DNA from: Methanotrichaceae archaeon | Lineage (GTDB): Archaea; Halobacteriota; Methanosarcinia; Methanotrichales; Methanotrichaceae | Assembly: GCA_963803145.1 (NCBI GenBank) | Contig: CAWDLW010000025.1 | Span: forward strand, 1-64,000 | Length of the DNA: 64,000 nt | Reading direction: 5' to 3' | Shown here: piece by piece, positions 1 through 64,000 of the stretch | How the letters are laid out: the number at the start of each line of letters is the position of its first letter | Numbering within the stretch: the stretch's first letter is position 1 | Translations under genes and position numbers: made by a program | Notes under the pieces: generated by a model | What the model was told of the DNA's origin: nothing | Database searches by the model: none | What the model saw: the letters and a program-made list of their open reading frames with translations, nothing else

Positions 1-35
1 TAACCATAAAATAACCACATCCAATCAGCCAATAA

Positions 36-343
36 ATGGAACAAGCTAGCTACTGGCTGGACAAAGGCAATAGTTCCTATTTGACAGGTTCTTACGAACA
101 GGCGGAACATCGTATGCTAAACCGGTGAAACTAGATCCATCCCTCCAGGTAGGCTGGCTCAATATGGGAAATTCTCTGTTCTTCTTAGGAAGGTATCAGG
201 AATCATTAGATGCCTATGACGCTGCACTACGACTAGAGCCTCAGAACGCAAATGCACTGCAGGGCAAAAGCCGAACACTCTTAGCCCTCAATCGTACGGC
301 AGTAGCTAATCGTGCGCAGAAGAAGACGATTAGAGTGCTATAG
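36..343 (+). pseudogene. TPR-repeat protein, frameshifted fragment
   Basis: MEQASYWLDKGNSSYLTGSYEQA (from 36) continues in another frame as KLDPSLQVGWLNMGNSLFFLGRYQESLDAYDAALRLEP, which fits the TPR consensus; break near 110-125. Confidence 0.65.
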
Positions 344-617
344 TTATAGCGGTATGGGGTCGCAAGATTAGATTTTGTTGTGTATTATCATGGTGCGTAT
401 TATGACGGCTATGGTAGTGATGCAAAGATAGTGGTTAAAAGATAGCGATTTCCAGAGTCGCCTCCATAAAACACATCAAAATCGGAATTGCTAGCCACAA
501 AATTTAGACTTACACAATACATCATCAATATGGCAATTAATTAACAAAGATTTCGGTGTTACCCAGGGTCAAACAGGAATAATAATATTTAAGTAGTTCT
601 GTTAAGATTGAGTAGCA

Positions 618-1982
618 ATGTCTACTAGAGCCCTATTAGTAATATCGATGGTTATTTTACGGCTTTCTCGCTATCTCCACAGCCTATGCGGAGAAGGCCG
701 TCGATTCAGTGAATGGTGCGGCACTGTTATCAAACCCGGCCATTGTGAAGGATGAGATCATCATCCCCATGGAGAACGGGACATTGATTGAGTGGCGGCA
801 TATTGTCCTCAAGGGAAACAACACTCAGATAGGCATGGCTATCGGAGAGATCACCAGAAGGATTACGGAGTAACATCTCTAAAGAAATACGCTGATCCCA
901 TATATGGCAAAGCACGCCAGGAGTACATGGCTAGGAACTATCCAATCATGAGAGATAGGATGAAGGGCATTGCCATGTCATATAGCTTATCTCAGGATAA
1001 TGCCACCTTCGATACCAACACCTTACTTTACGATGCCGGATCTCTGGCTTGCTCCATGGTATACTTCCCCCCGGAGACAACACTGAATGGACATGCCATA
1101 ACCTCAAGAAATATGGATTGGTTCTTGGTTCCAATGGACGTCTACATCGACAAAGCTGAGAAAGGGGCCGGCAATGGTATGTTTACCCGGAACTTCTTAA
1201 TAGAGATCTATCCCGACCATGGATATTCGACTATGGCTATTGGGGGCATGGAACTCAACTCAGTGACAGATGGCTTGAACTCCGAGGGTTTGGGCATATC
1301 TTTATTAGAGGACGAAGGGATGGAACCTGTCTTAGAAACGCCCCTGGCAGGGGATAGAAACAGCGGGATTACGTGCACTCAGATAACCCGGCTTGTCCTC
1401 GAGACCTGTAGAACTGTTGAGGAGGCGAAGGCAGCGTTTCTGGCCAACAAGGAGTTCATAGCCATGGCAGGAGTAGGAGTCCATTACATGGTCTACGATA
1501 GTCAGGGGAATTCAGCGATAATAGAGTGGAATAAATCTGATGGAAACCTGTACTTCACTGACGGCAGCAGCAGTAAGCCGAATATTATGACCAATCACCC
1601 CATGTACATATACTCCAAGTATAGTTTGGAGGACCTATCTGAAGAGATGAACCTGATATCGTATAACGATCCATACGATACCTTCAACCGCTACATAACA
1701 CTGTATAACATCACCAGCAGCCACAAGGGCAAGTTCTCCGATGAGGATGCAGCCAATGTCCTCAGTTCAGTCGAAGGCAACACAGTTGCCATGGTCGAAG
1801 GTGCCATGACGCCCATTCCAATCAATACGATCTGGAATGTCATCCTGGATTTGACTGATAGAAGCATGAATGTGAAATTCTTCCTTAAGAATGGTCCTGT
1901 GGACGAAGCGACCAACATGAGCACGCTGATCTTCACGCCGTACTTGGCCTTCAAGATGAACAACTCAAATATGCAACGGTGA
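618..1982 (+). pseudogene. Secreted C45/choloylglycine-hydrolase-like Ntn-hydrolase with two 5' frameshifts
   Basis: Motifs ACSMV (nucleophile Cys), SRNMDW, DGLNSEGL, MTNH in ORF 792-1982; signal peptide from ATG 618 and the segment AYAEKAVDS...HIVLKGNNTQIG lie in other frames (breaks near 660 and 855). Confidence 0.7.
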
Positions 1983-2153
1983 GGGGCCTATCCGGCTCCT
2001 CTAAATTATTTCATCAATTGTTTTAGAGAATCTTTACGTTTGAATAACTACAGCAAGTCCAAAGCTATTATTCAATTATCTGTATGGATATGATCAACAG
2101 ATATATACAAAAATTTATGAACGTAGAAAACAATAAGTCTTTGGAGGTTTGTC

Positions 2154-3047
2154 ATGAAATTTAACCAATTGCTTCTTGTGCTGATCGCAATTCTGGCTGT
2201 ATTTACTGTTGTGTCAGCTCAAGAAGTTAATGTAACTCAGCTGAAGCAGATGATGGAAAGCTCATTAGGAAATCTTACAACCTATACATATGCGAGGTCT
2301 GCTGAGAGCGATATAATTTACACCAACAATACGACTCACAACGAGATCAACCTTGCCAAATCTACAAACGGTGAAGTAGATCTTGTGAATCAGTCGGGGA
2401 TGTGGAGTTCAAATCTAACCGATAGAAGTAACGGAAATGTACTGGCGTGGGACGGCTACTTTGTAAACGGCTCAGAATACTGGAAAGAGGGCCAGAACTG
2501 GACAAGGTTCTATGTCAGAAATAGAGCGGAAATCATGGAGGATTATAATGAGATTCCAGGTCAGGTCAACCTCCTCAGGTACTCCAATGTGAAGATCGTC
2601 GGCTCAGAGAACTTCCAGGGTGAAGATGTTTACAAGCTGGTCGGATCGCCCGTTCTGCCGATATACAGGGGAATGATCGGCCTACAGCTGTTGACAGCTT
2701 ACATAGGATCGCCTTTCCCGCTGCCGGAGAGACTCCTGAGGCAAAGCCTCGACGTCCGCAGAACAGGCCTATTGAATAACAGCAGCATAGTTGTAACTGC
2801 CTGGGTCTCCAAGAACGATTCATCACTAAGAAGGCTGGATATTAACTCGAGCCTGAACATCACTCCTCAGATTCTGAATATCACTTCCCCCAACTACACG
2901 ATTATGAGCACCATCAATGAGTCTACAGTTTACGATAACTTCGGCGCTCCTCTGAAAATAGAGCTTCCCGCAGGTGCTCAGAATGAGTCCTACAGGCTCA
3001 GGGCTACGGATTGGAGATGGGCTGTCTTTGGGTCGGTGAGGCCTTAG
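2154..3047 (+). CDS. Secreted LolA/LppX-like lipoprotein-sorting-fold protein
   Basis: GGAGG SD, signal peptide, beta-rich body, GEDVYKL and YDNFGAPLKIELP motifs typical of LolA-like proteins. Confidence 0.6.
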   Translation: MKFNQLLLVLIAILAVFTVVSAQEVNVTQLKQMMESSLGNLTTYTYARSAESDIIYTNNTTHNEINLAKSTNGEVDLVNQSGMWSSNLTDRSNGNVLAWDGYFVNGSEYWKEGQNWTRFYVRNRAEIMEDYNEIPGQVNLLRYSNVKIVGSENFQGEDVYKLVGSPVLPIYRGMIGLQLLTAYIGSPFPLPERLLRQSLDVRRTGLLNNSSIVVTAWVSKNDSSLRRLDINSSLNITPQILNITSPNYTIMSTINESTVYDNFGAPLKIELPAGAQNESYRLRATDWRWAVFGSVRP

Positions 3048-3062
3048 ATGGAGGTGAAAGAG

Positions 3063-3761
3063 ATGATAATCAGACTTATCATTGGCAAATCCAATATACG
3101 AGAAACCAATAGTGGGAAATTGAAGCTCTTTTTAACAGGGCTTTTCATAGCGGTAATTCTTGCATCCAGTATGCTTGCAGCTTCCGGGCAGGTCTTAACT
3201 GCTAGTGCTCCAGGCCCGGAAGGCGCTTATTGCGTAAACACGGGTTATCTCTATGCGACAGTGCCTGGGGTAAACAATGGTAAACCAATCTGCCAGTTCC
3301 CAGACAACAGCTGGTGCGATGCACATGCATACTACGCAGGGAACTGCACTCCTAGCTTCAGCGGCTACATCAGCCCTAGCGGTTACGTCGCCACCGGCGG
3401 CATCGTCACACCAAGTGGCGTAGTTGTTCCGAGCAGCGTCTACCCGAGTGGCGTCTATAATCCTTACGCCACTAACCCCTACTACTATAACAACCCCGCC
3501 TACGCCAATGTTACTCAATCAGCCCTGGACATAGCCGATGAAACCAAAACATGCCAGAAGATAGGCGGCAATGTGCAGCAGGTGCACACAACTTATGGTG
3601 ACGTGAACTTATGCGTATTCCCCGATGGCAGCTCTCTAGACCTTCCACAACTTGCAAGTGGAGCTTATTCTGGAGCTCCTGGTCCTATAGTTTATGCCAA
3701 TGGAGTTCCTGTCGATGACAACTGGTTCTACTACGCTTACTCATGGCTGAATGCACCCTAG
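3063..3761 (+). CDS. Secreted DUF333 (putative hemolysin-type) Cys-motif protein
   Basis: Two units: AYCVNTG...ICQFPDNSWCD and CQKIGG...LCVFPDG; hydrophobic N-terminal segment; GAGGTG SD before ATG 3063. Confidence 0.6.
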   Translation: MIIRLIIGKSNIRETNSGKLKLFLTGLFIAVILASSMLAASGQVLTASAPGPEGAYCVNTGYLYATVPGVNNGKPICQFPDNSWCDAHAYYAGNCTPSFSGYISPSGYVATGGIVTPSGVVVPSSVYPSGVYNPYATNPYYYNNPAYANVTQSALDIADETKTCQKIGGNVQQVHTTYGDVNLCVFPDGSSLDLPQLASGAYSGAPGPIVYANGVPVDDNWFYYAYSWLNAP

Positions 3762-3822
3762 AGCGGGATGAGTACAGGAAGCAACCTATTCTTATTTTTA
3801 CCCGTAAATAAACGAGATCTCA

Positions 3823-3839
3823 GAGGATTCCTATAAACC
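3823..3839 (+). mobile_element. Solo IS5-family terminal inverted repeat
   Basis: GAGGATTCCTATAAACC is identical to the left end of the IS5 element at 46070. Confidence 0.6.
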
Positions 3840-4081
3840 CAATTAGTTATACTAATAATCTATTCTATTCGTGGATTCTTATGGATAGAGGAAGTTCACT
3901 TTTTTACTCTTTTTTTTCTTTCCCAACCTCATTAAGCATTTATATAAGTATCCGAATCCCACCCTCGGCGTTTTCTTGCTAGTAAATGCTTATCTCTTAT
4001 AGGTATTATAATTGAAGACTTCTAAACCGTTACTAAACGAAATGCTTTTAATATAGATACTTCAAGTACGTACTTGAGATT

Positions 4082-4321
4082 ATGAGAAGAAGTAGGGGCG
4101 GGGTTATAGCTAAAATCTTAGAGGTCTGTCTAACTGGACCCAGCAAAACACGCGTAGTTTATGGCAGCAATTTGAACTTTAGGACAGTGGTCCCATATCT
4201 AGATTCTCTGATAGCGAATGGACATCTTGTCGTAACTGATGAGATGATGCCAAGATATAAGACCACAGATAAGGGAAAGGAGCTTCTAGCCATAATCAAA
4301 GAGGCTCATGAGTTCTTTTAG
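4082..4321 (+). CDS. Winged-helix DNA-binding protein (HTH_45/ArnR1-like)
   Basis: RRSR..I..IL...SKTRVVYGSNLNF....YL..L..NG....YKTTDKG signature. Confidence 0.85.
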   Translation: MRRSRGGVIAKILEVCLTGPSKTRVVYGSNLNFRTVVPYLDSLIANGHLVVTDEMMPRYKTTDKGKELLAIIKEAHEFF

Positions 4322-4814
4322 CAACATCTGGGGTGGGTGAATGGGGTCCACTTACCAATCCATTGCGGGCTTTCTGTTTCTTGCTATTATATTTCTTGTC
4401 ATACTATCCTTAATAGTGGAGCTGAATTTGGTTGAACCCATTTTGATAATAATATCTTTGATATCAATTACTTGGTTTATAAAGGGGATGACCTAACTCA
4501 GATGGATTGCTCTCACAATGGCCTCTAAGTTGATTCGTGGATTGCGTGCTTAGCGGCGTGCCCTCTTTTTCATGCCCCAATAGAGAGCTAGCAGACCAAT
4601 CACGACTAATTTAAATTTTATGATCTTCTTGATAAGTTTGAACATGGTCTATTCACCGGATCTCTATACAGTCTTAAAACTATAAAAAGATGTAGAAGGA
4701 TCGCAAGAGGTATCATGCCTTCCAGCTCCTCGCCTCCCTAGCCTATCCATCGGCCTCCAATTGATCTATATGCAAGTAAAAGTATAAATCTTAATAACTA
4801 TTAATAGTTGATTT

Positions 4815-4873
4815 GCGAAGGGCATATACTTCTAAAGCAATAGATCGTCCCTCCTAATATTTTTGCCCTTCGC
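4815..4873 (+). ncRNA. Putative sRNA hairpin A1
   Basis: GCGAAGGGCA-39 nt-TGCCCTTCGC; TATAAA at 4783. Confidence 0.55.
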
Positions 4874-5103
4874 CTCCCACCTTTTCTCCACCTCATCCTA
4901 GCCTATCCATTGATCTTCAAACCATCTTAGCCCGGGTCCTATCGGTTTTCCTATCTATCCATCCTGATAGGAGATCGTCGATCCTAGGGCATTATAGAAA
5001 ATAATTTTCTAGGTTTTATGAAATCGAGAGGCTTTAGATAGACATATCATTACTTCATATAGATGTGCCACTATATTTATTAGTTGTAAATACCCTCTAA
5101 ACC

Positions 5104-5152
5104 GGGTCGCAATCGCAAAATCATCGCATTCTAATCACCGCGATTGCGGCCC
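5104..5152 (+). ncRNA. Putative sRNA hairpin B1
   Basis: GGGTCGCAATCGC-23 nt-GCGATTGCGGCCC; TATATTTA upstream. Confidence 0.45.
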
Positions 5153-5279
5153 CTATCTCGATTCTCTAATAATGAATGGTCACATCGTTATAACTGATGA
5201 GAAAACCCGAAAATATCAGACCACAGATAGAGGAAAGGAACTTCTAGTCATGATTAAGGCGACTCATGAGTTTTTCTAA
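5151..5279 (+). pseudogene. 5'-truncated copy of the wHTH gene
   Basis: PYLDSLIMNGHIVITDEKTRKYQTTDRGKELLVMIKATHEFF* aligns with the C-terminal half of 4082-4321. Confidence 0.85.
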
Positions 5280-5378
5280 CCTTACTGTAATCGTCTTATG
5301 TGTACTTTCATAAGCTCTATCATGGTCAATACATATAAGACGTTGAACATTTTGATGGTTCGGCCTGCCAGCCCCATT

Positions 5379-5424
5379 AGTAGTGCCACATTGCATTTAT
5401 AATTCTCTTTGGTGTGGTACTACT
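5379..5424. repeat. 46-bp palindromic site, copy 1
   Basis: AGTAGTGCCACATT-N18-GGTGTGGTACTACT. Confidence 0.75.
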
Positions 5425-5460
5425 TTTTATGGGCTCTTACAACGGCCTCAAATCCAATGC

Positions 5461-5571
5461 TTATGACCTAAGTGCAACCCATAAAAAGAGGATGGCTATA
5501 CCTAGAAGCGCTATAACTATAATAACTATATCTGTTTTCGATTCAATGTCGAACCTATTCCGCAAATTCAT
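5461..5571 (-). CDS. 36-aa single-TM micropeptide
   Basis: MNLRNRFDIESKTDIVIIVIALLGIAILFLWVALRS*; GGAGCGGG purine tract upstream; below the ORF-track length cutoff. Confidence 0.55.
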   Translation of the reverse strand: MNLRNRFDIESKTDIVIIVIALLGIAILFLWVALRS

Positions 5572-5720
5572 GTGTCCCGCTCCCATAAATAGCGCCATTC
5601 TGATTTTAAATAGTTATTCATGAGAAATCCATAACATTGTTCTTGCAATGGCCTATAGGTTGAATCATGGATTGCAATAGTAGCCATCTAAATACTTCTT
5701 TATACAATGTGCCCGTTTCA

Positions 5721-5783
5721 AGCGAAGGGATGATCTATAGCCATCAGACATCTGCCATCTGGTCTTCTCTCGATCCCCTCGCT
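5721..5783 (+). ncRNA. Putative sRNA hairpin A2
   Basis: AGCGAAGGGAT-41 nt-ATCCCCTCGCT; TAAATA at 5689. Confidence 0.55.
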
Positions 5784-5974
5784 CCTCTTTACCTCGTGCA
5801 TTGATCGGCTAGCTAATAGCCTCCAAGCGATCTTCGTCTAGGTCCTATAATCCATCCTGCCGTGAGATCGTCGATCCTAGGGCTTTTTAAAAATTTATAA
5901 TTTGGCATCGATTAAATAATACCACTAATTTATAACTTGGCTCGATTATAATATATTGTTCCTCCTCAGCAATT

Positions 5975-6027
5975 GGGCCACGATCGACTAACATCCCTCA
6001 AAAGGCTTCATCATTTGATCGTGGCCC
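5975..6027 (+). ncRNA. Putative sRNA hairpin B2
   Basis: GGGCCACGATC-31 nt-GATCGTGGCCC; TTTATAA upstream and a CU-rich leader. Confidence 0.45.
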
Positions 6028-6122
6028 GGCCTGATTATTATTTCCAGAATTTCTACCCTGACTTGGCTCTGGCTTGCAATACCAGTTCTCTAAATATATC
6101 CTTTTACAATGCCGAGTTTCAT

Positions 6123-6174
6123 GCGAAGGGATATTTAGTCCATGGTCATCAACCATATTACCCCGTCCCTTCGC
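6123..6174 (+). ncRNA. Putative sRNA hairpin A3
   Basis: GCGAAGGGAT-32 nt-GTCCCTTCGC; TAAATA at 6091. Confidence 0.55.
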
Positions 6175-6324
6175 TTATCCCTCGTCCATGTCCTGCCCTT
6201 TTCTCCTTGCCGTCCTAGGCTACCCTTTCGGACTTCAAGCCATATGCGGCTACGTCCTGGGATAGTTGAATCCTAGATTCCAGTACTAGCTTCCTAAATA
6301 CTTCCTTCTACAATGTATTAGTTT

Positions 6325-6379
6325 CAAGCGACGGGATTCCCTATTATCCTGAGCAGCTTCTACCTTATCCCGTCGCTTG
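6325..6379 (+). ncRNA. Putative sRNA hairpin A4 (compensatory stem variant)
   Basis: CAAGCGACGGGAT-29 nt-ATCCCGTCGCTTG, a perfect 13-bp stem with an A:T to C:G covariation; TAAATA at 6295. Confidence 0.6.
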
Positions 6380-6527
6380 CTTAATCGATCTTCAGAAAAA
6401 TATCATGCTATGAGATCATCAATCTTTGGACAATATAAAATTTATATTTTAGTATCTATAATTTCGAACCACTAATTTATAAGTGTATTCAGCTATATTG
6501 TATAATGTAATTTCTCCTTCCACAATT

Positions 6528-6578
6528 GGGCCACGATCACTATCACCCCTTAGAGGCTTCATCACTTGATCGTGGCCC
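6528..6578 (+). ncRNA. Putative sRNA hairpin B3
   Basis: GGGCCACGATC-29 nt-GATCGTGGCCC. Confidence 0.45.
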
Positions 6579-6671
6579 GCCTGGTTATTATTTCCAGAAT
6601 TTTTACCATGACTTGGCTCTGGCTTGCAATACCAGTTCTCTAAATACTTCCTTTTACACTATACATGCTTC

Positions 6672-6739
6672 AAGCGAAGGGATGCTTGTTCAATAGACAG
6701 TTGACTCAGCTATAATCCTCCTGTCTCATCCTTTCGCTT
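6672..6739 (+). ncRNA. Putative sRNA hairpin A5
   Basis: AAGCGAAGGGATG-42 nt-CATCCTTTCGCTT (one G:U pair); TAAATA at 6641. Confidence 0.55.
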
Positions 6740-6811
6740 ACCAGATCGATGCTTATCAAGCGATATCTATACAAGAAAAACTATTTACAGCTTTAATTGT
6801 AATAAATGGTT

Positions 6812-6881
6812 GCGAAGGGATAATCTATTTTCCGATAGAGATACCCTCACAATTCACCATTGAGATAGTCTCTCCCTTCGC
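6812..6881 (+). ncRNA. Putative sRNA hairpin A6
   Basis: GCGAAGGGA-52 nt-TCCCTTCGC; TATTTA at 6782. Confidence 0.55.
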
Positions 6882-7139
6882 TTCCCCTTCACTCAATGAT
6901 TTATGGATTGCAAGAGGTGTCCTACCTTTTTCTCCTCTCCGTTCCAGACTATCTCGTGGCCTTCAAGCCACCTACAGGCAGTCCCCTTAGTATAATGTCA
7001 TGCCTTGAGATCCGGCCTTTAAAGGGCATTTTAAAAAATAATTTTCTAGGTTTTATGAAATTGAGAGGCTTTAAATAGACGAATCACTACTTTATATAGA
7101 TGTACCACTATATTTATTAGTTGTAAAACCCTCTAAGCC

Positions 7140-7188
7140 GGGCGGCAATCGCAAAACCATCGCATTCTAATCACCGCGATTGCGGCCC
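7140..7188 (+). ncRNA. Putative sRNA hairpin B4
   Basis: GGGCGGCAATCGC-23 nt-GCGATTGCGGCCC. Confidence 0.45.
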
Positions 7189-7314
7189 ATATCTTGATTC
7201 TCTAATAATAAATGGTTATATTATCAAAACTGATGAGAAAACGCGAAAAATAAGACTACAGATAAAGGCAAGGAACTTTTAGCCGTAATCAAGAAGGCTC
7301 ATGAGTTTTTCTAA
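7187..7314 (+). pseudogene. 5'-truncated, frameshifted wHTH copy
   Basis: PYLDSLIINGYIIKTDEKTRK / TTDKGKELLAVIKKAHEFF*. Confidence 0.8.
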
Positions 7315-7408
7315 CCCTAAGGTCTTATGTGTAATTCCATAAACGCTATGAGGATCAGTACATATAAGACGGTGAGCATATCGCAGGTTCAGCCTGCCAG
7401 CCCTCATT

Positions 7409-7454
7409 AGTAGTACCGCATTGCCTATTTGATTCTCCGTAATGTGGTACTACT
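7409..7454. repeat. 46-bp palindromic site, copy 2
   Basis: AGTAGTACCGCATT-N18-AATGTGGTACTACT. Confidence 0.75.
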
Positions 7455-7664
7455 TTTATGGGCTCTTGCAATGACCTCATCTGTATTAGGCGCATTAAAG
7501 TTTGAATGGGAGTAATCTTTAGATTATATATAGATTCGACTGAATAATATATGATAGATAATGGCAGTCAAATATTCTGTACGCGAGATTGTTGACGGGG
7601 ATTATGCTCGCAATCCCGCCATCCTTCTTACAAATCTATATCAATTATGAAGTCCTCAAAAGAC

Positions 7665-7841
7665 TTACTGCATTTCTGTTTTTATCTCTTTGATCAAATC
7701 TAATAAATACGTTCTGTCATCATCCCATCCATTACTCTTTAGAATGACCGCCAATTTATTATCGGTCAGCTCAGGGTTATCTTCTACCCATCTCTTGATT
7801 GCTTTCTTGTCATATGCTCTCTTATCCGTTATTTCTGGCAT
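7665..7841 (-). CDS. 58-aa small helical protein (possibly HTH-like)
   Basis: MPEITDKRAYDKKAIKRWVEDNPELTDNKLAVILKSNGWDDDRTYLLDLIKEIKTEMQ*; protein-like composition; divergent from hairpin A7. Confidence 0.55.
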   Translation of the reverse strand: MPEITDKRAYDKKAIKRWVEDNPELTDNKLAVILKSNGWDDDRTYLLDLIKEIKTEMQ

Positions 7842-7904
7842 TATCTTATCTTTGGCTCGTTAATCTAATAATCTATTTACTCTTGCAATTATTATATATT
7901 GATG

Positions 7905-7977
7905 GCGAAGGGATAATTGAGTCTCAGATAGAACCAAAGCGATATTTCCAATTTGATATAGTCCTCTATCCCTTCGC
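7905..7977 (+). ncRNA. Putative sRNA hairpin A7
   Basis: GCGAAGGGATA-51 nt-TATCCCTTCGC; TATTTA at 7874. Confidence 0.55.
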
Positions 7978-8308
7978 TTTTCCCTTCATGTATCTTGGCT
8001 CTTGCAATGGCCTATTCATCTCACATAGGATCGCAACATCAGGAGGATGTCCCTCTACCACGGGAGGAACATAAACTTACAATGGCCTGAGGTACCATAC
8101 CTTCCAGCTCCTCGCCTCCCTAGCCTATCCATCAGGCTTCAAGCCCTCTACAGGCAGTCCCTAGGATATGTCATGGCCTGAGATCGTCGATCCTGGGGCC
8201 TTATAGAAATTAATTTTCTTGGGTTTATGAAAATCCTTGAACTCTGCCTTTCTTTTTGTCTTCTAAACATGCACGAAACCTAAAAAAGCAAAAATAGGAG
8301 GGAAATCT

Positions 8309-8593
8309 TTACGTTTTAATTTTCTCTACTTCGTTGAGGAAGTAGAAATCAATTTTGATAACACCAGATTTCTTTATCGCTTTTTTTACATCCTCTGATT
8401 CAATAAACTTATGGGCATTTTCTAAGTTATCCCATTCATTCAAAATGGTGATATCATTAGGGTTGTCTGCATCTCGAAAGAGCATGCCCCCTTTCGCACC
8501 ACCACTAGCTTTCCGGGGAGCTGAGAGTTGGTCAAATACAGGTTTCCACTTCGCATAATCCTCAACTTTAACTCTAGCCAACGAATAGGGCAT
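8309..8593 (-). CDS. ABM/dimeric alpha-beta barrel 'cyclase'-like protein
   Basis: RVKVEDYAKWKPVFD...FRDADNPND...EWDNLENA..F pattern; AAGGAG SD. Confidence 0.7.
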   Translation of the reverse strand: MPYSLARVKVEDYAKWKPVFDQLSAPRKASGGAKGGMLFRDADNPNDITILNEWDNLENAHKFIESEDVKKAIKKSGVIKIDFYFLNEVEKIKT

Positions 8594-8740
8594 TATATTA
8601 TCTCCTTTAATCTATTATTGTAGGCATCGCAAGGATATCTAATTTTGGTTTTTTTTTCTAAAGTTGAATTTACGAATAGCTATGAATCTCCTATCATTTC
8701 CAGAGCAGCCACCATCCCTTTTTATTGATCTCTTCCTCGC

Positions 8741-8932
8741 CTAAATCAATGATACTATGCCTCTTGAGTCTATCCTGATCCGGCCTTCTCTCTCTAGGTC
8801 CTCAAGGATAGGATTAATCTCTTGCATCCTTAACCCAGTCCGCCGCCTCAGCTGACTTCGCTTCATCCTTCGGCCATTGTTGTTTAGTGTCCACAGGATT
8901 TTATCATGCGGGGTCTGAGAGGCATCTTTCAT
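8741..8932 (-). CDS. Small winged-helix protein
   Basis: KILWTL...MKRSQLRRRTGL..QEINPILEDLEREGRI pattern. Confidence 0.65.
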   Translation of the reverse strand: MKDASQTPHDKILWTLNNNGRRMKRSQLRRRTGLRMQEINPILEDLEREGRIRIDSRGIVSLI

Positions 8933-9017
8933 TTGTAGATCATGTGATTAACGCTTGCAGGATAAAAGGCCAAGGTGAGCACAGAGCGAAGGTAATAGAA
9001 TCCGCATTATCAGAGTC

Positions 9018-9197
9018 AGTAAAACACGTGTGGTTTATGGCAGCAATTTAAACTTTAAAACGGTGAATCCCTACCTAGATTCTTTAATGGCAAATGGTCA
9101 CATTGTCATAACTAATGAAAAAATGCCAAGATATAAGACTACGGATAAGGGAAAAGAGCTTCTAGCCGTGATCAGGAAGGTTAATGGATTTTTCTAA
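9018..9197 (+). pseudogene. Fourth wHTH copy lacking the N-terminal ~20 codons
   Basis: SKTRVVYGSNLNFKTVNPYLDSLMANGHIVITNEKMPRYKTTDKGKELLAVIRKVNGFF*; in-frame TGA at 8976. Confidence 0.8.
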
Positions 9198-9521
9198 CCT
9201 ATTTGGCGGATGCAAATAGCCGTTATTAAAAGGCATGATGCCTGCTGAAGTTGCAAGGATAGTTTGGTCTAATATCCCATGCTGTTTTGGGCGAATTCTT
9301 GACATATTTAATTGCATAAATTTATCGCTATTATCATACTTTAGGAAAATAAGTCAACGTGAACAATTGCGATCTACTGCTACTGAATAGCCAAAGTAGC
9401 CAAGGTACGTCTAGCTATGTTCCTACATTTTTAAGCCTTTTCTCGATTGAATAGATCTGAGAAAGCTGTAGGCACCCTTATTCAAATAAGTTTTTATAAC
9501 ATAACCATAAATGCTGCATTG

Positions 9522-11450
9522 ATGCCAAATGATAATAATGAGCCGATAATTACTAAGATAAAAAATCTAAAAGAAGAAATAGATACATGCAATGATATGA
9601 TTAATTGTCTAAGAGAAAGAAATCAAGATTCATCATCAGTAATATCAGCGCAAAATATGCTTAATGGAAGGCTTGCTTTTATCAGTGGAGAATTCAATAA
9701 TTCAAAAAAATGTTATGAAGATTCTATTTCCGGCCTACAAGATCTTAACCTATTTGAGGAAATGTCAGTAGTGGCTCTAGAAGCGGCAAAGGAGTTTTGG
9801 GACATAAAAGATATCGAGGCCGCAAAACAGTTTTCTGAGGATGCAGTCAATGGAATTAAATATTCATGGATGATTACATCATTACCAAATAAACTAAGTT
9901 TGCCAGAAACTGCAATAAGAGTTTACGATTTCTCCATAGGCCTATGTTACTCGATTAAGGAATATGACCAAGTATTTGAATATGTTCAGCGAGTTAAAGC
10001 GCATTGGCTTCTAGATATAATGGCTTTGCAGCATCTTGGGAAATCAGTTCCTTTTCGGCGGCTATTGGTGGGGAGAAAACTGGATGATCTACTAATAAAT
10101 GATAAATCTGAATTTACAGAACTATCTAGCGAACTGGATAGCCGATGGAAGAATTACCTTTCTGGACACCTTTTAGAGAAAGAACTTGAAAATATAGAGG
10201 AAAGGGTCTTAGAATCCTATTCTAAATATTCAAGACACTTTGATGGACCTATTGTGGCAATGGCATCGATACCCACTATAAAGGACATACAAAGACGACT
10301 GGACATCAATGAAGGCATATTAGAATATTTTGTACAGAAAGATGGCGTTTATATAATTGTAATCAAAAATAATGATTATGAGATTGAATTCAAATCTATT
10401 GATCCTAATATATTGAAAGAACGTATTCCTTTTATATACATAAATTTGATTCAAGCTGAGAGTAGAAGACAGGCTGAGAACAGGGCAAAGGAAACAAAAG
10501 ATATCGATAAATCGGAGACAATTAATGATTGGAAAAATTCTTATCCAAGCCCTGTAGAAGGCTTGAAATGGCTATATGATATTTTAATTGAGCCTGTCGA
10601 AGATAATATTAGAAATGTTAATAGACTTATAATTTGTCCACATTGGTTATTAAATATCGTTCCATTTGCAGCTTTGCTTTCCGCAAAAGACAACAAGTAT
10701 GTTGTAGAATCCAAGAGCATCACATACTCACCCAATGCTTCTATTTGGGCCAAGATGATGGATATCAAGAAAGAAAAAGCATCATCTAAAGAGACTATTG
10801 CTCTAGTTGTTGGTGTAGAACAAATGCATGTTTCAAAATGGTGGGATTCTGTTGGAAACTTCATTGGCAAATTAATTGGGAACGAAAATATATCTGATTT
10901 TGAAGGAGAAGCAGCGAGTATTGCCAAAGATCTCAACGCCATTCCACTTATAGGGCCATCCGCACAAAAAGATGCTATCCTCAATCGATTTCAATCGTCG
11001 GATATAATTCATTTTAGTTGCCATACAGTTGAACGCGCGAAACCCTTGGTTAATGGACTTCTCTTGGCGGATGGCGTATTGACCCTTGCGGAAATTCTGA
11101 TTAATGAAAAGATTGGTGGATCTAGTCCATCCATCATAACTCTAAGTGCTTGCAGAAGCGGTATCAATAGAGTGGAGCCCGGCGATAATATATGGGGCAT
11201 AGGGTATGGATTTCTTGCACGATGTGGCTGCCCTATACTCTCTTCACTTTGGCCAGTGGATGCTGAGGCTACGAGATTCATAATGGAAAGATTTTATAGA
11301 TATGGTATTATTAATTCTGATTGGTCAGATGCTTTGAAGAAAGCGCAAAATGAGCTAATGGTCTCCTTTAGCCGACTTGATAAAAAGGGAAGATCCATTA
11401 GCTTTAAGGATCCTTACTATTGGTCGGGTTTCTTCTTGCTCGGACCTTGA
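9522..11450 (+). CDS. CHAT (caspase-like) protease with helical/TPR-like N-terminus
   Basis: IICPHWLLNIVPFAAL, IIHFSCH (His), TLSACRSG (Cys), SLWPVDAEAT, PYYWSGF; AT-rich; start ATG 9522 (ORF open from 9447). Confidence 0.9.
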   Translation: MPNDNNEPIITKIKNLKEEIDTCNDMINCLRERNQDSSSVISAQNMLNGRLAFISGEFNNSKKCYEDSISGLQDLNLFEEMSVVALEAAKEFWDIKDIEAAKQFSEDAVNGIKYSWMITSLPNKLSLPETAIRVYDFSIGLCYSIKEYDQVFEYVQRVKAHWLLDIMALQHLGKSVPFRRLLVGRKLDDLLINDKSEFTELSSELDSRWKNYLSGHLLEKELENIEERVLESYSKYSRHFDGPIVAMASIPTIKDIQRRLDINEGILEYFVQKDGVYIIVIKNNDYEIEFKSIDPNILKERIPFIYINLIQAESRRQAENRAKETKDIDKSETINDWKNSYPSPVEGLKWLYDILIEPVEDNIRNVNRLIICPHWLLNIVPFAALLSAKDNKYVVESKSITYSPNASIWAKMMDIKKEKASSKETIALVVGVEQMHVSKWWDSVGNFIGKLIGNENISDFEGEAASIAKDLNAIPLIGPSAQKDAILNRFQSSDIIHFSCHTVERAKPLVNGLLLADGVLTLAEILINEKIGGSSPSIITLSACRSGINRVEPGDNIWGIGYGFLARCGCPILSSLWPVDAEATRFIMERFYRYGIINSDWSDALKKAQNELMVSFSRLDKKGRSISFKDPYYWSGFFLLGP

Positions 11451-11459
11451 TAATTATTA

Positions 11460-11900
11460 TTACACCTTTCTCCCGATAATAATTGGAACGAATAACGTAT
11501 ATAATGCCAATATTACTGCAGCTTGATAAGGCTTATACCAAGCGAAATTGCTGAAAGGCCCTCCTAGAGCAAATACCCATAGGATAAAAGCTATCGTCGC
11601 CACAATTATTTGTGTATAGGCATGAGGTTTGCCTGGCTCGTCAGTAACGCGCCACATATAAAGGGGAGTTGCTATTGTCAATATTAAAAAAATTCCAAAG
11701 AAAAAGGTATTTGACGTTTCTCCAGCCGCCTTTATGATGCTATCAATTGCAACATATACAGAAACTACCTCAGTGGGAATATATTTTGCAATTCTTTCCG
11801 AAGTAGCATCTGGTTTTTCTTCTGCCTGTCCGCCTGGGACTATTCCCTTTGTTTTTCTTGATTCCGCTATATCACTTTCTGTTATAACACGACGAGACAT
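11460..11900 (-). CDS. 4-TM membrane protein (RIAKYIPTEVV family)
   Basis: GAGGAGG SD before ATG 11900; hydrophilic N-terminal tail followed by four hydrophobic segments. Confidence 0.75.
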   Translation of the reverse strand: MSRRVITESDIAESRKTKGIVPGGQAEEKPDATSERIAKYIPTEVVSVYVAIDSIIKAAGETSNTFFFGIFLILTIATPLYMWRVTDEPGKPHAYTQIIVATIAFILWVFALGGPFSNFAWYKPYQAAVILALYTLFVPIIIGRKV

Positions 11901-12419
11901 TATAAGACCCTCCTCGTCCAGTAATTGCGAATCATAAGAATTTTCAACTATAAAATTGCATCTGTTTTTCTCCTTTAAATTGTAATCAATAATCAAATAT
12001 TTATCTCGTATCCTGGCAGACACCTATCTGGCTTGGAGATACGGCCGCAATAGGCATTCCTTCTCCAAGCGGAAAGAAAAATATAAGTCTCAATGCTAAA
12101 TAGTAATTAATGTGCAAGAGGTTGTTCCTTATAAATGGAACAAAACCATTTATGCATTCCTATTCGCCCTTTGCACCATCCTCTATTCTTTAGGTTCGCT
12201 ATTTGTATGTGTTTAGCTATACCAGACTCGGTTGTTAGATGCGGGTTTCAGTTCCTAACGGATTAATATATATTAATCTGTATTTAAATGAAATCGATAT
12301 CATTGGCGTCTTGGCCCTCAAAACAACCTTTAGCAATTAGCAGCAGGAGAAGTCGTAAAAATGGCTCATGGATACTGATTATAGTGAGCTAAACACATAC
12401 CGCTATTTCATAAGGAGAT

Positions 12420-12803
12420 TTAGGATGAACTCCTCAGGATATCAGCCTTCAACTTCTTTGCTTTCTCTATCGCCTCTGCATGGCTAACCTTCTTAACGCT
12501 GCCTAGATGCTTTGTGACTGTCTTATCCCCCACTCGCCATGAGCAGAGCCAACGATCATAGGTTTTAGGCCCTTTCTTGGTTTGCTTCACAATGGGAGCC
12601 TGCCTAACCGTGAGGTCCTCAAGCCTCGCGTGTGTGGCCAATGCGAAAGCTGTCTCACCTAGCTCCTTAGCTCTGTGAGCCTTCACCGCAGCCAAAGCCC
12701 TTGTCTCCTCAATGGCTGCTAAAGTTTGGGCTTCTCCTTCCAGCTTCTTGGCCTTCTTCCTCATCTCGCGGGCCTTTGCCCTGCTGGCAGTGTCATGAAC
12801 CAT
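12420..12803 (-). CDS. Coiled-coil protein with Arm/AP2-like DNA-binding domain (mobile-element associated)
   Basis: RWLCSWRVGDKTVTKHLGSVKKVSHAEAIEKAKKL resembles integrase Arm-type domains. Confidence 0.55.
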   Translation of the reverse strand: MVHDTASRAKAREMRKKAKKLEGEAQTLAAIEETRALAAVKAHRAKELGETAFALATHARLEDLTVRQAPIVKQTKKGPKTYDRWLCSWRVGDKTVTKHLGSVKKVSHAEAIEKAKKLKADILRSSS

Positions 12804-12955
12804 ATGCTCTCCAAATCATTTTTATCCAAGTCGGCTCTATCCAGTCTTGTCCATATCTGGCGGGCAGTTTTGCCCTAGATCCTGCATAGTAGTTCTCGCC
12901 TTCTGGCCCGCCTTTGCGATATCCACAGGCTCATGGTGTGTTTCTAACGATAGAT

Positions 12956-13001
12956 AGTAGTACCACATTACATATGTAGTTATTTTTAATGTGGTACAAC
13001 T
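12956..13001. repeat. 46-bp palindromic site, copy 3
   Basis: AGTAGTACCACATT-N18-AATGTGGTACAACT. Confidence 0.75.
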
Positions 13002-13136
13002 AAGGGCGGCGAGGGTGGATAGTCGGGTGTGAAATCGATATGCTCTAGATAGTGAAGGCCCAAAGGATAGGCTCTATTCGCGGAGAGGTCTATAAGCGTC
13101 GTGAAGAGGATTATAAGGTTTATTAGGATGCCTGGG

Positions 13137-13209
13137 TGTTCAGGCTATTGAGGATTTGTTTAGGTTGTTTAGCTTGTTCAGGCTAACATGGGTTTTGTTC
13201 GGGTTGTTC
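13137..13209. repeat. Iteron-like 9-mer repeats TTGTTYAGG
   Basis: tgttcaggc, ttgtttagg, ttgtttagc, ttgttcagg, ttgttcggg, ttgttc. Confidence 0.5.
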
Positions 13210-13292
13210 TACCTGAGATCACCTCTTCGGCCAGTCAATACAGATCGTAAATTAGGCGTCTATACATCGATCGATGGCCTAGATCATCAGAT

Positions 13293-15508
13293 TCATTTGA
13301 TGGGCCATTCTGGTATGGCTTTATCTATCTCTTTCATCAAGCGAATGGTCTCCTTCAAGGCTACAACGACCTTCTGGTAATGAGTAAGATCATCATAGGA
13401 TAATTGTCTGCCTCTTCGATCTTTAAGCCATTTCTCACAGACCTGATAGCCTCCTACATAGAAATTCCAAACCTCCAGAGGGACGCCATCGAAGTATTGT
13501 ATTTGGTTTATTTTGATGCAGCCATTTTTGTTATCATCATGAACGATGAACTTTGGGTATCCTTTCTCTACCTGGTTATTTCCTGGCATTGGATAGTGAG
13601 TAATGAATTTGGAGACTTCAGGGGAGTCTAACACGTGCAGCGAAACTAGTTCCTTTCCAAGTCCGCATAGTTTACGGAAGAGATCAATACTTGATGTCAG
13701 CGGCACTCTAGGGAAGTCATTCTTCAGGAACTCAGCATAGCGCTGCCTGTAGGTTGGCGAGTGGAATATGGAGTAGATGTAGTCGAAAACGTCCTCTGGC
13801 CCGAAGGTAGTTGTCAAGTCGCCGTGACCATCTGAGATGAACTTGAGGTTGAGGCATGATTCAATTGCCGAAACAAAATCGTGGCTTAGATTGGGGGTTC
13901 GGCCATCTTTGCCGGGAGGCCAAAATGAGTTCTGCAATGTGTTTTGGCGTGAGGACTTCTGTTCAATGGATGGATAAAGATAAAGTGGGAAAAGATTGTT
14001 GATGTCGTATGCAGCACATGATTTATGTCCACATATTAGAGCTGTAGCTAGAATATCCCATTGATCTCGTGTTTGTCGAGTGGCTATCAGACCTAAATTC
14101 CCTTTCGGCACCATATGTTGCATTACTTCTTGTCTTGGAAGTTCTACAACATCTTGACTGTGATAATAATATCTAAAATCAAAAGGCCGATAAAGACATT
14201 TCGTGAAATGGCTCTGCCATTCTGAATTCTCTGATAAGGAGCGCCTTTTTTGATTTAATTTCCAATCACGTGTATCTGAAAGGTTGTATTTTTCCCGTAT
14301 TTTATCATCTAAAATATTTAAGTTTCTGAAGTCCTCAATTCGAGTTCGAAGTGATGCTTGATCGCAATCCAACACAAAGTGGTCGCGATGCGTTTTTACT
14401 CCTGTAGAATTAATTGGCATTATCTCTGTAATTTTCCAATTTCTTTCATACTCTGGCTGCGAAGTGGTATCTTGAGGCACAAAAAAATAGAATGGAGGAC
14501 GTGGTTCTATGATTGTCCATGGAGTGTTACTGACACCATTTACGAGTAACTTTTCATACTTGTTTTCCCTACTTCCCCATAGGTCTGCATGATAAATTGT
14601 TGCTTGACCCTCCTTATTCGGCTCTTTTACAAAGATTCCGATTGCTACACCCTGCTGGATGTCGAAAATATTCTCATCTTTTGAACCATCGGGAGAGCGC
14701 TCTTTCTTTTTGCTATTTCCATGTAAATTTAGAATATAAATTTGTGTAAAATTAGCGATTAAAGATTTGCGCATCTCTCTGAATGTAGGATTATCAAGAT
14801 AACCGTTATTGGTGATGAATGCCAAAATGCCTGCACCAGTATGCGCAATTCTCCACTGTCCCCAACGGATAAATTTAACATAATCATCCAATAAGAGTTT
14901 CGGATTATGTTCTTTTATGTCATCATGTGGATAATAGTCTTTCCGAATAAGATCAATAATCCATTTACCTTTATTCGCCGAATTTGCAGAATATGGTGGA
15001 TTGCCTAAAACTACCATTATCGGGTAATCACGCTTGACTACTGAAGCTGAACGTGCCTCTTTTCCTATGACCTCATAACCCCACAAGGATTTCCATGGAT
15101 TATCAGATTCCTCAAGCGTGTTTGTAAGGTAGATACCCAATCGCTCATCACTGGCAAAGTCATAAGCCCAATCTTTTTGTAAATCCAAGGGCAAATCCTG
15201 ACCAGCTAGTTGCATTCCGAGCTTGAAATGTGTTATAGCATAAGGTGCCATAAGCAATTCAAACCCAAAAATACGTGTCAACAAGTAACGTTTAACGTAT
15301 TCAGACCATAGACCGGCATTTCCATATTTCATGAATTCGCTTCGGATCAAATCAACTATCGCATAGAGAAAAGTTCCTGTTCCTGTAGCAGGGTCAAGCA
15401 TAAGAACCTTGGGGCGTATTTCATGGACGATTCTTGTGGGAAATGCATTCTTTTCTGGCTCTCCTCGAAAATCGGTAAAAAACGTTTCTCTGTCGAATTC
15501 AATGGTAC
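13293..15508 (-). pseudogene. Type ISP/IIG-like N6-adenine methyltransferase-specificity enzyme, N-terminally truncated by IS630
   Basis: LDPATGTGTFL (motif I), GNPPYS (motif IV), FITNNGYLDNPTF, YRPFD, GGYQVCEKWLKDR (ISP C-terminal domain); reading frame ends at the IS end. Confidence 0.85.
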
Positions 15509-15510
15509 TA

Positions 15511-16693
15511 GTGCAGCATAACACAAGTTTTTTATCCTAGCAAGTCCTTATGATCGCTAATCATGTCGAGGAAAACAATATTCGTCGTAAAATTGACAGA
15601 TGAGGATCGGGAATATCTGAACCAGTTTATTCGCCATGGAAAGGCATCTGTAAGAAGCGTGACTCGTGCCAGGACACTGCTCATGGCAGACGAAGGTTAC
15701 TCCAATAAAGATATCGTAAAGATTCTAAAAATAACCAGACCTACGGTTAACAGTGCAAGGAAAAGGTACTGCCAGGAAGGTTTGGACTCTGCAATAAACG
15801 ATAAACCAAGAAGCGGCGCACCTCCAAAGATAGATGGAAGGATTGAGACACAAGTTACCCTTCTTGCCTGTTCGAAACCACCGGAAGGCAAATCGACCTG
15901 GACTCTGAAGCTTTTAGCCGATAGGCTCGTGGAAATGGAGGTAATAGAATCCATATCTACCATGACCGTTCAGAGGATCTTAAAAAAAGCGAGACCAAGC
16001 CTTGGCAGAAGGTTAGATGGTGTATTGGCGAGATAACAAGCGATTACATCATGCATATGGAAGATGTGCTGGATCAATATGAGCAACCCTATGATCCTAA
16101 GCATCCTTTAATCTGCATGGATGAGATGCCATGCCAATTGATAGACAACGTTTTAGTTCCTATTCCTCCTAAACCTGGAAAATCACAAAAAGTCGATTTT
16201 GAATATCGCCGTAATGGTACATGCTGTGTTTTCATCGCCTTTGATCCACATGCCCGTTGGAGAACAATATCTGTTGAAGAACACCGGACGAAAATTGATT
16301 ATGCCCATTTTATGAAAGGGCTTTCCCAGAAATATCCTGAGGCAGAATACCTTAAAGTTGTCCAGGATAACCTTAACACTCACTCATCTGGTTCATTTTA
16401 TGAAGCATTCTCGCCTGAGGAGGCGTTCCAGCTTGCCAAGAAGTTTGAGTTCCATTTTACTCCAAAGAAGGGTAGCTGGCTTAACATGGCTGAGATTGAG
16501 TTCTCGGCTCTTTCAAGGCAATGCTTGAACCGACGAATTGGCGATATCAAAACTTTAGCCAAGGAAGCGAAAGCTTGGGAACAGGATCGGAACAGGGCTA
16601 AAGTAGCTATTCGATGGAAGTTCACCAAAGCCAATGCAAGAGAGAAGTTCTGTAGGCATTACCTTAAGATAAAGAATTAATGTTATGATGTAC
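15511..16693 (+). mobile_element. IS630-family element (1183 bp)
   Basis: TIRs GTGCAGCATAACA / TGTTATGATGTAC, flanked by TA within CTAG; ORFs 15563-16036 and 16051-16680 joined by an A7 -1 frameshift at 15982. Confidence 0.92.
15563..16680 (+). CDS. IS630 transposase (programmed -1 frameshift)
   Basis: HTH ORF-A; shifted frame KKSETKPWQKVRWCI; DDE motifs CMDE, VQDNLNTH, SWLNMAEIEFS. Confidence 0.9.
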
Positions 16694-16699
16694 TAGTTA

Positions 16700-16729
16700 G
16701 AGCTGGGATTGGCCCTGTTATCCCAGCTC
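16700..16729 (-). terminator. Hairpin downstream of the disrupted secreted-protein gene
   Basis: GAGCTGGGAT-N10-ATCCCAGCTC, 8 bp past the stop codon. Confidence 0.45.
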
Positions 16730-16737
16730 CATTTTCC

Positions 16738-19307
16738 CTACTTCTTTGGACTGAACTTTATAGCTCGATCATACACGATCTCTGAGTAGGATGGCCCAGT
16801 TTTTGTAGCCTTTTCCAAGTAGCTCCTCCACCAGATATAAATCGGCTGATTCGGATGTATGCCGTAGCTCCCTGGACCATAGGGAACCTTAAAGCAATGC
16901 GGATCGCCATTACAATTTCTGGCAACCTTATAGACATAAAGGTATTTCGCGTCTGGATTATTGGGGAGGTATTCCTCAGCGGTTCCGTTGAAATCAGCAT
17001 CATTGATTGCTCCAATACCATTCCATATGTCCGCTCCACAAACGGCGAAGTTCTCGTATGTAGCCTTTCCAGTGGCTACATGGTTAACCCCATAGACGAT
17101 TATGAAATCATTGGTATCGTTGCCTAAAGTAATTGCTGGATGATATACAAACGGATAGCTCAGCGAGAGATTAGGGAAAGAAGGTGTCGGCGAAGAGATC
17201 GCTTGGTTTACAGTCCATAGATAGCACGCATCGTTGTCAGGGATTAAGGCGTCAATTCCTCTCTGAATAGCATCAATCCCCACTGGAACCGGTATACTAG
17301 TTGGAAGCTCTGTGGCTTTCAATCCACTGTATTTTTTAAGAATCGCCTCCCTCAGTTGTTCGAGGTCATTTGTAAGGTCAAACTCTGTTTTTCCCGTTCC
17401 ACGTACTCTTATATCTGGATAACTATAGTTAATCATTGAGCTTATTGCCCTATAGATACATTTAATAATTAATGCGTGAAAATACATAGGCATGGGTAGA
17501 AAACCTATAATAATTAGGCATATATCAAAGATAGACCTTGATAAATTATATAAAAAAGAGACTGATCTAAGGATTAAGGAACGGTTATTGGCAATAATAC
17601 ATTTATATGAAGGGAAAAACGTATATGAGGTAGCTGATATTTTAAAAAGGGGCGAGAGGACAATAAAATATTGGTTAAGCAGATGGAATAATCATGGCTA
17701 TAATGGATTGACACCAAAGAATAGAAATGGCAAAAAGCCAAAGATGTCTCTTGATGAATGGGATAGAGTTATTAAAGAAATTGAAGACAAAGGAATGACG
17801 ATAAAAGACGTATTAAAATATGTAAGGGATACAAGAGGTATAGATTTTTCATATAAATATGGCTGGCGAATTTTAAGAGTAGTGAAAAAAGTTAAGTATG
17901 GGAAACCATACATCAGAAATGAAAAGAGGCCTGCAGATGCAGAAAGTTTTTTAAAAAAGGATAAAATCAGTGCTGACCACAGTTACTGATCCTGTTATAG
18001 GATTTCTTGATGAAAGCTCTTTACAACAGCGCCCTAATACACGTAGAGTCTTAAACACTCATTTAATAAATTATAAACCTGGAAAGGTTAGATCAAGAAC
18101 TATTTTTGGATTTATAGCATTAAATGGCAATGATGAGGTTATGGTTTCCAACTCCTCTAAGAAGGAAGCGTTGATGGCATTTGCTCAAAATATAAGAAAT
18201 AATAATATTATGAGGCCAATTTGTATACTTTTAGATAATGCTAGAATTCATTTGGCCAAGAAATTTAGAAAACTAGCTGAGGAAATCGATATTCACTTAA
18301 TTTATAATATCCCCTATTCACCAGATTTGAATCCTATAGAATTCGGTTGGAAGGATTTCAAAAGAGAGATCGCCAAATACACTGATTTCGATGAAGCTAT
18401 TATAGCTAGCCAAGATTGCGCTTTAGAAATATTTTATTCCAAAAAGGATGGATATTCAAAGTCCTGGGTGGAGCGATTTCTTAGTGCAAAAAGCTAGGAG
18501 ATTAACTATATATGGGTCAAGCTTTGTGGATTCGTTGGGAGTTATGCGGAAAACAGTTGCAGGTGTATTATTTATGTAATTATCTCCAGCTTGCTTATCT
18601 TTGAATAAAGCTGGACGGATTATTATAGCAAATGTATCGGAGTTATTCTCCAGGCCCATGTTCAACATAGCCGAGGGAAACATCTGGGTGTTAAAAATGT
18701 CGCCCGAATACCCTGCAGATAAGGCAGCAGCGCGGATGCGTTGATCAATGCCTCTGTCGGCTGTGGCGACTATCACAGTAGTTTGGTTGAATGGATTTCC
18801 AGCCAACCCATTAGGAGTCCTTTCAGTATTGATGACCAAGTTGTTTACTGTATCTGCTATGTTGGCAAAGACCCATCGGGTTTCATTTCCATATGTTCTA
18901 TCCACTATATAATGATCGTAACTAAAGTATCTACATTCTGGCGGTGTTCTTCCCACGAAAACAACAGCTTCATCTGGATCAAGATTCCAAAATGAAGATA
19001 AGTTCGATCTCAATCCGATCGCTCTAGCTATCTTAGAAAACAGTTCAGGTACCTTAGACCCAGGTGCCGGTGGAACAAAATATGTCAAATATTTCGTGGC
19101 AGGATTGTTTCCATAGCATGAAGGTAAGACTCCTAAGTCATGTAATTTGATCGCATCAAAAAAACCTAGCCCACCTTTCTGTACAGTAAATCCATCCTTT
19201 TCTAAGGCTTTTTGAAAAGCCTTAACGTCACCTGTTGTCGCATTCTGTCCAAGGCCAATTCCTATTAACATGGCGAATAAAATTGTTAATATTATATATA
19301 TTTTCAT
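16738..19307 (-). pseudogene. Secreted protein (~494 aa) split by IS630
   Basis: Removing 17426-18508 plus one TA restores ...KLDPYSYPDIRVRGTG...; signal peptide at 19307. Confidence 0.88.
17426..18508 (+). mobile_element. IS630-family element (1083 bp), second type
   Basis: TATAGTTAATC / GATTAACTATA ends with TA duplication; ORFs 17492-17989 and 17970-18497 with a T6A6 slippery site; FLDE, LDNARIH, PYSPDLNPIE. Confidence 0.92.
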
Positions 19308-19696
19308 ATACTAGATTCCTCTTGTCAATCAATTTATCATTGATTATCATAATTCTACAAAAAGCTTTGGCAATTTATGTAGAAAGCCTATGCTGGCAAT
19401 TCATGGAGAAACTATAAGCAAACGAAGGACGAACGTGCGAGAATCTCATCCCCAGCACATAATCACCGATCTGAATCTGTATCTATAGACGATATCTCAA
19501 TTATATTGCCTGGCAATTACCAGTAATCAAATATAAAATCTGGAGCGCAAAGGCACGCTTTAGTAGTTAAATATTCTTTCAAGCTGCTATCTGCAAGAAC
19601 CCGTAAGTAGCAGCGTTGTTAAGTAATAGAGCAATTAAGCAACTGAACTATTGAGTGATAAATCAATGAACCTAATAGCAGCAAATCCATACGCCC

Positions 19697-19819
19697 CTGG
19701 GGCACCGCGCGTCTGGGGATCTCGCGCGCTAGCTGTTAACGGGGCGCGCTCAGACGCCGCGCGGGCTTGCCCCTGACCCCCGCAAGCAGGGAACAATTTT
19801 AGTAGGGTCTATAATATCC
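19697..19819 (+). repeat. GC-rich dispersed palindromic repeat (REP/MITE-like)
   Basis: Near-identical inverted copy at 47359-47479; related core CGCGCTAGCTGTT..GGGGC..GCTCA..CGCCGCG at ~24596-24640. Confidence 0.8.
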
Positions 19820-19981
19820 GGTTGACCTAGCCATTTACCATTGAGTTATAGTGCTGATTTATTATCCCTGCTCATCCAATTGGCCGGGGTTTATGGTATC
19901 AACGGTGTCCAGCCCTTTTATCCCTCGATCATTGGAAATAGCAAGGAGCATTTTTAAAACAGGGCCGCATAACGCCCTGCC

Positions 19982-21292
19982 ATGGATCTTGAAGGCTATG
20001 CCAAAAGGGGTCTGAGAAAAAACGACCCAGACATTAGGTCAAAGCTCACAGCCAGAATTCTTGAAGTAAAGGATATATCTGAAAGCCAGGCCGATCTCCT
20101 GGCTAAAGCGGTACTTGAGGAGGCAAAGGCCACCCTGAACCCCAAGGGTGAGGTCTTCGAACTCCAGGACTCTGGAGTCACCATGGGTGATTTTGGTGTA
20201 GGCTCGCGAGGTTCAGGCGACTTTTACACGCATACCAAGATCGCAGAGGTCATCGGCAGAACGGATGCTGTAGTGGATTCCTCTCAATTGGACGACTCAG
20301 GGGTTGTGAAGGCTGGCGGACAGTTCGTAGTTGTAACCGTCGATGGAATGCACTCAAGGCTGAGCGATTATCCATTCCTCGCGGGCTTTCACGTAACACG
20401 AGCAGCTCTTCGCGATATCTACGTAATGGGCGCAAAGCCTGTTGCTCTTTTGTCTGACATTCATCTTGCCGATGATGGAGATGTCTCAAAGCTCTTCGAC
20501 CATATCGCGGGCATAGCCACCGTCTCTGAGCTTACCGGCGTTCCACTGATCACTGGCAGCACTCTGCGCATAGGCGGGGATATGGTCATAGGAGACCGGC
20601 TCACGGGCTGTGTCGGATCTGTAGGCGTCTCAAATAGACTCACTCCACGGAAGGATGCTGCACCTGGAGATGTAATAATGATGACTGAAGGAGCCGGCGG
20701 AGGAACAATCTGTGCAGCAGCGCTTTATTACGGCTGGCATGATATCGTCGATGAGACATTGAATATCAAGTTCCTCAAAGCGAGCGAAGCACTGCTCGCA
20801 AAGGATCTCACAATCCATGCCATGACAGATGTGACAAATGGCGGCATTCGCGGAGACGCGAAAGAAATCGCTTACACAGCAGGCGTGAAGCTCGTCTTCG
20901 AAGAGGATAAGATGCGTCGGCTTGTCAATCCTCGTGTTCTTAAAATGCTTGAGGCTCTTGAGATCGATTACCTCGGCGTATCTATAGATGCCCTCCTCAT
21001 AATAGCTCCTGAAGAGGAATCGCGCAATATCGCCAGGACAATAGAAGAAGCGGGAGTCTCGATAGATATTGTGGGCAGAGTCGAGAAGGGCAGCGGTGCT
21101 GAGCTGCATATCGGTAATAAGGCAACGGATTTTGCTCCGAGGTTCAGGGAGTCGGCCTATACCCCCATAAAAAAGACCATCGGGCAGGATGCAAAGAGGG
21201 ATGTATCCATGATGAAGCGTGAGGTGGATCTTGCGAGCCTCAGAGCTGTTGCGAAAAAAAGGAAGTTTGTAGAGATGATAAAGAATAGTTAA
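19982..21292 (+). CDS. AIR synthase-related (PurM/HypE-like) protein
   Basis: LDDSGVV, VDGMHSRLS, LRDIYVMGAKP, AMTDVTNGGIRGD. Confidence 0.85.
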   Translation: MDLEGYAKRGLRKNDPDIRSKLTARILEVKDISESQADLLAKAVLEEAKATLNPKGEVFELQDSGVTMGDFGVGSRGSGDFYTHTKIAEVIGRTDAVVDSSQLDDSGVVKAGGQFVVVTVDGMHSRLSDYPFLAGFHVTRAALRDIYVMGAKPVALLSDIHLADDGDVSKLFDHIAGIATVSELTGVPLITGSTLRIGGDMVIGDRLTGCVGSVGVSNRLTPRKDAAPGDVIMMTEGAGGGTICAAALYYGWHDIVDETLNIKFLKASEALLAKDLTIHAMTDVTNGGIRGDAKEIAYTAGVKLVFEEDKMRRLVNPRVLKMLEALEIDYLGVSIDALLIIAPEEESRNIARTIEEAGVSIDIVGRVEKGSGAELHIGNKATDFAPRFRESAYTPIKKTIGQDAKRDVSMMKREVDLASLRAVAKKRKFVEMIKNS

Positions 21293-21434
21293 CTCAAATT
21301 TTAACACAGTGATTAATTAAATCGGGTTTACCGATTCTAGTAATAATAGTAGTTATTTATTTAACAGAAATAAACTATTTATACTATAAAGTTATCTTTC
21401 TTGTATAAGGGATAATTAAGGGAGTAGATTATCG

Positions 21435-21815
21435 ATGAAGGAATCTTTTGTAATGAGGTTCGACGAGAAGGATATCGAGGTTGTTGAGACTCTCAGGAGC
21501 CTGGGAGTTCCGAGAAAGGTATCAAATATGCTTGCCTATCTTGCAAACGGCATCGAGGCAACATCCCGCGAGATTGAAAGAGGATCCGATCTTCGTCAGC
21601 CTGAGGTTAGCATTGCACTACGAACGCTGCGTAAGCACAACTGGATCGAAGAGAAGATGAGCAAAAGCGATGGCACTGGAAGGCCCATGAAGGTGTATAA
21701 GCTTAGCACACCCATTGAGGAAATACTTCACTTTTACGAGCAAGAAAAGATGAACGAGGCCAATAGGGCAATGCAATCTATCCAAAGGCTAAAGACTCTG
21801 CTGATAGAAGCATGA
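21435..21815 (+). CDS. HTH transcriptional regulator (COG4738-like)
   Basis: SREIERGSDLRQPEVSIALRTL...GRPMKVY. Confidence 0.85.
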   Translation: MKESFVMRFDEKDIEVVETLRSLGVPRKVSNMLAYLANGIEATSREIERGSDLRQPEVSIALRTLRKHNWIEEKMSKSDGTGRPMKVYKLSTPIEEILHFYEQEKMNEANRAMQSIQRLKTLLIEA

Positions 21816-22144
21816 TTGCTCACCTGATGAAATATTTTATATCTTTATTTAATTTCATCAATGGTGTAAGGAAATCGTGCACCCAACTAGTTATTATTTT
21901 TTCCTGGATTTATCTGCCCAAATATAGATGGGCCGAGTCTACATACAACTGTTAGAAATTTTTTTTCACGATGAAGATATATAGAGGAAGTGAACAATAT
22001 TTATTAGGTTGATTTGAAGTTCGATTCCAGGCACACTCACATTGAGCCGTTAGCTGGTCATCATCTGATTGGAATAAATCTAAACCGATACAGGTGATCA
22101 TATGCAATCGGAACTTTAATTGACAATCATTAGGTTGTGATCTC

Positions 22145-22642
22145 TTGGCAATAGTTGAGGAAGAAATTCATAAGGCATACCTGAATAAGCTTGTTGGCGA
22201 GGATGGCGTACGTATAGTTGAGAATATACCGTGTGATGAGATAACTGATGAGCGCTTGGCTGAGATGACTGGTATCAGCCTGAACACAGTTAGGCGCACA
22301 TTATATCTTCTCTATGAGCATAGGCTGGCTGTATACAGACGCAAACGAGACCCTGATTCTGGCTGGCTTACATACCTATGGCAGCTGTGTCCTGAAAACT
22401 TTGATAAAGCACTTCAGTCAGAGGCAAAGAGGCTTCTCCGGAAGCTCGAAGAGAGATTGGATTACGAGAAGAACAATATATTCTACGCCTGTACTGATGG
22501 CTGCGCGAGATTTATCTTTGACGAGGCAAGTGAAGCAAACTTCATCTGTCCGTTCTGCCAGAGCAGCCTCGAGTATATGGAGAACGCTAAGGTCGTGGAG
22601 ACGATAGAGCGGCAGATAAATGATCTCCAGACCTGTCTATAA
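22145..22642 (+). CDS. tfe: Transcription factor E alpha
   Basis: TDERLAE.TGI.LNTVRRTLY.LYE, RDPDSGWLTYLW, Zn ribbon CTDGC...CPFC. Confidence 0.9.
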   Translation: MAIVEEEIHKAYLNKLVGEDGVRIVENIPCDEITDERLAEMTGISLNTVRRTLYLLYEHRLAVYRRKRDPDSGWLTYLWQLCPENFDKALQSEAKRLLRKLEERLDYEKNNIFYACTDGCARFIFDEASEANFICPFCQSSLEYMENAKVVETIERQINDLQTCL

Positions 22643-23038
22643 ATTTTCTAAGTTATTATTCAATACAGCGGTCCACCACCACCGTGCCATATCTACCAGG
22701 TCGCGGCTGAACATCCCCGAGAGCTTATACTCGCCGCCTTTGTTGCTTATGAGGCCTGCTCCTAAGAGCTTATTTCTCATAGCATAGAATGCAGACCTGC
22801 TCACTTCTAGCTCCTCAAGGAGACGATTCCATTCATTCGTCTTCAGAGGATCCCCACTACTCTGTCGCTCCTCAATAATCGCCAGGAACTTTCTACCTCT
22901 GTGGGCAGTGGTCTCGTCCTGAAAAAGCCTGAGCATAAGCTCATTATAGGGGTCTCGCGATCTTGTCACGGCATAATCGGACTTGGACCTAATCTTTAGT
23001 GTCGTTGCAGTGCGATGGGCAGATTTAACTGCGGTCAT
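22637..23038 (-). CDS. Conserved archaeal HTH-like protein
   Basis: VSRSAFYAMRNKLLGAGLI; overlaps the upstream gene as in an operon. Confidence 0.7.
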   Translation of the reverse strand: MTAVKSAHRTATTLKIRSKSDYAVTRSRDPYNELMLRLFQDETTAHRGRKFLAIIEERQSSGDPLKTNEWNRLLEELEVSRSAFYAMRNKLLGAGLISNKGGEYKLSGMFSRDLVDMARWWWTAVLNNNLENL

Positions 23039-23348
23039 GTGAAATAGGGCCTAAAAGCACCAATTTAGCTATATCTGCATATTCCTTTCGGAGAATATAC
23101 GTCTTCGGAGACCTATATGAGATCTTGTTTACATGAAGAATTCCCAGGCGCGAGCAGATATAACCTATCATTGAGGCTACTACCTTCTTGGATACATCGA
23201 ACTGCTTGCTGACAGTATCATAGAGGGAGTTCACAGTGAACTCACCGATTTCAACAATCGACTGCAGAATAAACCGCCTTAGCCCGTGTGTATCCATATC
23301 AAGAAAATTTAGCAGGCGGCTCATTATTTCATGCTGCTGTGATCTCAT
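23025..23348 (-). CDS. DUF2551 family protein
   Basis: RL..FL..D..GLRR..L...VASMIGYICSRLGIL; methanogen-conserved pattern. Confidence 0.75.
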   Translation of the reverse strand: MRSQQHEIMSRLLNFLDMDTHGLRRFILQSIVEIGEFTVNSLYDTVSKQFDVSKKVVASMIGYICSRLGILHVNKISYRSPKTYILRKEYADIAKLVLLGPISHDRS

Positions 23349-23537
23349 TCCACCCTCCAGACTACGCCCCTAATAATTAATGATAATTTATTAGCATTTG
23401 CAATATATACTTTGCCATGTAGCGTATCTATGTCTTTGTACTTATACCTGTACTTATACCATCGCCCTAGATACACGTGTTTAAGCCTAAACTCACATAG
23501 GCTCTGGCAATAAAGATCTTGCGGCCATTGGAGGAAA

Positions 23538-24266
23538 ATGGTATCTGATAAACCGGATGAGAGGAAAACCTATCGCCTAAGCAAGGGTGAATATGAAGAG
23601 GCACTGGAGGCAATCGCGAAGGCTGCTGGGGATGAACTATACGACGCTGCAAATTGGCTTCGCAAAGGCATATCCCTCAGGAGGTCAGGCAGGTATGAAG
23701 ATGCCATCGATGCTTTGGATAGGGCGATAGAATTAGAGCCGTCAAATGCAGATTCCTGGAGAAACCGAGGAGTAGCCCTCAATAATTTGGGAAGATATGC
23801 TGAGGCTCTAGAGTCGTGCGATAAGGCCATATCAATAGATCCCTCCAACGCGAGGACTTGGATAGTCAGAGGCTTTTCACTCCATAGCTTGGGCAGATAT
23901 GAGGACGCAATCGCCGCTTACGCGAGAGCGATAGAGCTGAATCCTTTTGGGGCGGATGGAAGGCGAGCCTGGAACAACCGCGGGGCTGCACTGGATAACC
24001 TGAGAAGGCACGAGGAGGCGATAGAAAGCTACGACGAGGCGATCATGATCGACCCATTTGATATCTATGCCTGGAACAACAAGGGTGTCGCGCTCGGCGC
24101 AGTTAGCAAGCATGAGGAGGCACTAAAGTGCTTTGAGAAGGCTTCACAGATAGAGCCGTCTTATGCTACTGCCTATAAGAACAAAGGCATCTCCCTGAAA
24201 GCACTTGGTCGCGTCGAAGAGGCGGATGAGGCGTTTCAGAGGGCCAGGGATTTGGGATTGGAATAA
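23538..24266 (+). CDS. TPR-repeat protein
   Basis: Six W..RG..L..LGRY.EA...Y..AI.LDP repeats. Confidence 0.9.
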   Translation: MVSDKPDERKTYRLSKGEYEEALEAIAKAAGDELYDAANWLRKGISLRRSGRYEDAIDALDRAIELEPSNADSWRNRGVALNNLGRYAEALESCDKAISIDPSNARTWIVRGFSLHSLGRYEDAIAAYARAIELNPFGADGRRAWNNRGAALDNLRRHEEAIESYDEAIMIDPFDIYAWNNKGVALGAVSKHEEALKCFEKASQIEPSYATAYKNKGISLKALGRVEEADEAFQRARDLGLE

Positions 24267-24345
24267 CGCTTCGAAGAAAAATAAGATGGACCCGAATCGG
24301 TAGTCTACCATAATTGAGTTGATGAATCCCGCCTCCTCATTCGCG

Positions 24346-24379
24346 CTCTTTGTGGCTTCGCGCGAGCCCCTCATTTCAC
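24346..24379 (+). repeat. 34-bp direct repeat, left copy (31/34 identical to 27656-27689)
   Basis: CTCTTTGTGGCTTCGCGCGAGCCCCTCATTTCAC vs CTCTTCGCGGCTTCGCGCGAGGCCCTCATTTCAC. Confidence 0.7.
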
Positions 24380-24940
24380 GCAAAGCCACGAAGTTCAAGG
24401 GGGTTATTCCTGGGTCCGCTTAGCCGCTTTCATGGTTTATATGTTCATCAACATAGAAGAGTAGATGACCTGAAAGTTCAGGCCGCAAAAAGCTTGGACT
24501 TCACCGGTATCAAACTTTACCATCTGAACATAAGCCAAGTCTTAGCCAACTTTACAGCGCTCTAATTCCGGAGTGCCCGCGAGTCGCTTCGCTCCCGCGC
24601 TAGCTGTTTATGGGGCTGTCGCTCAATCGCCGCGACGGGCTAACGCCCTCCGGGACGGCTCACACGAGGAGTGACAGGCAGGTTAGTTGACTACCTGCAT
24701 TATTGTACTGTAATTTCTGATTTCCATAATAATCAGAAATAATGGTCGATAGCATTGAGTCATTTATGCTTATGGCTGGTTATGCAAGAGATCTAAGTAT
24801 ATAAATCACAGCACAAATGGATATTATTGATCCTATTTTATTAACATAATATAGGCGGACTGCCCGCAAGAAACCAACGAAGGAAATAAGTATAAAAATA
24901 ATAGTGCTAACTAGTTGGGGTATAGGAGGTATTTAGGCAA

Positions 24941-26620
24941 ATGCATCTCGCATTTATATGGACAATGATACTCTTTATGATAATTGTCCCAGCCCTTGGA
25001 GGGGAACTATCAAGAAACCTTGGAGAAGAGAACCTGAGCACATCCCATAATGCACTTCTAATTACTGGAAATGAATCCCGAGAGATAGGTCCGGATCTCT
25101 CCGGCTACATCTCTGAGGGCCGCACTCTTCCAAAGGTGGTTGTAAATACATCTTGCGGCAGGATCGCGGGCCTAAGGAACAGGGATGGACTTTTGGTCTT
25201 CCTGGGCGTTCCCTATGCCAGAGCGCCCACCGGAGATCTCAGATTCAGGCCGCCCGAGGAGCCAGAGCCCTGGCAAAATATCTACCCAGCTTTCAGTTTC
25301 GGGCCTGTGTCTCCGCAGACTTTGGACGAATATGAGCCGGCCTCGGCCCAATTCCAGGATGAAGACTGTCTTAGACTGAATGTCTGGACGCCTGGGGCAG
25401 ATGATAAGCGCCGCACGGTTCTGGTTTTCATTCATGGGGGAGCATTCATCCTGGGAGCCTCATCCGATCCTAACTATGATGGTGCAGCCTTTGCCCGTCG
25501 TGGAGACATAGTTGTGGTCACCATCAATTACCGGCTCGGAGCTCTGGGATTCCTCGACTTGGCGCAGCTTGGGGAGAATAACACAGGTAGCGGAAACCAG
25601 GGCCTACTGGACCAGATAGCAGCCCTGCGATGGGTGCAGAAGAACATACGACAGCTGGGAGGAGATCCAGAGAATGTGACCATCATGGGTGAATCCGCGG
25701 GCAGCATCAGCGTCTCGACACTGATGGCGGTGCCAGAAGCCAGAGGGCTCTTTAAAAGGGCCATTGCCGAGAGCGGCGCCCCTAATCTATGCCGTTCACC
25801 CAAATTTGCGGAGAATGTCACTGAACGGTTCATGGCTCTGGCCGGGGCCAAGGATGCGAAAGATCTGCGCAAGATGAACACTTCCCAGATCATGAAGATC
25901 CAAAAGAAGCTCATGACAGAGCTAGGAGTGGGAGCGGACAGGATCTTTGCCCCGGTCATAGATGGAAAGATAATACCCATGAACCCATTGGATGCCCTGG
26001 CTGGGGGAGCTGCAGCCAATGTATCTCTGCTTCATGGCACCACCCACGATGAAGCTAGATACTGGTTGCTATATCAACCTCTCCTGAAGTTGTCCACTCC
26101 GGAGGATTTACTGAGCTTCGATTCCCAGATCAATGACTCTCTGGGAGACAGAAGAAATGACCTCATCGATTACTATAAAAAGAGCTTTGCTGGACCTGGA
26201 AATGCATCCCTAGCCATGGCCACGGACATTATCTTCTGGCTGCCGCACCTTCGCCTATCTGAGGCACAGAGCCAATGGGCTAAGGTTTGGATGTACCGCT
26301 TTGACTGGGCCTCACCCTATGCCTCAGGCCAACTGGGAGCTTACCATGCCGTGGAGCTGCCCTTTGTATTCCACAACTATGATACTCCTGAGGCAAAGAA
26401 TGCTATGGGCACCAATTCTCCGGCAGATCTGAAGAGAATACAGGACTTCTGGATTGCCTTCATCAGAACTGGAGATCCCAATATCCAGGGCATGCCTCAC
26501 TGGGGCTGCTATAACGCTATGACCAGAGAGACCATGATCTTTGATGCGAAGAATAGCATCCAGAAAGACCCCAGCCATGAGGTAAGGATGCTCTATAAAG
26601 GGACTGGGCTGTATCCTTGA
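24941..26620 (+). CDS. Secreted type-B carboxylesterase (pNB-esterase family)
   Basis: FLGVPYA, EDCLRLNVW, FIHGGAF, GESAG catalytic Ser, GAYHAVEL; signal peptide. Confidence 0.93.
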   Translation: MHLAFIWTMILFMIIVPALGGELSRNLGEENLSTSHNALLITGNESREIGPDLSGYISEGRTLPKVVVNTSCGRIAGLRNRDGLLVFLGVPYARAPTGDLRFRPPEEPEPWQNIYPAFSFGPVSPQTLDEYEPASAQFQDEDCLRLNVWTPGADDKRRTVLVFIHGGAFILGASSDPNYDGAAFARRGDIVVVTINYRLGALGFLDLAQLGENNTGSGNQGLLDQIAALRWVQKNIRQLGGDPENVTIMGESAGSISVSTLMAVPEARGLFKRAIAESGAPNLCRSPKFAENVTERFMALAGAKDAKDLRKMNTSQIMKIQKKLMTELGVGADRIFAPVIDGKIIPMNPLDALAGGAAANVSLLHGTTHDEARYWLLYQPLLKLSTPEDLLSFDSQINDSLGDRRNDLIDYYKKSFAGPGNASLAMATDIIFWLPHLRLSEAQSQWAKVWMYRFDWASPYASGQLGAYHAVELPFVFHNYDTPEAKNAMGTNSPADLKRIQDFWIAFIRTGDPNIQGMPHWGCYNAMTRETMIFDAKNSIQKDPSHEVRMLYKGTGLYP

Positions 26621-27027
26621 GATAATCTTGGCGCAGCAGCGGAGGATTTGACTCAAACAGCAGGCTTTAGAGAAATAGCTAACTGGGTCAGTGCTGCTTG
26701 ACCAGATCTTTTTCTCTCATATATGTTAACCAATATATCTTTAGAGCTTTCTTTTCTATCATCCGATAATTCTTTTTCGTACTCGACTATGGACTTGATT
26801 AAGCCCTGATCAAAGAAGATCTATTATTGGATAAACCAACAGGCTATGGCGGGCATGTATCCCTGAACCCGAGAAGGAAAACCGATATCGATAGAATTCA
26901 TTAAAAGTCCCTAAAGAATAGGAACGCTTGGGGAAGGCGTGATGCCTTCGGATAATAGATCTTTATAAGGAGTAACAACCTTGAAATATACGCAAGACCG
27001 TGTTATGTGATAACAGAGGCGCAATCG

Positions 27028-27174
27028 ATGGCTAGAGAGATGATCAAAAATCAGCTTCCTTTTGGGGGCGCTGTTGATATACATGGCAATATCGTTTGGC
27101 GCGTTACCGAAGAGGAATTTCAAGAGCTGAAGAGGCACCTAGATAATGTCTTCAGCGATGATGGCGAGCATTAA
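27028..27174 (+). CDS. 48-aa ORF overlapping the PIN gene start (candidate antitoxin)
   Basis: MAREMIKNQLPFGGAVDIHGNIVWRVTEEEFQELKRHLDNVFSDDGEH*; GAGG SD; acidic C-terminus. Confidence 0.5.
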   Translation: MAREMIKNQLPFGGAVDIHGNIVWRVTEEEFQELKRHLDNVFSDDGEH

Positions 27175-27655
27175 GGTATCTATAGATTCTGATATCTTCT
27201 TTTTTTGCTTCACATCCAATAGGCCCGGAATTAAGCCAGCGAATGTGAAGCGGCTACTGCAACACATATGCGGAGTTCCTCGTATCGAAGCATTTGCATC
27301 CCTTTCAGTCATTGGCGAAAGCACTATTGAGTGCCTTATAGGAGAACAAACAGGCGATTTTCAACATGATCTAAGCAAACTGCATGATCTTATTGATTTC
27401 TGGGGCGCTTTGCGGCTCAAATTCCTTTATCCCAACGAGCTTGTCGCTGATGCGTGTTCCCGACTTGTCGAAAGATACAGAAAAGGGTCTTATAGGGATT
27501 CTAGGCTTAGCGATACGGACCTTGTTCATCTGGGCTATGCCATAGCTTATAATATGGATTACTTTCTGACCACCGATAAGGCATTGAAGCATTATATCCC
27601 AGCCAAATCTGATCTGAAGGTTATTGGCCTAGAAGAGACTAAAGATCTTCCCTAA
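27161..27655 (+). CDS. PIN-domain (VapC-like) ribonuclease
   Basis: VSIDSDIF, TDLVHLGYAI, YFLTTDKAL acidic PIN motifs. Confidence 0.75.
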   Translation: MASIKVSIDSDIFFFCFTSNRPGIKPANVKRLLQHICGVPRIEAFASLSVIGESTIECLIGEQTGDFQHDLSKLHDLIDFWGALRLKFLYPNELVADACSRLVERYRKGSYRDSRLSDTDLVHLGYAIAYNMDYFLTTDKALKHYIPAKSDLKVIGLEETKDLP

Positions 27656-27680
27656 CTCTTCGCGGCTTCGCGCGAGGCCC

Positions 27681-28190
27681 TCATTTCACTCGAAGTTCCT
27701 TCGCAATCTCCTGTGCCAGAGATTCGCGATTCTCCTTTGTAACCGTAATCACCTTGAAGGATCTCCTGACCTTTTTAGCTATGGGATGCTGGGACCATTC
27801 CTGAATAACAACAAGCATATTCTTATCTGAGACTATAGCCCTCTCTATAGCTGCGATGAATCTTCTCGACGATAGCTCCATCGGCCCAATCTCATCTACA
27901 ACTATCAGATCGCAGTTTACGGCGTTTTCGATCGCCCGTGCACCTATGTTATCCAGGTCGTCGAGATGGACGCGGTATTTTCCGAGCTGAGGCCCGGTGC
28001 CCGCCTCATCTGCAAGAATGCCTGTTGCTCCTGATGCGAGATCCAAAAGCTCAAATCCAACGCGCCGATCTTTAAACCTTTTATCGCGAGCCAGCACACC
28101 GCCTACAATGCCTCCGTAAAGGGCGGCGATTTTCTGTACAAGCGTGGATTTGCCCACGCCCGGATGGCCTGTCAATGCTATCCTTATTAT
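27681..28190 (-). CDS. Nucleoside triphosphatase (THEP1/COG1618)
   Basis: IRIALTGHPGVGKST, RVGFEL, IVVDEIGPMEL; probable ATA start at 28190. Confidence 0.9.
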   Translation of the reverse strand: MIRIALTGHPGVGKSTLVQKIAALYGGIVGGVLARDKRFKDRRVGFELLDLASGATGILADEAGTGPQLGKYRVHLDDLDNIGARAIENAVNCDLIVVDEIGPMELSSRRFIAAIERAIVSDKNMLVVIQEWSQHPIAKKVRRSFKVITVTKENRESLAQEIAKELRVK

Positions 28191-28305
28191 CCGACCTCAC
28201 CTCAGATACCGATAACTTAGGTGGAGATATTAATAATATCGATGTCAGTTCGTCAAGCTATTATATAATCAATGATGATGCCCTTTAATATTTCCTACAT
28301 CTTAT

Positions 28306-28725
28306 CTAGGGCTTGGAAGCATGTATCGCACGCATTCTCTCAACGTAGTAATCCAGGCTCTCCACATCTTTTATCTCCTTCCTGACAAGCCGTTTCAGCC
28401 TGCTCCTGATATCCATATCGGCGCGCGAGCCGACTGAACGTAAGTGTTGCTCTATGTTCAGGGCCATCTCCTCGCCCTTCTCGTCCCAATCCGTGAGCAT
28501 TATTATCTGCGAATAGCTTCTGGCTGCGTCCTCTGCCAGATCCAGAGCAGGCCTGTGGGATGCCATCATCACAGGGCCTTTAATTCCAAGAGATCGAAGT
28601 GCAGACTCATCATGCCGGCCTTCGACAATTATCACAGCGCCCTCTATTGATGCATCCTGTAAAGATACGATAAGTTCTTCGAGTGCCTCGTAATCGTAAG
28701 TCTTCTTTTGACGATTATCCTGCAT
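28306..28725 (-). CDS. Toprim-domain protein (UPF0292-like)
   Basis: IIVEGRHD, LTDWDEKG. Confidence 0.85.
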   Translation of the reverse strand: MQDNRQKKTYDYEALEELIVSLQDASIEGAVIIVEGRHDESALRSLGIKGPVMMASHRPALDLAEDAARSYSQIIMLTDWDEKGEEMALNIEQHLRSVGSRADMDIRSRLKRLVRKEIKDVESLDYYVERMRAIHASKP

Positions 28726-28749
28726 CCTTCCTCAGGTTGAATCATTTAT

Positions 28750-29058
28750 CTACTCAGGCTTCAGCAGCGATAAAGCCCTATTCAAATCCAGCCCTTTAAT
28801 CAAGAGCACTTTCCTCGCGCTCTTCTGGCCGCTCATGATCTCTACATCGCCCTCAGGGATACTCAAAATCTCAGCTACGGCAGATATGAGCTGGCGATTT
28901 GCCTTCCCGCCTGTTGGCTCTTCAGTGAGCCTTGCCTCAAATGCCTTCCTCCAAGGGTTGAAGCCGGATGGCACAACCAGCCTGGATGCACCCGGCGAGA
29001 CATCGAACCTGATGATCAGACCCTTTGGATGAGACTGGATCGCATCCCTGAAATCCAT
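28750..29058 (-). CDS. DUF167/UPF0235 family protein
   Basis: VSPGA, EEPTGGKANRQL, SGQKSARKVL. Confidence 0.85.
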   Translation of the reverse strand: MDFRDAIQSHPKGLIIRFDVSPGASRLVVPSGFNPWRKAFEARLTEEPTGGKANRQLISAVAEILSIPEGDVEIMSGQKSARKVLLIKGLDLNRALSLLKPE

Positions 29059-29238
29059 GATTCATTGGGCGCACTCATGACCTTAAAGCTTATCCGTCCT
29101 AAAACGATGGTAGAAACGCATCTGGCAAGTTGTGTCGGCGAACTGTCTTACTGAATAACTTCAACCTGATGGTGTTTTATTTGGAGTTTTGCCTGCAAAA
29201 AGTTAAAATAGCTAAGCCGCGAAAGGATGTGAGGTTCA

Positions 29239-30582
29239 ATGCAAATCAAGCAAGTCGTGATCCTGTCTGATGAGTCGCAGGCGTTGAATGTTACTCTTCC
29301 AGGCTTGGAGCAGCTTGGCTTGCAAATATGCGATAGCTTTTCTCCTAATTCCAAAGGAAGCCTTATTATATGCAATCACGGTTTTGAGTCAACCTCATCG
29401 GGAGCAGCGATAATACGTCATGCCCTAAATAATGGATGCTGTGTTTTGATGGATTTAGCTAGGGCGCAAGGAGTATTTGATGAAATAAGGCAGACGGGCG
29501 AAGTATCAGAGGAGACTCGAAGGAACCTTGCATCATATGCGCTCTACAAGTGTATAGAGAGCGATGCCCGCCATCTGGCGGCACTTCAAAGCAAAAGTGG
29601 CATGCCTATCTACGCCGTAGCTGCATATGAGAAGATACAGGACATGAGATATGGCGAGAACTGGCATCAGAGGGCTGCCGTTTATAAAAGTGAGAATGGC
29701 CTTGGGCTGTATAATGCAAAGAAGCTAAACGGCAAAGAGATGTCCTACAATAATTTCGTTGATGCTGAGACTGTTCTCGAAATGCTTATAGATCTTTCTC
29801 AGTATGATGGTGTGAAGACAGATAGGCCCCTATCAGTTATTGTTAAACATGCCAACCCATGTGGCGTTGCTTACGGCACAAGTCTCGAAGAGGCATATCT
29901 CAAATCCTTTGCCACAGATCCTAAATCTTCTTTTGGAGGCGTGATAGGCTTCAACCAGCCTGTTGATATAAATACAGCAAATGCGATAGGCGATTCATTT
30001 GTCGAGGTGCTTCTTGCCCCGGGGTATGAGCAGGATGCATTGAAGCGTCTTACAGATAAGAAGCCTAACCGTAGGATACTGGATATCGGGGACCTCCTTA
30101 ATAGGAAGGATGAGCTTTACAGCGGCTTTTACCAAAAAAACATCTTTGGCGGCATGATGCTCCAGGATTACGACACTGGCGATATAAAGGAGTGGAAGGT
30201 TGTGACAAAACGAGAGCCTTCGGAGTCCGAGGTGAAGGCGCTCAGGTTTGCCTGGAAGATCGCCAAGTATGTAAAGTCCAATGCGCTTGTATATACGACT
30301 GAGGATCAGACTATAGGAATAGGATCTGGTCAGGTCAGCCGTGTAGATTCAGCCCGCTTCGGTGCGGAGAAGGCTGAGGAGCATTGTTTGAGTACGCTGG
30401 GAACTGTCGCTGCCACAGACTCTTTCTTCCCCTTCCGTGATGGCCTTGATGAGGTCCACAAAGCGGGCGCTACCGCAGCTATTCATCCAGGGGGGTCAAT
30501 CAGAGATGGGGAGGTTATCGATGCTGCTGATGAGCATGGTATGGCAATGGTCTTCACGGGTATGCGGCACTTCAGGCATTGA
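29239..30582 (+). CDS. purH: AICAR transformylase (PurH-like, degenerate N-terminal domain)
   Basis: [55 protein letters not shown]. Confidence 0.9.
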
Positions 30583-30601
30583 TTTAGCCGTTAAGCCGAT
30601 C

Positions 30602-31999
30602 ATGTTACTGCAGCTATTATTGGCTTCTATGCTCATATCCAGCGCTTCAGCGACCGTTATCCAATCAGGTCCTGATATCCAGGCTGCAATAGCAAAGGCC
30701 TCACCCGGAGATACAATCATCGTCGGATCTGGTGAGCATAACATCTTTGAGGTTGATAAGCCGCTAAGGATTCTGGCATCGGGTGCAGAGATTCGAGCCG
30801 GAATACAGAGGCCTGCAATAACCATAAGCTCAGATGGCGTAAGCATCTCAGGCTTTAGGATCGAAGGGGTTGGCAAGGATACTACGTCAAAATTCGATTA
30901 TTATATGCAAAATCCAGAGGCAGCAGCAGGTCAGAGGCTCGATCTTCCAAATGCTGCCATACTTGTGAATGGCAATGACGCTGTTATCGGCAACACAACC
31001 ATCTTCGGGGCGGAGGCGGGTATATTCGACGATAGTACAATGAATATATCTCTACTGAATGATACCTTTGAGAGCTGCGATAGCGGTGCGACACTGAAGT
31101 CGTGCAGCCCTGGCAAGATCGTTGGGTGCGCATTCTCGAAGTGCAATAAGGCAGGGATGGATATAGAAGGATGCAGCGGATTTATGGTTCGTAATAACAA
31201 CGTAACAGACACCACTAATGTCGGCTTACTTCTGAAGGAATCCTCCGAGTGCAATGTGACTGATAACCTGTTCTCAGGAAACATCGAGGGCTTAGCCCTC
31301 TGGAACTCTACATTTATCGATGTTCTCAGAAACAGCGCAGATCATAACTATTACGGCATACTTCTGTCTGGGTCGAATAACAATACAGTCATGGATAATA
31401 ATGCCAATGATAACAGCAGAAGCGAAATCGTGAAAGGCTTTGGAGTCGGGATCAGTCTCCAGGAGAACTGCAGTTGGAACGTAATTGCGAAAAACACAGC
31501 CCGTAGGGATTTCAACGGCCTTGAGGCGATTAAAGACTGCACGCTCAATGTTATCTACGGCAATAACGCCACAGATAATACACATGGACTCAGGATGGAT
31601 AAAAACTACAACAACCTCATCTTTGGAAACAACTTCGCCAGAAACACGATCAACGCTTACGAGAATTCCAGCAGAAATACCTGGAACACCACGATTGGCA
31701 ACTATTATAGCGATTATAAAGGCAAGGATGAAAACGGTGATGGTATAGGAGATCAACCCTATACCTTGCCTGGAACGGATATAAGATCCGTTGATTTAAG
31801 GCCGCTAATTAGACCATTTGCCGCCGTTCTCAGAAGTGTGAATGAACTCAGGTCTGAGCCTATGACATATGCTCGCTATAGCAGCCTAGTGGGCGGAGAC
31901 TCAAAACCATTTAAGATTGTTGGCGGCGCGATAGTGATTCAGTCTAAGGCGCCGACAGGACCGCCAACATTTCCTGAATCAAGATCGATATTTGGTTGA
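30602..31999 (+). CDS. Secreted parallel beta-helix (NosD/CASH) protein
   Basis: IQAAIAKASPGDTI, Asn-rich repeats, GNYYSDY...DGIGDQPY. Confidence 0.85.
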   Translation: MLLQLLLASMLISSASATVIQSGPDIQAAIAKASPGDTIIVGSGEHNIFEVDKPLRILASGAEIRAGIQRPAITISSDGVSISGFRIEGVGKDTTSKFDYYMQNPEAAAGQRLDLPNAAILVNGNDAVIGNTTIFGAEAGIFDDSTMNISLLNDTFESCDSGATLKSCSPGKIVGCAFSKCNKAGMDIEGCSGFMVRNNNVTDTTNVGLLLKESSECNVTDNLFSGNIEGLALWNSTFIDVLRNSADHNYYGILLSGSNNNTVMDNNANDNSRSEIVKGFGVGISLQENCSWNVIAKNTARRDFNGLEAIKDCTLNVIYGNNATDNTHGLRMDKNYNNLIFGNNFARNTINAYENSSRNTWNTTIGNYYSDYKGKDENGDGIGDQPYTLPGTDIRSVDLRPLIRPFAAVLRSVNELRSEPMTYARYSSLVGGDSKPFKIVGGAIVIQSKAPTGPPTFPESRSIFG

Positions 32000-32004
32000 A
32001 ATGA

Positions 32005-32817
32005 TCAAGTTCCTATCTTTACAGGTTCGACGATTGAGCGCAGCGTAGCTATAGCAGATAGCGCCGCAAGATAGCTCGTTCTGGGATTCTTCGGTGAAGG
32101 CACGTTCTCTACACGTGTAGTTATTTGTCCGAAGTCGCCCTCAGCTACAATCTCATGTCTGTTGACATGGATGTTCGGATCCGCCACAATCCTCACGCGG
32201 ACATCTCCATCGCGCGTAGCCAGGCAGAGTGTCGCCGCGACATTCACGTTCGCTGGGAATGCCTTTACGGCTTCAGCCGCAGTCCCCTCGAAGATCAGCG
32301 TAGGTTCCTTCAATGCCTTGAGATTGATGTTCTTCTCGCGGATGTAAGGAGCGCCCTCAAGACCTGCGGGGTTCTTAGTAGTAGTAAGAGTAACCTTTCT
32401 AATATTGCCTAGGCTGGCTGATTTAAGTCCATCGAGCCCTGAGATGGCGCCTGACGGCAGGTAAATCCTGGAGCCGTGCTCTGCCGCAAGACTCTTCACC
32501 TCTCTGTAAAGGTTCAGATCCGTCAAGGCACCGACGCTCATGATCATAAGCTGCTTTCCCTTAACGAGTGTAGCCCTGGCAATAGCAGGAACTGTGCTCT
32601 GTGCCGCAGCCTCGACAACGATATCGGAGGCGTTCACAAGCTCCTCCAGGTTTGCTCTGACAGGCTTCTTCTTCAAGCGGCCGATAAGACCGTCGGCGCA
32701 CTTGATATTGCGATCGCAGACCGCCACAAGCTCTGCATTGATATCTCCGCTATCTATTGCCCTGGCGATTTCACTTCCTATGGCGCCGCACCCAACCAGC
32801 CCGATCTTCAAAGGCAT
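32005..32817 (-). CDS. nadX: L-aspartate dehydrogenase
   Basis: GCGAIG, SVGAL, PSGAISGLD, FPANVNVAATL, NRHEI, NPRTSYLA. Confidence 0.92.
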   Translation of the reverse strand: MPLKIGLVGCGAIGSEIARAIDSGDINAELVAVCDRNIKCADGLIGRLKKKPVRANLEELVNASDIVVEAAAQSTVPAIARATLVKGKQLMIMSVGALTDLNLYREVKSLAAEHGSRIYLPSGAISGLDGLKSASLGNIRKVTLTTTKNPAGLEGAPYIREKNINLKALKEPTLIFEGTAAEAVKAFPANVNVAATLCLATRDGDVRVRIVADPNIHVNRHEIVAEGDFGQITTRVENVPSPKNPRTSYLAALSAIATLRSIVEPVKIGT

Positions 32818-32858
32818 CGGAGCCTATAAATTCAATTGGACATCAAAATCCTTGCGGT

Positions 32859-33701
32859 ATGCTGAGGTCTGAGCTGGAGAGGTTTATATCCGAGGATCTG
32901 GGAGAATGGGATGTTTCAAGTGCAATAATCCCCGAGATCGACACTGGAGCAACGATTATCGCCAAAGAAGACTGTATCATATCCGGCTTAGTAGAAGCAT
33001 CTGAGATCTTTGAATATTTTGGCCTTATACCAATACCACTCTATGATGAGGGCGAATATGTAACGGCAGGATCTATTATCATGGAGGTTCGTGGGCGTGC
33101 CAGAAAGATATTGCAGGCTGAGAGGCTTGTGCTTAACTTTCTAACAAGGATGAGCGGTATATCGACACTAACTCGAGAATGTGTTGTTCGCGCCGAACGG
33201 TCATCGCGCAATGTGCGTGTGGCCTGTACGCGAAAGACTACGCCCGGCTTCAGGGTCCATGAAAAAAGGGCAGTCTTTCTAGGTGGGGGAGATGCCCATA
33301 GGTTCAACCTCTCGGATGCAGTTCTTATAAAGGATAACCACATTAAAATCCTCGGCTTAGAGAATTGCATAGCTAAAGCGAAGCGATTGGCCAGCTTTAC
33401 AAAGAAGATAGAGGTTGAGGTCGAAAGCCTCGAAGATATGCTGCGCGCTGCAGAGCTTGGCGTGGATATAATAATGTTCGATAACATGGAGCCGTCTGAG
33501 ATAAGGAGGGGTGTAGAGCTACTGCGGGCAAAGGGGCTTAAAGAGCATCTAATTCTCGAGGCCTCTGGAGGGATAACCCTTGAGACTATAGAGGATTACG
33601 CATCAACAGGAGTTGATGTGATCTCTATGGGTGCCCTGACAAGAGATGCAAAATGGATAGACATAAGCCTGGAGATGGAAACGGGCAAAAGCATCGAATA
33701 A
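32859..33701 (+). CDS. nadC: Quinolinate phosphoribosyltransferase
   Basis: ERLVLNFL, TRKTTPG, HRFNLSDAVLIKDNH, EASGGI; divergent from nadX across 41 bp. Confidence 0.95.
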   Translation: MLRSELERFISEDLGEWDVSSAIIPEIDTGATIIAKEDCIISGLVEASEIFEYFGLIPIPLYDEGEYVTAGSIIMEVRGRARKILQAERLVLNFLTRMSGISTLTRECVVRAERSSRNVRVACTRKTTPGFRVHEKRAVFLGGGDAHRFNLSDAVLIKDNHIKILGLENCIAKAKRLASFTKKIEVEVESLEDMLRAAELGVDIIMFDNMEPSEIRRGVELLRAKGLKEHLILEASGGITLETIEDYASTGVDVISMGALTRDAKWIDISLEMETGKSIE

Positions 33702-33704
33702 CTA

Positions 33705-34892
33705 ATGGAATGGTGGACCCGTATGCGTCTGATTTATCTGGCGGTCCTTGTTTTGCTGACCTTATCGATGGCTAGCATTCATGGCAAGGCATCGAATGAT
33801 GATGTTACTTTTAGTGATTTCACACTCAATATCGGCGATAGCATAGATATAGGTGATTACACTGCCCAGCTGATTGAAATCCAGTCTGTCCGCGACGGCC
33901 TTGCGCTTATGAAGGTATCAAGCCCAGGAGGTCATTTGGACGAACAGAGGGTCCTCCTAGTCAATAGTGCCAATAGCTTCGATGGTGGAGCTGATGACAG
34001 CGGTATAACAATTACACTGATAGACATCTTCGATGAGCAATCCGCGAAAGTAAGGATTGAGTACCCCAAGAGCCTCGGCAATCCAAGAAGAGACTCCGCG
34101 GAGCCCAATCAGATAACAGTGGTCAGCAAACAGCCGAATCTGATAGTGCAGAAAAGCTTCGATAAAATGAACCTGAGCGTTGGAGATGAGGTTAAGGTCA
34201 CAGTCACAGTTAAAAATATCGGAACAGATACTGCATCGGGTGTAGAGGTCGATGATCTTCCACCAATCCCTGAGTTCTCCTACATTGCAGGCTATCCTCC
34301 GAAGATCAAAGATACTCTAGATTCCGGTGAATCGGATTTAGCAGTATACGTTATAGATGCTGTGAAGGATGGATCGATAACAGTTCCTGCGATAGAAGTC
34401 AGATACTCGGATTCAAAGAAGAACATCAAATCAAACACATCACAGCCATTTGATGTAGTGATTAATCCAAAAAGCAAGCCGGACATCAGAATTAAGCTTA
34501 GCGCTCCAGGCTCGATGGCGAGTGGAGAGAAAGGTATATTGAACGTCAACATAATCAACGCGGGAAAGGCGTCTGCTTCAAATATCCGGATCCAATCGAT
34601 GATAGATCCCTCGGATGGCCTATCCTCGACCGGCCTTGATAAAACACTCCCTAATATTGATCCTGGCAAGATGGAGAACTACTCTGCCGAGCTCGTTGGT
34701 GAGCGTAGCGGGAACTATACAATCGACCTGAAGGCCAGCTACCAGGGAGGAGACGAGACGATGCTTGCCGAGGGCATGACAGATGTGAACATTCGAGAAC
34801 AAGAGTATAAATATCTATATTACTTAGTAATCATCCCAATCATCGCAATAGCTGCGTGGATATTTAAGCGATACAGAGAGTATAAATATTGA
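33705..34892 (+). CDS. Cell-surface Ig-like (DUF11/CARDB/BatD-like) protein with C-terminal TM anchor
   Basis: Signal peptide, VGDEVKVTVTVKNIGTDTA, C-terminal TM helix. Confidence 0.75.
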   Translation: MEWWTRMRLIYLAVLVLLTLSMASIHGKASNDDVTFSDFTLNIGDSIDIGDYTAQLIEIQSVRDGLALMKVSSPGGHLDEQRVLLVNSANSFDGGADDSGITITLIDIFDEQSAKVRIEYPKSLGNPRRDSAEPNQITVVSKQPNLIVQKSFDKMNLSVGDEVKVTVTVKNIGTDTASGVEVDDLPPIPEFSYIAGYPPKIKDTLDSGESDLAVYVIDAVKDGSITVPAIEVRYSDSKKNIKSNTSQPFDVVINPKSKPDIRIKLSAPGSMASGEKGILNVNIINAGKASASNIRIQSMIDPSDGLSSTGLDKTLPNIDPGKMENYSAELVGERSGNYTIDLKASYQGGDETMLAEGMTDVNIREQEYKYLYYLVIIPIIAIAAWIFKRYREYKY

Positions 34893-34970
34893 AGGAGTTG
34901 TGTATCTCCGGAAGAATACCATGTGGGCAATAATAAGAATTCAAGTCATAGCTCAAACAGGTTTGAGATC

Positions 34971-36071
34971 ATGCTTAACGTACTCATACTTGGCGTAGGC
35001 CAATGCGGAAACAGGATCCTTGATGCCATAAACAAGGAGGCTTTCGGGGGGTCCACCATCTCAAAGTACTGCTTGCGCCCGAAGTTTCCCAGCCGAGTGG
35101 AAACAATCGCCATTAATACCGCTGTTAACGACCTCAAAGAGCTGAGGTTCACGACTGCCAAGGATAGACTCCATGTCCCAAATCTGCATGGAGTAGGGGC
35201 GAACAGGAATGTAGGCAAACAGGGATTCTGGGAGAACCGCGACCTGTTAATGGAGGAGATCGAGAAGAGAGGAGACTTCGATCTGGCCTTCGTGATCACA
35301 TCAACATCAGGCGGCACAGGTTCGTCTTTTTCGCCGCTGCTTATTCAGGAGCTGAAGAGGAGATACAGGAATATAACGGTGGTGACGGTGGCTATTCTTC
35401 CCTTCAGAGAGGAGGGCTCAATCTATCTTCAAAATGCTGCCTTCTGCATGAGGGAGCTGATGGAGGTTGATTCGGAAGGTCTCATTCTCGTTGATAATCA
35501 ATATCTGAAGAGATGCAGCGGAGATATAGCCACTGCATATAATAAGATAAATAGCATGGTTGCACAGCGACTGCTCTTTCTCATAGAATCGTTGGACAGC
35601 GAGATGTTATCCGTAACTGATTTGGGCGATTTCAAAACCGTTATGAGTGGTGGCTTAAGAATATGCACAATGGGCTTCTTCCAGGCCGACAGGAAAACGC
35701 CTTCAGTAAAAACTGCAATAGAGAATAGCGTCAAACCGGGCAACCTGCTTTATCCTGCAAACATCTACGAGGATGCTGCAAGGGCCATGGTTATCATACA
35801 GGGATCTAAAGAGCATCTCGATGTTGACGAAATAACTAAAGAGATCGAGAGGCTCTCCGCAAGTGCAGGACACGTCTTCAAGGGACTTGTGGTGAAGAAA
35901 GGATATCCTAGGGTTCTATCAATATTTACGCTTGCAAGTGTGCCGGAACTAGAGGCACTATACGCTCAGGCTGCTCGTGCAATCCAAGAGGAGAAGGATC
36001 GAAAACAGAGGGCGAGAAAGAATCTGAGCGACGCATTTGCGCATATTGAAGATCTGGAGGAGATTTATTAA
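34971..36071 (+). CDS. Tubulin/FtsZ-superfamily GTPase (CetZ-like)
   Basis: GVGQCGNRI, AINTAVNDL, HGVGAN, SGGTGSS, LPFREEG. Confidence 0.85.
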   Translation: MLNVLILGVGQCGNRILDAINKEAFGGSTISKYCLRPKFPSRVETIAINTAVNDLKELRFTTAKDRLHVPNLHGVGANRNVGKQGFWENRDLLMEEIEKRGDFDLAFVITSTSGGTGSSFSPLLIQELKRRYRNITVVTVAILPFREEGSIYLQNAAFCMRELMEVDSEGLILVDNQYLKRCSGDIATAYNKINSMVAQRLLFLIESLDSEMLSVTDLGDFKTVMSGGLRICTMGFFQADRKTPSVKTAIENSVKPGNLLYPANIYEDAARAMVIIQGSKEHLDVDEITKEIERLSASAGHVFKGLVVKKGYPRVLSIFTLASVPELEALYAQAARAIQEEKDRKQRARKNLSDAFAHIEDLEEIY

Positions 36072-36126
36072 TATTATTTATAATACCGCTAGTAACTATT
36101 TAGCGCATGTTCTATAATTTTATACT

Positions 36127-37014
36127 TTAAAGGCTAAATCGCTTATACATCATAGCATACATTTGGTTCAATCCCAGGACTTTTGCCACGTCTGTCATCT
36201 CAGCAGCTTTCAGAATTTGCGCCTTCACAGGAGGCACAGGCTTACCATCTTTTGCATACACAGCACCGCCTTTCATCTTTGAGCATATGTAGCTGCCAGC
36301 GCTCCCTTCGATGAACACCTCTCCGCCATGCATCTCGGCACCTGTGAAATCGCTCGCATTGCCACGAACAACAATTCTCCCGCCCTTCATCAAAACGCCT
36401 GTGTTGCGGTCTGCGTTTCCATAGATATCTATCAAGCCAGAGCGCATGAGTATTCCTGTGCTCATGCCGGCATTGCCTCTAAGTGATATAGTTCTCGTGG
36501 CAGTCATCCTTGCCCCGACAGTATCTCTTAAGATGCCATCGCGAATCAATAGTCCATTTGTATCAAGGGTATTGGGCTCCAAGATAGTAGTGCCGTGCTC
36601 AAGAGCATCGGTGATGGATATATATTTCCTGTATCCGCTGAGATCTGTCTCGACTTCTATAATATTTCCGATAGGCTGCCCAATCTTGCCGCTCACATAA
36701 ACAGTCCCACGAAGCATGCTTATGCCCATTCTGCTGCCTACGTCGCCATCCACTACTATTTTGCCTGTTCCCTCTATTGGCCCGCCCTTGCCTCCGAATC
36801 TGACTAAATCGACTCCAAGGCTCGACCCAAGCCTGCTTCTTACAGAGCCTCTTATGCGCACTGTCTCTCCTCTTTTCAGTGCATCTACGATCCTGCGGAA
36901 GCTAATGCCGCTTATGGTCTTTTCAGGATCCAAGCGAGAGCCTTTATGCTGCCAATAAAAGTCAAATGTAAAATCGCATAGACACTCTTCTCCCGAGGCC
37001 TCAATCTCTATCAA
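36127..37014 (-). CDS. FmdC/FwdC-like GXGXG beta-helix protein
   Basis: Repeated G..M.GG.I.V.G units. Confidence 0.8.
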   Translation of the reverse strand: MIEIEASGEECLCDFTFDFYWQHKGSRLDPEKTISGISFRRIVDALKRGETVRIRGSVRSRLGSSLGVDLVRFGGKGGPIEGTGKIVVDGDVGSRMGISMLRGTVYVSGKIGQPIGNIIEVETDLSGYRKYISITDALEHGTTILEPNTLDTNGLLIRDGILRDTVGARMTATRTISLRGNAGMSTGILMRSGLIDIYGNADRNTGVLMKGGRIVVRGNASDFTGAEMHGGEVFIEGSAGSYICSKMKGGAVYAKDGKPVPPVKAQILKAAEMTDVAKVLGLNQMYAMMYKRFSL

Positions 37015-38114
37015 TTGGACTCCTTAGAAGGATGCTCTCCAGCTATGCGTTTGGAGATATTGATGCCCACAATAGTGACGAGTATGGCAGCGACAGCAGA
37101 TACAGCCAGATATTGAAGAGATTGTACCATGCCGAGGCTGAAATGGAGGTCCGCGTTGCTTGCAAGTATGAAGCCGCTTGCAGACCAGAGCACAAGGCCT
37201 GTAGCGAAGAAAAAGAATGGATATGAATAGGTGCGTTCATCTCTTATTCCCTCCAAATACATATCCATGATCTTCCCGAGGTTGGCGCAGATGGCCGCAG
37301 CCATGTACCACCATATGCTGTCATGAAGATAGACCATCACCAGCGTGAGATAGCCATACCATATAGGCTCATGCCAGTACTGCAGGAAGCTTGCTGCACC
37401 TTGAATCGTTGCAATGATCACTAACATGGCAGCCAGAATATAGGTGACGAATGCAATCTTCCCGGCGTAAAGTGAAGTCCGCAATGTCTGCTTTGCGTCC
37501 TCCATAGAATCATCCAGGCCGAGACCCCTGAAGAGAAGATAGAGCCCGATTGCGCCCGTAATAGCGATCACAGCGCCCTCTGGATAACGCAAGAAGCTGA
37601 ATAGTGCGTACATCAGCAGTGCGAGGCCAGGCGGAATGAATACTGTATGACTTATCTTTGGATCAGTGAAGATCTGCTTCAGAAGGTAATAGGTACTCTC
37701 CAGGTTAGGACTCTGCTTTACAACAACTCGCTTTACGCCATTTACTTTTACACGAGATTGAATTATAGGAAGTATGGCCTCGTCCTCTGCACCATCAGAA
37801 ACGACAATAACGCCGTCGGGATTGAACTGGCGCATAAGCTCTTCAAGCTGGCATGCAAGCTTCTCATCAGAAATCAGACCGACCTTGATGTCGCCTGCAA
37901 GAGAGGCTATCTCTGCCTGCTTTCCTGAGGCAACAAGTTCATCGAGCACCTTGATGCCCCCGAAGATGGTATTGCTGTCGGAGTCCTCAGGATCGGCTAT
38001 CGCCAGCTTCAAAGCAGCATCGATATTGGCTCCTCGACCGATAACAGGACAAGCTACCCCCGCTTTCCGTCCCAGATCGTTGTCTCTGTCGATACATAGG
38101 ACGAGGATGCTCAT
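37011..38114 (-). CDS. DUF373 family membrane protein
   Basis: VLCIDRDNDLG, DPEDSDSN, SDGAEDE, VVKQSPNLESTYY. Confidence 0.88.
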   Translation of the reverse strand: MSILVLCIDRDNDLGRKAGVACPVIGRGANIDAALKLAIADPEDSDSNTIFGGIKVLDELVASGKQAEIASLAGDIKVGLISDEKLACQLEELMRQFNPDGVIVVSDGAEDEAILPIIQSRVKVNGVKRVVVKQSPNLESTYYLLKQIFTDPKISHTVFIPPGLALLMYALFSFLRYPEGAVIAITGAIGLYLLFRGLGLDDSMEDAKQTLRTSLYAGKIAFVTYILAAMLVIIATIQGAASFLQYWHEPIWYGYLTLVMVYLHDSIWWYMAAAICANLGKIMDMYLEGIRDERTYSYPFFFFATGLVLWSASGFILASNADLHFSLGMVQSLQYLAVSAVAAILVTIVGINISKRIAGEHPSKESN

Positions 38115-38289
38115 ATCCCCAATATCGGTGAAGTATTGTACTTAAAGGATTCCATGGACTGGTGCGATGACCTCATTGTAGAATCACAAGATCGTAGAGG
38201 TTTCCAATGGTTATCGTTTATTGAAGTGCCAACATTTTGCGGAGGATCTGCCATAAGATATTTATTCATTCGGAACTAATAACTTAATT

Positions 38290-38760
38290 ATGAGATATTT
38301 GATATTAATATTTATGATACTCCTAATGGTATCTCTCTGTCCTCATGCATCAGCTGCCACTATAGATAATTCAACAGTGCAGTATTATGTAAACATTTAT
38401 AACAGTAGGATAGATAATGCCCCTGATATCCTCAAAGCTCTTGTTGGAAATCAGAGGATCGATTTAGACGTCATTAGAAATGATGGAAGCATATACAAGA
38501 CAGGATTCGAGATGCAAAACGCTCGCATCAGCAGTACGGTAGAGGGTGGTATAAGTGATCCCACCATCTCGATTAACGCCACAGAGGATTCAATAAACAG
38601 GATCAGAAGCTCAAGCGATCCTATATCTACGTTCCAGCAGGAAAGAAGCTATGGCGGAATAAATATTCAAGGCAATACATTTACTACAAGGGCAGAACTG
38701 GGCATCGTGTTATCGAATACAGATGTTCTGAAATTCTTCTATAATATCTTCTTTGGCTAG
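38290..38760 (+). CDS. Secreted hypothetical protein
   Basis: Signal peptide; 156-aa ORF. Confidence 0.7.
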   Translation: MRYLILIFMILLMVSLCPHASAATIDNSTVQYYVNIYNSRIDNAPDILKALVGNQRIDLDVIRNDGSIYKTGFEMQNARISSTVEGGISDPTISINATEDSINRIRSSSDPISTFQQERSYGGINIQGNTFTTRAELGIVLSNTDVLKFFYNIFFG

Positions 38761-38842
38761 CTGGAGTTATTCCAGCTAGAACAACGCTTTTTTATTAAGG
38801 ACTCGATAATAAGAGGCAACGTGTAGATAATTAGAGGCAGTT

Positions 38843-39970
38843 GTGTACGATGTGATAATAGCGGGCGCTGGTCCTGCGGGATCTTCCGCCGCCAGGAATG
38901 CAGCTAAGCTTGGCTTGGATGCGCTTGTTATTGAGAAGGAAAGTTTTCCCAGGTATAAACCCTGCGGAGGAGCCATCTCAGAGCGGACGATATCATATCT
39001 GGACTTCTCCCTCCCGAGCTATATCTGCGAGAGGAACATTACAGGCGCCAGAATGCATTACCGCGACAATGTAGTCGATGTACAGAAGGGCTATCGAATC
39101 ATCACTCTTGTCACGAGAAGCGCATTTGATCATTTTATGCTCCAGAAGGCGCTTGATGCCGGAGCTCAAGCGATCATGGGTAGCAAGGTCAAAGGGTACA
39201 AGGAGAAGAACGATAGCGTCGAGGTTTATACAAATGAGGGAGTATATAGCTCTAGGTATTTGATTATAGCATCAGGCTGCCAGAATTTGCTTAAGGAAAC
39301 GATCCGGGGCCATGATAGAAATGATCAGTACGGCGCCTGCTTGGTGGCAGAGATACCGGAAGATGATAATAAGATAGAAGAGCGCATGCGCAGTATCGTA
39401 GATGTCCATTTCGGAGTGGTACCGACGGGATATGGCTGGGTTTTTCCGCATAAGGGTTACTATTCTGTTGGCATAGGCGGCATTGCATCGCGCCTAATGC
39501 ATCCCAAGGAGATTATGATAAATTTCCTTCGAAAAAATGGGTTTTTGGGAGATTACAAGCTTCATGGACATCTGATCCCCTTTGAGGGAATAGAGAGGAG
39601 TCTGGCAAGCCAAAGGGTTCTTCTGGCAGGAGATTCAGCTGGTTTCGTAGATGCATTCACTGGAGAGGGAATAGCCTATGCAGTGCGATCCGGGCAAATA
39701 GCATCAGAGGTCATAGCGGACGGGCTTCCGCAGGAAAGCATACCCAACGAATATAAAGCAAGATGCGATGCGGACTTTGGAGCGGAGTTGAGATATGCTC
39801 TTCTATTCTCGAAGACAGTCCATTCCCGGCCAGAGCTGTTCCTGAAATTGCTGATGAGCCAGGAAAAGTTCATAGACAAATATGTGGAGATCATAGCCTC
39901 AAGAGGAACATACAAAAGCTACATCAAATGGCTCCTGCCAAGGATTCCCATGTCTTTTCTTTCCCTATGA
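38843..39970 (+). CDS. Geranylgeranyl reductase family flavoprotein
   Basis: GAGPAG, PRYKPCGG, GYGWVFP, LAGDSAG...GEGI. Confidence 0.9.
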   Translation: MYDVIIAGAGPAGSSAARNAAKLGLDALVIEKESFPRYKPCGGAISERTISYLDFSLPSYICERNITGARMHYRDNVVDVQKGYRIITLVTRSAFDHFMLQKALDAGAQAIMGSKVKGYKEKNDSVEVYTNEGVYSSRYLIIASGCQNLLKETIRGHDRNDQYGACLVAEIPEDDNKIEERMRSIVDVHFGVVPTGYGWVFPHKGYYSVGIGGIASRLMHPKEIMINFLRKNGFLGDYKLHGHLIPFEGIERSLASQRVLLAGDSAGFVDAFTGEGIAYAVRSGQIASEVIADGLPQESIPNEYKARCDADFGAELRYALLFSKTVHSRPELFLKLLMSQEKFIDKYVEIIASRGTYKSYIKWLLPRIPMSFLSL

Positions 39971-40105
39971 TAATCATCCCAAGCAATTTTTCGCATCTAT
40001 CTTTTGACTGCCAGTCCCGATCCGAGGATAATTATATCTAAATATATTATATAGAGGAATGCCCTAATATCTAAGTTAAGTGTAATAAGATATTGAGGCG
40101 GTAAC

Positions 40106-40972
40106 ATGGCCAGGACAGGGGCTGCACTGGTATTCATGATGCTACTGGCAGTTTCTCTATCGTACTATCTCGATTATGACCTGAAGCATCTCGGTGGTGG
40201 CAGCGTAGTAGGTGATCTTCTAGAAAAGACAGCATATGCCATCTTGGGAAATGGGGATGTCCAAGCAGTATACCGCCAGATGCAAGCTGCTGTAACTGCT
40301 GTAGATGCGGATACTATAAAGAAAGCAAGTCAAGACCTCAAAAGTCTACTCACAATAGCTATCGCTACTGCTATCAATAAAACGAAGATTATCGTTGCAA
40401 TACTGGCATCCTACGTGCCGTTTGCAGAGAAATATTGGCAAATGCAAAACTTACAAACGCAAGCAGTATTGGCTTTCATAATAGCATCAATAGTAATTTT
40501 AACTTTATTCAAAGCTAGATTGCCGTCCATATTCCTAGGAGAAAACTGGAGTAGATATTCTTCCGAGTTAGATATCAAGATAAAATGTATAGAGCCGTTA
40601 TTGAAGAATTTGAAGATCAATTATGTTATCGAGAGGCCATGCAAATTTAGGGAAGGACATGTTACGCATGAGGGCAAGATCGATTTCTATCTGTATGATG
40701 ATATGGGGCCTGTTACCATAATCGAAGATAAAGCAACAATAAAAAACGATGAAGATCTTAGAGATGCACGAGCACAGGCAAGATCTTATTGCCTCGGATT
40801 GTATATCTTCGAAAATTTAGTGGTAAATAGCTTTGTGATTGCTTCGAAAGAGGGCTTAAGGATATACCAAATCAGACACAAAGAGGATCATCTCGTTGGA
40901 GAGGTGAGCCCCGATAGACTAAACCGGTCTAGAAAAAGATGGATAAAGGAGAAGCTACTGGAGATAAGATAG
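40106..40972 (+). CDS. Membrane-anchored PD-(D/E)XK protein (HsdR N-terminal-like)
   Basis: N-terminal hydrophobic segments, then SELDIKIKCIEPLL..L, GKIDFYL, IIEDK, QARSY. Confidence 0.65.
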   Translation: MARTGAALVFMMLLAVSLSYYLDYDLKHLGGGSVVGDLLEKTAYAILGNGDVQAVYRQMQAAVTAVDADTIKKASQDLKSLLTIAIATAINKTKIIVAILASYVPFAEKYWQMQNLQTQAVLAFIIASIVILTLFKARLPSIFLGENWSRYSSELDIKIKCIEPLLKNLKINYVIERPCKFREGHVTHEGKIDFYLYDDMGPVTIIEDKATIKNDEDLRDARAQARSYCLGLYIFENLVVNSFVIASKEGLRIYQIRHKEDHLVGEVSPDRLNRSRKRWIKEKLLEIR

Positions 40973-40988
40973 CATAAATGGATTAGGT

Positions 40989-41723
40989 ATGAGAGCCAAA
41001 TCTTTAGCAGCATCAATTTTCCTAGAATCGGGTTCCCTGGCATTAGTTCTCCTCTTTCTGATAGCCATATCTACGGCTGTTCCTCAGGGATCTTATGGGC
41101 AGCAATATGGCTATGGAGAGTGCCAGAAGTCGTTCATTATTGGAGTGGATCTTCAAAGGGTCTCCGGGCAGGTTAGTTCCCAAGGCTTTCTTGTGTATTT
41201 AGATGGCGCATACATGGGCTCTACTGATAGTGATGGCAGATTGGGGATTAGTACTTATGGCGGTCAGCACATCATAAATGTCTCTAAACAGGCAGGCATG
41301 GATACATATTCCGGAAGTTGGACTGGGATCATCGATTGCTATTACCCGGCCGGAGGGACGAATTATGTACCCATTACGATAAGCTGGATTCCAGGTAAAA
41401 CATCCGTTCAAGTACAATCTGCTCAAGTACAGCCTGCTCAAGCGCAGCCTGTGATCAATATTCCCAAGCCTGCCAATTTAGAGGGCATCATATTGATCGT
41501 AGTAATAGCTATTGCGCTAATAATCGGAATAATCATTGTGCTGAAATCTATAAGATATTTCCTTGTGAACGCTATCCTGGGATTATTGGTGCTATACCTG
41601 GCGAATGCATTTGCAGGGCTGAATATTGCGTACACATGGCTTGTTATAGTGATTTGTGCGATAGGTGGAATTGCAGGAGCCATAATTGTTATTATCCTGC
41701 ATCTATACGGAATGCCGATATAA
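40989..41723 (+). CDS. PEGA-like extracellular domain fused to a BofA-like membrane domain
   Basis: VYLDGAYMGST; C-terminal NAILGLLVL..AN...VICAIGGIAG. Confidence 0.65.
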   Translation: MRAKSLAASIFLESGSLALVLLFLIAISTAVPQGSYGQQYGYGECQKSFIIGVDLQRVSGQVSSQGFLVYLDGAYMGSTDSDGRLGISTYGGQHIINVSKQAGMDTYSGSWTGIIDCYYPAGGTNYVPITISWIPGKTSVQVQSAQVQPAQAQPVINIPKPANLEGIILIVVIAIALIIGIIIVLKSIRYFLVNAILGLLVLYLANAFAGLNIAYTWLVIVICAIGGIAGAIIVIILHLYGMPI

Positions 41724-41847
41724 AGTTTAGATATGTTTATAATTCCTAGAAAATGTATCCTACATTTATTCTACATTTACAGTCGTCAGGTTGCTTTACG
41801 ATTGTTCAACTAGGCAGATTAAGATTTTGATTCTTTAAGATGCCACA

Positions 41848-42150
41848 TTAAACCCACATTCCGCGCTTTAACTTCCTAAACCGATTATTTTTCTAGCTAG
41901 CGATTCTCCAAATATAATCAAAAAATATATTATCTATTTATATCAATAATTTATTTGTTTGCTGCGTCGCCCCTAATTAGACCCTAATAAGAGAATGATT
42001 TGCCATCTTATACCATAAGGGAAAAATGGCATATTGCAAAATTAATCGAAAAGAAATTCTTTATAAATTAAAATATTTTCATTCAATATCTGAAATAGAT
42101 AGCTAGAAAAATATTGATTTCTGATCTCAAAGTGCGGAATGTAGGATTAA
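41848..42150. repeat. Bipartite inverted repeats flanking an AT-rich core
   Basis: TTAAACCCACATTCCGCGCTTT...ATTTTTCTAGCTA versus TAGCTAGAAAAAT...AAAGTGCGGAATGTAGGATTAA. Confidence 0.6.
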
Positions 42151-42305
42151 ATCCACAAAAAGAGATTAATAATTCGAGATGACGTTCGCATATTTACAGA
42201 GATTAAATATCATATCGTTTTCAGCAAATATAATATTCAACTCTATTCCTCTAGCGCAGTCCCCTAGCTTTAGCTCAGAAGGCTAGAGATAGAGAGGGAC
42301 TATCT

Positions 42306-42752
<447 letters not shown>

Positions 42753-42788
42753 TTATGTGCTCACATGCTCATCAATTTCACGCACACT

Positions 42789-44003
42789 TTAAGCATAAGC
42801 CTTCTCGCCATGCTGGGAGATATCGAGTCCTACGTACTCTTCTTCTTCGCTTACCCTAAGGCCCAGTGTTGCGTCCACAATCTTTGCCAGCACAAAGGTC
42901 ATCACGAATGCGTAGATCACCGATGCTCCGGCGGCCATGATTTGAACCAGGAACTGGTGGCTGTTTCCATAAAGCAGCCCAGAGAAGCCGTTGATTGCAG
43001 GGCTAGCGAATATGCCCGTTGCGATTGCTCCCCATAGTCCGCCGGTGCCGTGTACTGCCCAGGCATCGCAGCTCTCATCGAGTCCTCTGCCGACACGGAA
43101 GAGCAGAGCTGTGTAGCACAGGACTCCAGCTATACCGCCAATGACTATTGCGGCCATCATATCGACATAACCTGCAGCTGGCGTTATAGCCACTAGTCCA
43201 GCTATAGCTCCGCTGACCATTCCAAGCGCGCTGGGTTTTCCCTTCATCCAGCTTGCTGCCATCCAGGTCAATGCGCCTGCAGCGGCAGCTGTGTTTGTAA
43301 CGGCGAAGGCTGAAGCTGCCAGGCCGTTTGCCGCCAAAGCTGAGCCTGAGTTGAACCCGAACCACCCGAACCAGAGTAGGCCGGCACCTATCATAGCCAT
43401 TGGAATGTTATGCGGCTCCATGACATACGATCCAAAGCCGATCCTCTTGCCTATCACCAGTGCTATTGCCAGTGCAGAGAAGCCTGAGCTAATATGCACG
43501 ACTGTGCCGCCTGCAAAGTCCAGGGCCCCGAGCTGAGCTGACCAGCCGCCAGCCCAGACCCAGTGAGCCAGAGGGTCGTAGACAATGGTCGTCCAGAGCA
43601 GGGCCAGTACTATGAAGGAGCTGAGTTTGACCCTCTCGGCCACTGCTGAAGTGAGTATGGCCAATGTTACTGCAGCGAATACAAGCTGGAACATCATATA
43701 GACGATATGGGGAATATTTCCGGCCAGGGGCGCTGGGTCCATGCCAACGCCGTGCATTCCTATGAAGTTTAACCCGCCTATGACTCCAGAGATATCTGTG
43801 CCGAATGCAAGGCTGTATCCGAAGAGCACCCACTGGATGGATGCCAAAGCGAAGGCCAGGAAAGAGAGGCCTATCATCGAGACGACGGTCTTGCTCCTGA
43901 CGAGGCCGCCGTAGAATAATCCTACACCTGGGGTCATCAGCATTACCAATGCTGTGGCCGCCAGGACCCATGCTGTGTCTCCACTGTTTAGAACCAACTG
44001 CAT
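42789..44003 (-). CDS. amt: Ammonium transporter
   Basis: [38 protein letters not shown]. Confidence 0.95.
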
Positions 44004-44386
44004 CACCTTTGAATTATTATCGTTATGGAACGGAAGCTCTATTGTATGGGCACCTCTGAGCTTCAAGCTTAAGCCTTAAGCTTCAGAGCTGAGATGCCCC
44101 TAAAGCTTCGCAATATCACCCAGACTTGAGCAGTTAAAAGGGTATTTGATATAATTTCTGAAGTTCTATGATCCAATATGATTTGCTGAGAATTGTTCAT
44201 ACAAGTTAAGAACTGATGGTGTTTTCACTTCCTTGATGTACCCGGAATCTCAAGAGTAAAATGATCAAATACGAGACACAAAGAACGTCTATGATAAGGG
44301 ATTGCATCAAATAATCGTAAGAGGCCGTGTGTAGAACTAAACAGGAGTATACTCGCCCAATCTTGCCTAACCCTGTTCATTCTAAC

Positions 44387-45250
44387 TTATTCAGGCCTTC
44401 TGGTGGGCCTCCTGGCAGCCACCTCCAACATGCCCATCCCTACGTATGCCAATCCATCTTTAAGCGGGTGCCGCTCCAGATACCTATCTGAGATCTCCCG
44501 TATAAACTGCGGCCTCATCTCCTCAGGGATACGCTCGGTGACGGAAAGCCACGTAGTGCGGATGAAGCCTTCCAGTCCGGCCCTTCCTGGCAGCACCAAA
44601 TCCTTGATTGTCAGATCCGCCTTGAGTTCCTCAAGGCCTGCCTGATCCAGCCAGGCGTGATACTCCTCAGGGCCATAGATCCCGTGGGGGTTGGAGTATC
44701 CTCTGAAGTATCTGGACCACATCTCGCTCCTGATGACCGCTCTTGTCAGGTCGAAGATATTGCCTTCTGCTCCATCACTTCTGCCGCTGCACTGAATGAT
44801 CATACGTCCTCCGGGCTTGAGGCTGCGCTCTATGCCCTTGAGAACTGCCAGGTGATCCTTGATCCAGTGGAGGCAGGCGAAAGATGTGATCAAATCGAAC
44901 TCATGATGGTAGTTCAGGTTAAGGGCGTCTCCTGTCTCGAAGCTGAGATTGGCGTAAGAGGATAGTGATGGAGTAAATGGAAATTGATTATATGGAGCAG
45001 ATGATGATGAAATGGATGATGATAATATTCTCTGGCGGGCGAAGGCTATCATCTCATCAGAGCTGTCTATTCCCAGCACCTTGCCGCGAGGAACCATGGC
45101 TGCCATCTTTAAGGTGATCTTGCCGTCTCCGCAGCCGATATCCAGGATGTGCTCGTCTCCTTTGAGATCAAGCTTTGAGAGAACGGCTAATGCTGCCCTC
45201 TCCTGGGCGGAGGAGTTTTTCTCGTAGTCGCTGGGGTTCCATTGATGCAT
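44387..45250 (-). CDS. Class I SAM methyltransferase (Tam-like)
   Basis: WNPSDY, ILDIGCGDG, ACLHWI, LKPGG. Confidence 0.88.
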   Translation of the reverse strand: MHQWNPSDYEKNSSAQERAALAVLSKLDLKGDEHILDIGCGDGKITLKMAAMVPRGKVLGIDSSDEMIAFARQRILSSSISSSSAPYNQFPFTPSLSSYANLSFETGDALNLNYHHEFDLITSFACLHWIKDHLAVLKGIERSLKPGGRMIIQCSGRSDGAEGNIFDLTRAVIRSEMWSRYFRGYSNPHGIYGPEEYHAWLDQAGLEELKADLTIKDLVLPGRAGLEGFIRTTWLSVTERIPEEMRPQFIREISDRYLERHPLKDGLAYVGMGMLEVAARRPTRRPE

Positions 45251-46069
45251 GAGATCTATCGAAACTGAGGGCGCTTAAATAAATATGGTCTAGGATTTTC
45301 TGACGTTCATGTGAGTCAATAAGTAAATGAGGTAAAAGAAAAAAGACTTAAATAGCTAATCATTATTTATCATAAGCCAGAGTTAAAAAATTTGCAGTAA
45401 GTGGAATAAACTAAGGGTAATAAACGAGGGATAATAAATGAGGGGTAATAAATTAGGCATAATAAGCCTATTTGCAATATTGGTTGTTGTGACCGTACCA
45501 TTTGGACTCGCTAGACCATCTCTTCCGACAATCCCCGGAGCAGCGGATTCGCAATTAGCCAATAAGATAGATTTTAGTTCACCATCTGTTCCGACACTTC
45601 CCGCAGCAGCGAATTCGCAAATAGCTAACATGTTAGGACCTGATTCATCATCCGATCCTGGGACGGGGACTCTCGAACCAACAGGATCTGAACCGGGAGG
45701 AGAATCAGGCTTGGACTTGGGTACAGGGAGCGAAGGCATAACAGTTCCAGAAGAATCGATCATAGTAACTGTAGCGGGACAAGAGCTTCCCTTGGAAAAA
45801 TATCAGACGTATGGAAGTAATGCCCTTTGGATTGAAGGTACGCAGGGCTGGACGCAATATACAAGTGTTCCGCAGTATTCAGATATGTCTCTCATTGTCT
45901 ACACGCCCACCGGAGGCCAAGGGGCCATCTATGAGATGTATCCGAACCAGGGTTACCAAGGAAGCTACACGATTAATATCTATAACTTCTCTCCTGGGTA
46001 CAATCGATTGGGATTCCGTGGAAATATTCCTGGCAGACATATCCTGAGTTTATCAATGAACAAACAGTC

Positions 46070-47207
46070 GAGGATTCCTATAAACCTACCCCCTGCTTTA
46101 GCATCGAAAGTGTTAAATACAGCAAATAGTATTTATTGTTATGGATTCTTTTACTACTTGGGTATTGAAAGGTCTAAATGCAAAGCAAGAGGAGTCTAAA
46201 TTAGCTCAAGTATCTGGATTGATCAATTGGGTTCCCTTTCGTCCTCTTCTGGAAGGGATGTATACTAATAAGACCGAGAAGGGAGGAAGGCCCAACTGTG
46301 ATGTTATTCTAATGTTCAGGATCCTGATTCTCCAGCAGTGGTATGGCCTGAGCGATCTGGCTGTTGAACGGCAAATGGCTGATCGCATATCATTTATGGC
46401 ATTTCTTGGTTTTCCTGATCAGTTCCCTGATTCCAGAACTATATGGTCATTCAAAGAACGAATGGCGGAGACAGGAACAGATAGGCTTGTTTGGGCTGAA
46501 CTTCAAAGACAGTTGGATGCAAAAGGATTGAAGATCAGACGCGGAATTGTTCAGGATGCTACCTTTATAGAAGCAGATCCAGGATCATCGGAGTCAAAGA
46601 AACCACGTGGCGATGAGGCTAAGACACGTCGCAGCAAGGATGGCACATGGGCTAAGAAAGGCAATGAAACTCACTTCGGATATAAGTTACATCAAATAAC
46701 TGATATCGATTACAGCCTAATACGTGATATAGAGACCTCGACTGCATCACTGCATGACAGTCAGGTTGATCTCTCTATCCCTGGCGTGCCAGTTTTCAGA
46801 GATAGAGGATATTTCGGTGTGAAGGCCAAAGGTATTGATTTTACAATGAAGCGCAGGACTACTGATAAACCTCTTTCTGATCTTGATAAAGAACGCAATC
46901 AGTTGATCAGTATCCTCAGATCGCCTGGCGAAAGGCCCCATGCTGTAATCAAGAGGGTTTTCGAGGCTGGAAGAGTGCTTGTTACATCAGTCAGAAGAGT
47001 GCATGTGAAAATGATAGTTACCGCTTTCGCTTTTAACTTGTATCAGCTTTGTACTCTTAAAAAGGCAAATGTCATTTAGGGATAGCGGATGCTATCGAGA
47101 ATTAACTGAAAAAAAACAGGTTAGACCAAGAATAGCGAACATCGTAAGGCAAATCTAGAGTCGATTTAAAAAAACCGCCCTTAGGATACAAGTAAATAGG
47201 AATCCTC
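46070..47207 (+). mobile_element. IS5-family element (1138 bp)
   Basis: TIR GAGGATTCCTAT at both ends; 4-bp target duplication AGTC (46066-46069, 47208-47211). Confidence 0.93.
46141..47079 (+). CDS. IS5-family transposase
   Basis: GGRP, LQQWYGLSD, QDATFI, HFGYKLH, DRGY, RSPGERP. Confidence 0.93.
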   Translation: MDSFTTWVLKGLNAKQEESKLAQVSGLINWVPFRPLLEGMYTNKTEKGGRPNCDVILMFRILILQQWYGLSDLAVERQMADRISFMAFLGFPDQFPDSRTIWSFKERMAETGTDRLVWAELQRQLDAKGLKIRRGIVQDATFIEADPGSSESKKPRGDEAKTRRSKDGTWAKKGNETHFGYKLHQITDIDYSLIRDIETSTASLHDSQVDLSIPGVPVFRDRGYFGVKAKGIDFTMKRRTTDKPLSDLDKERNQLISILRSPGERPHAVIKRVFEAGRVLVTSVRRVHVKMIVTAFAFNLYQLCTLKKANVI

Positions 47208-47358
47208 AGTCAAGCAACAATATAATAATAGATGTGCAAGGCGGTACGACCTCAACTGCAAGTATGTACCCTACACAGGGATTAGGTACGACTAGCTTCC
47301 AGGTCGGTGTGTCAAATATAGCCCTACCATAGATACCTAGGAACGCTAACATTTTTTT

Positions 47359-47479
47359 GGATATCATAGATCTTACTAAAATTGTTCCCCGCTTGCGGGG
47401 TCAGGGGCAAGCCCGCGCGGCGTCTGAGCGCGCCCGTTAACCATTAGCGCGCGAGATCCACAGACGCGCGGTGCCCCAG
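47359..47479 (-). repeat. GC-rich dispersed repeat, inverted copy of 19697-19819
   Basis: Direct sequence comparison. Confidence 0.8.
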
Positions 47480-47546
47480 AAAGTCAGCAGTTTGTTGTTG
47501 TATAATGCCGCAATGAGTTCCTCCAGCTAAATAGCGATTACTTCAC

Positions 47547-48113
47547 TTGATTGGTATATCCTTGGAGGAAACGGATAATAACTTTATGAAGCTTGTAAAT
47601 AAATTTATAATGACCACACTCTTTGGCGGATCAGCTCTTTCTAACTCGATTATTCTAAAGGTTATAGGAACTGGTTGTATTAGCGGTGGTAGTGATGCTG
47701 AAGCTTCTTTTGAAGCTAAAGTTCCTGGAATTACTATTCCTGTTGTTCCTGGGGTTCCTATACCAATAAGTCTTGGAAATGCGGGAATTAAATTAGAGGG
47801 TGTATCCAAAAAGAATGTTGGATTTTATCTGACATCAAAATCCGGCCTTACTCCCTTTATGACGCTTTATGGTATTCGTAAGTGGTCGCCACTCCATCTC
47901 AACGGCCCTAATGAGATGTTTACTCAACTAACTGCAATGTATCTAAGAGATCAATTCACATACGGGCCAGAAACTTTAGACGATAAAAATACATATATGT
48001 TACAAAGGCACCCTTTCACGCGCCAGATTTTATGTTTACGTGCGAAGGTACTATTTGATAACGTCTATACAATTAGTGGATTAACAAAATGCTATCATAT
48101 ACTGATTGAATAA
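47547..48113 (+). CDS. Hypothetical ORF, possibly a remnant
   Basis: 188-aa ORF with a TTG start; no recognisable motif. Confidence 0.3.
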   Translation: MIGISLEETDNNFMKLVNKFIMTTLFGGSALSNSIILKVIGTGCISGGSDAEASFEAKVPGITIPVVPGVPIPISLGNAGIKLEGVSKKNVGFYLTSKSGLTPFMTLYGIRKWSPLHLNGPNEMFTQLTAMYLRDQFTYGPETLDDKNTYMLQRHPFTRQILCLRAKVLFDNVYTISGLTKCYHILIE

Positions 48114-48141
48114 AAATAAAAAAGAAGATCAGAACAAACTC

Positions 48142-49155
48142 TTACACGCATGGCAGCCAATCAACGCTGATTGAGCCGCATGTGGAGTTGCCCCAGAGCT
48201 GGATGAACTTCTCTATCGAGAAGACACCAGTCAAGTCTTCAACAGACCTGCCATACTCTGCGTGACGTCCCTTGAGCGTGTTCGGCGCGTTTGCTGCTGG
48301 ATCTCGGGATAGCCATCCGATATGAGCAACGCCTATGACGTTGCTGTTCAGATTGGCCTCGAGAACACCTGTACAGCAGGTTGGGCAAGATGGCCCTTCA
48401 TTAATGTTGCCGCCTGTCTCAGCGTTTATGCCGTATCCTCTTGTCTTGACCTCGGTTGTCTTCTGCAGGTGCTCTGCATGGGTGTATATCTCTGTCAGAA
48501 CTGCGCCGATCCTGTAGTTCTGGACGCACAGCTTCTCAATCCACTTCTGGTCGTATTGACCGGTCTGGTATGAGACAGGCATGTACTCGAACTCTGCATC
48601 CTTGGTGAAGTTGATGTAATCCATCTTGCAGTTCGTGTCAGCATAAGTACAGCTATAAGACAGAGGGTATTGGTTAGTATCAAGCTGTCTCTCAGCCTCG
48701 AGCTCAGTCCTCTCTATGATAACGTTGCCGGAACCTGACTCCTTCTCTACTAACTTCTGGCCGGAAAATCCATACTGCGTAGATATGATCGTCTCTACGT
48801 TCTTGTATCCTACGCCCTTTACGCTTGCCTTCTCGTACATGTAATTGCCATTGCCAAACGCCGCCTGATCTAAGCCTAAATGGAGGATCGAATCCTCCTG
48901 AATGTTATAGTCATTTAGGGTAAGGGCATCATCGAGTTGTTTGTCGGCAAAAATTAGACGCTGCTGGTTTGGTGGGATTCCTTCTTTATCCTGAATCTTC
49001 GCCTTGACTTGAGCGATGGTATCAGTAGGTTCCACCTCTAGTGAGATAGTCTTACCTGTCAAAGTCTTTATAAATATTTGCATCGCCACTGAATCAAGTG
49101 TAAACCCAAACAACAGAATAAAGACCAGCAGTAGACCGATTAACCTCCTAGTCAC
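48142..49155 (-). CDS. Secreted protein: signal peptide + eukaryotic-like ubiquitin domain + Cys-containing archaeal surface domain
   Basis: Residues 25-95 (48871-49083) [19 protein letters not shown]...HLGL are 56/71 identical to ubiquitin; GGGGG SD before GTG. Confidence 0.9.
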
Positions 49156-49213
49156 TATCCGTCCCCCCTAATCCAAGTGTATCTGGCTATATGGATTACA
49201 TTATTCATATTTA

Positions 49214-50296
49214 TAGTTAATCCACGTAATTTTTACCTCATAGATACCCTTAAATAATTAATATACGATATAGCCGTTCATGGGCAGGAAACCTGTAATT
49301 GTAAGACATATCTCGAAGGTAGAATTAGATCAATTGTATAAAGATGAGAGAAACATAAGAATTAAAGAACGGCTACTAGCGATAATACATTTATACGAAG
49401 GAAAGAATGTATATATAGTAGCTGATATTCTTAAACGAAGTGAAAAGACAATAAAGAATTGGCTAAGCGATTGGAACAAACAAGGATATGATGGATTGAT
49501 ACCACAGAATAGAAACGGCAAAGAACCAATGATATCTTTTGATGAATGGGATAAAATTATCGAAGAGATTGAGGACAAAGGAATGACTATAAAAGAGGTA
49601 ATAAAATATGCAAAAGACACAAGAGGCGTAGAATATTCGTATAAAGGTGGTTGGAAGATTTTAAGATCAATAAAGAAAGTCAAATATGGTAAACCATATA
49701 TTAGAAATAATAAGAGGCCTGTTAATGCAGAAAGTTTTCTAAAAAAAGGATAGATTCAGTAATAACAACAGTCAAAGAACCTATTATTGGATTCCTTGAT
49801 GAAAGCTCTTTGCAACAGCGACCTAATACACGCAGGGTTTTAAACACCCATATGCTAAATTATCAACCTGGAAAAGTTAGGTCTAGAACTGTTTTTGGGT
49901 TCATTGCATTGAATGGAAATGATGAAGTTATGGTCTCTCACTCATCCAAGAAAGAAGATTTAATGATCTTCGCCCAAAAATTGAGAAGTAACAATATTAT
50001 GAGACCAATATGTATTGTCCTAGATAATGCTAGAATACATCTAGCTAAGAAGTTTAGGGCATTAGCCCACGAACTTGATATCCATTTAATATATAACGTG
50101 CCATATTCCCCTGATTTAAATCCTATAGAGTTCGGTTGGAAGGATTTTAAAAGAGAGATATCAAAATATACTGATTTTGATGAAGCTATTGAGGATGCCC
50201 AAGATTGCGCTTTACAAATATTTTATTCCAATAAAGATGGATACTCTAAGTCTTGGATAAAGCAGTTTATAAGGTAAAAAGTTGGGAGAATGACTA
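49214..50296 (+). mobile_element. IS630-family element (1083 bp), relative of 17426-18508
   Basis: TATAGTTAATC / GAATGACTATA ends with TA duplication; ORFs 49280-49753 and 49810-50277 with an A-run frameshift. Confidence 0.9.
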
Positions 50297-50451
50297 TAGT
50301 TTATCGTTAAACATTGTATGAAGGATTAAAAAAAGTCAAATAGGCGCACACGCTGCAAGCTGGGACCTTTCAGTTAGATGCAGTCAGATGATTTTTCGAT
50401 CTGACCAGCAAAAATCAAAGATCAAAAATAGTTGGGATAAAGGGCGCTAAT

Positions 50452-50790
50452 TCAAACCGCGCTGCACCCTCTTTCCTTCGTCCTCACTCGAACAACATCC
50501 TCCACAGTATAGATGAAAATTTTGCCGTCTCCAGCCTCGCCGGTGTGTGCAGTTTCGCAGATTGTATCGATCACCGTCTCTGCATCCGCGTCATCCACAA
50601 CAAGCTCCAATTTTATTTTTGGCAGGAACTCGACTCTATAGTCTCCCGCACGCCACTGAAGAGCAATGCCCTTCTGCCTTCCTCGGCCCTTGACCTCAAT
50701 GGCGGTCATTCCCGAGAAGCCTTTTGCATCCAGCTTTTCCCTAAGAAGGTTCAGCTTCTCAGGCCGAATTATCGCCTCAATCTTCTTCAT
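50452..50790 (-). CDS. glnK: P-II nitrogen regulator (second copy)
   Basis: [30 protein letters not shown]. Confidence 0.93.
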   Translation of the reverse strand: MKKIEAIIRPEKLNLLREKLDAKGFSGMTAIEVKGRGRQKGIALQWRAGDYRVEFLPKIKLELVVDDADAETVIDTICETAHTGEAGDGKIFIYTVEDVVRVRTKERGCSAV

Positions 50791-50799
50791 GTCTAAACC

Positions 50800-52062
50800 T
50801 CAAGAGTAAGCTCCTTCTCCGTGCTGGCTGATGTCGAGTCCAACGGACTCCTCCTCATCCTTGACCCTGATGCCCATGACTGCATCTATGGCCTTGGCGA
50901 TGCCGAAGGTTACTACAAATGAGTAAATCCAGACGCTTACGATTGCAATTATCTGCACAACCACCTGATGCGCATTTCCTGCAAAGAGCCCGGCTGATCC
51001 GATGCTTGCGAAAAACCCTGTTGCAAGGACGCCCCAGGTGCTGCCCATGCCGTGGCATGCGAGCACATCAAGAGAGTCATCTACCTTCTTGCTGCCTCTT
51101 ATGATGAGAATTGCATAGTAACCTACAATAGCAGCGCCTACACCTATGGGAATTGCCGCCAAAGGCGTAACGAAGCCTGATGCAGGAGTGATCGCCGCAA
51201 GTCCAGCCACTGCACCTGTGACTATTCCCAGGGCGCTGGGGGCTCTATGCCTCCATGAGAGTATCATCCATGTTGTGGCTGCGGCAGCTGCTGCAGTGTT
51301 TGTAGTGACAAAGGCATTTGCAGCTATGCCATTTGCTGCAAGGGCCGATCCTGCATTGAACCCAAACCATCCGAACCAGAGCAGGGCAGCGCCCATGACC
51401 GTCGTAGGTATATTATGCGGTTCCATTGGGTCAGTCCCAAAGCCCTTTCTTGCCCCGACAACCATAGCTACCGCGAGCGCTGCAACTCCTGCGCTTATGT
51501 GTACAACGAGGCCGCCCGCAAAGTCCAGTACACCTAATTGAGTCAACCATCCTCCTCCCCAGACCCAATGAGCTATTGGATCGTAGACAAGGGTAGCCCA
51601 TGCGAGGGAAAAGATCAGGAATGAGCTGAACTTTATTCGCTCGACAAAGCTTCCAGTGATGAGTGAAACGGTTATCACGGCGAACATTGCCTGGAAGATC
51701 ATGAACGTGAGACCTGGTATTGTAAGGCCCTCTTTCACATCTATGCCGACTCCACTTAAGCCCAGGTGTTCAAGGCCGCCTATGATTCCGCCGATATCCT
51801 TTCCAAAGGCTAAAGTGTAGCCGAGGAGAATCCATTGAAGGCTTATTATGCCCATGATTGCAAAGCTGAATATTATCGTCGATATGGCATTCTTTTTCCG
51901 AACCATTCCCCCGTAAAATAGCCCCACTCCTGGAATCATTATGAGTACAAGGGCCGCACTGATGAGCACCCAGGCATTATCTGCAGCATTTATCTGCCCG
52001 GTATCTGCAGATGCTGTGCCCAATAGAGCAGCCAATAATAGCAATAGCCAAACTGCACGCAT
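50800..52062 (-). CDS. amt: Ammonium transporter (second copy, with signal-like N-terminus)
   Basis: [32 protein letters not shown]. Confidence 0.95.
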   Translation of the reverse strand: MRAVWLLLLLAALLGTASADTGQINAADNAWVLISAALVLIMIPGVGLFYGGMVRKKNAISTIIFSFAIMGIISLQWILLGYTLAFGKDIGGIIGGLEHLGLSGVGIDVKEGLTIPGLTFMIFQAMFAVITVSLITGSFVERIKFSSFLIFSLAWATLVYDPIAHWVWGGGWLTQLGVLDFAGGLVVHISAGVAALAVAMVVGARKGFGTDPMEPHNIPTTVMGAALLWFGWFGFNAGSALAANGIAANAFVTTNTAAAAAATTWMILSWRHRAPSALGIVTGAVAGLAAITPASGFVTPLAAIPIGVGAAIVGYYAILIIRGSKKVDDSLDVLACHGMGSTWGVLATGFFASIGSAGLFAGNAHQVVVQIIAIVSVWIYSFVVTFGIAKAIDAVMGIRVKDEEESVGLDISQHGEGAYS

Positions 52063-52190
52063 TGTTACCACCAATTGATATGAAAAATTGCTATTTAATA
52101 AGCGTGTTTAGGAAAAGATATGTAAAATTCATAGAAATTATGATAAATTATGATCGCGGCTGAATTAAAGGTTTAAGGCCAGATGCTGCA

Positions 52191-52243
52191 AACTATCAAT
52201 TAGCCAACTATCAGCTAGCCAACTATCAGCTAGCCAACTATCA
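52191..52243. repeat. 15-bp tandem repeat (AACTATCAGCTAGCC x ~3.5)
   Basis: Directly visible in the sequence. Confidence 0.8.
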
Positions 52244-52249
52244 ACCGGC

Positions 52250-53557
52250 TTAACCCTTTTTGATGATCCTCCAAATGGCTATTATCCCGATGGTGTTTAC
52301 GAGTATTATCAGTATGATGCCGATAATCTTTCTAGTATCGTTTCCGTTTCCACTGGCGGCTGCTGCAAGATCGATTGAACACTCCCCATTCACGCATATG
52401 TTTAGAGATTTATCGCCGCTTGAAACTGTGTAAAGCCCGCGCTGCAATCCCTTGAAAATATAGTTATCATCACCGGAGGCGTTTGCTAATAGCTTTCCGC
52501 CATTATAGAGCGAGACCTCGCCTGATGCATTTGTCACAAGGAGGTCATAGCTGTCCTTGATGGGCAAAGGCCTGGATGAGGATATGTTCCAGGGCAGACC
52601 AAGCAGATCTAGAATCGTCGGGGCAATATCCTCCTCGAACCAGATGCCTCCCAGGTGAATCTCATCAACGCCAGGGCCGAATACGGCCAACGGAGTTCTC
52701 AGGCTTTCCAGGCGGTCGGAAAATTTGGCTGCTGAATGGCCACCCTTTCCTTTCTCGTCGGGAAATGACATGCCATGATCTGCGGTTACAAATAATAGCA
52801 CATTGTGCTTGCGGCATGTCTCAATCAGCTTCCCCAGGGGCGCATCCAGGCCCTTGATAATTTCAAGATAATCCTTTTGGCCGAGGCTCTGACCACCGCT
52901 GTCAACTGCACCCACGTTGATCATGAGGATAAATGGGCGATTTCCCATATTTTCAACAAGGTCTGAGGCAGCTTCAAGCCCCCAGCGGTTATATCCAATG
53001 TATGTCTCTGTTCCGTGCCCTACATCATACTCGGGAAAAGCATCGCGCCATCTCTCCAAGACCGCGCGTAAATCAGCAGGAAGATTCTTCTTGGCACTCA
53101 AAGATGCATTCGCATTATAGATTGAGTTGTTGCCGAAGTAGAGAACACCATCCTGTCTTATAAGCATCTCTCGAAAGTCGGCATGTTGAAGAATCGCCAA
53201 GGAAAGATAACCATTCTCATGCGCCACATCAAAGATCGTTCTTCCTAAAGATTCAGAATCTGCCTGCACTGAGCCTGCAACAATAATGCTATGGCTTTTC
53301 AATGTCTCAGGGACTCTTGAGCGCATATCGAGCACTCTTGCGCCATCGCCTGTGAGATTGAAAAGAATGGTTTTGCTGAGCTGTATTCCATCCATTGTAT
53401 AAGGACTAAACTCGCGCTCAGGGTAGACATAAGAGGCGCCGAGACCATCTACAACCAGGAGAACTGCACCTATGGGATGCTGCTCCTCGCTGACCTGAAC
53501 ATCCAGTGCACTGCCTGTGCTTAATAAGAGTAATAAAACAAGCAAATGCAGGATCAT
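52250..53557 (-). CDS. Alkaline-phosphatase/metalloenzyme-superfamily surface protein
   Basis: LLVVDGLG, VTADHG, DIAPTILDLLG; signal peptide and C-terminal TM helix. Confidence 0.8.
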   Translation of the reverse strand: MILHLLVLLLLLSTGSALDVQVSEEQHPIGAVLLVVDGLGASYVYPEREFSPYTMDGIQLSKTILFNLTGDGARVLDMRSRVPETLKSHSIIVAGSVQADSESLGRTIFDVAHENGYLSLAILQHADFREMLIRQDGVLYFGNNSIYNANASLSAKKNLPADLRAVLERWRDAFPEYDVGHGTETYIGYNRWGLEAASDLVENMGNRPFILMINVGAVDSGGQSLGQKDYLEIIKGLDAPLGKLIETCRKHNVLLFVTADHGMSFPDEKGKGGHSAAKFSDRLESLRTPLAVFGPGVDEIHLGGIWFEEDIAPTILDLLGLPWNISSSRPLPIKDSYDLLVTNASGEVSLYNGGKLLANASGDDNYIFKGLQRGLYTVSSGDKSLNICVNGECSIDLAAAASGNGNDTRKIIGIILIILVNTIGIIAIWRIIKKG

Positions 53558-53671
53558 TGGAGACTTATCGATAATCTTGTAGGATTTATCTCTATCTCTT
53601 TCAGGCTTACTTTATGGATCTTCTAAGGATCGATGCTTTGATTAGCATTAACAATCATTAAGCCGATTGGC

Positions 53672-56383
53672 ATGCCGCCAGATACCTCATCGCCCATAGG
53701 CTTCAAGGTTTTGGTAATAGTATCCCGACCTTTGGATCTCAAGGACCTCCCGAACATTGCAGACCAGTGGGCCCTGCTCGATGGTTTGAGGAGAGTCAAT
53801 GCCCCCGCATACCTGAAGATTCTCCGGCCGCCCACAGTGGAAGGCCTCCGCACAGAAATCCTGAGCGGTTACGATATTGTTCACTTTGATGGACATGGCT
53901 CCTTTGGAGTGCGCTGCTCAGGCTGTGGCTGGCTCAATCCATCAGGAAGCGGGGCGTGCGGCCGATGTGAAGCCATTCTAGAAAACCAGGATGCTAAAGG
54001 CCACTTTTTCTTCGAGCGGGAAGATGGGAAGTTCGATTCTTTAGCTGCGGATGAGCTGGCGGAGATCATCATGAGCGATCCAGGATCTACTACAAAACTA
54101 GTCTTCTTGAGCGCATGCGAATCTGCCAAGGGAGGAGAATCCAGTCTCATGAATGCGCTGATAAAGAAGGGCGTTCCTGCAGTTCTGGGAATGAATGAAA
54201 CCGTCCCGGCCAGGGCGACCATGGCCCTGGCAGCCCCCTTCTATGCCGGTCTGGGAGCAGGAATGACCATAGCCAGAGCCTTCCAGGCCGCCCTGCCAGC
54301 CCTGAAGCGATTGGATGACGGCGCTGATCTTCAGAAAATCCCTATGTTGGATGGGCCAGGAAAGGAGATACGCCTTCTATCCTCCAAGGTTGCTGGAAAG
54401 GTAAGCTTCGATATCGAGCCACTTTTTGGGGTTCCGAGCCACGAGTTTGTGGGAGATTACATACGCAGCGATCTGCCTCGTGGTCGGAAGGGATTTGTCT
54501 CACGAGCTATAGACGCACTTCAGGGAGGAGAAAAGCTCGTCGTCCTCACAGGCCAAGGCGGAATAGGCAAAACTGTACTCGCGGCCGAGGTTGCACGGCG
54601 ATTGGTCTGGCGCTATCAAGGTGGAATCTTTTGGCGGAGTGCTGCCGATATGAAGCAATTGGGCTTGAATGAAGTGCTGGACGCTTTTGCCAGTGTCTTC
54701 GGCCCCGAGTTCCGCACGCTTCCCATCGACGCTAAACGCGATCAGGTTCTTAGTTATCTGCGAAATTACGACACCTCCAGCCTCTTAGTAGTGGACAACG
54801 CTGAGAATGTGCAGGACGAAAACCTCTGGCGTTTCCTGGAGAGCATCTCGCAGCCCAGTGCAGCTCTCGTAACCACACGGATAAGCCTGCCCCGAGAGGG
54901 CCGAGAGATCCGCGTGGAGGAGATGGAGCCGTTTGAGGCAGCCAGGCTCTTTATTAAAGAGGCCAGGCAGCGCTCACCCAAGTGGGGAGAGCACCTGAGC
55001 AGCGAAGATACAGACTGCTTGGACGAGATATCCCGCATACTCCACGGCCATCCGCTAGCTATCAAGCTGGTGGCTCCCCTGGTGGCAAGCAGAAGTTTGA
55101 CCAGCATTCGGGATGAACTTCGAAGAAATCCACCCAAAGGAGTATTAGATCGCTTTGACGTCTCTTACGCAGGCCTAACTGAGAGCCAGAAGGAACTGTT
55201 CCGCCGAATGGCTGTTTTCTATAGCTCTGTGATGGATCATGCAATTAAGGACGTGTGCTTGGATAGTGTCCAGAAAGATGATTTATCGATCTCAGATGGG
55301 GATCTCGGCGAGCTAGTCGGGAAGTCCTTTGTGGACAGAATTGAGGTTTCTGCTCAGGACGAATTAGGTAACGAGTCTATCGTTTATCGCTACCGCCTTC
55401 ATCCTCTCACGCGCCAGTATGCTATTGCTAAGGCTGGGGAGGATGTTTTGGCCAAGTATCGTGCTAGAGCCGCAAAGTACTTCCTGGGTTATGCTCAGCA
55501 TTTCCGTGAAAACTTCAACATGCTGGAGTGGGAGCGGGAGAATATCCTAGCTGGGATGGACTGGGCAGTGGAACAGCAGAGATCGGCATCCAATGAGGAG
55601 CTAGAGTCCGCTTCCTCCTGTGTTCTCCAATTCATGTTTGCCATTGATGATTATTTAGATACTAGAGGCTACTGGTCCGAATACGGACTGCGTCTTAGTC
55701 AGGCCATTGATGCTGCTGATGCTACTGAAGATAGAAAAGAGAAATCCATTTGGTTGTGTAACCTTGGAACTCTGGCTCAAAAGACTGGTGACTATGATGA
55801 GGCTCGTAAGCTCTACCAGCAGAGCCTAAAAATCTATCAGGATCTGGATGATAAAAAGGGCGCTTCTTATGTACTAGGAAATCTGGGCGTATTGGCTCAG
55901 ACAAATGGCGATTATGATGAGGCTAGACAGCTGTACCAACAAACTATAGATGTGGCAAACCAGCTTGAGGATAAAAGCAGCCTATCGAGGGGACTGCACC
56001 AGCTGGGTAACTTGGCCTATATGATCGGCGACTACGACGAGGCTCGTGGACTCTACCAGCAGAGCATGGAGATCAAACAGGCTCTGGGCGACAAGAGCGG
56101 GGTTTCCAGGTCACTGCACCAGTTGGGCATTCTGGCTCAAGACACGGGCGACTACGACGAGGCTCGCAGGCTATACCAGCAGAGCATGGAGATCGATCAG
56201 TCTCTGGGCGATAAGAGTGGCGTTTCCAAATCATTGCATCAACTGGCACTGCTTGAGGAGAGAACCGGGAATGTGAAAGAGGCATTGAGGCTAATCCGCC
56301 AAGCTGAGATAGCGTTCAAGGGACTAGGCAGCCCTTACGAGAAGCAGGCTCGTCAGGTTAGAGAAAGACTTGAGAGAAAGTGA
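53672..56383 (+). CDS. CHAT protease - STAND (NB-ARC-like) NTPase - TPR protein
   Basis: VHFDGHG and FLSACES (His/Cys dyad), GQGGIGKT, LLVVDNAE, GHPLAI, RLHPL, five TPRs. Confidence 0.92.
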   Translation: MPPDTSSPIGFKVLVIVSRPLDLKDLPNIADQWALLDGLRRVNAPAYLKILRPPTVEGLRTEILSGYDIVHFDGHGSFGVRCSGCGWLNPSGSGACGRCEAILENQDAKGHFFFEREDGKFDSLAADELAEIIMSDPGSTTKLVFLSACESAKGGESSLMNALIKKGVPAVLGMNETVPARATMALAAPFYAGLGAGMTIARAFQAALPALKRLDDGADLQKIPMLDGPGKEIRLLSSKVAGKVSFDIEPLFGVPSHEFVGDYIRSDLPRGRKGFVSRAIDALQGGEKLVVLTGQGGIGKTVLAAEVARRLVWRYQGGIFWRSAADMKQLGLNEVLDAFASVFGPEFRTLPIDAKRDQVLSYLRNYDTSSLLVVDNAENVQDENLWRFLESISQPSAALVTTRISLPREGREIRVEEMEPFEAARLFIKEARQRSPKWGEHLSSEDTDCLDEISRILHGHPLAIKLVAPLVASRSLTSIRDELRRNPPKGVLDRFDVSYAGLTESQKELFRRMAVFYSSVMDHAIKDVCLDSVQKDDLSISDGDLGELVGKSFVDRIEVSAQDELGNESIVYRYRLHPLTRQYAIAKAGEDVLAKYRARAAKYFLGYAQHFRENFNMLEWERENILAGMDWAVEQQRSASNEELESASSCVLQFMFAIDDYLDTRGYWSEYGLRLSQAIDAADATEDRKEKSIWLCNLGTLAQKTGDYDEARKLYQQSLKIYQDLDDKKGASYVLGNLGVLAQTNGDYDEARQLYQQTIDVANQLEDKSSLSRGLHQLGNLAYMIGDYDEARGLYQQSMEIKQALGDKSGVSRSLHQLGILAQDTGDYDEARRLYQQSMEIDQSLGDKSGVSKSLHQLALLEERTGNVKEALRLIRQAEIAFKGLGSPYEKQARQVRERLERK

Positions 56384-56414
56384 AAATGATCTATAGCGAT
56401 CAAGGTGTATTATA

Positions 56415-56627
56415 ATGTTAAAAATTCTCTGCCGGAATAATAACTGCGCCGCTCTAAATCATATCTTCCAGTGGAACGAGCGTCCCCACCTGGAAGCGGA
56501 AGGCAGACTAGCGAAGGAGGGAGACGAGGGAGCTGTCTCATTCGTTGTGAAATGCACCTCCTGCGGCACTAAGAACAAGATCTGGGTGACGAAGGTCAGA
56601 ACGATTGGTGTAACGAGGAAGCCCTGA
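56415..56627 (+). CDS. Small Zn-ribbon protein
   Basis: CRNNNC...CTSCG; operonic spacing. Confidence 0.7.
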   Translation: MLKILCRNNNCAALNHIFQWNERPHLEAEGRLAKEGDEGAVSFVVKCTSCGTKNKIWVTKVRTIGVTRKP

Positions 56628-56628
56628 A

Positions 56629-57102
56629 ATGGCAGGTGTGGCAGGCGCTCCGGATGCCATAGGCGAAGATGTCACAGAGCTGGATGAGTTCTGGCTGGAG
56701 ACTGCCCGGACTGCAGTAAAGGAGTCCATAGGCTCCCTGGAGGAGGCTGCCAAGCAGCTCATAACTGCTGTGACGCTTGTGGAAGGCATCTACTTCGCTG
56801 CAGTCTCCTTCAGCGATCTGAAGAAGATATTGGCAGTTGCGGGATTAGATGCATGGGTGAGGATAGCAATCTTCGTCAGCCCAATCGTTATCTGGCTGAT
56901 CTGTCTGTTCTTTGCAGTGAGGGTCTTTACTCCTGAGAACTACAAGACCAATCTTAGTTCGCCCACACTTGCAGAGCAGGTTTATCGGGATATTGTCGGT
57001 TACAAGCATAAGAATTTGAAAAGAGCTTACTGGGCCCTACTGATCGGGTTTGTGCCGCTTATAATAGCCATTATCTATTACCTGAAATTGCTGGACGTCT
57101 AA
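56629..57102 (+). CDS. 3-TM membrane protein (Pycsar-effector-like topology)
   Basis: Starts 1 bp after the upstream stop; LEEAAKQL-TM-TM-P..Y...K...L-TM. Confidence 0.7.
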   Translation: MAGVAGAPDAIGEDVTELDEFWLETARTAVKESIGSLEEAAKQLITAVTLVEGIYFAAVSFSDLKKILAVAGLDAWVRIAIFVSPIVIWLICLFFAVRVFTPENYKTNLSSPTLAEQVYRDIVGYKHKNLKRAYWALLIGFVPLIIAIIYYLKLLDV

Positions 57103-57395
57103 AGTTGGCTTGATTGCCAGGTGAAAAATGGTGTGCCGATACGGTTAACCTGATGAGAGATGGCTACACCTGACCGAGGAGCATTCGGAGATGGCAGGTT
57201 ATTGTGCCGGTGTTCTGGAGACCGTGGAAGATCCTGATACTTATCGAGCAATTGAAAAATAGGGTCGTGTCTGTGAGTTATTGATAATCGCTAACGAATG
57301 GCACAATTGATGCTCTTTGATAAAATGAAACTCGTGTGTGCGATTTCTGCAAGAACTTTCAGTAATCCACACCCACGACCAAAAATAGAAGGATC

Positions 57396-58583
57396 TTAGA
57401 AATCGGTCATGATCCTGTACTGATCGATCTCCGTCTGCTTGAGTGCAGCCAGGAACCTCTCTGCCATATCTTTTATGTCCTTGGATCTGGTTATGGCTCT
57501 GCCTACTACGAGTATATCTGCGCCTGCTGCTAGAGCCTGGCCGACGGTATCTACGCGGATTCCGCCTGCAACTGCAACAAGCAGCCTATGCTCCTTCGAG
57601 GAGAGTGCCTTGATATCAGGTATCTGGTCCCAGGCATGGGCGCTGTTCTCCATATCTATGGCTCTGTGAAGTTCGACTACATCAGGAAGGACTTCTATGC
57701 TCTTGAGAACCTGCAGCGGATTTGGAACATTTAGCATATCTATAATTGAGTATATGCTCGTCTTCCTTGCCTCATTTATCGCTAGCTCAAGGGTCTTCTT
57801 GGGCGCTAAGCCTGAGATCACGACAGCATCTGCAGTTGAATCCGCGGCCAGCCGTACCTCAAGGTTGCCTGTATCCAAAGTCTTCAGGTCGAGGATGACG
57901 AATGAGCCGGGCCTGATTGATCTGATCTCCTTGACAACTTGGATCCCAAGCATTTTCGCTAAAGGCGTTCCAACCTCGATGAGAAGATGATCGCTCTCAG
58001 GAAGCTCGCAGAGAACCCTTCTAACCTCAGCGATGTCCACAAGATCAAAGGCCACCTGAAGGTACGGCGGGTCCCATAGGCGTGTAACTCTGAATCCCAT
58101 GATCGGATGAGTTGACCTGTCCTTTTCGTAGAGCACCTTATCTATATCAGGGAAGCCTGCCATTGCCCTCTGAAGGGCAAGCTTTGTTGCACCATAGTTA
58201 TAGCGGTAAATGGCATCATAGTCCTTTGCTGCAGGATGTATGAACACAGATACTATTACTGCCAACTCCTCGACCCTATCCTTGGGAATTATGCCTTCAG
58301 CCACAGAATCGGCCACCGCTTTTGCAACTGCCATTTGCGCAGGCCCGAAGATCTGGGCCGCCTGTTCCATATTCTTTACAGTGACCTTGGGAACTATAAG
58401 CGTAGACGGTTTTGGCGGAAGGTTTGGCCGTATAACCCCCAAGAGTGGGGTATGTCCTGCAGAGAGCTGGGTAAGGCCATTTGCAAATGCAGTTCCAACA
58501 GGCCCATCCTTCTCCCCTATAATCAGGTCTATGTGAGCTATCTCAGGCTCTTTGCCGATCAGAGCCTCTCCAACTAAAAACAA
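57396..58583 (-). CDS. fae-hps: Bifunctional formaldehyde-activating enzyme / hexulose-6-phosphate synthase
   Basis: VGEALIG..PEIAHIDL, GPAQMAVAKAV, YNYGAT, IEVGTPL, DLKTLDTG; AGGAGGTG SD before TTG 58583. Confidence 0.95.
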   Translation of the reverse strand: MFLVGEALIGKEPEIAHIDLIIGEKDGPVGTAFANGLTQLSAGHTPLLGVIRPNLPPKPSTLIVPKVTVKNMEQAAQIFGPAQMAVAKAVADSVAEGIIPKDRVEELAVIVSVFIHPAAKDYDAIYRYNYGATKLALQRAMAGFPDIDKVLYEKDRSTHPIMGFRVTRLWDPPYLQVAFDLVDIAEVRRVLCELPESDHLLIEVGTPLAKMLGIQVVKEIRSIRPGSFVILDLKTLDTGNLEVRLAADSTADAVVISGLAPKKTLELAINEARKTSIYSIIDMLNVPNPLQVLKSIEVLPDVVELHRAIDMENSAHAWDQIPDIKALSSKEHRLLVAVAGGIRVDTVGQALAAGADILVVGRAITRSKDIKDMAERFLAALKQTEIDQYRIMTDF

Positions 58584-58675
58584 ATGTTCACCTCCTGATC
58601 GAGAGGTCCATAGCCCTATTAATCCTTTTTCCAATATCCCTTTAGCAGGCAAACTCCATAGGTCTACTTAATAGT

Positions 58676-59860
58676 CTATATTAACTGCCAATAGATCAGG
58701 GGTGCAAGTGCCAAGAGGGCTATACCTGTCACAAGCCTTATACCAGCTCGGTAGTCCTTTCTGTAGGCATCCACCTGCTCGGGGCTCATGCCTAGGGCGA
58801 TGAATCCGCCAAGGATGATTATGGGCAGAATAATCCCTATGTTATAGAACAGGAGATAAACTGAGCCTTCGAAGTAGCTCTTAGAGGATATAAGGTCAAG
58901 TATCGCGAGGTAAACAGCACCGACGCAGGGCGCCTTAACAAGTGAGAACAGCGCCCCTATCAGGAAGTAGGAGCTGTGTTTTCCGCTCGTTACCCCAGCC
59001 TTCACATATTTTAGCGCCCAATCAGTGCGGAATAATGAGTTCTTTCCTGCTCTCAGCCTTCTCCAGTCCTCGACATGCGCCAGGCCAAGAACGACAAGGA
59101 AGACGACTAGGATATACCTGAAGCCTGATTCTAATGCCTCGCCCTGAAGAAGATGCTGCATCCCGAGGCCGAAGAGGAAGTACATTGTGAATATTCCAAG
59201 GGAAAAGGAAATTATCATCGTAATAAGTTCACGCTTTCTCCCTGCGCTTGATAGGACCGAAGCTGCAAGAAATACCAGGATCCCTAAGAGGCAGGGGTTA
59301 AAGCCCGCGATCAGCCCTGCAGCCAGAACCATGGAGACAGTAGAGAGTGAAAGCTGCCCTAGGCTTATATCTGAGATGCCGCCGGTCAGATTGAAGCTTT
59401 GGTTCGTTTGATTACTGCTGTTGAGATTATTAGTACTGAGATTATTATTCGAATTGTTTTGATATTGATTTATATTCTGTATGATGCTCTCGTTGGTGCT
59501 TGTATTGGCAAGAGCCTCGCGGATCATTCTATCAAGCTTGCCGGTATCTCCGTCGTAGGTCTTGTAGCCGATAACCGTATGGCCGATTATTACAGAGGGT
59601 ATATCCGATTTTACCTTGTACTCCTTGATGATCCTGTGTCCCTCATCTGTGAAATAATCATACTTAACGAGAGTTATACTCTTGTTCTCGGCCATAATGC
59701 TGTCTATAGTTCTCTCTGCAGCGGCGCATTTCGGACAGCCGGGCGATTTAAGCAGTATAATTTCTGTGTTTGCGCTTGCCAGGCTAACTAATAGAGGCAG
59801 GGCCAGAACCAAAATAAGCATAAGCATTGCTCTGTAGGACTTCAAGCCAAAGGCACGCAT
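58676..59860 (-). CDS. Thioredoxin-like + CcdA/DsbD transmembrane protein
   Basis: CPKC, GFNPC, KAPCVG; multiple TM helices. Confidence 0.85.
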   Translation of the reverse strand: MRAFGLKSYRAMLMLILVLALPLLVSLASANTEIILLKSPGCPKCAAAERTIDSIMAENKSITLVKYDYFTDEGHRIIKEYKVKSDIPSVIIGHTVIGYKTYDGDTGKLDRMIREALANTSTNESIIQNINQYQNNSNNNLSTNNLNSSNQTNQSFNLTGGISDISLGQLSLSTVSMVLAAGLIAGFNPCLLGILVFLAASVLSSAGRKRELITMIISFSLGIFTMYFLFGLGMQHLLQGEALESGFRYILVVFLVVLGLAHVEDWRRLRAGKNSLFRTDWALKYVKAGVTSGKHSSYFLIGALFSLVKAPCVGAVYLAILDLISSKSYFEGSVYLLFYNIGIILPIIILGGFIALGMSPEQVDAYRKDYRAGIRLVTGIALLALAPLIYWQLI

Positions 59861-59977
59861 CAGAAAACCTACGTTGTCGAAGATATATAAAAGGAGATAC
59901 CATTGAGGAATTGAAAAAGCATTAATAGGCGCTCATACTAAAAAAGTATTAAGAGGCAGTTATACTTAGGGTTATAA

Positions 59978-60553
59978 TTAATCTGCCGTAGTATAAACTA
60001 ATGACGCCTTTTCGGGTGTCGTCTTTGAGAACTCTATCGAGGTGCTATCATCTGCAACCAATACTATAGAGTATCCACACTCAAGGCATTTCTTAACTGC
60101 CATTTTTATGATGGGTGTTACATCAACAGTGTACTCGCCCGGTTTTTCTATAGTTAAATTAGCAGACGTGGTGACATCGGAATCGGGCTTATCCGTCCAT
60201 GTCACAGTTTCCAGTGTTGCCCCCGAAACAAAGTAGGCCGTAACCTTGCCCGGTTTCTCTACATTATTGGCGTAAAGCTTTAGAGTTGCAGATTGAATCT
60301 TATCCGGGGTGGATGCTGAATTTGTTATAAAATCGTTGACAAAGCTTAGGTATGTCTCCTTTGTGGGCTTTCCATCCACAGATGAAACCCAAAGAGTATT
60401 ATTCCCACTAAAGCTTTCATTTGCTTTCGCAGCATCGACATAGGTGCCCACATCTAAGCTTGGGCTGAAACTTCCTGCTTCAGCTGATGTTACGCTAAAA
60501 AGAACCGCCAGTCCAATTAGGACATACAAATATCTCAAACCAAATACCTCCAA
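59978..60553 (-). CDS. Secreted DNRLRE/CBM96-like domain protein
   Basis: DVGTYVD, ETYLSF, SATLKLY, VTW..KP, VDVT. Confidence 0.65.
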   Translation of the reverse strand: MEVFGLRYLYVLIGLAVLFSVTSAEAGSFSPSLDVGTYVDAAKANESFSGNNTLWVSSVDGKPTKETYLSFVNDFITNSASTPDKIQSATLKLYANNVEKPGKVTAYFVSGATLETVTWTDKPDSDVTTSANLTIEKPGEYTVDVTPIIKMAVKKCLECGYSIVLVADDSTSIEFSKTTPEKASLVYTTAD

Positions 60554-60715
60554 GATAACAGGATATCCTGTAAATAAAAAACCTTTATGTTCATATGCGA
60601 CTTATATAAGTGCCTATAGTCCATAATAAGAGCCTCGCTCAACTGAAACATTGTTCTCTCGACAATCTACTAAGAAAAATGCCCTACGTTAGGTTTATTA
60701 ACTACACAACTTCTC

Positions 60716-62197
60716 TTGACAGCGGGTGGTTGCTTGAGAATTGCGGCTTATTCGAATTATATTATCTGCATAGTGCTGCTGCTGCCTACGATCGCGAATG
60801 CAGCGACAATTGACGTGAACTCAAATTTACAGGCTGCTATAGATGCCGCGTCTTCCGGCGATACAATAAGAGTGGCTCCGGGAGTGTACGATAATATAGA
60901 GATAACAAAGAGTCTCACCCTCGTCGGCGACGGCGCAGTGATCAATGGAGACGAGCGCAATGCATGCGTACGAGTACTTGCAGACGGAGTGAGCATCTCT
61001 GGCTTCGTCGTAAGAAACGGCTTTTACGGAATAAGCCTGGATACCGTAAAAAACTGCAGGATTTACAAGAACACAGTCATCTATTGCGCGCAGCCAGGAA
61101 TCATGCTGAAGTTCTCCAATAATAACATCGTTGAGGGCAATAATGCGAGCTTCAATGGCCTTGGAGGCGAAGGCTGGTATGGAATATACCTCACGAACTC
61201 GAACGGGAACGAGATAATCGGCAATGCGGCTTATGGCAATGGAGCCTACGGCATCAATCTCTTCCCGTCCTGCAATAATAATACTGTCAGGGGAAACATT
61301 CTACAGGGGAATATGTATGGCCTTTACATGTTCACAGATTGTAGCAAAAACCTGATACAGTCCAATACAATGACTAAAAATACTAATTCGGGGATGGATA
61401 TACGCTTCAACTGCCATGACAACCTTATACTCAACAATACCATAGATAACAACGTCGTCGCAGGCATAACTTTCATGGAGAAATCGGGCAATAATACCAT
61501 AAGAGGAAATACGATCTCAGGCAATGAGCGTTATGGCATCCAGATTCAGAGCGATTCAAACGATAACACCATCAACAATAACACGATATCACAGAGCCAA
61601 ACCGGCATATTCCTTGATGCCAATGGCAACCGAATTTATAGTAATAATATTATGGACAACGTAGTACAAGCAGAGGATCGGGGTGAGAATACATGGAACG
61701 CGGCTTACCCCGTGGGCGGCAACCTCTGGAACGACTATATTGGCGAGGATAAAATGAGTGGTCCAGGACAGAATAAGCCCGGAAGCGACCACTTTGGGGA
61801 TACACCCTACAAGATCAACGAAAAGGCAGTGGATAAATATCCCATAATGGGTAAACAAGTTCCTCAGATTACGATAGTTGATAAAATCGTGTCTCCGACG
61901 AGTGCCATGATAGGAGATAATATAGATATAAAGGCAAAGATTGCCGCAAAATATGGCATCGCTCAAGTAACTGCGCGCGCCTTTACTCTCAAAGGAGTTG
62001 AAGCAGAGGCATATTGCCGCATGGTACAATCGGGCGATTATTATACAGGATCCCTCTCAACTGCGCTTCTGGACCCAGGAAGCTATGATGTGGTCCTGGA
62101 CGCCAGGGATATGAGAGGATATGAGATGAAGGAGACCTTGGGGGAGATAAAGGTTGTATCAAGAGATGGCTTCGGATCATCTATACCGAGCAAATAG
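60716..62197 (+). CDS. Secreted parallel beta-helix (NosD/CASH) protein
   Basis: LQAAIDAASSGDTI, Asn-rich repeats, GGNLWNDY. Confidence 0.85.
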   Translation: MTAGGCLRIAAYSNYIICIVLLLPTIANAATIDVNSNLQAAIDAASSGDTIRVAPGVYDNIEITKSLTLVGDGAVINGDERNACVRVLADGVSISGFVVRNGFYGISLDTVKNCRIYKNTVIYCAQPGIMLKFSNNNIVEGNNASFNGLGGEGWYGIYLTNSNGNEIIGNAAYGNGAYGINLFPSCNNNTVRGNILQGNMYGLYMFTDCSKNLIQSNTMTKNTNSGMDIRFNCHDNLILNNTIDNNVVAGITFMEKSGNNTIRGNTISGNERYGIQIQSDSNDNTINNNTISQSQTGIFLDANGNRIYSNNIMDNVVQAEDRGENTWNAAYPVGGNLWNDYIGEDKMSGPGQNKPGSDHFGDTPYKINEKAVDKYPIMGKQVPQITIVDKIVSPTSAMIGDNIDIKAKIAAKYGIAQVTARAFTLKGVEAEAYCRMVQSGDYYTGSLSTALLDPGSYDVVLDARDMRGYEMKETLGEIKVVSRDGFGSSIPSK

Positions 62198-62207
62198 GGG
62201 GAGTGTC

Positions 62208-63347
62208 ATGAGTTTGAACTCAAGTTATATCATCTTAGGAGCCTTTATAGGGCTTTTTGCGCTCGTAGCATTGGTAAACGGCGTACATGCCGCCGAATGC
62301 CATGATCTGATAGGCTGCGATAGCAGTAACGGTGACTGGAATGGAGCTGCAAAGCTGGATGAGATAGGGAATCCTCAGGCTCAGGCAGCTCAATCTCAGG
62401 CAACAAATGCAAAGATACCAGAGCTGTCCAGGATCAAGAGATGGAACATGTCCGGCTATGGATTCGGTGACGAGACGAATAAAACGCCGACGAATAGTGA
62501 TCCTGTGGTTGCTCAAAATACAGAAAGCACACCTACAAATGCCGCAAATGATAATGCGGTTCTACAGAGAAGTGCGCAGTCCAAGAGGATGCTTGCATCA
62601 ATAGATGATATTTCCAGTTCGGACATATTGGTAAATGTGAGCGAGAAGAGCGATAACCCCGGCGGATACGTCAGAAACATAAAAGGTTCTATAGTCCTTC
62701 CTTACACTGAGTTCGATATTGAGCCGGGAATCCCGAAGCCTCCCGCCGAAATAGCTCTAGTGTTGGGGAACGCCGGAATCTCTCGCAACGATTCTGTAGT
62801 GCTCTACGGTGAGTGTTTGCCCTGTGGAGGCGGCCCATCGCTTGCCACTTATGTCTACTGGATAATGAAGAGCATGGGGCATGAGAATGTTAAAGTGCTT
62901 GATGGAAACGTAGAGGATTGGGCTGCAGCCGGGCGCGAAACTACAAGTGAGGCTGGGATCAGGCCGGCACAGGTCTACGAACCCAAAGTCGTTCCGGACT
63001 TCAGCGCTCAATACGATTATGTAAAGAACGGCAGTGCTCAGATCGTTGATGCAAGGACCATACCGGAATACGGGATGGGCAACATACCTGGATCCATAAA
63101 TATAGACTATGACCGAGTGCTTAATAATCGCACGATAAAGAGCGATTCCGATCTGAAGAAGGTTTTTGCTATTCTGAGCAAGGGTAGGCCAGTAGTAGTT
63201 TATACAAACACCGGAGTCAAGGCATCGGTCGTCTGGTTCTCTTTAGAGATGATGGGCTATAATGCCAAGCTTTATTCCTGGCAGGACTGGCTTGCAAACC
63301 AGCCCCAGCCAGTAAAGCAGGGCAATACCACGAACGCTACAGCTTGA
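62208..63347 (+). CDS. Secreted tandem-rhodanese (sulfurtransferase-like) protein
   Basis: GISRNDSVVLYG, VKVLDG, IVDAR..EY..G.IPGS, YTNTGVKAS. Confidence 0.85.
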   Translation: MSLNSSYIILGAFIGLFALVALVNGVHAAECHDLIGCDSSNGDWNGAAKLDEIGNPQAQAAQSQATNAKIPELSRIKRWNMSGYGFGDETNKTPTNSDPVVAQNTESTPTNAANDNAVLQRSAQSKRMLASIDDISSSDILVNVSEKSDNPGGYVRNIKGSIVLPYTEFDIEPGIPKPPAEIALVLGNAGISRNDSVVLYGECLPCGGGPSLATYVYWIMKSMGHENVKVLDGNVEDWAAAGRETTSEAGIRPAQVYEPKVVPDFSAQYDYVKNGSAQIVDARTIPEYGMGNIPGSINIDYDRVLNNRTIKSDSDLKKVFAILSKGRPVVVYTNTGVKASVVWFSLEMMGYNAKLYSWQDWLANQPQPVKQGNTTNATA

Positions 63348-63350
63348 AGG

Positions 63351-64000
63351 ATGGGAGCATGGCTGAAAATAGGAACAAGACAGAAAATAGGAACACGTCT
63401 GAAAATGGGCGCACTGCCAGAAACTGGTGTATCATATTATTAATAGCAGTAATAGCTGCTGTGCTGATGCCGGTTGTGAGCGCAGATTGTCCCTCTTGCG
63501 GAGGTGGCAGCGCACAGCAGCAGGCTGCATGGGATAATGAAGCGACAAATTTCCTGGCAGGCAAAGCAGTGGAGTCTAACTCCAGCACTCCTACCGTGTA
63601 TAATGCTAAAGTCGCTAGGGAGAACAATCCAAGCCTAAAATCTTTTGGATTCAGTAGCGATAACGGGAGTGAGAACAGCAACTCTGCGAAAACTGATCCT
63701 CAGCCGGCTCCTGAGACTCAAACACCACAGACTCAGATATTGCAAACTCAAACACCACAAATTCAGACATCGCAGACTCAGATACCACAGAGGAGTGGAA
63801 GCTTTGCAAAAGCCCTTGCGCCACTGTCGGAAGTAAAAAATGCAGATGTAGTGCTTGATATCAGCCCGAACTCGACAGAATATATCGCGGGCGCGATAAA
63901 CATAAACTATGAGAACTTCTTTGGCGACGATAAGCGCGAAAAATCGGTGTCTGAGATCGCCGAGATTTTGGGAGATGCTGGAATCACCCAAAACGATTCC
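63351..64000 (+). CDS. Secreted rhodanese-like protein (partial, runs off the window)
   Basis: Signal segment, DCPSC, TQTPQ repeats, YIAGAININY...EIAEILGDAGITQNDS. Confidence 0.75.

Follow-up and report, generated by a model that had tools for sequence, protein, structure and literature searches.

We present a sequence family of short hairpin units in the genome of a Methanotrichaceae archaeon, seven of which lie in one 3.2-kb part of the window (the whole 64,000-nt stretch of DNA that was analysed), and which is characterized by promoter motifs at a fixed spacing, compensatory changes in the stem, enrichment of one loop motif, exchange of modules between copies and a narrow taxonomic range. 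With a probability of roughly one half, these units encode a clade-restricted family of trans-acting small RNAs that would mask Shine-Dalgarno (SD) sites by means of exchangeable loops mounted on a common clamp. In the proposed mechanism, where transcription, RNA ends, pairing with mRNA and any protein partner are predicted from the sequence, each unit would have an archaeal promoter to itself, of type P1 or P2 in the window, with a third type found elsewhere. Transcription would begin at the first G of a conserved, G/C-rich stem of 9-11 bp, or 2-3 nt ahead of that G. This stem, the "clamp", would hold together the two termini of an RNA 49-73 nt long and display a G-poor, mostly unpaired loop of 31-55 nt. 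Loops with CCUCCU, a copy of the 16S rRNA 3' end, would pair with the SD sites of mRNAs and thereby keep ribosomes from binding, and the adjacent loop bases would set the target preference of each copy. Four units of the window may continue into a C/U-rich tail with further anti-SD motifs, and some RNAs may reach about 200 nt. The copies would have diversified by swaps of hairpin modules at the conserved arms.

All seven hairpins of a preliminary description of this DNA were recovered at the positions given there, and the TATA-like boxes that it placed 30-33 nt before the stems were verified for every unit. The units, A1 to A7, start 907, 401, 205, 346, 138 and 1093 bp apart, and their features, with the associated tail modules, are as follows.

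4706-4776, + strand: orphan tail fragment ahead of A1 (nhmmer E 8e-7; 91% identity to 8089-8142)
4778-4790, + strand: P2 promoter-like box of A1, a BRE-like A-run and TATAAAT at -32 from the stem
4815-4873, + strand: hairpin A1 (covariance model 42.4 bits), stem extended to GCGAAGGGCA / TGCCCTTCGC, CCCUCCU in the loop
4874-5012, + strand: tail after A1, C/U-rich with a conserved A/T-rich end block (nhmmer 4876-5008, E 4e-27)
5689-5721, + strand: P1 promoter-like region of A2, TAAATAC at -33, GTTTCAA abutting the stem
5722-5782, + strand: hairpin A2 (39.8 bits), one A.C stem mismatch
5783-5903, + strand: tail after A2 (nhmmer E 1e-26)
6091-6174, + strand: unit A3, P1 box at -32, hairpin 6123-6174 (37.8 bits)
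6295-6376, + strand: unit A4, P1 box at -33, hairpin 6328-6376 (43.9 bits)
6641-6737, + strand: unit A5, P1 box at -33, hairpin 6674-6737 with a G.U pair and UCCUCCU in the loop (45.5 bits)
6782-6881, + strand: unit A6, P2 box at -30, hairpin 6812-6881 (41.3 bits)
6912-7045, + strand: tail after A6 (nhmmer E 4e-29)
7874-7977, + strand: unit A7, P2 box at -31, hairpin 7905-7977 (41.0 bits)
8088-8217, + strand: tail about 110 nt after A7 (nhmmer E 2e-30)

Chance does not account for the arms. The window contains 29 sequences within one mismatch of GCGAAGGGA, more than in any of 100 shuffles (13.1 +/- 3.8), and 14 of these 29 form the arms of the seven inverted pairs. Genome-wide, the exact pattern GCGAAGGG-N25-55-CCCTTCGC has 12 occurrences and its reversed control none. 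With arms of 9 nt, the loop length had to be corrected from the earlier 29-52 nt to 31-55 nt. The compensated arms were present as described, namely GCGACGGGAT / ATCCCGTCGC in A4, where the fifth pair is altered on both sides from A-U to C-G, and GGGCA / TGCCC in A1, along with the G:U pair of A5; the A.C mismatch in the A2 stem had been overlooked.

Pairing was analysed in an alignment of 40 stems with 11 pairs, where 87.7% of the cells were paired compared with 43-54% in slid registers, a figure that is inflated because most rows were gathered by a pattern demanding near-consensus arms. Changes on both sides were seen at six stem pairs, with a covariation score reached by 0 of 500 shuffles. 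These compensatory changes support the 9-11 bp stem and the earlier view that its structure is under selection, though its sequence is mostly conserved; conservation far exceeds covariation in the core, where 8 positions hold an identical pair in 37-39 of the 40 rows. Since G.U cells (4) and A.C or C.A cells (5) are equally common there, the stem bears no strand-specific RNA signature.

Strand and start are indicated rather by the boxes ahead of the stems, whose position at 30-33 nt points to the + strand as the sense strand and predicts a start at the stem base. P2, which consists of an A-run followed by TATTTAC or TATAAAT, resembles the BRE/TATA of the tRNA genes of the same genome (A+T peak at -34 to -28), and the A1 layout recurs ahead of 8 other P2 units. 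Every P1 copy in the genome (7/7) is followed by a hairpin, and P1 is conserved beside hairpins in a second genus as well. A third type of unit, located outside the window, has a GGGAAAC-nTTAT box similar to the tRNA-Ile promoter. An own promoter, one hallmark of small RNAs that mask ribosome binding sites, is thereby seen at the level of motifs, through fixed spacing, likeness to tRNA promoters and conservation across genera, and a promoter linkage of the window units is supported. By eye, no consistent oligo-T terminator follows the stem of the P1 units.

The modular make-up of the family can be deciphered from comparisons between copies. As previously noted, A3 and A5 share their upstream DNA (5854-6132 against 6402-6683, 78% identity over 286 nt), and the likeness ends at the 5' arm; similarly, A2 and C11:18129-18425 are 91.6% identical over 298 nt and diverge at the 5' arm. 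Over 65 nt, the A5 hairpin shares 92% identity with C8:535035-535099, the latter copy standing behind a P2 promoter and A5 behind P1. The loops are not unique and unrelated, as had been thought, and form subfamilies, some of them conserved between species and genera: the hairpins of A1, A2 and A5 each have relatives, A1 in hairpin and loop at C42:83863-83932, and A2 with a loop subfamily common to C17:21600 and loci of genomes G002, G005, G019 and G042, which extends to the second genus. No loop was found to be inverted relative to its promoter. The only structure that RNAalifold predicted in the tails was one 6-bp hairpin (covariation term +0.58).

Loop composition was assessed on 23 promoter-oriented, non-redundant loops, whose kinship reduces the independent events to fewer than 23. 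They are poor in G (13%), and CCTCC (CCUCC in RNA) occurs in 9/23 against 1.54 expected, CCTCCT (CCUCCU) in 8/23 against 0.51 expected, and GGAGG in 0/23; within the window, exact CCUCC is present in only 2 of the 7 loops. The 16S rRNA of the organism ends in ...GGATCACCTCCT, and CCUCCU equals its last six bases. Loop bases are mostly unpaired in minimum free energy (MFE) folds, and an unpaired anti-SD region, a further hallmark of small RNAs masking ribosome binding sites, is seen in the motif enrichment together with these folds. The notion of an exchangeable specificity module is partly borne out: hairpins were indeed swapped between near-identical flanks, but the recurring anti-SD motif speaks against a free-form specificity. 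The longest loop complements to 10,702 candidate start regions have a median of 12-13 nt, as in shuffles. A1 has a complement of 15 nt (P ~0.02 per RNA, non-significant over 22 RNAs), and the sole significant unit is C7, outside the window and without a P1 or P2 box, with a 19-nt complement (0/3300 shuffles).

About 22 loci were detected by the covariance model in the same genome, and the family was found in 8 of 105 Methanotrichaceae genomes (genera g1 3/3, g4 3/3, g15 1/2 and g2 1/59), mainly in two genera. One locus has almost the same sequence in the three g1 genomes and keeps its syntenic place there; for a unit kept in synteny in three species, 49/52 bases are identical between G000 and G002. 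At the syntenic place of A7, G002 has a P2 hairpin with a different loop, and A4 has a degenerate relative in that genome. The units cluster in variable islands: the present one has 7 within 3.2 kb, and an island of about 11 kb in G002 contains at least 10. Rfam 15 gave 0 matches at the gathering score over the whole window; in E-value mode, positions 4300-9400 gave just two chance-level hits (E 2 and 3.5), and no tRNA was found in the window. The arm pattern had 0 matches in viral contigs, and the strict P1 pattern 0 matches in metagenome contigs. A scan of genome contigs with the arm pattern returned 63 stretches; those from outside Methanotrichaceae MAGs, each a lone hit in an unrelated bacterium, were attributed to chance. 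Hits of the pattern in genus g8 and others were GC-rich and unconfirmed by the covariance model. A near-identical palindromic repeat in G004 is a different repeat and was set aside.

The same signals can be read on the other strand, where the P2 A-run becomes a T-run and the tail end a BRE/TATA, so that an antisense transcript is equally well signposted for the tail-bearing units. A functional transcript from this purine-rich strand, or a sense/antisense pair, is nevertheless considered improbable. It would start at the reversed tail-end block, pass through the hairpin, then carrying AGGAGG, and end at the T-run (the reversed P2 A-run), possibly as a leader or regulator of the small genes on the left side. 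In its favour, the tail-end block reads on the - strand as an A-run followed by TATTTTCT, like tRNA promoters, T4-T5 runs lie 35-40 nt past the hairpin of P2 units, A1, A2 and A7 have small - strand genes beyond them, and a 58-aa gene is conserved in G002 with the P2 hairpin and tail end. P1 units, however, are without the T-run and often without the tail, and the distance from tail-end block to hairpin varies (~110-250 nt), in contrast to the constant 30-33 nt of P1 and P2. Furthermore, no conserved reading frame follows AGGAGG, and the 45-aa gene near A2 has, by eye, its own TATA-like box near its start. A role of the units as DNA, either as palindromic sites for a recombinase or DNA-binding protein or as fold-backs promoting template switching, with promoter-like boxes that are incidental or belong to other transcripts, is likewise rather unlikely. 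It would suit the exact breaks of similarity at the arms (A2 against C11; A3/A5), the recurrence of the A5 hairpin behind a different promoter, the other loops in the syntenic island of G002, the clustering in variable islands, the stem without a G.U over A.C bias and the adjoining winged-helix genes. It would leave the strand-specific loop composition and the CCUCCU enrichment unexplained, and it is further opposed by the constant orientation of loops to promoters at fixed spacing, by an arm spacing of 31-55 nt that is awkward for a dimeric binder and by the lack of any integrase or recombinase family among the 42 window ORFs scanned (42/61 ORFs of at least 110 aa, plus small ones).

That the units are selfish or decaying repeats of the MITE, REP or PATE kind with no cellular function appears very unlikely. 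They are multi-copy and mosaic, lie in islands with IS630-like elements and pseudogenes, and share the genome with IS200-like Y1 transposases; yet a comparison of the arms with two resident IS types, the terminal repeats of the IS630-like elements and the end hairpins of the IS200-like ones, gave no match, and inspection by eye showed no target duplications in the flanks. Unlike MITE copies, the interiors differ in sequence and length except in a few related pairs, and both the unit kept in synteny in three species and the P1-hairpin combination kept across two genera argue against decay. Most improbable is a type I toxin-antitoxin arrangement in which the hairpin RNAs are antitoxins to putative toxins encoded as divergent small hydrophobic peptides. 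Such ORFs do adjoin A1 (31 aa, 4550-4645) and A2 (45 aa, 5461-5598), with a near-identical 45-aa ORF beside the C11 unit, but a hydrophobic neighbour accompanies only 3 of 23 units examined, and 7 window loops against 9 local start regions gave no pairing below z = -2 relative to shuffles.

Several coding and linkage candidates were also tried and rejected. No consistent ORF begins after the - strand AGGAGG, some units but not all have an ATG behind the 5' arm, and the ATG of the tail end opens frames of just 7-28 aa in 8/8 tail ends (13 regex hits, of which 5 without tail context were dropped). HTH_45 has 36 matches in the genome, but just one of the intact genes is preceded by a hairpin at a distance of up to 330 nt.

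Few archaeal regulatory RNAs have a known mechanism, and Methanothrix is a major methane producer; for this genus, a literature search gave no paper describing a regulatory RNA of known mechanism. If the SD-masking RNA reading holds, the family would offer a natural variant series for studying target choice by archaeal small RNAs, a handle on an archaeal sRNA-binding protein and a ready-made template from which translational repressors for methanogens could be engineered. A bolder and rather doubtful version sees in it a plug-in antisense platform, in which swappable loop cassettes are mounted on an invariant promoter and clamp helix that a dedicated protein probably recognizes; the cassettes, many of them mimics of the 16S 3' end, would be shuffled at the clamp arms and amplified into arrays in variable, defence-rich islands, yielding reprogrammable, heritable translation repressors possibly directed against mRNAs of mobile elements or secreted proteins. 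The preliminary term "guide array" implied an effector, and none was found. Should the elements act as DNA instead, similarity that breaks off precisely at the arms would suggest a kind of recombination not yet described.

Among known systems, CRISPR arrays likewise have a conserved repeat flanking variable inserts; as had been argued, the present units are no such array, the arms being inverted rather than direct and the spacing irregular. No Cas family occurs among the 42 window ORFs scanned against Pfam (ORFs up to 45250), in line with the preliminary description, and the genome's own CRISPR repeat (contig C12) is unrelated to the hairpin arms. Integron attC sites are also imperfect palindromes, arrayed in a variable region, whose conserved ends enclose a variable centre. 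In contrast to these, the 42 window ORFs scanned include no integrase, and a promoter-like box precedes every unit. The intervals of 138-1093 bp are mostly without intact genes: they are free of ORFs or contain remnants of pseudogenes or small ORFs on the opposite strand; the arm sequence is presumably unrelated to the attC R box consensus. Similar in the proposed mode of action are the C-rich-loop small RNAs of Firmicutes (RsaE/RoxS and RNAIII type), in which C-rich hairpin-loop motifs pair with SD sequences; these are bacterial, single-copy and equipped with intrinsic terminators. In Methanosarcina mazei, as two reports describe, sRNA162, sRNA154 (through loop 2) and sRNA41 mask ribosome binding sites, and they are intergenic small RNAs of an archaeon from a related order with an unpaired region that pairs with the ribosome binding site of the target (PMC3510493, PMC5867862). 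The anti-SD motif of the present loops would suit this masking mode. The family has no sequence or Rfam relation to the M. mazei RNAs and differs from them in its ~22 copies per genome, which have one terminal clamp in common, are partly arrayed and have loops swapped between copies.

Seven hairpins, A1 to A7, are arrayed on the forward strand of the window, each consisting of a conserved stem of 9–11 bp (the clamp) around a variable loop, and all of them were found at the positions given in the preliminary description. The array sits within ~5 kb (roughly 4300–9400) without an ORF above 100 aa. Searches for tRNA genes and for Rfam families gave no match there. The hairpins and the elements interspersed with them are as follows:

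4082–4321, +, intact HTH_45 winged-helix gene
4341–4496, +, 51-aa very hydrophobic ORF after the intact HTH_45 gene
4550–4645, −, 31-aa hydrophobic ORF, divergent from A1
4815–4873, +, hairpin A1
4957–5024, tail-end block
5100–5270, degenerate HTH_45 remnant
5461–5598, −, 45-aa hydrophobic ORF, divergent from A2
5722–5782, +, hairpin A2
5850–5917, tail-end block
6123–6174, +, hairpin A3
6328–6376, +, hairpin A4
6674–6737, +, hairpin A5
6812–6881, +, hairpin A6
6994–7061, tail-end block
~7130–7319, degenerate HTH_45 remnant
7665–7841, −, 58-aa soluble protein ORF without a Pfam match
7905–7977, +, hairpin A7
8166–8233, tail-end block
9009–9185, degenerate HTH_45 remnant

With at most one mismatch, the 9-mer arm has 29 matches in the window, compared with 13.1 ± 3.8 in shuffled sequence (none of 100 shuffles reached 29), and the seven inverted pairs account for 14 of these matches. 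Across the whole genome (4.13 Mb, 45% G+C), of which the window forms part of contig C25, the exact arm-gap-arm pattern was encountered 12 times and its reversed control not once. A covariance model built on 40 oriented hairpins and applied at E ≤ 0.1 detected 22 loci in this genome, 16 already in the model and 6 new, and the window array makes up one third of the genome's copies. At E ≤ 0.001, 8 of 105 Methanotrichaceae genomes gave matches, namely 3/3 of genus g1, 3/3 of g4, 1/2 of g15 and 1/59 of g2; the top scores of G000 (the genome under study), G001, G002, G005 and G042 arise partly by construction, as their sequences are included in the model, while G019, G041 and G092 were matched though absent from it. 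Scanning of 185,579 species genomes with the arm pattern revealed multiple copies only in records titled Methanotrichaceae, the bacterial records with single matches each being taken as chance, and the same scan of viral contigs gave nothing. Another cluster, of at least 10 copies within ~11 kb, is present in G002. The literature searched contained no description of the family.

The best-supported reading, to which we assign a probability of about one half, is that the hairpins belong to a clade-restricted RNA family, promoter-driven and built on the clamp, whose members would act like the sRNAs of Methanosarcina mazei that mask ribosome binding sites (RBS). The family has no sequence relation to those sRNAs and stands out for its many copies, its arrays and its modular make-up.

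Over 40 distinct rows, the 11 stem pairs are 87.7% paired versus 43–54% in slid registers, a figure biased towards pairing insofar as most rows were gathered with a pattern requiring near-consensus arms. Changes on both sides were observed at six stem pairs (16 cells), and the covariation score was reached by 0 of 500 shuffles. In the window, A1 and A4 show the compensated arms and A5 the G:U pair as claimed, and the stem of A2 additionally carries an A.C mismatch. The eight core pairs hold the identical pair in 37–39 of the 40 rows, and such strong conservation of sequence suggests recognition by a protein. The core shows no G.U excess (4 G.U cells against 5 A.C/C.A cells). Taken together, the data indicate that stem pairing is selected, without telling RNA from DNA. 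That the hairpins act at the DNA level is a rival reading given lower weight.

The TATA-like boxes reported upstream of the stems were recovered as described. The P1 type, which precedes A2–A5, has TAAATAC at −33/−32 and then a conserved stretch whose final GTTTCAA abuts the stem; a hairpin follows each of the 7 P1 copies in the genome, and P1 is also found before hairpins in genus g4, G001 and G002. The P2 type precedes A1, A6 and A7 and comprises an A-run, TATTTAC or TATAAAT at −30 to −32, and an A/T-rich stretch. P2 fits the promoter layout of the genome's 40 tRNA genes, in which an A-rich element is followed by a TATTTAT-like box with an A+T peak at −34 to −28. A third type of unit (in G002 and on contigs C27 and C29) combines a GGGAAAC-nTTAT box with an additional GCGAAG-type hairpin upstream and has the same downstream motif. 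The fixed spacing between box and stem argues for a predicted RNA polymerase start at the stem base on the + strand. On the opposite strand, P2 has a T-run in place of its A-run and the conserved block ending the C/U-rich tail behind some hairpins reads as BRE/TATA, so that an antisense, purine-rich transcript is possible for tail-bearing units; that this strand is the functional one was likewise weighted lower. CRISPR arrays, attC sites, MITE/PATE/REP elements and type I toxin-antitoxin systems were each considered, and the defining features tested failed in every case.

Returning to RBS-masking RNAs, the loops span 31–55 nt, contain 13% G and are mostly unpaired in MFE folds. Motifs were counted in 23 loops whose strand was fixed by P1 or P2 alone, leaving out near-duplicates (C8b, C33, the G002 copy of the C9 unit and the G002 relative of A4) and one weak-P2 unit. 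CCTCC was found in 9/23 loops against 1.54 expected from shuffled loops, CCTCCT in 8/23 against 0.51 and GGAGG in 0/23, the independent events being fewer than 23 since some loops are common by descent. The 16S rRNA 3′ end is GGATCACCTCCT, the last six bases of which (CCUCCU) are the anti-Shine-Dalgarno. Among the window loops the exact CCTCC motif is confined to A1 and A5, with weaker C/U-rich versions in A6, A7 and A2.

Nine nearby start regions gave no notable pairing with any of the seven loops in the window. In a set of 10,702 candidate start regions, perfect complements extended to 11–15 nt at most, the same distribution as in 3,300 core-preserving shuffles. The 15-nt complement of A1 coincides exactly with the RBS of a gene for a secreted 142-aa protein (C33:12343), with P ~0.02 per RNA and non-significant across 22 RNAs. 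The sole outlier was the family member on contig C7 (C7:11255–11314), which lies elsewhere in the genome than the window and has neither a P1 nor a P2 box: 19 nt of it are complementary to the leader/RBS of a Cys-rich repeat protein (C16:119438–119456, gene at C16:119462) and 17–18 nt to two paralogues (C27:63736–63753 and C27:66233–66249). The genes concerned encode secreted, Cys-rich repeat proteins of 310–344 aa, and the likeness extends to the first bases of the leader, GCGAA, as though the 3′ half of the hairpin were an antisense copy of it. Another member, at C29:10786–10847, abuts the stop codon of an opposite-strand gene, so its predicted RNA would be antisense to the 3′ end of that gene.

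The loops had been described as unrelated, which does not hold: they are not free-form, and several have relatives at other loci. The A1 hairpin is related to C42:83863–83932, the A2 loop subfamily has members in G002 and three g4 genomes, and the C9 unit is syntenic in G000, G001 and G002. The A5 hairpin, behind P1 in the window, recurs behind P2 at C8:535035–535099 (92% identity). The A2 flank is 91.6% identical to C11:18129–18425 over 298 nt, the likeness ending at the 5′ arm, where the previously noted duplication upstream of A3 and A5 (78% over 286 nt) also ends. The island is syntenic in G002 (left-flank gene 87% identical; 621 nt before the A7 promoter 82% identical), where only two hairpins occur, with loops differing from those of the window. 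These breaks, the promoter switch of A5 and the G002 loops support the proposal of an exchangeable loop as an evolutionary pattern; no loop inverted relative to its promoter was seen.

The ~130-nt C/U-rich tail follows A1, A2, A6 and A7, as well as hairpins elsewhere and in G002. Its conserved structure is slight, and it terminates in an A/T-rich block that contains a GATCG-n-CGATC palindrome and is strongly conserved (85–91% identity between copies, present in G002). The ATG of the block opens frames of just 7–28 aa in 8/8 tail ends. Nothing else in the repeat landscape is as well conserved as this block, which is promoter-like on either strand and has no gene after it.

HTH_45 matches number 36 genome-wide. 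In the intact gene, a perfect palindrome of 16 bp was discerned by eye between the TATA-like box and the ATG. A 12-bp hairpin with a T-run, probably a terminator, follows HTH_45 remnants at 5383–5440 and 7399–7464. Judged from sequence, the 31- and 45-aa ORFs are possible membrane peptides; the latter has a near-identical copy beside the C11 hairpin (~18160–18296). The 58-aa protein has two copies in G002 (L110 and L091, ~93% identity), each encoded divergently from a hairpin of the P2 type with a loop unlike that of A7. A different ~61-nt palindromic repeat, bounded by GCGAAGGGC / GCCCTTTGC and conserved in its interior, occurs in G044 (C19) and as five near-identical copies on five contigs of G004 (e.g. 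L094, L099, L104), and is not a member of the clamp-hairpin family. Downstream, 9447–19307 resembles a variable or defence island; it has genes for a CHAT-domain protein (without counterpart at the syntenic place in G002) and a type ISP restriction-modification enzyme, along with two IS630-like elements (HTH plus DDE_3). A second hairpin type, whose ~30-nt loop is flanked by the arms GGCCACGATC / GATCGTGGCC, is found in both copies of the local duplication (5976–6026 and 6529–6577) and nowhere else in the genome. A TTGCAAT-like motif, often beside GGCC, was discerned by eye at 4506–4545, 5636–5675, 6080–6090, 6905–6915 and 7990–8015; it recurs close to P1 promoters and behind hairpins, and may be a binding site of some winged-helix protein.

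Follow-up and report, generated by a model that had tools for sequence, protein, structure and literature searches.

The window analysed here is a stretch of 64,000 nucleotides from a Methanotrichaceae archaeon (contig CAWDLW010000025.1). It contains a tandem cluster of seven plus-strand hairpins that have in common the stem GCGAAGGG/CCCTTCGC and enclose differing, pyrimidine-rich loops of 33-57 nt. Hairpins A1 (4815..4873), A6 (6812..6881) and A7 (7905..7977) belong to type II units, and A2 (5722..5782), A3 (6123..6174), A4 (6328..6376) and A5 (6674..6737) to type I units. The core stem has one A.C mismatch in A2, one G.U in A5 and a compensated change, GCGACGGG/CCCGTCGC, in A4; the A1 loop holds GATCGTCCCTCCTAAT, which resembles the 3' end of 16S rRNA. 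Hairpins are spaced 138-1093 nt apart, and the intervals are occupied by promoter-like modules and gene remnants. All seven are genuine hairpins. Each of them folds, at z-scores between -1.5 and -6.3, and the window has 13 occurrences of the arm motif GCGAMGGG where 2.28 would be expected, a count reached by none of 100 shuffles.

Upstream of the cluster lies an intact gene for an HTH_45 winged-helix protein of 79 aa (4082..4321, plus strand; Pfam E=2.3e-17), and HTH_45 remnants are found at about 5100-5270, about 7125-7313 and 9009-9185. In the window's own genome, to which this linkage applies, an HTH_45 match lies within about 1 kb of 6 of the 15 hairpin loci, against about 0.3 expected, the genome holding 35 HTH_45 matches in all. 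The minus strand carries a 45-aa ORF with one hydrophobic helix (5461..5598), divergent from A2, and a copy of this ORF stands beside another unit (C11:18418). The units adjoin IS630-type transposase genes and a Type ISP restriction-enzyme gene in a variable region; in a second genome, G002, transposase genes lie near units too.

Each hairpin is preceded by one of two kinds of module. The type II module of A1 (4741..4814, plus strand) consists of a CAAGCGAT-like box followed by a BRE/TATA-like box, which precedes the hairpin by about 24 nt, a layout repeated upstream of A6 (6741-6811) and A7 (7835-7904). In an alignment of seven copies, the spacing from box to hairpin is constant to within about 1 nt. 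Using nhmmer, we located ten copies of this module in the genome, whose tRNA-Leu promoter box the type II box closely resembles. The type I module of A2 (5649..5721, plus strand) comprises a TTGCAAT pair, a CTAAATAC box and then GTTTCAA, and is the same upstream of A3 (6051-6122), A4 (6254-6327) and A5 (6603-6673); it has seven genome copies by nhmmer and is kept in another genus. In G002, the CTAAATAC box sits 24-33 nt upstream of a pstS start. BRE/TATA-like boxes are found 24-27 nt upstream of every hairpin and on one side only; as expected of a trans-acting anti-Shine-Dalgarno (anti-SD) sRNA, each unit appears from its sequence to have its own promoter at the right distance.

Downstream, A1 is followed by a pyrimidine-rich body (4874..4970, plus strand) with equivalents after A6 (6882-7009) and A7 (7978-8179, with an insertion); in two copies of the body compared by reading, the longest ORFs lie in different frames. 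Of the seven units, A1, A2, A6 and A7 continue to a palindromic terminator-like module, present at 4971..5023, 5855-5898, 7010-7060 and 8180-8232. The genome has at least 14 copies of this module, some of them behind protein genes, and it is conserved in 4 of 16 genera. Given the BRE/TATA-like boxes upstream and the terminator-like module, the units look like plus-strand small RNA genes, and because the boxes keep a fixed distance upstream, the plus strand is the likelier transcribed strand. Sense loops are more than half C and U in all 17 promoter-oriented units. Stem transitions read on the CU-rich strand amount to 8 G.U and 6 A.C cells, which does not favour the plus strand; both strands fold, the antisense RNA hairpin being the more stable in 12 of 17 units.

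About 20 copies of the family to which the hairpins belong are present in this genome, nine of them exact hairpins, with none in a reversed control. Of the 105 genomes of the order, 17 have exact-arm hairpins; all carriers are Methanotrichaceae, they represent 6 of 16 genera, and the control never gave more than one match in a genome. Among 185,579 species genomes, type I units gave six matches, five of them in Methanotrichaceae MAGs and the sixth a single bacterial one. A search of the whole window against Rfam gave no match at the gathering score, and over 3900-9400 with E up to 5 it gave just two chance-level eukaryotic matches; blastn of 4000-9300 against phage and plasmid collections returned none. 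The family is restricted to relatives of Methanothrix.

In the core stem of 49 members, 373 of 392 pair cells have the consensus and four are compensated on both sides, against a mean of 0.91 when the arms were re-dealt (10 of 2000 re-deals reached four), a compensated count biased by a filter that let in hits with two deviations solely where pairing was intact at all eight positions. The arm sequence itself is invariant, beyond pairing alone, while loops drift or get replaced. Stems are perfect over 8-12 bp, and no extrahelical bases were seen. Loops are not unique one by one, as A5, A2, A1 and A4 each have a homologous loop elsewhere. The A5 loop equals that of C8:535036, whose promoter is of type II, over 38 of 38 nt; the A2 loop has homologues at C17:21600 and in three copies in genome G009; and an A4-homologous unit in G002 has a loop identical at 26 of 33 positions, counted by eye. 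At C9:8318 the loops are near-identical in two sister species, indicating inheritance at an orthologous locus. G002 has a flanking gene about 95% identical at the A7 locus, but with the promoter and hairpin part replaced. In our view this is a new, lineage-specific family whose members are probably sRNA genes, with small HTH_45 genes linked to it.

A sequence-only reading of the cluster had quoted seven strings as evidence that the loops are antisense to ribosome-binding and start regions, and all seven are found as reverse complements of the loops. The SD-like part of the loops exceeds chance. For 17 promoter-oriented loops, pairing with AGGAGGUGAU averaged -9.5 kcal/mol on the sense strand versus -4.7 kcal/mol on the antisense (Wilcoxon p=0.00035), and 6 of the 16 non-identical loops contain CCTCC, a motif of the 16S 3' tail, where 1.56 would be expected; none of 1000 dinucleotide shuffles reached six, and GGAGG occurs in none of the 16. 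General pyrimidine richness accounts for much of the SD-pairing effect, and no more than 2 of the 17 loops score better than mononucleotide shuffles of themselves at p<0.05. Across the family, where paralogy raises every motif count, CCTCC is present in 18 of 50 members, and about 60% of loops lack it, among them an eight-copy subfamily of G002. The SD-like part had also been placed always at the 3' end of the loop, which describes the window correctly and does not extend to the family: the relative position of CCTCC in the 18 loops that bear it runs from 0.17 to 0.88, with five in the 5' fifth. As expected of a trans-acting anti-SD sRNA, an anti-SD word lies in the unpaired loop above chance, and anti-SD display by the loops is plausible.

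The same reading had suggested that each loop may also cover a start codon and thereby silence a different mRNA. The anti-start part proved to be at chance level. An SD-like word of at least 4 nt is present in 13 of the 17 loops. In four of these, ATG, GTG or TTG stands 4-11 nt downstream of that word, against 5.6 expected, and in one the codon is ATG, against 2.3 expected. By the motifs originally quoted, the starts in the window are ATG in A2 and A3, GTG in A6, ATT or ATA in A1, A5 and A7, and CTG in A4. In ungapped scoring, 14 loops were compared with 3,511 roughly defined start regions (-25..+20), taken without proper gene calls; loop means equalled shuffled-loop means and top scores were not above the shuffles. 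The observed maximum was reached by 5 of 20 shuffles for A1, 1 for A2, 2 for A3, 0 for A4, 4 for A5, 9 for A6 and 18 for A7. By this crude test in the archaeon's own genome, the loops thus show no enrichment at start codons over shuffled loops, and there the guide idea fails on the criterion that the sequence-only reading had set for it. Similarly, antisense matches of 13 loops to the whole genome in blastn-short were at chance level and at most 15 nt long, paralogues aside. For 18-mers from A2 and C17 there were no matches within two mismatches, a long complement being absent from the genome, and a 22-mer from the G009 loop, allowed up to three mismatches in four genomes, found paralogous hairpins and one sequence common to G009 and G010. 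Gene-specific guides are unsupported.

Staphylococcus RNAIII, the Rsa RNAs and sRNAs of Methanosarcina mazei act in trans and block ribosome binding through C-rich or anti-SD loops. The units described here resemble these RNAs in their predicted own promoter, terminator-like end and unpaired, pyrimidine-rich SD-pairing loop, but differ from them in being multi-copy, in joining one invariant stem to diverse loops and in being confined to Methanotrichaceae. Unlike in a trans-acting anti-SD sRNA, extended start-region complementarity to particular mRNAs was not found here.

Our preferred reading, which we hold tentatively as a possibility short of an even case, is that the units are plus-strand ncRNA genes whose SD-pairing loops hinder ribosome binding. 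An archaeal BRE/TATA promoter would start the transcript at the base of the invariant 8-12 bp stem (GCGAAGGG/CCCUUCGC) or immediately upstream of it. The stem would present a pyrimidine-rich loop of 33-57 nt with little structure of its own, and the transcripts of A1, A2, A6 and A7 would continue via the CU-rich body into the palindromic, T-rich terminator-like module. The CCUCC(U) of about a third to half of the loops, the same word as in the 3' tail of the organism's own 16S rRNA, would pair with AGGAGG-type Shine-Dalgarno sequences and so hinder ribosome binding, and the invariant stem may protect the 5' end, serve proteins as a handle, or do both. This explanation does not include guiding to particular genes by way of an anti-start segment. 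Transcription and its strand, pairing with mRNA and repression are all things that we infer.

The units might instead be small RNA genes whose loops are not guides, the 5' stem-loop being an element for stability, processing or protein binding and the CCUCCU loops mimics or decoys of the 16S tail that might, for instance, soak up SD sequences generally or divert a factor recognising that tail. The constancy of the arm against drifting or replaced loops agrees with this, as does the lack of specific targets in the genome-wide blastn-short search and the start-region scoring. The base after CCTCC is T in 12 of 18 cases, like the 16S tail (p=0.004), and A1 (CCTCCTAAT), C8:86013 (CCTCCTAATG) and C42:83863 (CTCCTAATG) match the 16S 3' end (..CACCTCCTAATG) beyond the pentamer, although these three loops represent two independent lineages only and the motif is in just 18 of 50 loops; we find such a role somewhat unlikely. 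It is also doubtful that the inverted repeat acts as DNA, whether as a palindromic repeat whose perfection is maintained by template switching or as an HTH_45 binding or cruciform site, with the SD-like words a by-product of strand composition. The near balance of G.U and A.C (8 versus 6), the folding of both strands, the invariance of the arm beyond pairing, the linked HTH_45 genes and the position in a variable region beside IS630-type transposase and Type ISP restriction-enzyme genes would suit a DNA element. However, an arm spacing of 33-57 bp fits a hairpin rather than an operator with two half-sites, the promoter-like boxes stand at a fixed distance on a single side, and CCTCC is enriched over dinucleotide composition. 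Interiors, moreover, are unconserved, unlike those of MITEs, and sister species keep copies at the same loci.

That the minus strand is the functional one, its loops being ribosome-binding sites (RBSs) with mini-ORF starts or parts of type I toxin-antitoxin-like pairs with hydrophobic ORFs, we consider highly improbable. The ATG in the A3 loop does open a 52-aa minus-strand ORF, C17:203276 also opens a long one, and the 45-aa hydrophobic-helix ORF is conserved and divergent from both A2 and C11:18418. Nevertheless, loop ORFs are short (4 codons in A2, 33 in C17:21600) or not shared between paralogues: no minus-strand ORF of at least 50 aa is listed for A5, a paralogue of A3, the six-frame list holds no ORF of at least 50 aa common to paralogous copies of the region, and in our own reading of the sequence A3 and C17:21600 cross the arm in different frames. 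Neither the 52-aa nor the 45-aa product matches a Pfam family, canonical starts follow the SD-like word no more often than chance predicts, and in pairing with the 45-aa ORF's 5' region random windows were at least as good as the A2 and C11 loops in fractions of 0.68 and 0.29. On these chance-level duplex energies and the short or unshared loop ORFs we rejected a cis-antisense or type I toxin-antitoxin RNA. IS10 RNA-OUT, plasmid copy-control RNAs and type I antitoxin RNAs are stem-loops antisense to an RBS and start and encoded opposite their target; the hairpins are like them in having a loop that can be read as antisense to an RBS and start region, but no conserved ORF starts in the loops. 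There is very little chance, too, that the hairpins are recombination or transposition sites such as integron attC-like sites, REP/REPIN sequences or MITE ends. Archaeal integrons have been reported, and as in attC arrays seven hairpins share one orientation, a conserved stem base and a variable top; the hairpin part has been replaced between sister species within flanks about 95% identical, and transposase genes lie nearby in G002 and the window. Yet the window ORFs scanned included no integrase, some 'cassettes' span only 138-400 nt and hold no ORF, the perfect stems lack extrahelical bases, and the repeated unit includes the promoter module. We rejected attC, whose core consensus we take to differ from the arm word, the spacings being accounted for by promoter modules and gene remnants. 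The hairpins share with REP/REPIN sequences and MITEs a palindromic make-up, a scattered intergenic distribution and copy numbers in the tens per genome, but their interiors vary and copies are stable at orthologous loci; both were rejected, as loops differ between copies and no shared transposase was found among the neighbours of 13 loci. CRISPR was rejected as well, since the CRISPR-like arrays of the genome carry repeats unrelated to the arms. Distinctly unlikely, finally, is a lineage-specific display scaffold, an invariant stem with exchangeable loops that copy the 16S tail within variable flanks. A dedicated partner, for which the linked HTH_45 proteins are candidates, would read the stem, and new loops would be swapped in, cassette-like, between close species.

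Relatives of Methanothrix are the main acetate-using methane producers. Full-text searches turned up no work on their regulatory RNAs among the listings and abstract openings, and these RNAs are essentially uncharted. One fixed stem with many loops, often bearing an anti-SD word and linked to HTH_45 genes, provides concrete candidates that bear on translational control in archaea with Shine-Dalgarno initiation. If the repeat acts as DNA, it would be a new, HTH_45-associated palindromic repeat; if it is a display scaffold, a methanogen would possess programmable translation silencers or ribosome-tail decoys, possibly directed against mobile elements.

The arm word of the hairpins also occurs in a genome of another family, G317, in 52 near-identical copies of a repeat that resembles a true repeat element.

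The 4815-7977 stretch holds seven hairpins, all on a single strand (+), with arms GCGAAGGG(AT) and (AT)CCCTTCGC: A1 (4815-4873), A2 (5722-5782), A3 (6123-6174), A4 (6328-6376), A5 (6674-6737), A6 (6812-6881) and A7 (7905-7977). A4 has the arms GCGACGGG/CCCGTCGC, and the 3' arms of A2 and A5 deviate at one position each. Across the 64-kb window we counted 13 copies of the arm word where 2.28 are expected, and 0 of 100 shuffles gave as many. All seven hairpins adopt the proposed fold; from A1 to A7 the z-scores are -3.4, -1.5, -5.4, -6.3, -4.1, -3.5 and -3.0. Every string quoted in the sequence-only reading, which took the loops for possible guides antisense to the Shine-Dalgarno (SD) sequences and start codons of different mRNAs, is present in the reverse-complemented loop sequences. 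The hairpins and their anti-SD-like words are real.

By their upstream modules, the hairpins fall into type I (A2-A5) and type II (A1, A6, A7) units. Type I units carry a CTAAATAC box 26-27 nt ahead of the hairpin, then AATGTG and GTTTCAA, and are often preceded by a TTGCAAT word pair. At 4506-4545 and 5636-5675, type I boxes are preceded by paired TTGCAAT/ATTGCAA words, a possible regulator-binding operator. The type I module is kept in another genus, and in G002, a sister species, the box stands 24-33 nt ahead of the pstS gene start, a position consistent with a TATA box of the same orientation. Type II hairpins are preceded by a CAAGCGAT-like box and a stretch rich in purines, then by an AACTATTTAC-type box that ends ~24 nt ahead of the hairpin, at a spacing constant in the alignment, and closely resembles the box preceding a tRNA-Leu gene in the same genome. 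Type II hairpins lead into a pyrimidine-rich body of ~100-200 nt and then a palindromic T-rich module, present in the window at 4971-5023, 5855-5898, 7010-7060 and 8180-8232. The genome has 14 or more copies of this module, some behind protein genes and between convergent ORFs, and it is kept in 4 of 16 genera; it is probably a shared two-way terminator. With promoter and terminator assigned by similarity only, the A1-A7 region reads as seven tandem small genes on the + strand. A second hairpin family (5975-6027 and 6528-6578; arms GGGCCACGATC/GATCGTGGCCC, loop ~26 nt) has one copy upstream of each of the type I units A3 and A5.

To gauge the extent of the family, we searched the 4.13-Mb genome of the window and its relatives. 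Exact hairpins numbered 9 against 0 for a reversed control pattern; a looser regular expression gave 50 matches against 24 for its control, so about half of these are noise. Profiles of the regions preceding the hairpins recovered 7 type I and 10 type II units in this genome. Within the order, 17 of 105 genomes and 6 of 16 genera have hairpins with exact arms; no genome has more than 1 control match. Among 401 sampled genomes of the phylum, matches outside the family were single and sporadic except in G317, a genome of another family in which 52 near-identical ~54-nt copies of a different repeat end in the arm word GCGAAGGG/CCCTTCGC; this is apparently a genuine repeat element, dispersed or in tandem. 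An exact search of 185,579 species genomes with the type I flank returned six loci, five in Methanotrichaceae/Methanothrix metagenome-assembled genomes and a lone bacterial one. Rfam holds no family matching the hairpins, and phage and plasmid collections gave no match. Four species of genus g13 (loci L015, L016, L018 and L020) have a same-arm hairpin after an AT-rich box, with a conserved loop bearing CACCT on its 5' side and CCCTCC after the stem.

Stem conservation was assessed in 49 non-redundant members, drawn from this genome and from loci fetched from relatives, after leaving out nine rows that were truncated, duplicated or probably coding. The consensus pair is present in 373 of the 392 core pair cells. 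Four cells (in A4, C22:9932 on another contig of the same genome, and the relatives' loci L008:1694 and L059:16797) are changed on both sides with pairing kept, a number favored by our filter, which admitted two-deviation matches only if all eight positions pair. When 3' arms were re-dealt, the mean was 0.91 compensated pairs, and 10 of 2000 re-deals reached 4. On the pyrimidine-rich strand we counted 8 G.U and 6 A.C cells (A.C being G.U on the opposite strand) and 1 other mismatch; because the G.U and A.C counts are near-equal, the stem does not tell whether either strand is RNA, or which one. In 12 of 17 units the antisense hairpin RNA has the more stable predicted fold, as expected of a purine-rich strand; this does not decide between the strands.

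A serious alternative is a palindrome acting as DNA, bound by the winged-helix proteins linked to it. An intact HTH_45 (winged-helix family) gene of 79 aa lies at 4082-4321 (+), with remnants at three further places, and by coordinate comparison an HTH_45 match (35 in the genome) lies within ~1 kb at 6 of 15 hairpin loci, against roughly 0.3 expected. Part of this linkage is owed to duplication of composite segments, and the G002 hairpins are located between ordinary genes. The window cluster adjoins what appears to be a variable or defence-like region (9447-18497), with a CHAT-domain gene, a gene for Type ISP restriction-modification and two pairs of IS630-type transposase genes. Two HTH_45 remnants contain an inverted repeat CGCAATCGC/GCGATTGCG (5108-5148 and ~7146-7188) at which the intact gene differs, and a conserved long hairpin (7399-7464 and ~5372-5435; 24-nt arms, 79% complementary) lies behind the HTH_45 remnants. 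A 63-aa winged-helix ORF at 8741-8932 (-) has weak z-alpha and DUF7343 matches; ORFs similar to it by eye are convergent with the terminator module at several loci and lie beside hairpins of another genome, G009.

Loop composition bears on the RNA readings. We took 17 units oriented from the upstream modules, without reference to the loops; all 17 sense loops (+ strand, promoter direction) are pyrimidine-rich. The 16S gene of this genome has the 3' end ..GGATCACCTCCTAATG, and pairing with AGGAGGUGAU averages -9.5 kcal/mol for sense loops versus -4.7 for antisense loops (p=0.00035). Just 2 of the 17 loops reach p<0.05 against mononucleotide shuffles of their own sequence, so much of the SD-pairing effect is composition. 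The CCTCC word itself is enriched above dinucleotide expectation: it occurs in 6 of 16 non-identical loops versus 1.56 expected, with 0 of 1000 dinucleotide shuffles reaching 6, and GGAGG occurs in none. In a wider set of 50 hairpins, oriented by pyrimidine content and hence partly circular as to strand, 18 have CCTCC, followed in 12 by T as in the 16S tail (p=0.004). Likeness to the 16S end extends past the pentamer in A1, C8:86013 and C42:83863; an eight-copy G002 subfamily is without a CCTCC-type word. The reading we favor, tentatively, is a new Methanotrichaceae-specific small RNA gene family in which an invariant stem displays pyrimidine-rich, often anti-SD loops; because we infer its transcription and strand, we regard this as possible rather than probable. 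A decoy or stability role for the hairpins is a further serious alternative.

The remaining parts of the silencing-guide proposal, anti-start codons and a distinct target for each loop, are not supported. Thirteen of 17 antisense loops contain an SD-like word (4 nt or longer); among these 13, 4 have ATG, GTG or TTG 4-11 nt further on versus 5.6 expected (ATG alone, 1 versus 2.3). Nor is the SD-like part at the 3' end of the loop throughout the family: in the 18 loops with CCTCC, its relative position ranges from 0.17 to 0.88. Genes were called crudely by keeping the longest ORFs that did not overlap (minimum 100 codons) and picking each start by SD score, which gave 3,511 starts. The -25..+20 windows around these were then compared with 14 loops for ungapped complementarity. 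Within the limits of this crude scoring, which short seeds would escape, mean scores were the same as for shuffled loops, with no start-region excess. Only A4 and C17:203276 had a best match above all 20 shuffles, the latter matching an ORF called on the strand opposite the hairpin; for A1-A7, 5, 1, 2, 0, 4, 9 and 18 shuffles reached the observed maximum. To the extent that this scoring reaches, such an outcome is one that the sequence-only reading had itself named as refuting its guide proposal. A blastn-short search of 13 loops against the genome returned paralogues and chance matches of at most 15 nt, 18-mers from A2 and C17 had no second site at up to 2 mismatches, and a 22-mer from a G009 loop found, at up to 3 mismatches, only paralogous hairpins and one sequence common to G009 and G010.

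We also considered the minus strand. The ATG in the A3 loop starts a 52-aa minus-strand ORF of no Pfam family, and our ORF list holds no comparable ORF for A5, a paralogue of A3; loop ORFs are 4 codons in A2 and 33 in C17:21600. A 45-aa ORF with one hydrophobic helix (5461-5598, -; no Pfam family) is divergent from A2, and a copy with ~92% identical DNA is divergent from C11:18418. Because loop ORFs are short or unshared and loops pair with the leader of the 45-aa ORF at chance level, a type I toxin-antitoxin system is not supported. Another ORF with a hydrophobic helix (51 aa, 4341-4496, +; no Pfam family) lies beside hairpin units.

The loops are not each unique, nor is their variation simple hypervariability. 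A5 and C8:535036 have 38 of 38 nt in common, the latter with the other promoter type. The A2 loop is homologous to C17:21600 and three G009 copies, and the A1 loop to C42:83863. An A4-homologous unit in G002 has a loop identical at 26 of 33 positions, counted by eye, and C9:8318 is almost unchanged in two sister species. At the A7 locus, the neighbouring 58-aa gene and terminator module are ~95% identical to G002 and the promoter-hairpin part does not align, so that this part seems to have been replaced relative to G002.

Follow-up and report, generated by a model that had tools for sequence, protein, structure and literature searches.

A ubiquitin domain without a conjugation tail fused to a probable sheath protein core in Methanotrichaceae archaea

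The extreme conservation of ubiquitin (Ub) is usually attributed to its many intracellular partners in eukaryotes. A gene in a 64,000-nucleotide stretch of a Methanotrichaceae archaeon genome (GenBank: GCA_963803145.1; contig CAWDLW010000025.1, positions 1 to 64,000; hereafter the window) raises the question of what a eukaryote-type Ub does at the start of a protein that a methanogen appears to export. Our preferred reading, to which we assign a probability of about 0.6, is that the gene product is a chimeric subunit, exported for the sheath of a Methanothrix-like filament, on which it would carry a non-conjugatable Ub.

The gene occupies positions 48142-49155 of the minus strand and encodes 337 amino acids (aa) followed by a stop codon (48142-48144). 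Its start was assigned to the GTG at 49155 and not to the ATG of the Ub, because a Shine-Dalgarno-like GGGGGGA (49162-49168, minus strand) lies 6 nt upstream of this GTG. Residues 1-24 (49084-49155) constitute a putative Sec-like signal peptide, in which our own heuristic recognised TRR, a 14-residue hydrophobic run and S-V-A ahead of the predicted cleavage site before methionine (Met) 25, the Met1 of Ub. This supports the original prediction of a secreted protein with a signal peptide directly preceding its Ub. The signal peptide is conserved in comparison with the copy from the same genus (omega 0.16). A Tat-type reading of TRRLIG was dropped, as the twin arginine is replaced by RK or missing in other copies. 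The Ub domain (residues 25-95, Ub positions 1-71; 48871-49083) is followed by the linker DQAAFGNG, delimited by alignments of the fusions (residues 96-103; 48847-48870), and by a core domain whose family ends in VDWLPC-x (residues 104-337; 48145-48846), all on the minus strand. The linker is the shortest among the fusions; the others have about 9-25 residues and are often Pro/Thr-rich. The uninterrupted frame from Ub into a Cys-containing domain agrees with the original prediction; the domain comprises 234 aa, and the whole protein contains eight Cys (169, 176, 210, 257, 260, 261, 326 and 336). The proposed methanogen host is likewise supported, because the nearest relatives of the C-terminal part bear the names Methanothrix or Methanotrichaceae and the window contains Fae-Hps and other archaeal genes.

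A Pfam search assigned residues 27-96 to the ubiquitin family PF00240 (E 4.1e-28; 97.4 bits, cut-off 25.4), and a phmmer search against PDB chains aligned residues 24/25-95 to human ubiquitin. Foldseek gave 79% identity over 71 columns, as expected from the 56 of 71 identical residues counted by hand beforehand. The AlphaFold2 (AF2) model displayed a Ub block with pLDDT values of 83-95 over residues 21-90 and superimposed on solved ubiquitins with an rmsd of 0.5-0.7 Å over 71 columns (Foldseek). On its score above the cut-off and its predicted beta-grasp fold the domain is a member of PF00240. The sequence confirmed that L8, I44 and K48 are retained, as are H68 and lysines 6, 11, 27, 29 and 33, that positions 63 and 70 carry E and G (K63E, V70G), and that RLRGG is absent. 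DQAAFGNG takes its place after L71 and is followed in frame by 234 more residues. Since RLRGG with its free Gly76 is missing and the chain runs on for 234 residues, the window Ub cannot, judged by its sequence, be a conjugatable modifier. A search for E2 enzymes (PF00179) revealed no match in the window's own genome (99.3% complete), but also none in 14 control genomes, so that its power is unproven.

Mobile elements lie on both sides of the gene. An IS630-like element (49212-50298, plus strand) with 31-nt terminal inverted repeats and HTH and DDE_3 open reading frames (49280-49753 and 49810-50277) lies about 58 nt upstream of its start codon, and an IS5-like DDE transposase (46141-47079, plus strand; Pfam DUF772 and DDE_Tnp_1) lies downstream. 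The contig of a related strain diverges from the window at 49213, i.e. at the IS630-like element. Flanking insertion sequence (IS) repeats, together with an assembly of 51 contigs and an estimated contamination of 6.8%, could suggest that the fusion is an assembly chimera or a eukaryotic contamination of the metagenome-assembled genome. However, its junctions are spanned by contigs from two studies. A 22.7-kb contig (X1) covers 48785-49213 with 7 differences and bridges both the signal peptide/Ub and the Ub/core junction, the latter of which is also bridged by a 271-b contig from the other study (X4; 48697-48967) with 0 differences. The Ub segment has a GC3 of 0.44 and a codon-adaptation score of 0.74, both no more than about 1.3 SD away from host windows of 213 nt, and archaeal genes lie to either side of the gene on its 164.7-kb contig. 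The same fusion was also found in five other genomes and in a protein cluster of 21 members, and we consider an artefact extremely improbable. In RNA run X10 the core region was covered at 90-99% identity, probably by paralogues, while the Ub part had no cover; run X11 contained only short, divergent pieces.

A search for PF00240 in Methanotrichaceae revealed the domain in 8 of 105 genomes (the window's and 7 of the 104 others) and in none of 14 control genomes. The order signal peptide, Ub, linker and core recurs in the metagenome protein P0123 and in genomes G085, G046, G072, G059 and G001; in the last of these a contig end truncates it. The gene is thus not a singleton, and the signal peptide-Ub module is also found in many bacteria. 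All complete Methanotrichaceae copies are fused, the partner being either the structural core or an adhesin-like protein of 1491 aa, and no stand-alone Ub was detected among them. We found no neighbours common to the Ub-core genes of different species; an exception to this lack of synteny is G059, where a Ub-less paralogue of the core adjoins the fusion gene.

Most pairs of archaeal Ub sequences showed dS values from 0.6 to saturation, dN of 0.01-0.07 and omega of 0.01-0.07. Purifying selection on archaeal Ub is strong. The window Ub is a fast-evolving outlier that is near-neutral on its own branch: about 20 nonsynonymous and 8.5 synonymous changes give an omega of 0.60-0.72 (about 0.65), compared with 0.06-0.10 on the sister branch (G001). 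It differs from the conserved form of the family by 17 substitutions, including V70G in the I44 patch, G47D, R54L and K63E. The tree used is a quick tree carrying SH-aLRT support only. Because of this near-neutral omega and the IS element 58 nt upstream, the window copy may be losing whatever Ub does elsewhere. One could go further and see a decaying relic in the Ub domain or even the entire gene, on which selection would have relaxed once function was lost, in a region ridden with IS elements; the copy in G058, in which Met1 is changed to Thr and a stop has arisen, is a clear pseudogene. We regard decay as quite unlikely for the window gene, since its frame is intact over 337 codons, its Ub fold is confidently predicted, and core (omega 0.14) and signal peptide are still constrained. 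Moreover, a copy of about 98% identity is kept in another strain in which the IS element is absent, and a second lineage (L019, P0123) displays a similar surface divergence in an intact gene. In our preferred reading, Ub would have remained nearly unchanged in most carriers, while in the window lineage its surface drifted and its fold was kept.

The relatives of the core give an indication of what the Ub is attached to. The Ub-less paralogues to which the original prediction had pointed were found in the window's own genome, three of them in tandem. All have a signal peptide according to the heuristic and open frames of 257-281 aa; the signal peptide ends in GMAGA, and ANYMYEK of the mature protein follows directly. 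Altogether the core family comprises 1944 relatives, which are Methanothrix-named wherever they are named, with matches of 233-310 aa. Its profile detected members in 12 of 12 sampled genomes of the family, each with 5-7 or more copies and with tandem sets as in G000 (contig C25) and G043 (contig C69). Outside Methanotrichaceae, matches were confined to one genus in one family (7 of 54 genomes) and to 1 of 64 genomes in a second family. Seven viral contigs from IMG/VR carry the core, with 62-80% identity over core residues 1-234.

These features resemble those of the sheath-forming (SH) proteins described by Medvedeva, Borrel and Gribaldo (ISME J 2024). [quoted passage not shown] They are reported there as multi-copy and clustered in all Methanotrichales and patchy elsewhere, and copies in viruses reach up to 75-94% identity with the SH proteins of the host. 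The core family matches this description in signal peptide, length, clustered multi-copy distribution, predicted self-association and viral carriage. One of its members is the Ub-less M. thermoacetophila protein ABK14458.1 (WP_011695854.1), for which a mapping to an Mthe_ locus tag is absent from the main texts. A secreted 271-aa neighbour of ABK14458.1 showed no significant match to the core family profile (hhalign E 0.009, probability 4.5%).

Because Ub swamped the fold search with the whole model, the core was refolded alone. In the resulting AF2 model (pLDDT 70.7, pTM 0.71) the core is all-beta, with long hairpins. A VIA-align search with this model against 48,161 chains gave noise-level matches only (outer-membrane barrels and LptA-like sheets, with Z 6.6 at best); the PDB holds neither the M. 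hungatei sheath model nor a solved SH structure for comparison, NCBIfam has no model for the core and the ESM Atlas gave no usable match. Prediction with three copies gave an ipSAE of 0.75 (runs: 0.77, 0.75 and 0.75), compared with 0.00 for the best of three controls; the ipSAE mark is reached by 20 of 30 solved pairs and 1 of 23 solved single chains, in a calibration set-up that differs from ours with its three copies and our own alignment. Contacts agreed by at least 87% between the trimer runs, with partner pLDDT values of at least 74, and placed residues 1-23 of one core antiparallel to residues 196-220 of the next. The core is thus predicted to self-associate head-to-tail by beta-strand pairing. 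Taken together, distribution, all-beta model, trimer prediction and viral copies are circumstantial evidence that the 234-aa domain is most likely an SH protein core.

From these data we propose the following course of events. A Sec-type signal peptide would be cleaved just ahead of the Ub Met1, leaving a mature protein with a folded, GG-less Ub, a short linker and the N-terminal strand of an SH-type core. This core would join neighbouring SH subunits head-to-tail via beta-strand pairing, and its conserved Cys would probably add disulfides between subunits. The Ub-SH protein would in this way be built into the proteinaceous sheath, with Ub as an appended domain. Display would then be the best supported of the three options that the original prediction had offered for the Ub. 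Because only eight linker residues stand next to the interface-forming strand, the N-terminal Ub might hinder polymerisation.

This position would also be compatible with an intramolecular helper or regulator instead of a displayed ligand, i.e. with Ub as a fast-folding, very stable tag by which an aggregation-prone, amyloid-like subunit would stay soluble during export, or as a cap that ends or nucleates the polymer. Ubiquitin fusions increase the solubility of recombinant proteins. The short linker ties Ub straight to the N-terminal strands of the predicted subunit interface, and Ub is present on only 1-2 of the 5-13 SH copies per genome, as expected for a minor special subunit. The large majority of SH paralogues, however, would be exported and assembled without Ub. 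Four bacterial autotransporters (L051, L060, L085 and L099) carry Ub as their sole recognised passenger, which leaves nothing to chaperone, and near-identity to eukaryotic ubiquitin, kept at an omega of 0.01-0.07, is more than a solubility tag would require. A helper role therefore appears unlikely, and we retain the reading as an exported sheath subunit.

At least 431 relatives of Ub were found in genomes of prokaryote species. Among 80 prokaryote loci, 73 Ub frames were parsed, and in 56 of these a signal peptide abuts the Ub Met1 according to the heuristic. Fourteen of 35 scanned bacterial Ub proteins end in a surface anchor: an autotransporter (6), SLH (4), IPTL-CTERM (2), a Por_Secre_tail (T9SS tail; 1) or a dockerin (1). 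Since the signal peptide-Ub module occurs in 8 of 105 Methanotrichaceae genomes and in many bacteria, the window Ub is more likely one of a pool of exported ubiquitins shared by prokaryotes than the result of a private transfer from a eukaryote. The eukaryote-type Ub of the original prediction is supported and would ultimately stem from a eukaryote or a giant virus. A recent transfer is not visible, because the best bacterial Ub coding sequences in a DNA-level search are at most 84% identical to those of Methanotrichaceae; 71 residues are too few to pick a donor lineage. The Methanotrichaceae Ub signature P19 S22 E24 Q28 A57 is present in 5 of 83 viral frames. Of the two objections anticipated by the original prediction, a chimeric assembly is contradicted by the contigs described above; the class did prove widespread, but a characterisation was not found in the openly searchable literature. 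In the parts of this literature covered, including PMC11467351, PMC11354881, PMC3482391 and PMC12663171, we found neither a Methanothrix ubiquitin nor a signal peptide-Ub surface protein outside Bacteroides, and did not find described the pattern of exported Ub on surface-anchored proteins of many bacteria and on an archaeal sheath core.

The Ub-SH protein would be the archaeal form of a layout shared across phyla, in which surface-anchored proteins carry a signal peptide and a Ub at the end remote from the anchor. Tentatively, and with the odds rather against it, this layout may reflect a mobile signal peptide-Ub module that was grafted onto the surface anchor of each lineage (in bacteria an autotransporter, SLH, a T9SS tail, an exosortase tag or a dockerin; in Methanothrix-like archaea the sheath subunit) and became a widespread, hitherto unrecognised surface ornament, used for mimicry against or towards protist grazers and hosts. 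Ub would then be near-identical to the eukaryotic form because its targets are eukaryotic ubiquitin-recognising proteins. If this mimicry took place, Ub-SH would be its first archaeal case and the first whole cell sheath decorated with ubiquitin.

The same Ub is thus apparently exported by archaea and many bacteria without an evident ubiquitin system and tethered to anchors, and yet is mostly under equally strong purifying selection. If confirmed, the fusion would represent a new type of cap for archaeal sheaths, and 'bacterial ubiquitin' would no longer mean one Bacteroides toxin alone but also a surface-display module found across phyla. The interactions of free-living prokaryotes, among them the globally important acetoclastic methanogens, with eukaryotic predators or hosts would also become accessible to experiment. 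The diverged window copy and its conserved relative from the same genus offer a natural contrast for asking which Ub surfaces matter outside the eukaryotic cell.

Several known systems can be set beside this protein. With SAMPs and other prokaryotic Ub-like modifiers the window Ub has in common a beta-grasp fold in an archaeon; SAMPs are established as cytosolic, GG-ended, E1-like-activated and far from ubiquitin in sequence (PMC2948915), traits that the window Ub does not show. Giant viruses and other viruses of eukaryotes likewise carry near-canonical Ub outside cellular eukaryotes. In contrast to the prokaryotic copies, which are predicted to be exported and mostly lack GG, 67 of 83 viral frames keep LRLRGG and only 1 of 83 has a signal peptide-like start; because LRLRGG is kept and signal peptides are absent, viral Ub would feed the conjugation system of the host.

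BfUbb and BoUbb of Bacteroides fragilis and B. ovatus resemble the window protein in having a eukaryote-type, horizontally acquired Ub with an export signal, no GG and no evident conjugation machinery. BfUbb is a free small protein with about 63% identity to human Ub, which, as far as described in PMC11467351, uses a SusCD transporter to enter target cells and has a periplasmic PPIase as its target. The window Ub is 79% identical to human Ub, and its relatives reach about 93-97% with canonical forms. As BfUbb and BoUbb are reported to kill related strains, the window Ub might similarly be freed from its precursor and act as an antimicrobial against competitors. We consider this improbable, since none of the complete Methanotrichaceae copies is a stand-alone Ub, the variable linkers show no conserved cleavage motif, and the import and target systems of BfUbb are, according to the same source, Bacteroides features. 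We found no toxin-like feature in the window protein. The analogy to BfUbb drawn in the original prediction breaks down on architecture, as the window Ub is not a free protein of ubiquitin size but is permanently fused to a core predicted to polymerise.

The SH proteins of Methanotrichales with variable caps, among them the 'sheath adhesins', share with the window protein the signal peptide, an all-beta core predicted to polymerise, many tandem copies per genome, viral copies, conserved Cys and variable inserted or appended domains. The word 'ubiquitin' is absent from the main text of Medvedeva et al. (2024), where SH proteins are described with no cap or with a helix, beta-sheets, Ig-like or carbohydrate-binding caps. 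Unlike these caps, the extra domain of the window protein is N-terminal, derived from eukaryotes and common to unrelated bacterial surface proteins.

The ORF at 48142..49155 (-) encodes 337 aa from a GTG start, preceded at 6 nt by a Shine-Dalgarno-like GGGGGGA read from the sequence. This is the position given in the original prediction, and its central observation of a eukaryotic-type ubiquitin in a secreted methanogen protein was confirmed, with export predicted by a heuristic: 24 residues of Sec type with an n-h-c layout lie directly ahead of Met1 of the ubiquitin. The PF00240 (ubiquitin) match covers residues 27-96 (Pfam; E 4.1e-28; 97.4 bits against a cut-off of 25.4), and residues 24/25-95 align with human ubiquitin in a phmmer search of PDB sequences. 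Foldseek returned the same identity to human ubiquitin as had been counted by hand (56/71, 79% over 71 columns). L8, I44 and K48 are kept and positions 63 and 70 are E and G, all as previously listed; H68 is also kept. The RLRGG tail is indeed absent: DQAAFGNG follows L71 and the chain continues into the Cys-containing C-terminal domain of 234 aa (the core, residues 104-337), with eight Cys in the whole protein. We consider it most likely, at a probability of roughly 60%, that this protein (Ub-SH; SH, sheath-forming) is an exported sheath subunit carrying a non-conjugatable ubiquitin on the sheath.

A chimeric assembly, named in the original prediction as a possible refutation, is excluded by contigs of two studies that cover the fusion. 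Logan contigs of four public sequencing runs were compared with window 47900-49400. Run X1 contains a 22.7-kb contig over 48785-49213 with 7 differences, which spans the signal peptide, ubiquitin, linker and 62 nt of the core. Run X4, from another study, contains a 271-b contig over 48697-48967 with 0 differences; this run may be the source sample of the window. The codon usage of the ubiquitin segment (GC3 0.44, codon-adaptation score 0.74) lies within ~1.3 SD of the host, measured over 213-nt windows of long ORFs. RNA contigs of a peat metatranscriptome (X10) cover the core region 48141-48868 (90-99% identical); their word depths, hundreds to about 16,000, are very high, though contig depths are unable to rank expression. 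The cover suggests transcription of the core family in the peat, the reads probably stemming from ubiquitin-less paralogues.

The gene is bounded by mobile elements: an IS5-like transposase (46141-47079) on one side and, 58 nt upstream of the start codon, an IS630-like element (49212-50298) on the other. The latter has 31-nt inverted repeats (49212-49242 and 50268-50298, 74% complementary) and a transposase split into two ORFs (HTH 49280-49753, DDE_3 49810-50277). It is missing at this site in the X1 strain, whose contig leaves the window exactly at 49213, and is thus a strain-specific insertion. Two amtB-glnK pairs for an ammonium transporter and P-II (42309-44066 and 50455-52074) flank this mobile-element-rich stretch; Fae-Hps lies further along the window. 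A comparison of the Ub-SH neighbours between species revealed none that is conserved. Two ORFs nearby have no Pfam match, one of 253 aa at 45438-46199 (+) that starts like a signal peptide and contains a Gly/Ser/Pro-rich region, the other a putative ORF of 188 aa at 47547-48113 (+), convergent with the Ub-SH gene. The window also encodes a CHAT (caspase-like)-NB-ARC/AAA-TPR protein of 903 aa with many TPR repeats (53672-56383, +), STAND-type as in conflict systems, and a DsbD-type thiol-disulfide membrane protein (58679-59860, -). For sheathed methanogens, Medvedeva et al. (ISME J 2024) describe DsbD with a thiol-exchange partner protein, and disulfides linking the sheath hoops.

PF00240 was detected in 8/105 Methanotrichaceae genomes from two genera (7/104 without the window's own) and in 0/14 controls. 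The layout of signal peptide, ubiquitin, linker and core is that of the window in G085, G046, G072 and contig C114 of G059; G001, of the window's genus, has it too, but a contig end interrupts the frame. The metagenome protein P0123 is a further ubiquitin-core fusion. The ubiquitin copy of G042 is interrupted by a contig end and that of G058 is broken. In the latter (L013, G058:C375, 1507-1755, -) Met1 is replaced by Thr, the presequence is degenerate and a TAA is reported inside the Pfam match; this copy is a probable pseudogene. In L020 (G059:C442, 1412-5884, -) a window-type signal peptide and ubiquitin, here ending RIRGY, head an adhesin-like surface protein of 1491 aa with five SdrD_B repeats, SpaA/Cna_B-like folds, three DUF11 repeats and no SH core; the module of signal peptide and ubiquitin is therefore portable within the family. 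One cluster of ubiquitin-core fusions has 21 members named 'ubiquitin' or 'ubiquitin family protein' at source; databases label such fusions 'ubiquitin' already, automatically.

Pairwise Nei-Gojobori estimates for the archaeal ubiquitin copies gave dS from 0.6 to beyond measurement (saturated or nearly so), dN of 0.01-0.07 and, in most pairs, omega of about 0.01-0.07, which implies active maintenance of the ubiquitin sequence in these archaea. That most carriers conserve it almost perfectly might point, if only tentatively, to eukaryotic ubiquitin-binding partners. Positions 19, 22, 24, 28 and 57 of the Methanotrichaceae copies carry the signature P, S, E, Q, A, which is common to several bacterial exported ubiquitins and 5/83 viral frames. 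No ubiquitin coding sequence from elsewhere was more than 84% identical to those of Methanotrichaceae, so the sequences fix neither donor nor transfer date. The window's ubiquitin is an outlier with 17 substitutions relative to the conserved form of the family. Three-taxon counts, which are rough and involve no likelihood test, assign about 20 nonsynonymous and about 8.5 synonymous changes to its branch (ratio 0.60-0.72) and a ratio of 0.06-0.10 to that of G001, while signal peptide (omega 0.16) and core (0.14) are still constrained. Judged from these counts, the ubiquitin has drifted in the window's strain.

A quick maximum-likelihood tree built from 37 core domains groups the window's core with six ubiquitin-less proteins of its own genus (SH-aLRT 98) and places the Ub-SH cores of the second genus in a clade apart (SH-aLRT 96). 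With all six ubiquitin-bearing cores constrained to group, the log-likelihood falls by 26.7 units (AU p 0.036). The histories of core and signal peptide-ubiquitin module are hence partly separate, which on this tree would be due to module shuffling or gene conversion.

Scanning a single genome for each prokaryote species yielded at least 599 pattern matches and at least 431 confirmed ubiquitin relatives, the best 80 loci of which were analysed. Within these, 70/80 contained 73 ubiquitin frames found by motif, and 56/73 had a signal-peptide-like presequence ending directly before Met1. The remainder include stand-alone RLRGG forms and polyubiquitin on tiny contigs, the latter likely eukaryotic contamination. 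In 80 viral control contigs only 1/83 ubiquitin frames had such a presequence, and 67/83 ended LRLRGG. Among the carriers are isolates and complete genomes (Paenibacillus, Cohnella, Dyella, Limnohabitans, Ruminococcus albus 8, Methylolobus). Among these best loci (L022-L101), exported ubiquitin is frequent across many bacterial phyla, often on surface anchors; L027 (Rhodocyclaceae) and L061 (Clostridia) each hold a tandem pair of such genes. In two MAGs titled Methanobacteriota archaeon (L056, L088) ubiquitin closes a longer frame that lacks a signal peptide; ...SSTSGR comes before it and RLRSS or RLRGN after it, a different, non-exported context.

Pfam domains were scanned in 35 of the 39 complete presequence-bearing frames that extend more than 60 residues past ubiquitin, omitting three archaeal rows and one near-duplicate. 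A surface anchor ends 14/35 (autotransporter beta-domain 6, SLH 4, IPTL-CTERM 2, Por_Secre_tail 1, dockerin 1), 8/35 have other extracellular modules only (Ig-like, cadherin-like, Flg_new, LRR, CBM, FGE-sulfatase, DUF6345) and 13/35 no further Pfam domain. Ubiquitin is the sole recognised passenger domain of four autotransporters (L051, L060, L085, L099). These and the other anchor-ended proteins have a recurrent theme, a surface-anchored protein with ubiquitin at its distal end; in the Methanotrichaceae version the anchor would be a sheath subunit. On this reading, Ub-SH is the archaeal member of a cross-phylum set of surface-tethered ubiquitins, which is apparently undescribed. The original prediction would have been undone by a fusion family both widespread and characterised; the class is widespread, and full-text literature searches outside subscription journals found only the Bacteroides ubiquitins.

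The core has no model in Pfam or NCBIfam. A collection of 5.8 billion proteins contains 1944 relatives, only 180 representatives at the 50% clustering level, and all named ones are from Methanothrix or Methanotrichaceae; the family is narrow yet very copy-rich. A 2.6-kb contig recorded as 'Candidatus Methanosuratincola petrocarbonis' carries one member of this Methanothrix family (P0276), which may reflect mis-binning or transfer. The family profile matched every sampled Methanotrichaceae genome (12/12; 5-7 or more copies apiece), and outside them, in a phylum sample, only 7/54 genomes of one family (one genus) and 1/64 of another. The window's genome has 11 further core matches. Four are close ubiquitin-less paralogues, as the original prediction had proposed to look for, 79-88% identical and each bearing a signal peptide that precedes ANYMYEK...; three lie in tandem on the window's contig. 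In this family the ...VDWLPC-x end is conserved, and two loops at fixed places hold large insertions that vary. Seven IMG/VR viral contigs (L138-L144) carry full-length copies, 62-80% identical to the window's, in agreement with the SH-like proteins that Medvedeva et al. (ISME J 2024) report for Methanothrix viruses.

AF2 predicts an all-beta core with long hairpins (pLDDT 70.7, pTM 0.71). Compared with solved structures the model gave no convincing match (best Z 6.6); the M. hungatei SH model is absent from the PDB and was never deposited. Three core copies were predicted to bind head-to-tail, residues 1-23 running antiparallel with 196-220 of the next copy. The ipSAE was 0.75 (runs 0.77, 0.75, 0.75), and the best of three controls scored 0.00. 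When the tool was calibrated, 20/30 proteins solved as pairs and 1/23 solved as single chains reached the mark; our use of three copies and our own alignment depart from that calibration. The runs agreed in ≥87% of contacts, with a partner pLDDT of ≥74. The core domain is most likely that of a sheath-forming (SH) protein. As described by Medvedeva et al. (ISME J 2024), SH proteins have a signal peptide, a length of 150-350 aa and an all-beta amyloid-like core with variable caps; every Methanotrichales genome has clustered copies of them, up to 40, and they also occur in particular Methanomicrobiales genera and ANME-1. The window's core family fits this published profile.

What the first reader, a model, noticed from the sequence alone, without database searches (positions are those of the whole stretch)
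53672..57102. Three-gene NLR-like operon: CHAT-STAND-TPR + Zn ribbon + 3-TM effector
Seen: a tightly spaced operon (31 bp and 1 bp gaps) inserted between housekeeping-type genes, with an intact protease dyad and Walker motifs. The small Zn ribbon ends in a basic tail (IGVTRKP), and the TM protein has a Pycsar-effector-like layout. Established: STAND-TPR proteins (Avs) sense viral proteins and activate N-terminal effectors. Inference: an undescribed sensor-protease to adaptor/inhibitor to membrane-pore abortive-infection system in an archaeon.
Basis: partly seen in the sequence, partly recalled or inferred. Interest (0 to 1): 0.7.

Follow-up and report, generated by a model that had tools for sequence, protein, structure and literature searches.

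The report
Caspase-like sensor with membrane-effector pair
A methanogen carries a three-gene cassette, also found in other archaea and in bacteria, in which an NLR-like sensor fused to a caspase-like protease sits beside a tiny zinc-binding protein and a small membrane protein related to a known phage-defence effector; it looks like an undescribed protease-triggered cell-suicide defence module.

Summary
Three + strand ORFs (903, 70 and 157 aa; gaps 31 and 1 nt) encode a CHAT–NB-ARC–TPR protein with an invariant His/Cys dyad and Walker motifs, a four-Cys zinc ribbon, and a three-helix membrane protein. The 3.8-kb block is inserted between two genes that are adjacent in 5 of 5 related Methanothrix-family genomes.

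The trio is a conserved cassette. Of 61 loci found through the membrane protein, 56 have a small four-Cys ORF directly upstream. Of the 42 with enough flank, 35 have CHAT-STAND, zinc ribbon and membrane gene in the same order, in archaea and in Chloroflexota and Acidobacteriota.

The membrane protein is a distant, shortened homologue of PycTM (hhalign 93.9%, E 1.6e-7) but falls below Pfam's cut-off. Natural zinc-ribbon/membrane fusions exist.

No EACC1, CATASP or CATRA-N match was found in the genome, and no named PADLOC system matched the trio.

Best reading (about 45%): the sensor oligomerises, the CHAT protease cuts the zinc-ribbon safety catch, and the membrane effector kills or arrests the cell.

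Defence is inferred. Flanking defence genes are sparse, and the complex prediction never ran. I class it as a new variant of known protease-gated effector systems.

The parts
53558..57395 (.). Inserted block relative to same-genus genomes. It holds the cassette, a 114-nt leader and a 293-nt trailer that matched no other locus.
   Evidence: The flanking genes are adjacent in 5 of 5 relatives. Homology with G002 ends at 53557 and resumes at 57389; with G001 it ends at 53615 and resumes at 57394. No flanking repeats were seen. The trailer has no match in the other loci.
53672..56383 (+). Gene 1: CHAT-NB-ARC-TPR protein (903 aa), an NLR-like sensor-protease.
   Evidence: ORF. Pfam CHAT, NB-ARC and TPR_12 are all above their cut-offs. 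Homologues are 28-68% identical.
53744..54301 (+). CHAT (clan CD, caspase-like) protease domain, residues 25-210. H75 is the codon at 53894-53896 and C149 the codon at 54116-54118.
   Evidence: Pfam PF12770, E 9.9e-22. H71, H75 and C149 are invariant in 18 of 18 aligned proteins.
53915..53968 (+). Four-Cys insert (C82, C85, C96, C99) inside the CHAT domain.
   Evidence: The insert is present in the 12 Methanotrichaceae-clade rows of alignment A4 and absent in the 6 bacterial rows.
54497..55099 (+). NB-ARC STAND NTPase, residues 276-476. Walker A (GQGGIGKT) lies at 54551-54574 and Walker B (VVDNAE region) at 54782-54805.
   Evidence: Pfam PF00931, E 2.2e-8. G294, G296, G297, G299, K300, D375 and N376 are invariant.
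55727..56341 (+). C-terminal TPR array (residues about 686-890), the presumed ligand sensor.
   Evidence: Pfam TPR_12 in 4 stretches and TPR_MalT at 689-883. The number of repeats varies widely among homologues.
56402..56407 (+). AAGGTG Shine-Dalgarno-like site 8 nt before the ATG of gene 2.
   Evidence: Read from the sequence. That it acts as a ribosome-binding site is an inference.
56415..56627 (+). Gene 2: 70-aa four-Cys zinc ribbon (type A), C-x4-C ... C-x2-C.
   Evidence: ORF. No Pfam, PADLOC or NCBIfam family matched. There are 59 homologues. C6, C11, C47, C50, N8, F18, W20 and A40 are invariant. The AF2 model has pLDDT 81 and four strands.
56615..56621 (+). GAGGAAG Shine-Dalgarno-like site for gene 3, lying inside the last codons (T-R-K) of gene 2.
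   Evidence: Read from the sequence. Comparable GAGG/AGGAGG strings or ATGA stop/start overlaps occur at this junction in many of the 61 loci.
56629..57102 (+). Gene 3: 157-aa three-helix membrane protein, a shortened distant relative of PycTM. The helices are at 56677-56811, 56845-56922 and 56962-57093.
   Evidence: ORF. The AF2 model has pLDDT 78 with helices 17-61, 73-98 and 112-155. The family has 960 representatives at E<=1e-3. hhalign against 11 Pfam-PycTM proteins gives probability 93.9% and E 1.6e-7.

Best explanation
The block is a three-gene NLR-like immune or cell-death cassette.

Gene 1 is the sensor-executor. Its TPR array binds a trigger, most likely an invader protein. The NB-ARC module then oligomerises with ATP, which brings the N-terminal CHAT (caspase-like) domains together and activates them.

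Genes 2 and 3 are the output module and are made in fixed proportion through coupled translation. The basic zinc ribbon sits on the acidic cytoplasmic N-terminal helix of the three-helix membrane protein and keeps it inert.

The activated protease cuts the zinc ribbon (less likely, the membrane protein itself). The PycTM-like protein is then free to assemble and breach or depolarise the membrane, so the infected cell stops growing or dies.

Shown here: the domain make-up, the conserved catalytic and P-loop residues, conservation of the trio as a unit across archaea and bacteria, distant homology of gene 3 to PycTM, natural zinc-ribbon/membrane fusions, and insertion into a core-gene neighbourhood.

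Inferred: the trigger, the proteolytic step and its substrate, the membrane damage, and the antiviral role.
For: Linkage
- 56 of 61 loci found through the membrane protein have a four-Cys ORF directly upstream. 35 of the 42 loci with at least 3.3 kb of flank have CHAT-STAND, zinc ribbon and membrane gene on one strand (L044 was added by hand).
- Pfam confirmed CHAT in 13 of 19 upstream ORFs scanned, and an NTPase domain in 11 of those 13.
- The CHAT part of L080 and L089 was found in a separate upstream ORF. In L086 a permuted AAA_16-CHAT gene lies divergently adjacent.

Co-inheritance
- Pairwise identities of the membrane protein and the NOD track each other (Spearman 0.89 over 35 cassettes).
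- The two zinc-ribbon types fall on opposite sides of the drawn (midpoint) root of the membrane-protein tree: all 21 type B rows on one side, all 32 type A rows on the other. Type B needs 1 label change on the tree and type A needs 5. 0 of 500 label shuffles gave as few changes.

Active-site integrity
- H75, C149, K300 and D375 are invariant in 18 of 18 aligned proteins.

Effector identity
- hhalign of the family against 11 above-cut-off Pfam-PycTM proteins gives probability 93.9%, E 1.6e-7 and 134 collinear columns.
- 32 of 99 family members hit PADLOC PycTM weakly.
- An ESM Atlas neighbour cluster is labelled PycTM.
- PycTM is described as a membrane-disrupting abortive-infection effector (passages of PMC11224242).

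Physical coupling of genes 2 and 3
- ATGA stop/start overlaps or very short gaps occur at this junction in many loci.
- Three distinct 213-aa proteins fuse a four-Cys module to the membrane domain.
- The zinc ribbon is net basic on average, and the membrane protein's N-terminal segment is net acidic in 91% of 99 members.

Mobility and turnover
- The block is inserted between genes that are adjacent in 5 of 5 relatives.
- It is absent from both same-genus genomes.
- It sits at different sites in other genera, and decayed copies exist.

Immune context
- In L088 the membrane gene follows type III-D CRISPR genes (Cas7_IIId, E 2.4e-163, and Csx19).

Precedent
- Caspase-like Avs12 cuts the small protein EACC1 to release a pore former (PMC12642450, abstract and section 9 passages).
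Against: - There is no experiment and no expression data; no RNA run was listed.
- Defence-island support is thin. Only 12 of 142 flanking ORFs, in 10 of 58 loci, hit PADLOC at E<=1e-10. About half of those are generic families: AAA+, TatD, radical SAM and DAC.
- The window's own flanks are housekeeping genes.
- The substrate of the protease is unknown, and no conserved cleavage motif was identified.
- Zinc-ribbon types A and B are not demonstrably homologous (hhalign 59%, one knuckle, not collinear).
- 7 of 42 loci lack the same-strand CHAT gene, and stand-alone membrane homologues exist (L025, L050, L066). The output pair may therefore work with other partners or alone.
- Gene 3 fails Pfam's PycTM cut-off (8.7 against 27.2 bits).
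Confidence: 0.45

Rival explanations
1. The chain is the same, but the membrane protein is the direct substrate. It would be cut in its variable N-terminal end or in the conserved loop after the second helix. The zinc ribbon would be an adaptor that docks it onto the protease rather than an inhibitor.
For: The loop after helix 2 carries family-wide conserved residues (P102, N108, S111) and has low model confidence (pLDDT 58 for residues 101-110). Fused zinc-ribbon/membrane proteins fit an adaptor role as well as an inhibitor role. EACC1 and gasdermins are themselves cut (PMC12642450).
Against: The N-terminal 16 residues are not conserved. Nothing shows that the loop is accessible or cut. The complex prediction that might have separated the two readings never ran.
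Confidence: 0.2
2. The cassette is a regulated cell-death or stress module of filamentous or aggregate-forming prokaryotes. It would answer to membrane, nutrient or developmental signals rather than to viruses.
For: The hosts are mostly filament or aggregate formers (Methanothrix, Anaerolineae, Stigonema, Methanoperedens, ANME, Methanosarcina). That they form filaments or aggregates is recalled, not tested here. Kaur et al. 2020 link such caspase systems to a multicellular habit (PMC7159879, passages). Most flanks are housekeeping genes. In two genera and in the window the cassette lies near amt/P-II genes.
Against: The patchy presence, decay, movement between sites and between domains, variable TPR arrays and the CRISPR-linked copy are typical of immune genes. 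The link to multicellular habit was not tested statistically here.
Confidence: 0.15
3. The zinc ribbon and membrane protein form the sensor or anchor rather than the output. They would report membrane damage or recruit the STAND protein to the membrane, and the CHAT protease would then degrade other cellular or viral proteins.
For: Kaur et al. first proposed this role for EACC1 (PMC7159879, section 33). Caspase-like effectors that cut many targets are cited for type IV Thoeris (reference lists seen; the content of that work is recalled).
Against: Gene 3 is homologous to an effector family. Gene 1 already carries a large TPR sensor. EACC1 has since been shown to be the cleaved pore former (PMC12642450).
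Confidence: 0.12
4. The three genes are neighbours by chance and do not work together.
For: None beyond the lack of direct data.
Against: The order is conserved in 35 of 42 loci across two domains, the components diverge together, and fused forms exist. In the control, 0 of 11 canonical PycTM loci carry CHAT, NOD or zinc-ribbon matches.
Confidence: 0.02

Closest known systems
EACC1-caspase two-gene system (Kaur et al. 2020; KrAvs12-EACC1 in Evans et al. 2025)
   Same: A caspase-superfamily protease fused to a STAND/repeat sensor is paired with a small non-enzymatic, membrane-acting protein. The shown logic is that cleavage releases a pore former (PMC7159879 section 33; PMC12642450 section 9 passages).
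   Different: Pfam EACC1 (PF19953) has no match in this genome. Here there are two small proteins instead of one, and they lie downstream rather than upstream of the protease gene. The membrane protein is a three-helix PycTM relative, not a single-TM alpha+beta protein.
Pycsar effector PycTM (PF18967; 'pJV1-spdB3 family 3TM')
   Same: The three-helix membrane architecture is shared, and the profile alignment is collinear with shared motifs after helix 2 and before helix 3. PycTM is described as a membrane-disrupting abortive-infection effector (PMC11224242 passages; 10.64898/2026.08.12.744502 passages).
   Different: Gene 3 is below Pfam's cut-off. It lacks about 35 residues of the loop between helix 2 and the pre-helix-3 segment. 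It is partnered with CHAT-STAND and a zinc ribbon rather than a pyrimidine cyclase. 0 of 11 canonical PycTM loci have these partners.
Avs / antiviral STAND NTPases with N-terminal protease effectors
   Same: The tripartite effector-NOD-TPR architecture is shared. Caspase-like N-terminal domains are noted among prokaryotic STANDs (PMC13581612 section 5).
   Different: No PADLOC Avs model matched. Membership of one of the 589 STAND clades of that paper could not be tested; its held supplements contain none of the terms CHAT, caspase, Methanothrix, Methanosaeta or PycTM. No trigger is known.
Bacterial gasdermin with neighbouring caspase-like protease
   Same: The protease-then-membrane-pore logic is shared (cited in PMC12642450; details recalled).
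   Different: Pfam listed no gasdermin family for genes 2 and 3. The effector here is an integral helical membrane protein.
Type III-E Craspase (TPR-CHAT Csx29 cutting Csx30)
   Same: A CHAT protease with TPRs is switched on by a sensor and cuts a dedicated partner protein (abstracts listed).
   Different: Activation there comes from a CRISPR RNA complex and the output is a sigma-factor pathway. Here a NOD module replaces the CRISPR complex and the partner genes differ. One homologue of gene 3 does sit behind type III-D genes (L088).
[quoted passage not shown]
   Same: It is a caspase-dependent three-component conflict system that includes a small associated protein (the name is expanded in 10.64898/2026.08.12.744502; it is mentioned in PMC8195603).
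   Different: Pfam CATRA-N (PF20269) and CATASP (PF20271) have no match in this genome. The defining paper (Burroughs and Aravind 2020) was not held, so its description was not read.

Membership tests
STAND / NLR-like NTPase (NB-ARC type) | P-loop NTPase with Walker A and Walker B, scoring above the family threshold | tested here: met
   PF00931 scores 34.1 bits against a cut-off of 23.5. The GxxGxGK and hhhhDN residues are invariant in 18 of 18 proteins.
STAND / NLR-like NTPase (NB-ARC type) | Tripartite layout: N-terminal effector, central NOD, C-terminal repeat sensor | tested here: met
   CHAT at 25-210, NB-ARC at 276-476 and TPR at about 686-890.
CHAT / clan CD caspase-like peptidase | Domain match with a conserved His-Cys catalytic dyad | tested here: met
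   PF12770 scores 78 bits against a cut-off of 24. H75 (GHG) and C149 (SAC) are invariant. Which residues are catalytic is assigned by analogy, from recall.
CHAT / clan CD caspase-like peptidase | Proteolytic activity and a defined substrate | not testable with these tools
   This needs biochemistry.
Avs (antiviral STAND) | Match to a described Avs family model | tested here: not met
   PADLOC v2 (2023) returned only TPR and weak ATPase hits for gene 1. Families described later could not be tested.
Avs (antiviral STAND) | Protection against phage or activation by a phage protein | not testable with these tools
   No experimental tool is available.
PycTM (PF18967) / Pycsar | Score above Pfam's gathering threshold | tested here: not met
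   Gene 3 scores 8.7 bits against 27.2. Only 4 of 99 family members reach E<=0.01.
PycTM (PF18967) / Pycsar | Homology detectable by profile-profile comparison | tested here: met
   hhalign gives probability 93.9%, E 1.6e-7 and 134 columns against 11 above-cut-off PycTM proteins.
PycTM (PF18967) / Pycsar | Partnered with a pyrimidine cyclase (PycC) | tested here: not met
   There is no cyclase in the cassette. The neighbouring genes are CHAT-STAND and the zinc ribbon.
EACC1-caspase system | EACC1 domain protein next to the caspase gene | tested here: not met
   PF19953 has 0 matches in the whole genome at E<=0.01. Pfam listed no EACC1 hit for the zinc ribbon at E up to 1.
CATRA ternary system | CATRA-N domain protein and CATASP small protein | tested here: not met
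   PF20269 and PF20271 have 0 matches in the genome. For PF20269 nothing rang in the control genomes either, so that negative result is weaker.
Bacterial gasdermin system | Gasdermin-fold protein next to the protease | tested here: inconclusive
   Pfam listed no gasdermin family for genes 2 and 3, and the models are a zinc ribbon and a helical bundle. No gasdermin model was searched by name.

The most novel reading that the evidence does not exclude
This is an undescribed class of protease-gated immune output. A membrane effector family known from cyclic-nucleotide signalling (PycTM/SpdB3-type 3TM) has lost part of its cytoplasmic loop and has been rewired to a caspase-like NLR through a dedicated zinc-ribbon partner. 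The cassette has moved between methanogenic and methanotrophic archaea and bacteria, exists in two co-diverged versions with unrelated zinc ribbons, and in one lineage follows a type III-D CRISPR module.
Probability: 0.4. Interest if true: 0.75.

Novelty: new variant of a known kind. Interest (0 to 1): 0.6.

Why it matters
Protease-licensed death effectors are emerging as a main logic of prokaryotic immunity, and ten such modules were surveyed in 2025 (PMC12642450). This cassette would add one with a different make-up: two small partners, one of them a zinc ribbon, and a helical membrane effector shared with cyclic-nucleotide systems. It would show that one effector family can be driven either by a second messenger or by a protease.

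It would also give a testable NLR-like, caspase-to-membrane pathway in methanogens and anaerobic methanotrophs, whose antiviral biology is little known and which matter in digesters and in methane cycling.

The bacterial copies make it testable in ordinary laboratory hosts. Their membrane protein is about 43-55% identical to the window's.

Tried and rejected
Complex prediction
The queue was full or the machine gave no answer each time, so it never ran and there is no result.

Structure searches
- Foldseek against the PDB found nothing at E<=0.001 for either the membrane model or the zinc-ribbon model.
- VIA-align wide search of the membrane model gave only generic helical bundles, best Z 10.5, below the level that is meaningful for helical proteins.

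Expression and mobile elements
- No RNA holder was listed for the block.
- tblastn of the membrane protein against the plasmid and phage collections found no match.

Flanking DNA
- The 293-nt trailer and 114-nt leader match nothing in the other loci, except that 58 nt of the leader match the G001 intergenic region.
- No flanking repeats were seen by eye.

Calls that needed a second attempt
I used A1 instead.

Zinc-ribbon homology
- Types A and B gave only a zinc-knuckle match in hhalign, so I do not claim one family.

Literature
- Seven searches found no paper describing CHAT-STAND with a zinc ribbon and a PycTM-like protein.
- Burroughs and Aravind 2020 (J Bacteriol) and Nicastro et al. 2023 (NAR) are not held and may bear on this.
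- The held supplements of PMC13581612 had none of the five terms searched.

Rejected reading
- I rejected reading the basic tail of the zinc ribbon as a functional peptide motif. Its codons form the ribosome-binding site of the next gene.


Full report
**What is there**

The window holds three + strand ORFs at 53672-56383 (903 aa), 56415-56627 (70 aa) and 56629-57102 (157 aa), separated by 31 and 1 nt.

- Gene 1 matches Pfam CHAT (residues 25-210, E 9.9e-22), NB-ARC (276-476, E 2.2e-8) and TPR_12 (four stretches, E 2.8e-46), all above their curated cut-offs.
- Genes 2 and 3 match no Pfam, NCBIfam or PADLOC family above threshold.
- In an alignment of 18 full-length homologues the HFDGHG histidines (H71, H75), the SAC cysteine (C149), the Walker A residues (G294-K300) and the Walker B residues D375/N376 are invariant.
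- Gene 2 has four invariant cysteines (C6, C11, C47, C50) plus N8, F18, W20 and A40. It is predicted as a four-stranded ribbon (pLDDT 81).
- Gene 3 is predicted as three long helices, 17-61, 73-98 and 112-155 (pLDDT 78).
- AAGGTG lies 8 nt before gene 2. GAGGAAG lies inside the last codons of gene 2, 8 nt before gene 3. The three genes look like one transcription unit with coupled translation. This is an inference; no RNA run was listed.

**Organism and insertion**

Near-identical database proteins are labelled Methanothrix. The flanks are:

- an ammonium transporter gene;
- a P-II-like gene (identified by eye, not scanned);
- an alkaline-phosphatase-superfamily membrane protein gene;
- a Fae-Hps fusion gene;
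- a DsbD-like gene.

In 5 of 5 related genomes examined (two of the same genus, three of another) the phosphatase-like and Fae-Hps genes are adjacent, 5 to 324 nt apart. In the window 3.8 kb lies between them. blastn places the extra DNA at 53558/53616 to 57388/57393. I saw no flanking repeats, and the trailer matches nothing else.

Among 61 related genomes:

- The membrane gene was found in 14 (13 of 36 other genomes of the family, 0 of 24 outside it).
- The zinc-ribbon gene was found in 7.
- Both same-genus genomes lack both genes with these queries.

In the relatives the trio sits in other places. There are also decayed copies: split CHAT genes, a frameshifted duplicate of gene 3, and fragments.

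**Is the trio a unit?**

A profile of gene 3 finds 960 cluster representatives at E<=1e-3 and 361 at E<=1e-10. A scan of one genome per species returned 61 loci. They come from:

- Methanotrichaceae, Methanoperedens, ANME-1/2 and Methanosarcinaceae;
- Chloroflexota, Acidobacteriota, Clostridia, Nitrospirota, Omnitrophota and a Stigonema.

One 3.8-kb 'Desulforapulum' contig may be mis-binned. Its membrane protein is 76% identical to the query over the best segment and it groups among Methanothrix rows in the tree.

Using HMMs built here:

- 56 of 61 loci have a small four-Cys ORF directly upstream of the membrane gene (33 of type A as in the window, 23 of a second type B).
- One of the five loci without it has no upstream sequence at all.
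- Of the 42 loci with at least 3.3 kb upstream, 35 have a CHAT-STAND gene, the small ORF and the membrane gene on one strand. The script counted 34; L044 was missed by a coordinate rule and is evident.

Pfam confirmed CHAT in 13 of 19 upstream ORFs scanned, with an NTPase domain in 11 of those. The other six were:

- three TPR-only C-terminal pieces. For two of these (L080 and L089) the CHAT part was found in a separate upstream ORF;
- a RAMP protein;
- a beta-helix protein;
- a CCA-adding enzyme.

In the Nitrospirota locus a permuted AAA_16-CHAT gene lies divergently next to the pair.

The seven exceptions among the 42 are L053, L054 and L073 (pair without CHAT), L083, L084 (fragment), L086 (divergent CHAT) and L088 (CRISPR genes).

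As a control, 0 of 11 loci of canonical PycTM proteins had any CHAT, NOD or zinc-ribbon match.

**Co-divergence**

- Across 35 cassettes, pairwise identity of the membrane protein tracks that of the NOD (Spearman 0.89). It tracks the CHAT domain less well (0.49). The pairs are not independent.
- On a maximum-likelihood tree of 58 membrane proteins, all 21 type B rows lie on one side of the drawn (midpoint) root and all 32 type A rows on the other. Type B needs 1 label change on the tree and type A needs 5. Support for the type B branch is modest (69/5). 0 of 500 label shuffles gave as few changes.
- The two zinc-ribbon types are not demonstrably homologous: hhalign gives 59% and aligns only one knuckle, out of register.
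- A bacterial clade of 12 rows nests among Methanotrichaceae type A rows, so the cassette has crossed domains. The direction was not tested.
- Between bacteria and the window, the membrane protein is 43-55% identical, while the CHAT and NOD parts are 27-31% identical.
- The Methanotrichaceae clade alone has a four-Cys insert inside the CHAT domain.

**What is gene 3?**

- Single-sequence matches to PycTM are weak: Pfam 8.7 bits against a cut-off of 27.2, and PADLOC E 5e-4.
- Of 99 diverse family members, 32 hit PADLOC PycTM PDLC02364 (best E 4e-6), 8 hit a CBASS 2TM effector model, and only 4 hit Pfam PycTM.
- I took 11 proteins that pass Pfam's PycTM cut-off from Chloroflexota genomes and compared profiles. 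hhalign gave probability 93.9%, E 1.6e-7 and 134 collinear columns spanning nearly the whole protein.
- The alignment includes a shared Pro after helix 2 and a K-x3-L-[RK]-x-A motif before helix 3.
- The family here lacks about 35 residues of the intervening loop.
- An ESM Atlas neighbour cluster carries the PycTM label in 21% of its members.
- PycTM is described as the membrane-disrupting effector of the Pycsar system (PMC11224242, passages) and as a 'pJV1-spdB3 family 3TM' protein (10.64898/2026.08.12.744502, passages).

Gene 3 therefore works like, and descends from, that effector family. It is not a member by Pfam's rule, and it has no cyclase partner.

**Link between genes 2 and 3**

- Many loci have an ATGA stop/start overlap or a gap of a few nt at this junction.
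- Three distinct 213-aa proteins from different sources fuse an N-terminal four-Cys module to the membrane domain. That module matches neither zinc-ribbon HMM.
- The zinc ribbons are net basic on average (+2.8 for type A, +1.9 for type B).
- The N-terminal segment of the membrane protein is net acidic in 91% of 99 members.
- The loop after helix 2 is net basic in 80% of members. This fits an N-in topology, with both the acidic N-terminal segment and this loop on the cytoplasmic side.
Its conservation needs no protein-level explanation.

**Mechanism**

The best-supported reading is an NLR-like sensor whose CHAT protease licenses the membrane effector, with the zinc ribbon as the cleaved safety catch or adaptor.

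The precedent is KrAvs12. Its caspase-like domain cuts the small protein EACC1 to release a pore-forming fragment (PMC12642450, abstract and section 9 passages).

The trigger, the cut and the membrane damage are all inferred. The complex prediction that might have told which partner enters the active site never ran.

**Evidence on a defence role**

In favour:

- patchy distribution, decay and relocation;
- variable TPR arrays;
- inter-domain transfer;
- one copy directly behind type III-D CRISPR genes (Cas7_IIId, E 2.4e-163, and Csx19).

Against:

- Only 12 of 142 flanking ORFs, in 10 of 58 loci, hit PADLOC at E<=1e-10.
- About five of those loci are convincing: type III-D, type IIG RM, a DrmC-like PLD protein, PDC-S09 and a BrxP-like protein.
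- The window's own flanks are housekeeping genes.

**Comparison with known systems**

- No PADLOC system model matched the trio.
- Pfam EACC1, CATASP and CATRA-N exist in the library and have no match in the genome.
- The ten protease-effector modules surveyed in PMC12642450 are MBL, alpha/beta hydrolase, Pepco, EACC1, PCaspase, bGSDM, CATASP, MPE, CalpT and Csx30. None is a zinc ribbon with a PycTM-like protein.
- Prokaryotic STANDs with N-terminal caspase-like domains are known in general (PMC13581612 section 5).
- Seven literature searches found no description of this trio.
- Two relevant papers were not held.

I therefore class the cassette as a new variant of a known kind, not as categorically new.

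Noticed in passing
window 9447-11450 (+), 13293-15524 (-), 15563-16036 (+): A second CHAT protein lies in the same window (667 aa, CHAT at the C-terminus, E 1.5e-40). It is near a Type ISP/Eco57I-like restriction-modification gene and an HTH transposase-like ORF. A third CHAT gene lies on contig C9 of the genome.
   Followed up: partly
L088:46-6546 (Chloroflexaceae MAG): A divergent homologue of gene 3, preceded by an 86-aa Cys-rich ORF with an ATGA overlap, directly follows type III-D CRISPR genes (Cas7_IIId E 2.4e-163, Csx19, another RAMP protein). No CHAT gene lies within 6 kb. The genome has 7 CHAT genes, on contigs I could not match to L088's.
   Followed up: partly
L086:2904-6417 (Nitrospirota MAG): Here the pair lies next to a divergently transcribed gene with the permuted order AAA_16 then CHAT. 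More AAA genes, a radical-SAM gene and a TPR gene lie nearby.
   Followed up: partly
P0276, P0329, P0330 (213 aa each): These are natural fusions of a four-Cys module (CxxC ... CPYCGTEN) to the membrane domain. They come from several sources and belong to a subfamily whose members otherwise often carry C-terminal extensions.
   Followed up: yes
window 53915-53968: A CxxC-x10-CxxC insert lies inside the CHAT domain between the His and Cys motifs. It is present in all 12 Methanotrichaceae-clade homologues aligned and absent in the 6 bacterial ones. Its role is unknown.
   Followed up: no
L020:6296-11391 and L021:5766-11144; window 50452-52074: In two genomes of another genus the cassette sits between a P-II gene and an ammonium transporter gene on the same strand. 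In the window it lies 1.6 kb from the amt/P-II pair. The neighbourhood is the same but the insertion point differs. The P-II gene was identified by eye.
   Followed up: no
L016:6968-12175 (G035): The CHAT gene is split into 722-aa and 320-aa ORFs. The membrane gene is duplicated in tandem, and the second copy is frameshifted. A HicA/HicB-like pair (identified by eye) lies beside it.
   Followed up: no
L026, L027, L023, L028: These loci hold remnants of the cassette: N-terminal CHAT fragments joined to C-terminal pieces of the membrane gene, and truncated membrane genes. They point to frequent decay.
   Followed up: partly
window 49810-50277 (+): A DDE_3 transposase fragment (155 aa, E 9.7e-16) lies 3.4 kb upstream of the cassette, beyond the amt/P-II genes.
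   Followed up: no
L032/L072, L051/L067: Some Methanotrichaceae MAGs carry both a type A and a type B cassette on different contigs (record titles; tree).
   Followed up: no
L083:5962-6743 (Stigonema): In this locus a Cys-containing 95-aa ORF follows the membrane gene instead of preceding it, and no CHAT gene is nearby.
   Followed up: no
L093, L095 (canonical PycTM loci, Chloroflexota): The Pfam-PycTM genes used as the control have no obvious cyclase in the roughly 1.5 kb held on each side. Two of them lie beside an HTH regulator-like gene (identified by eye).
   Followed up: no
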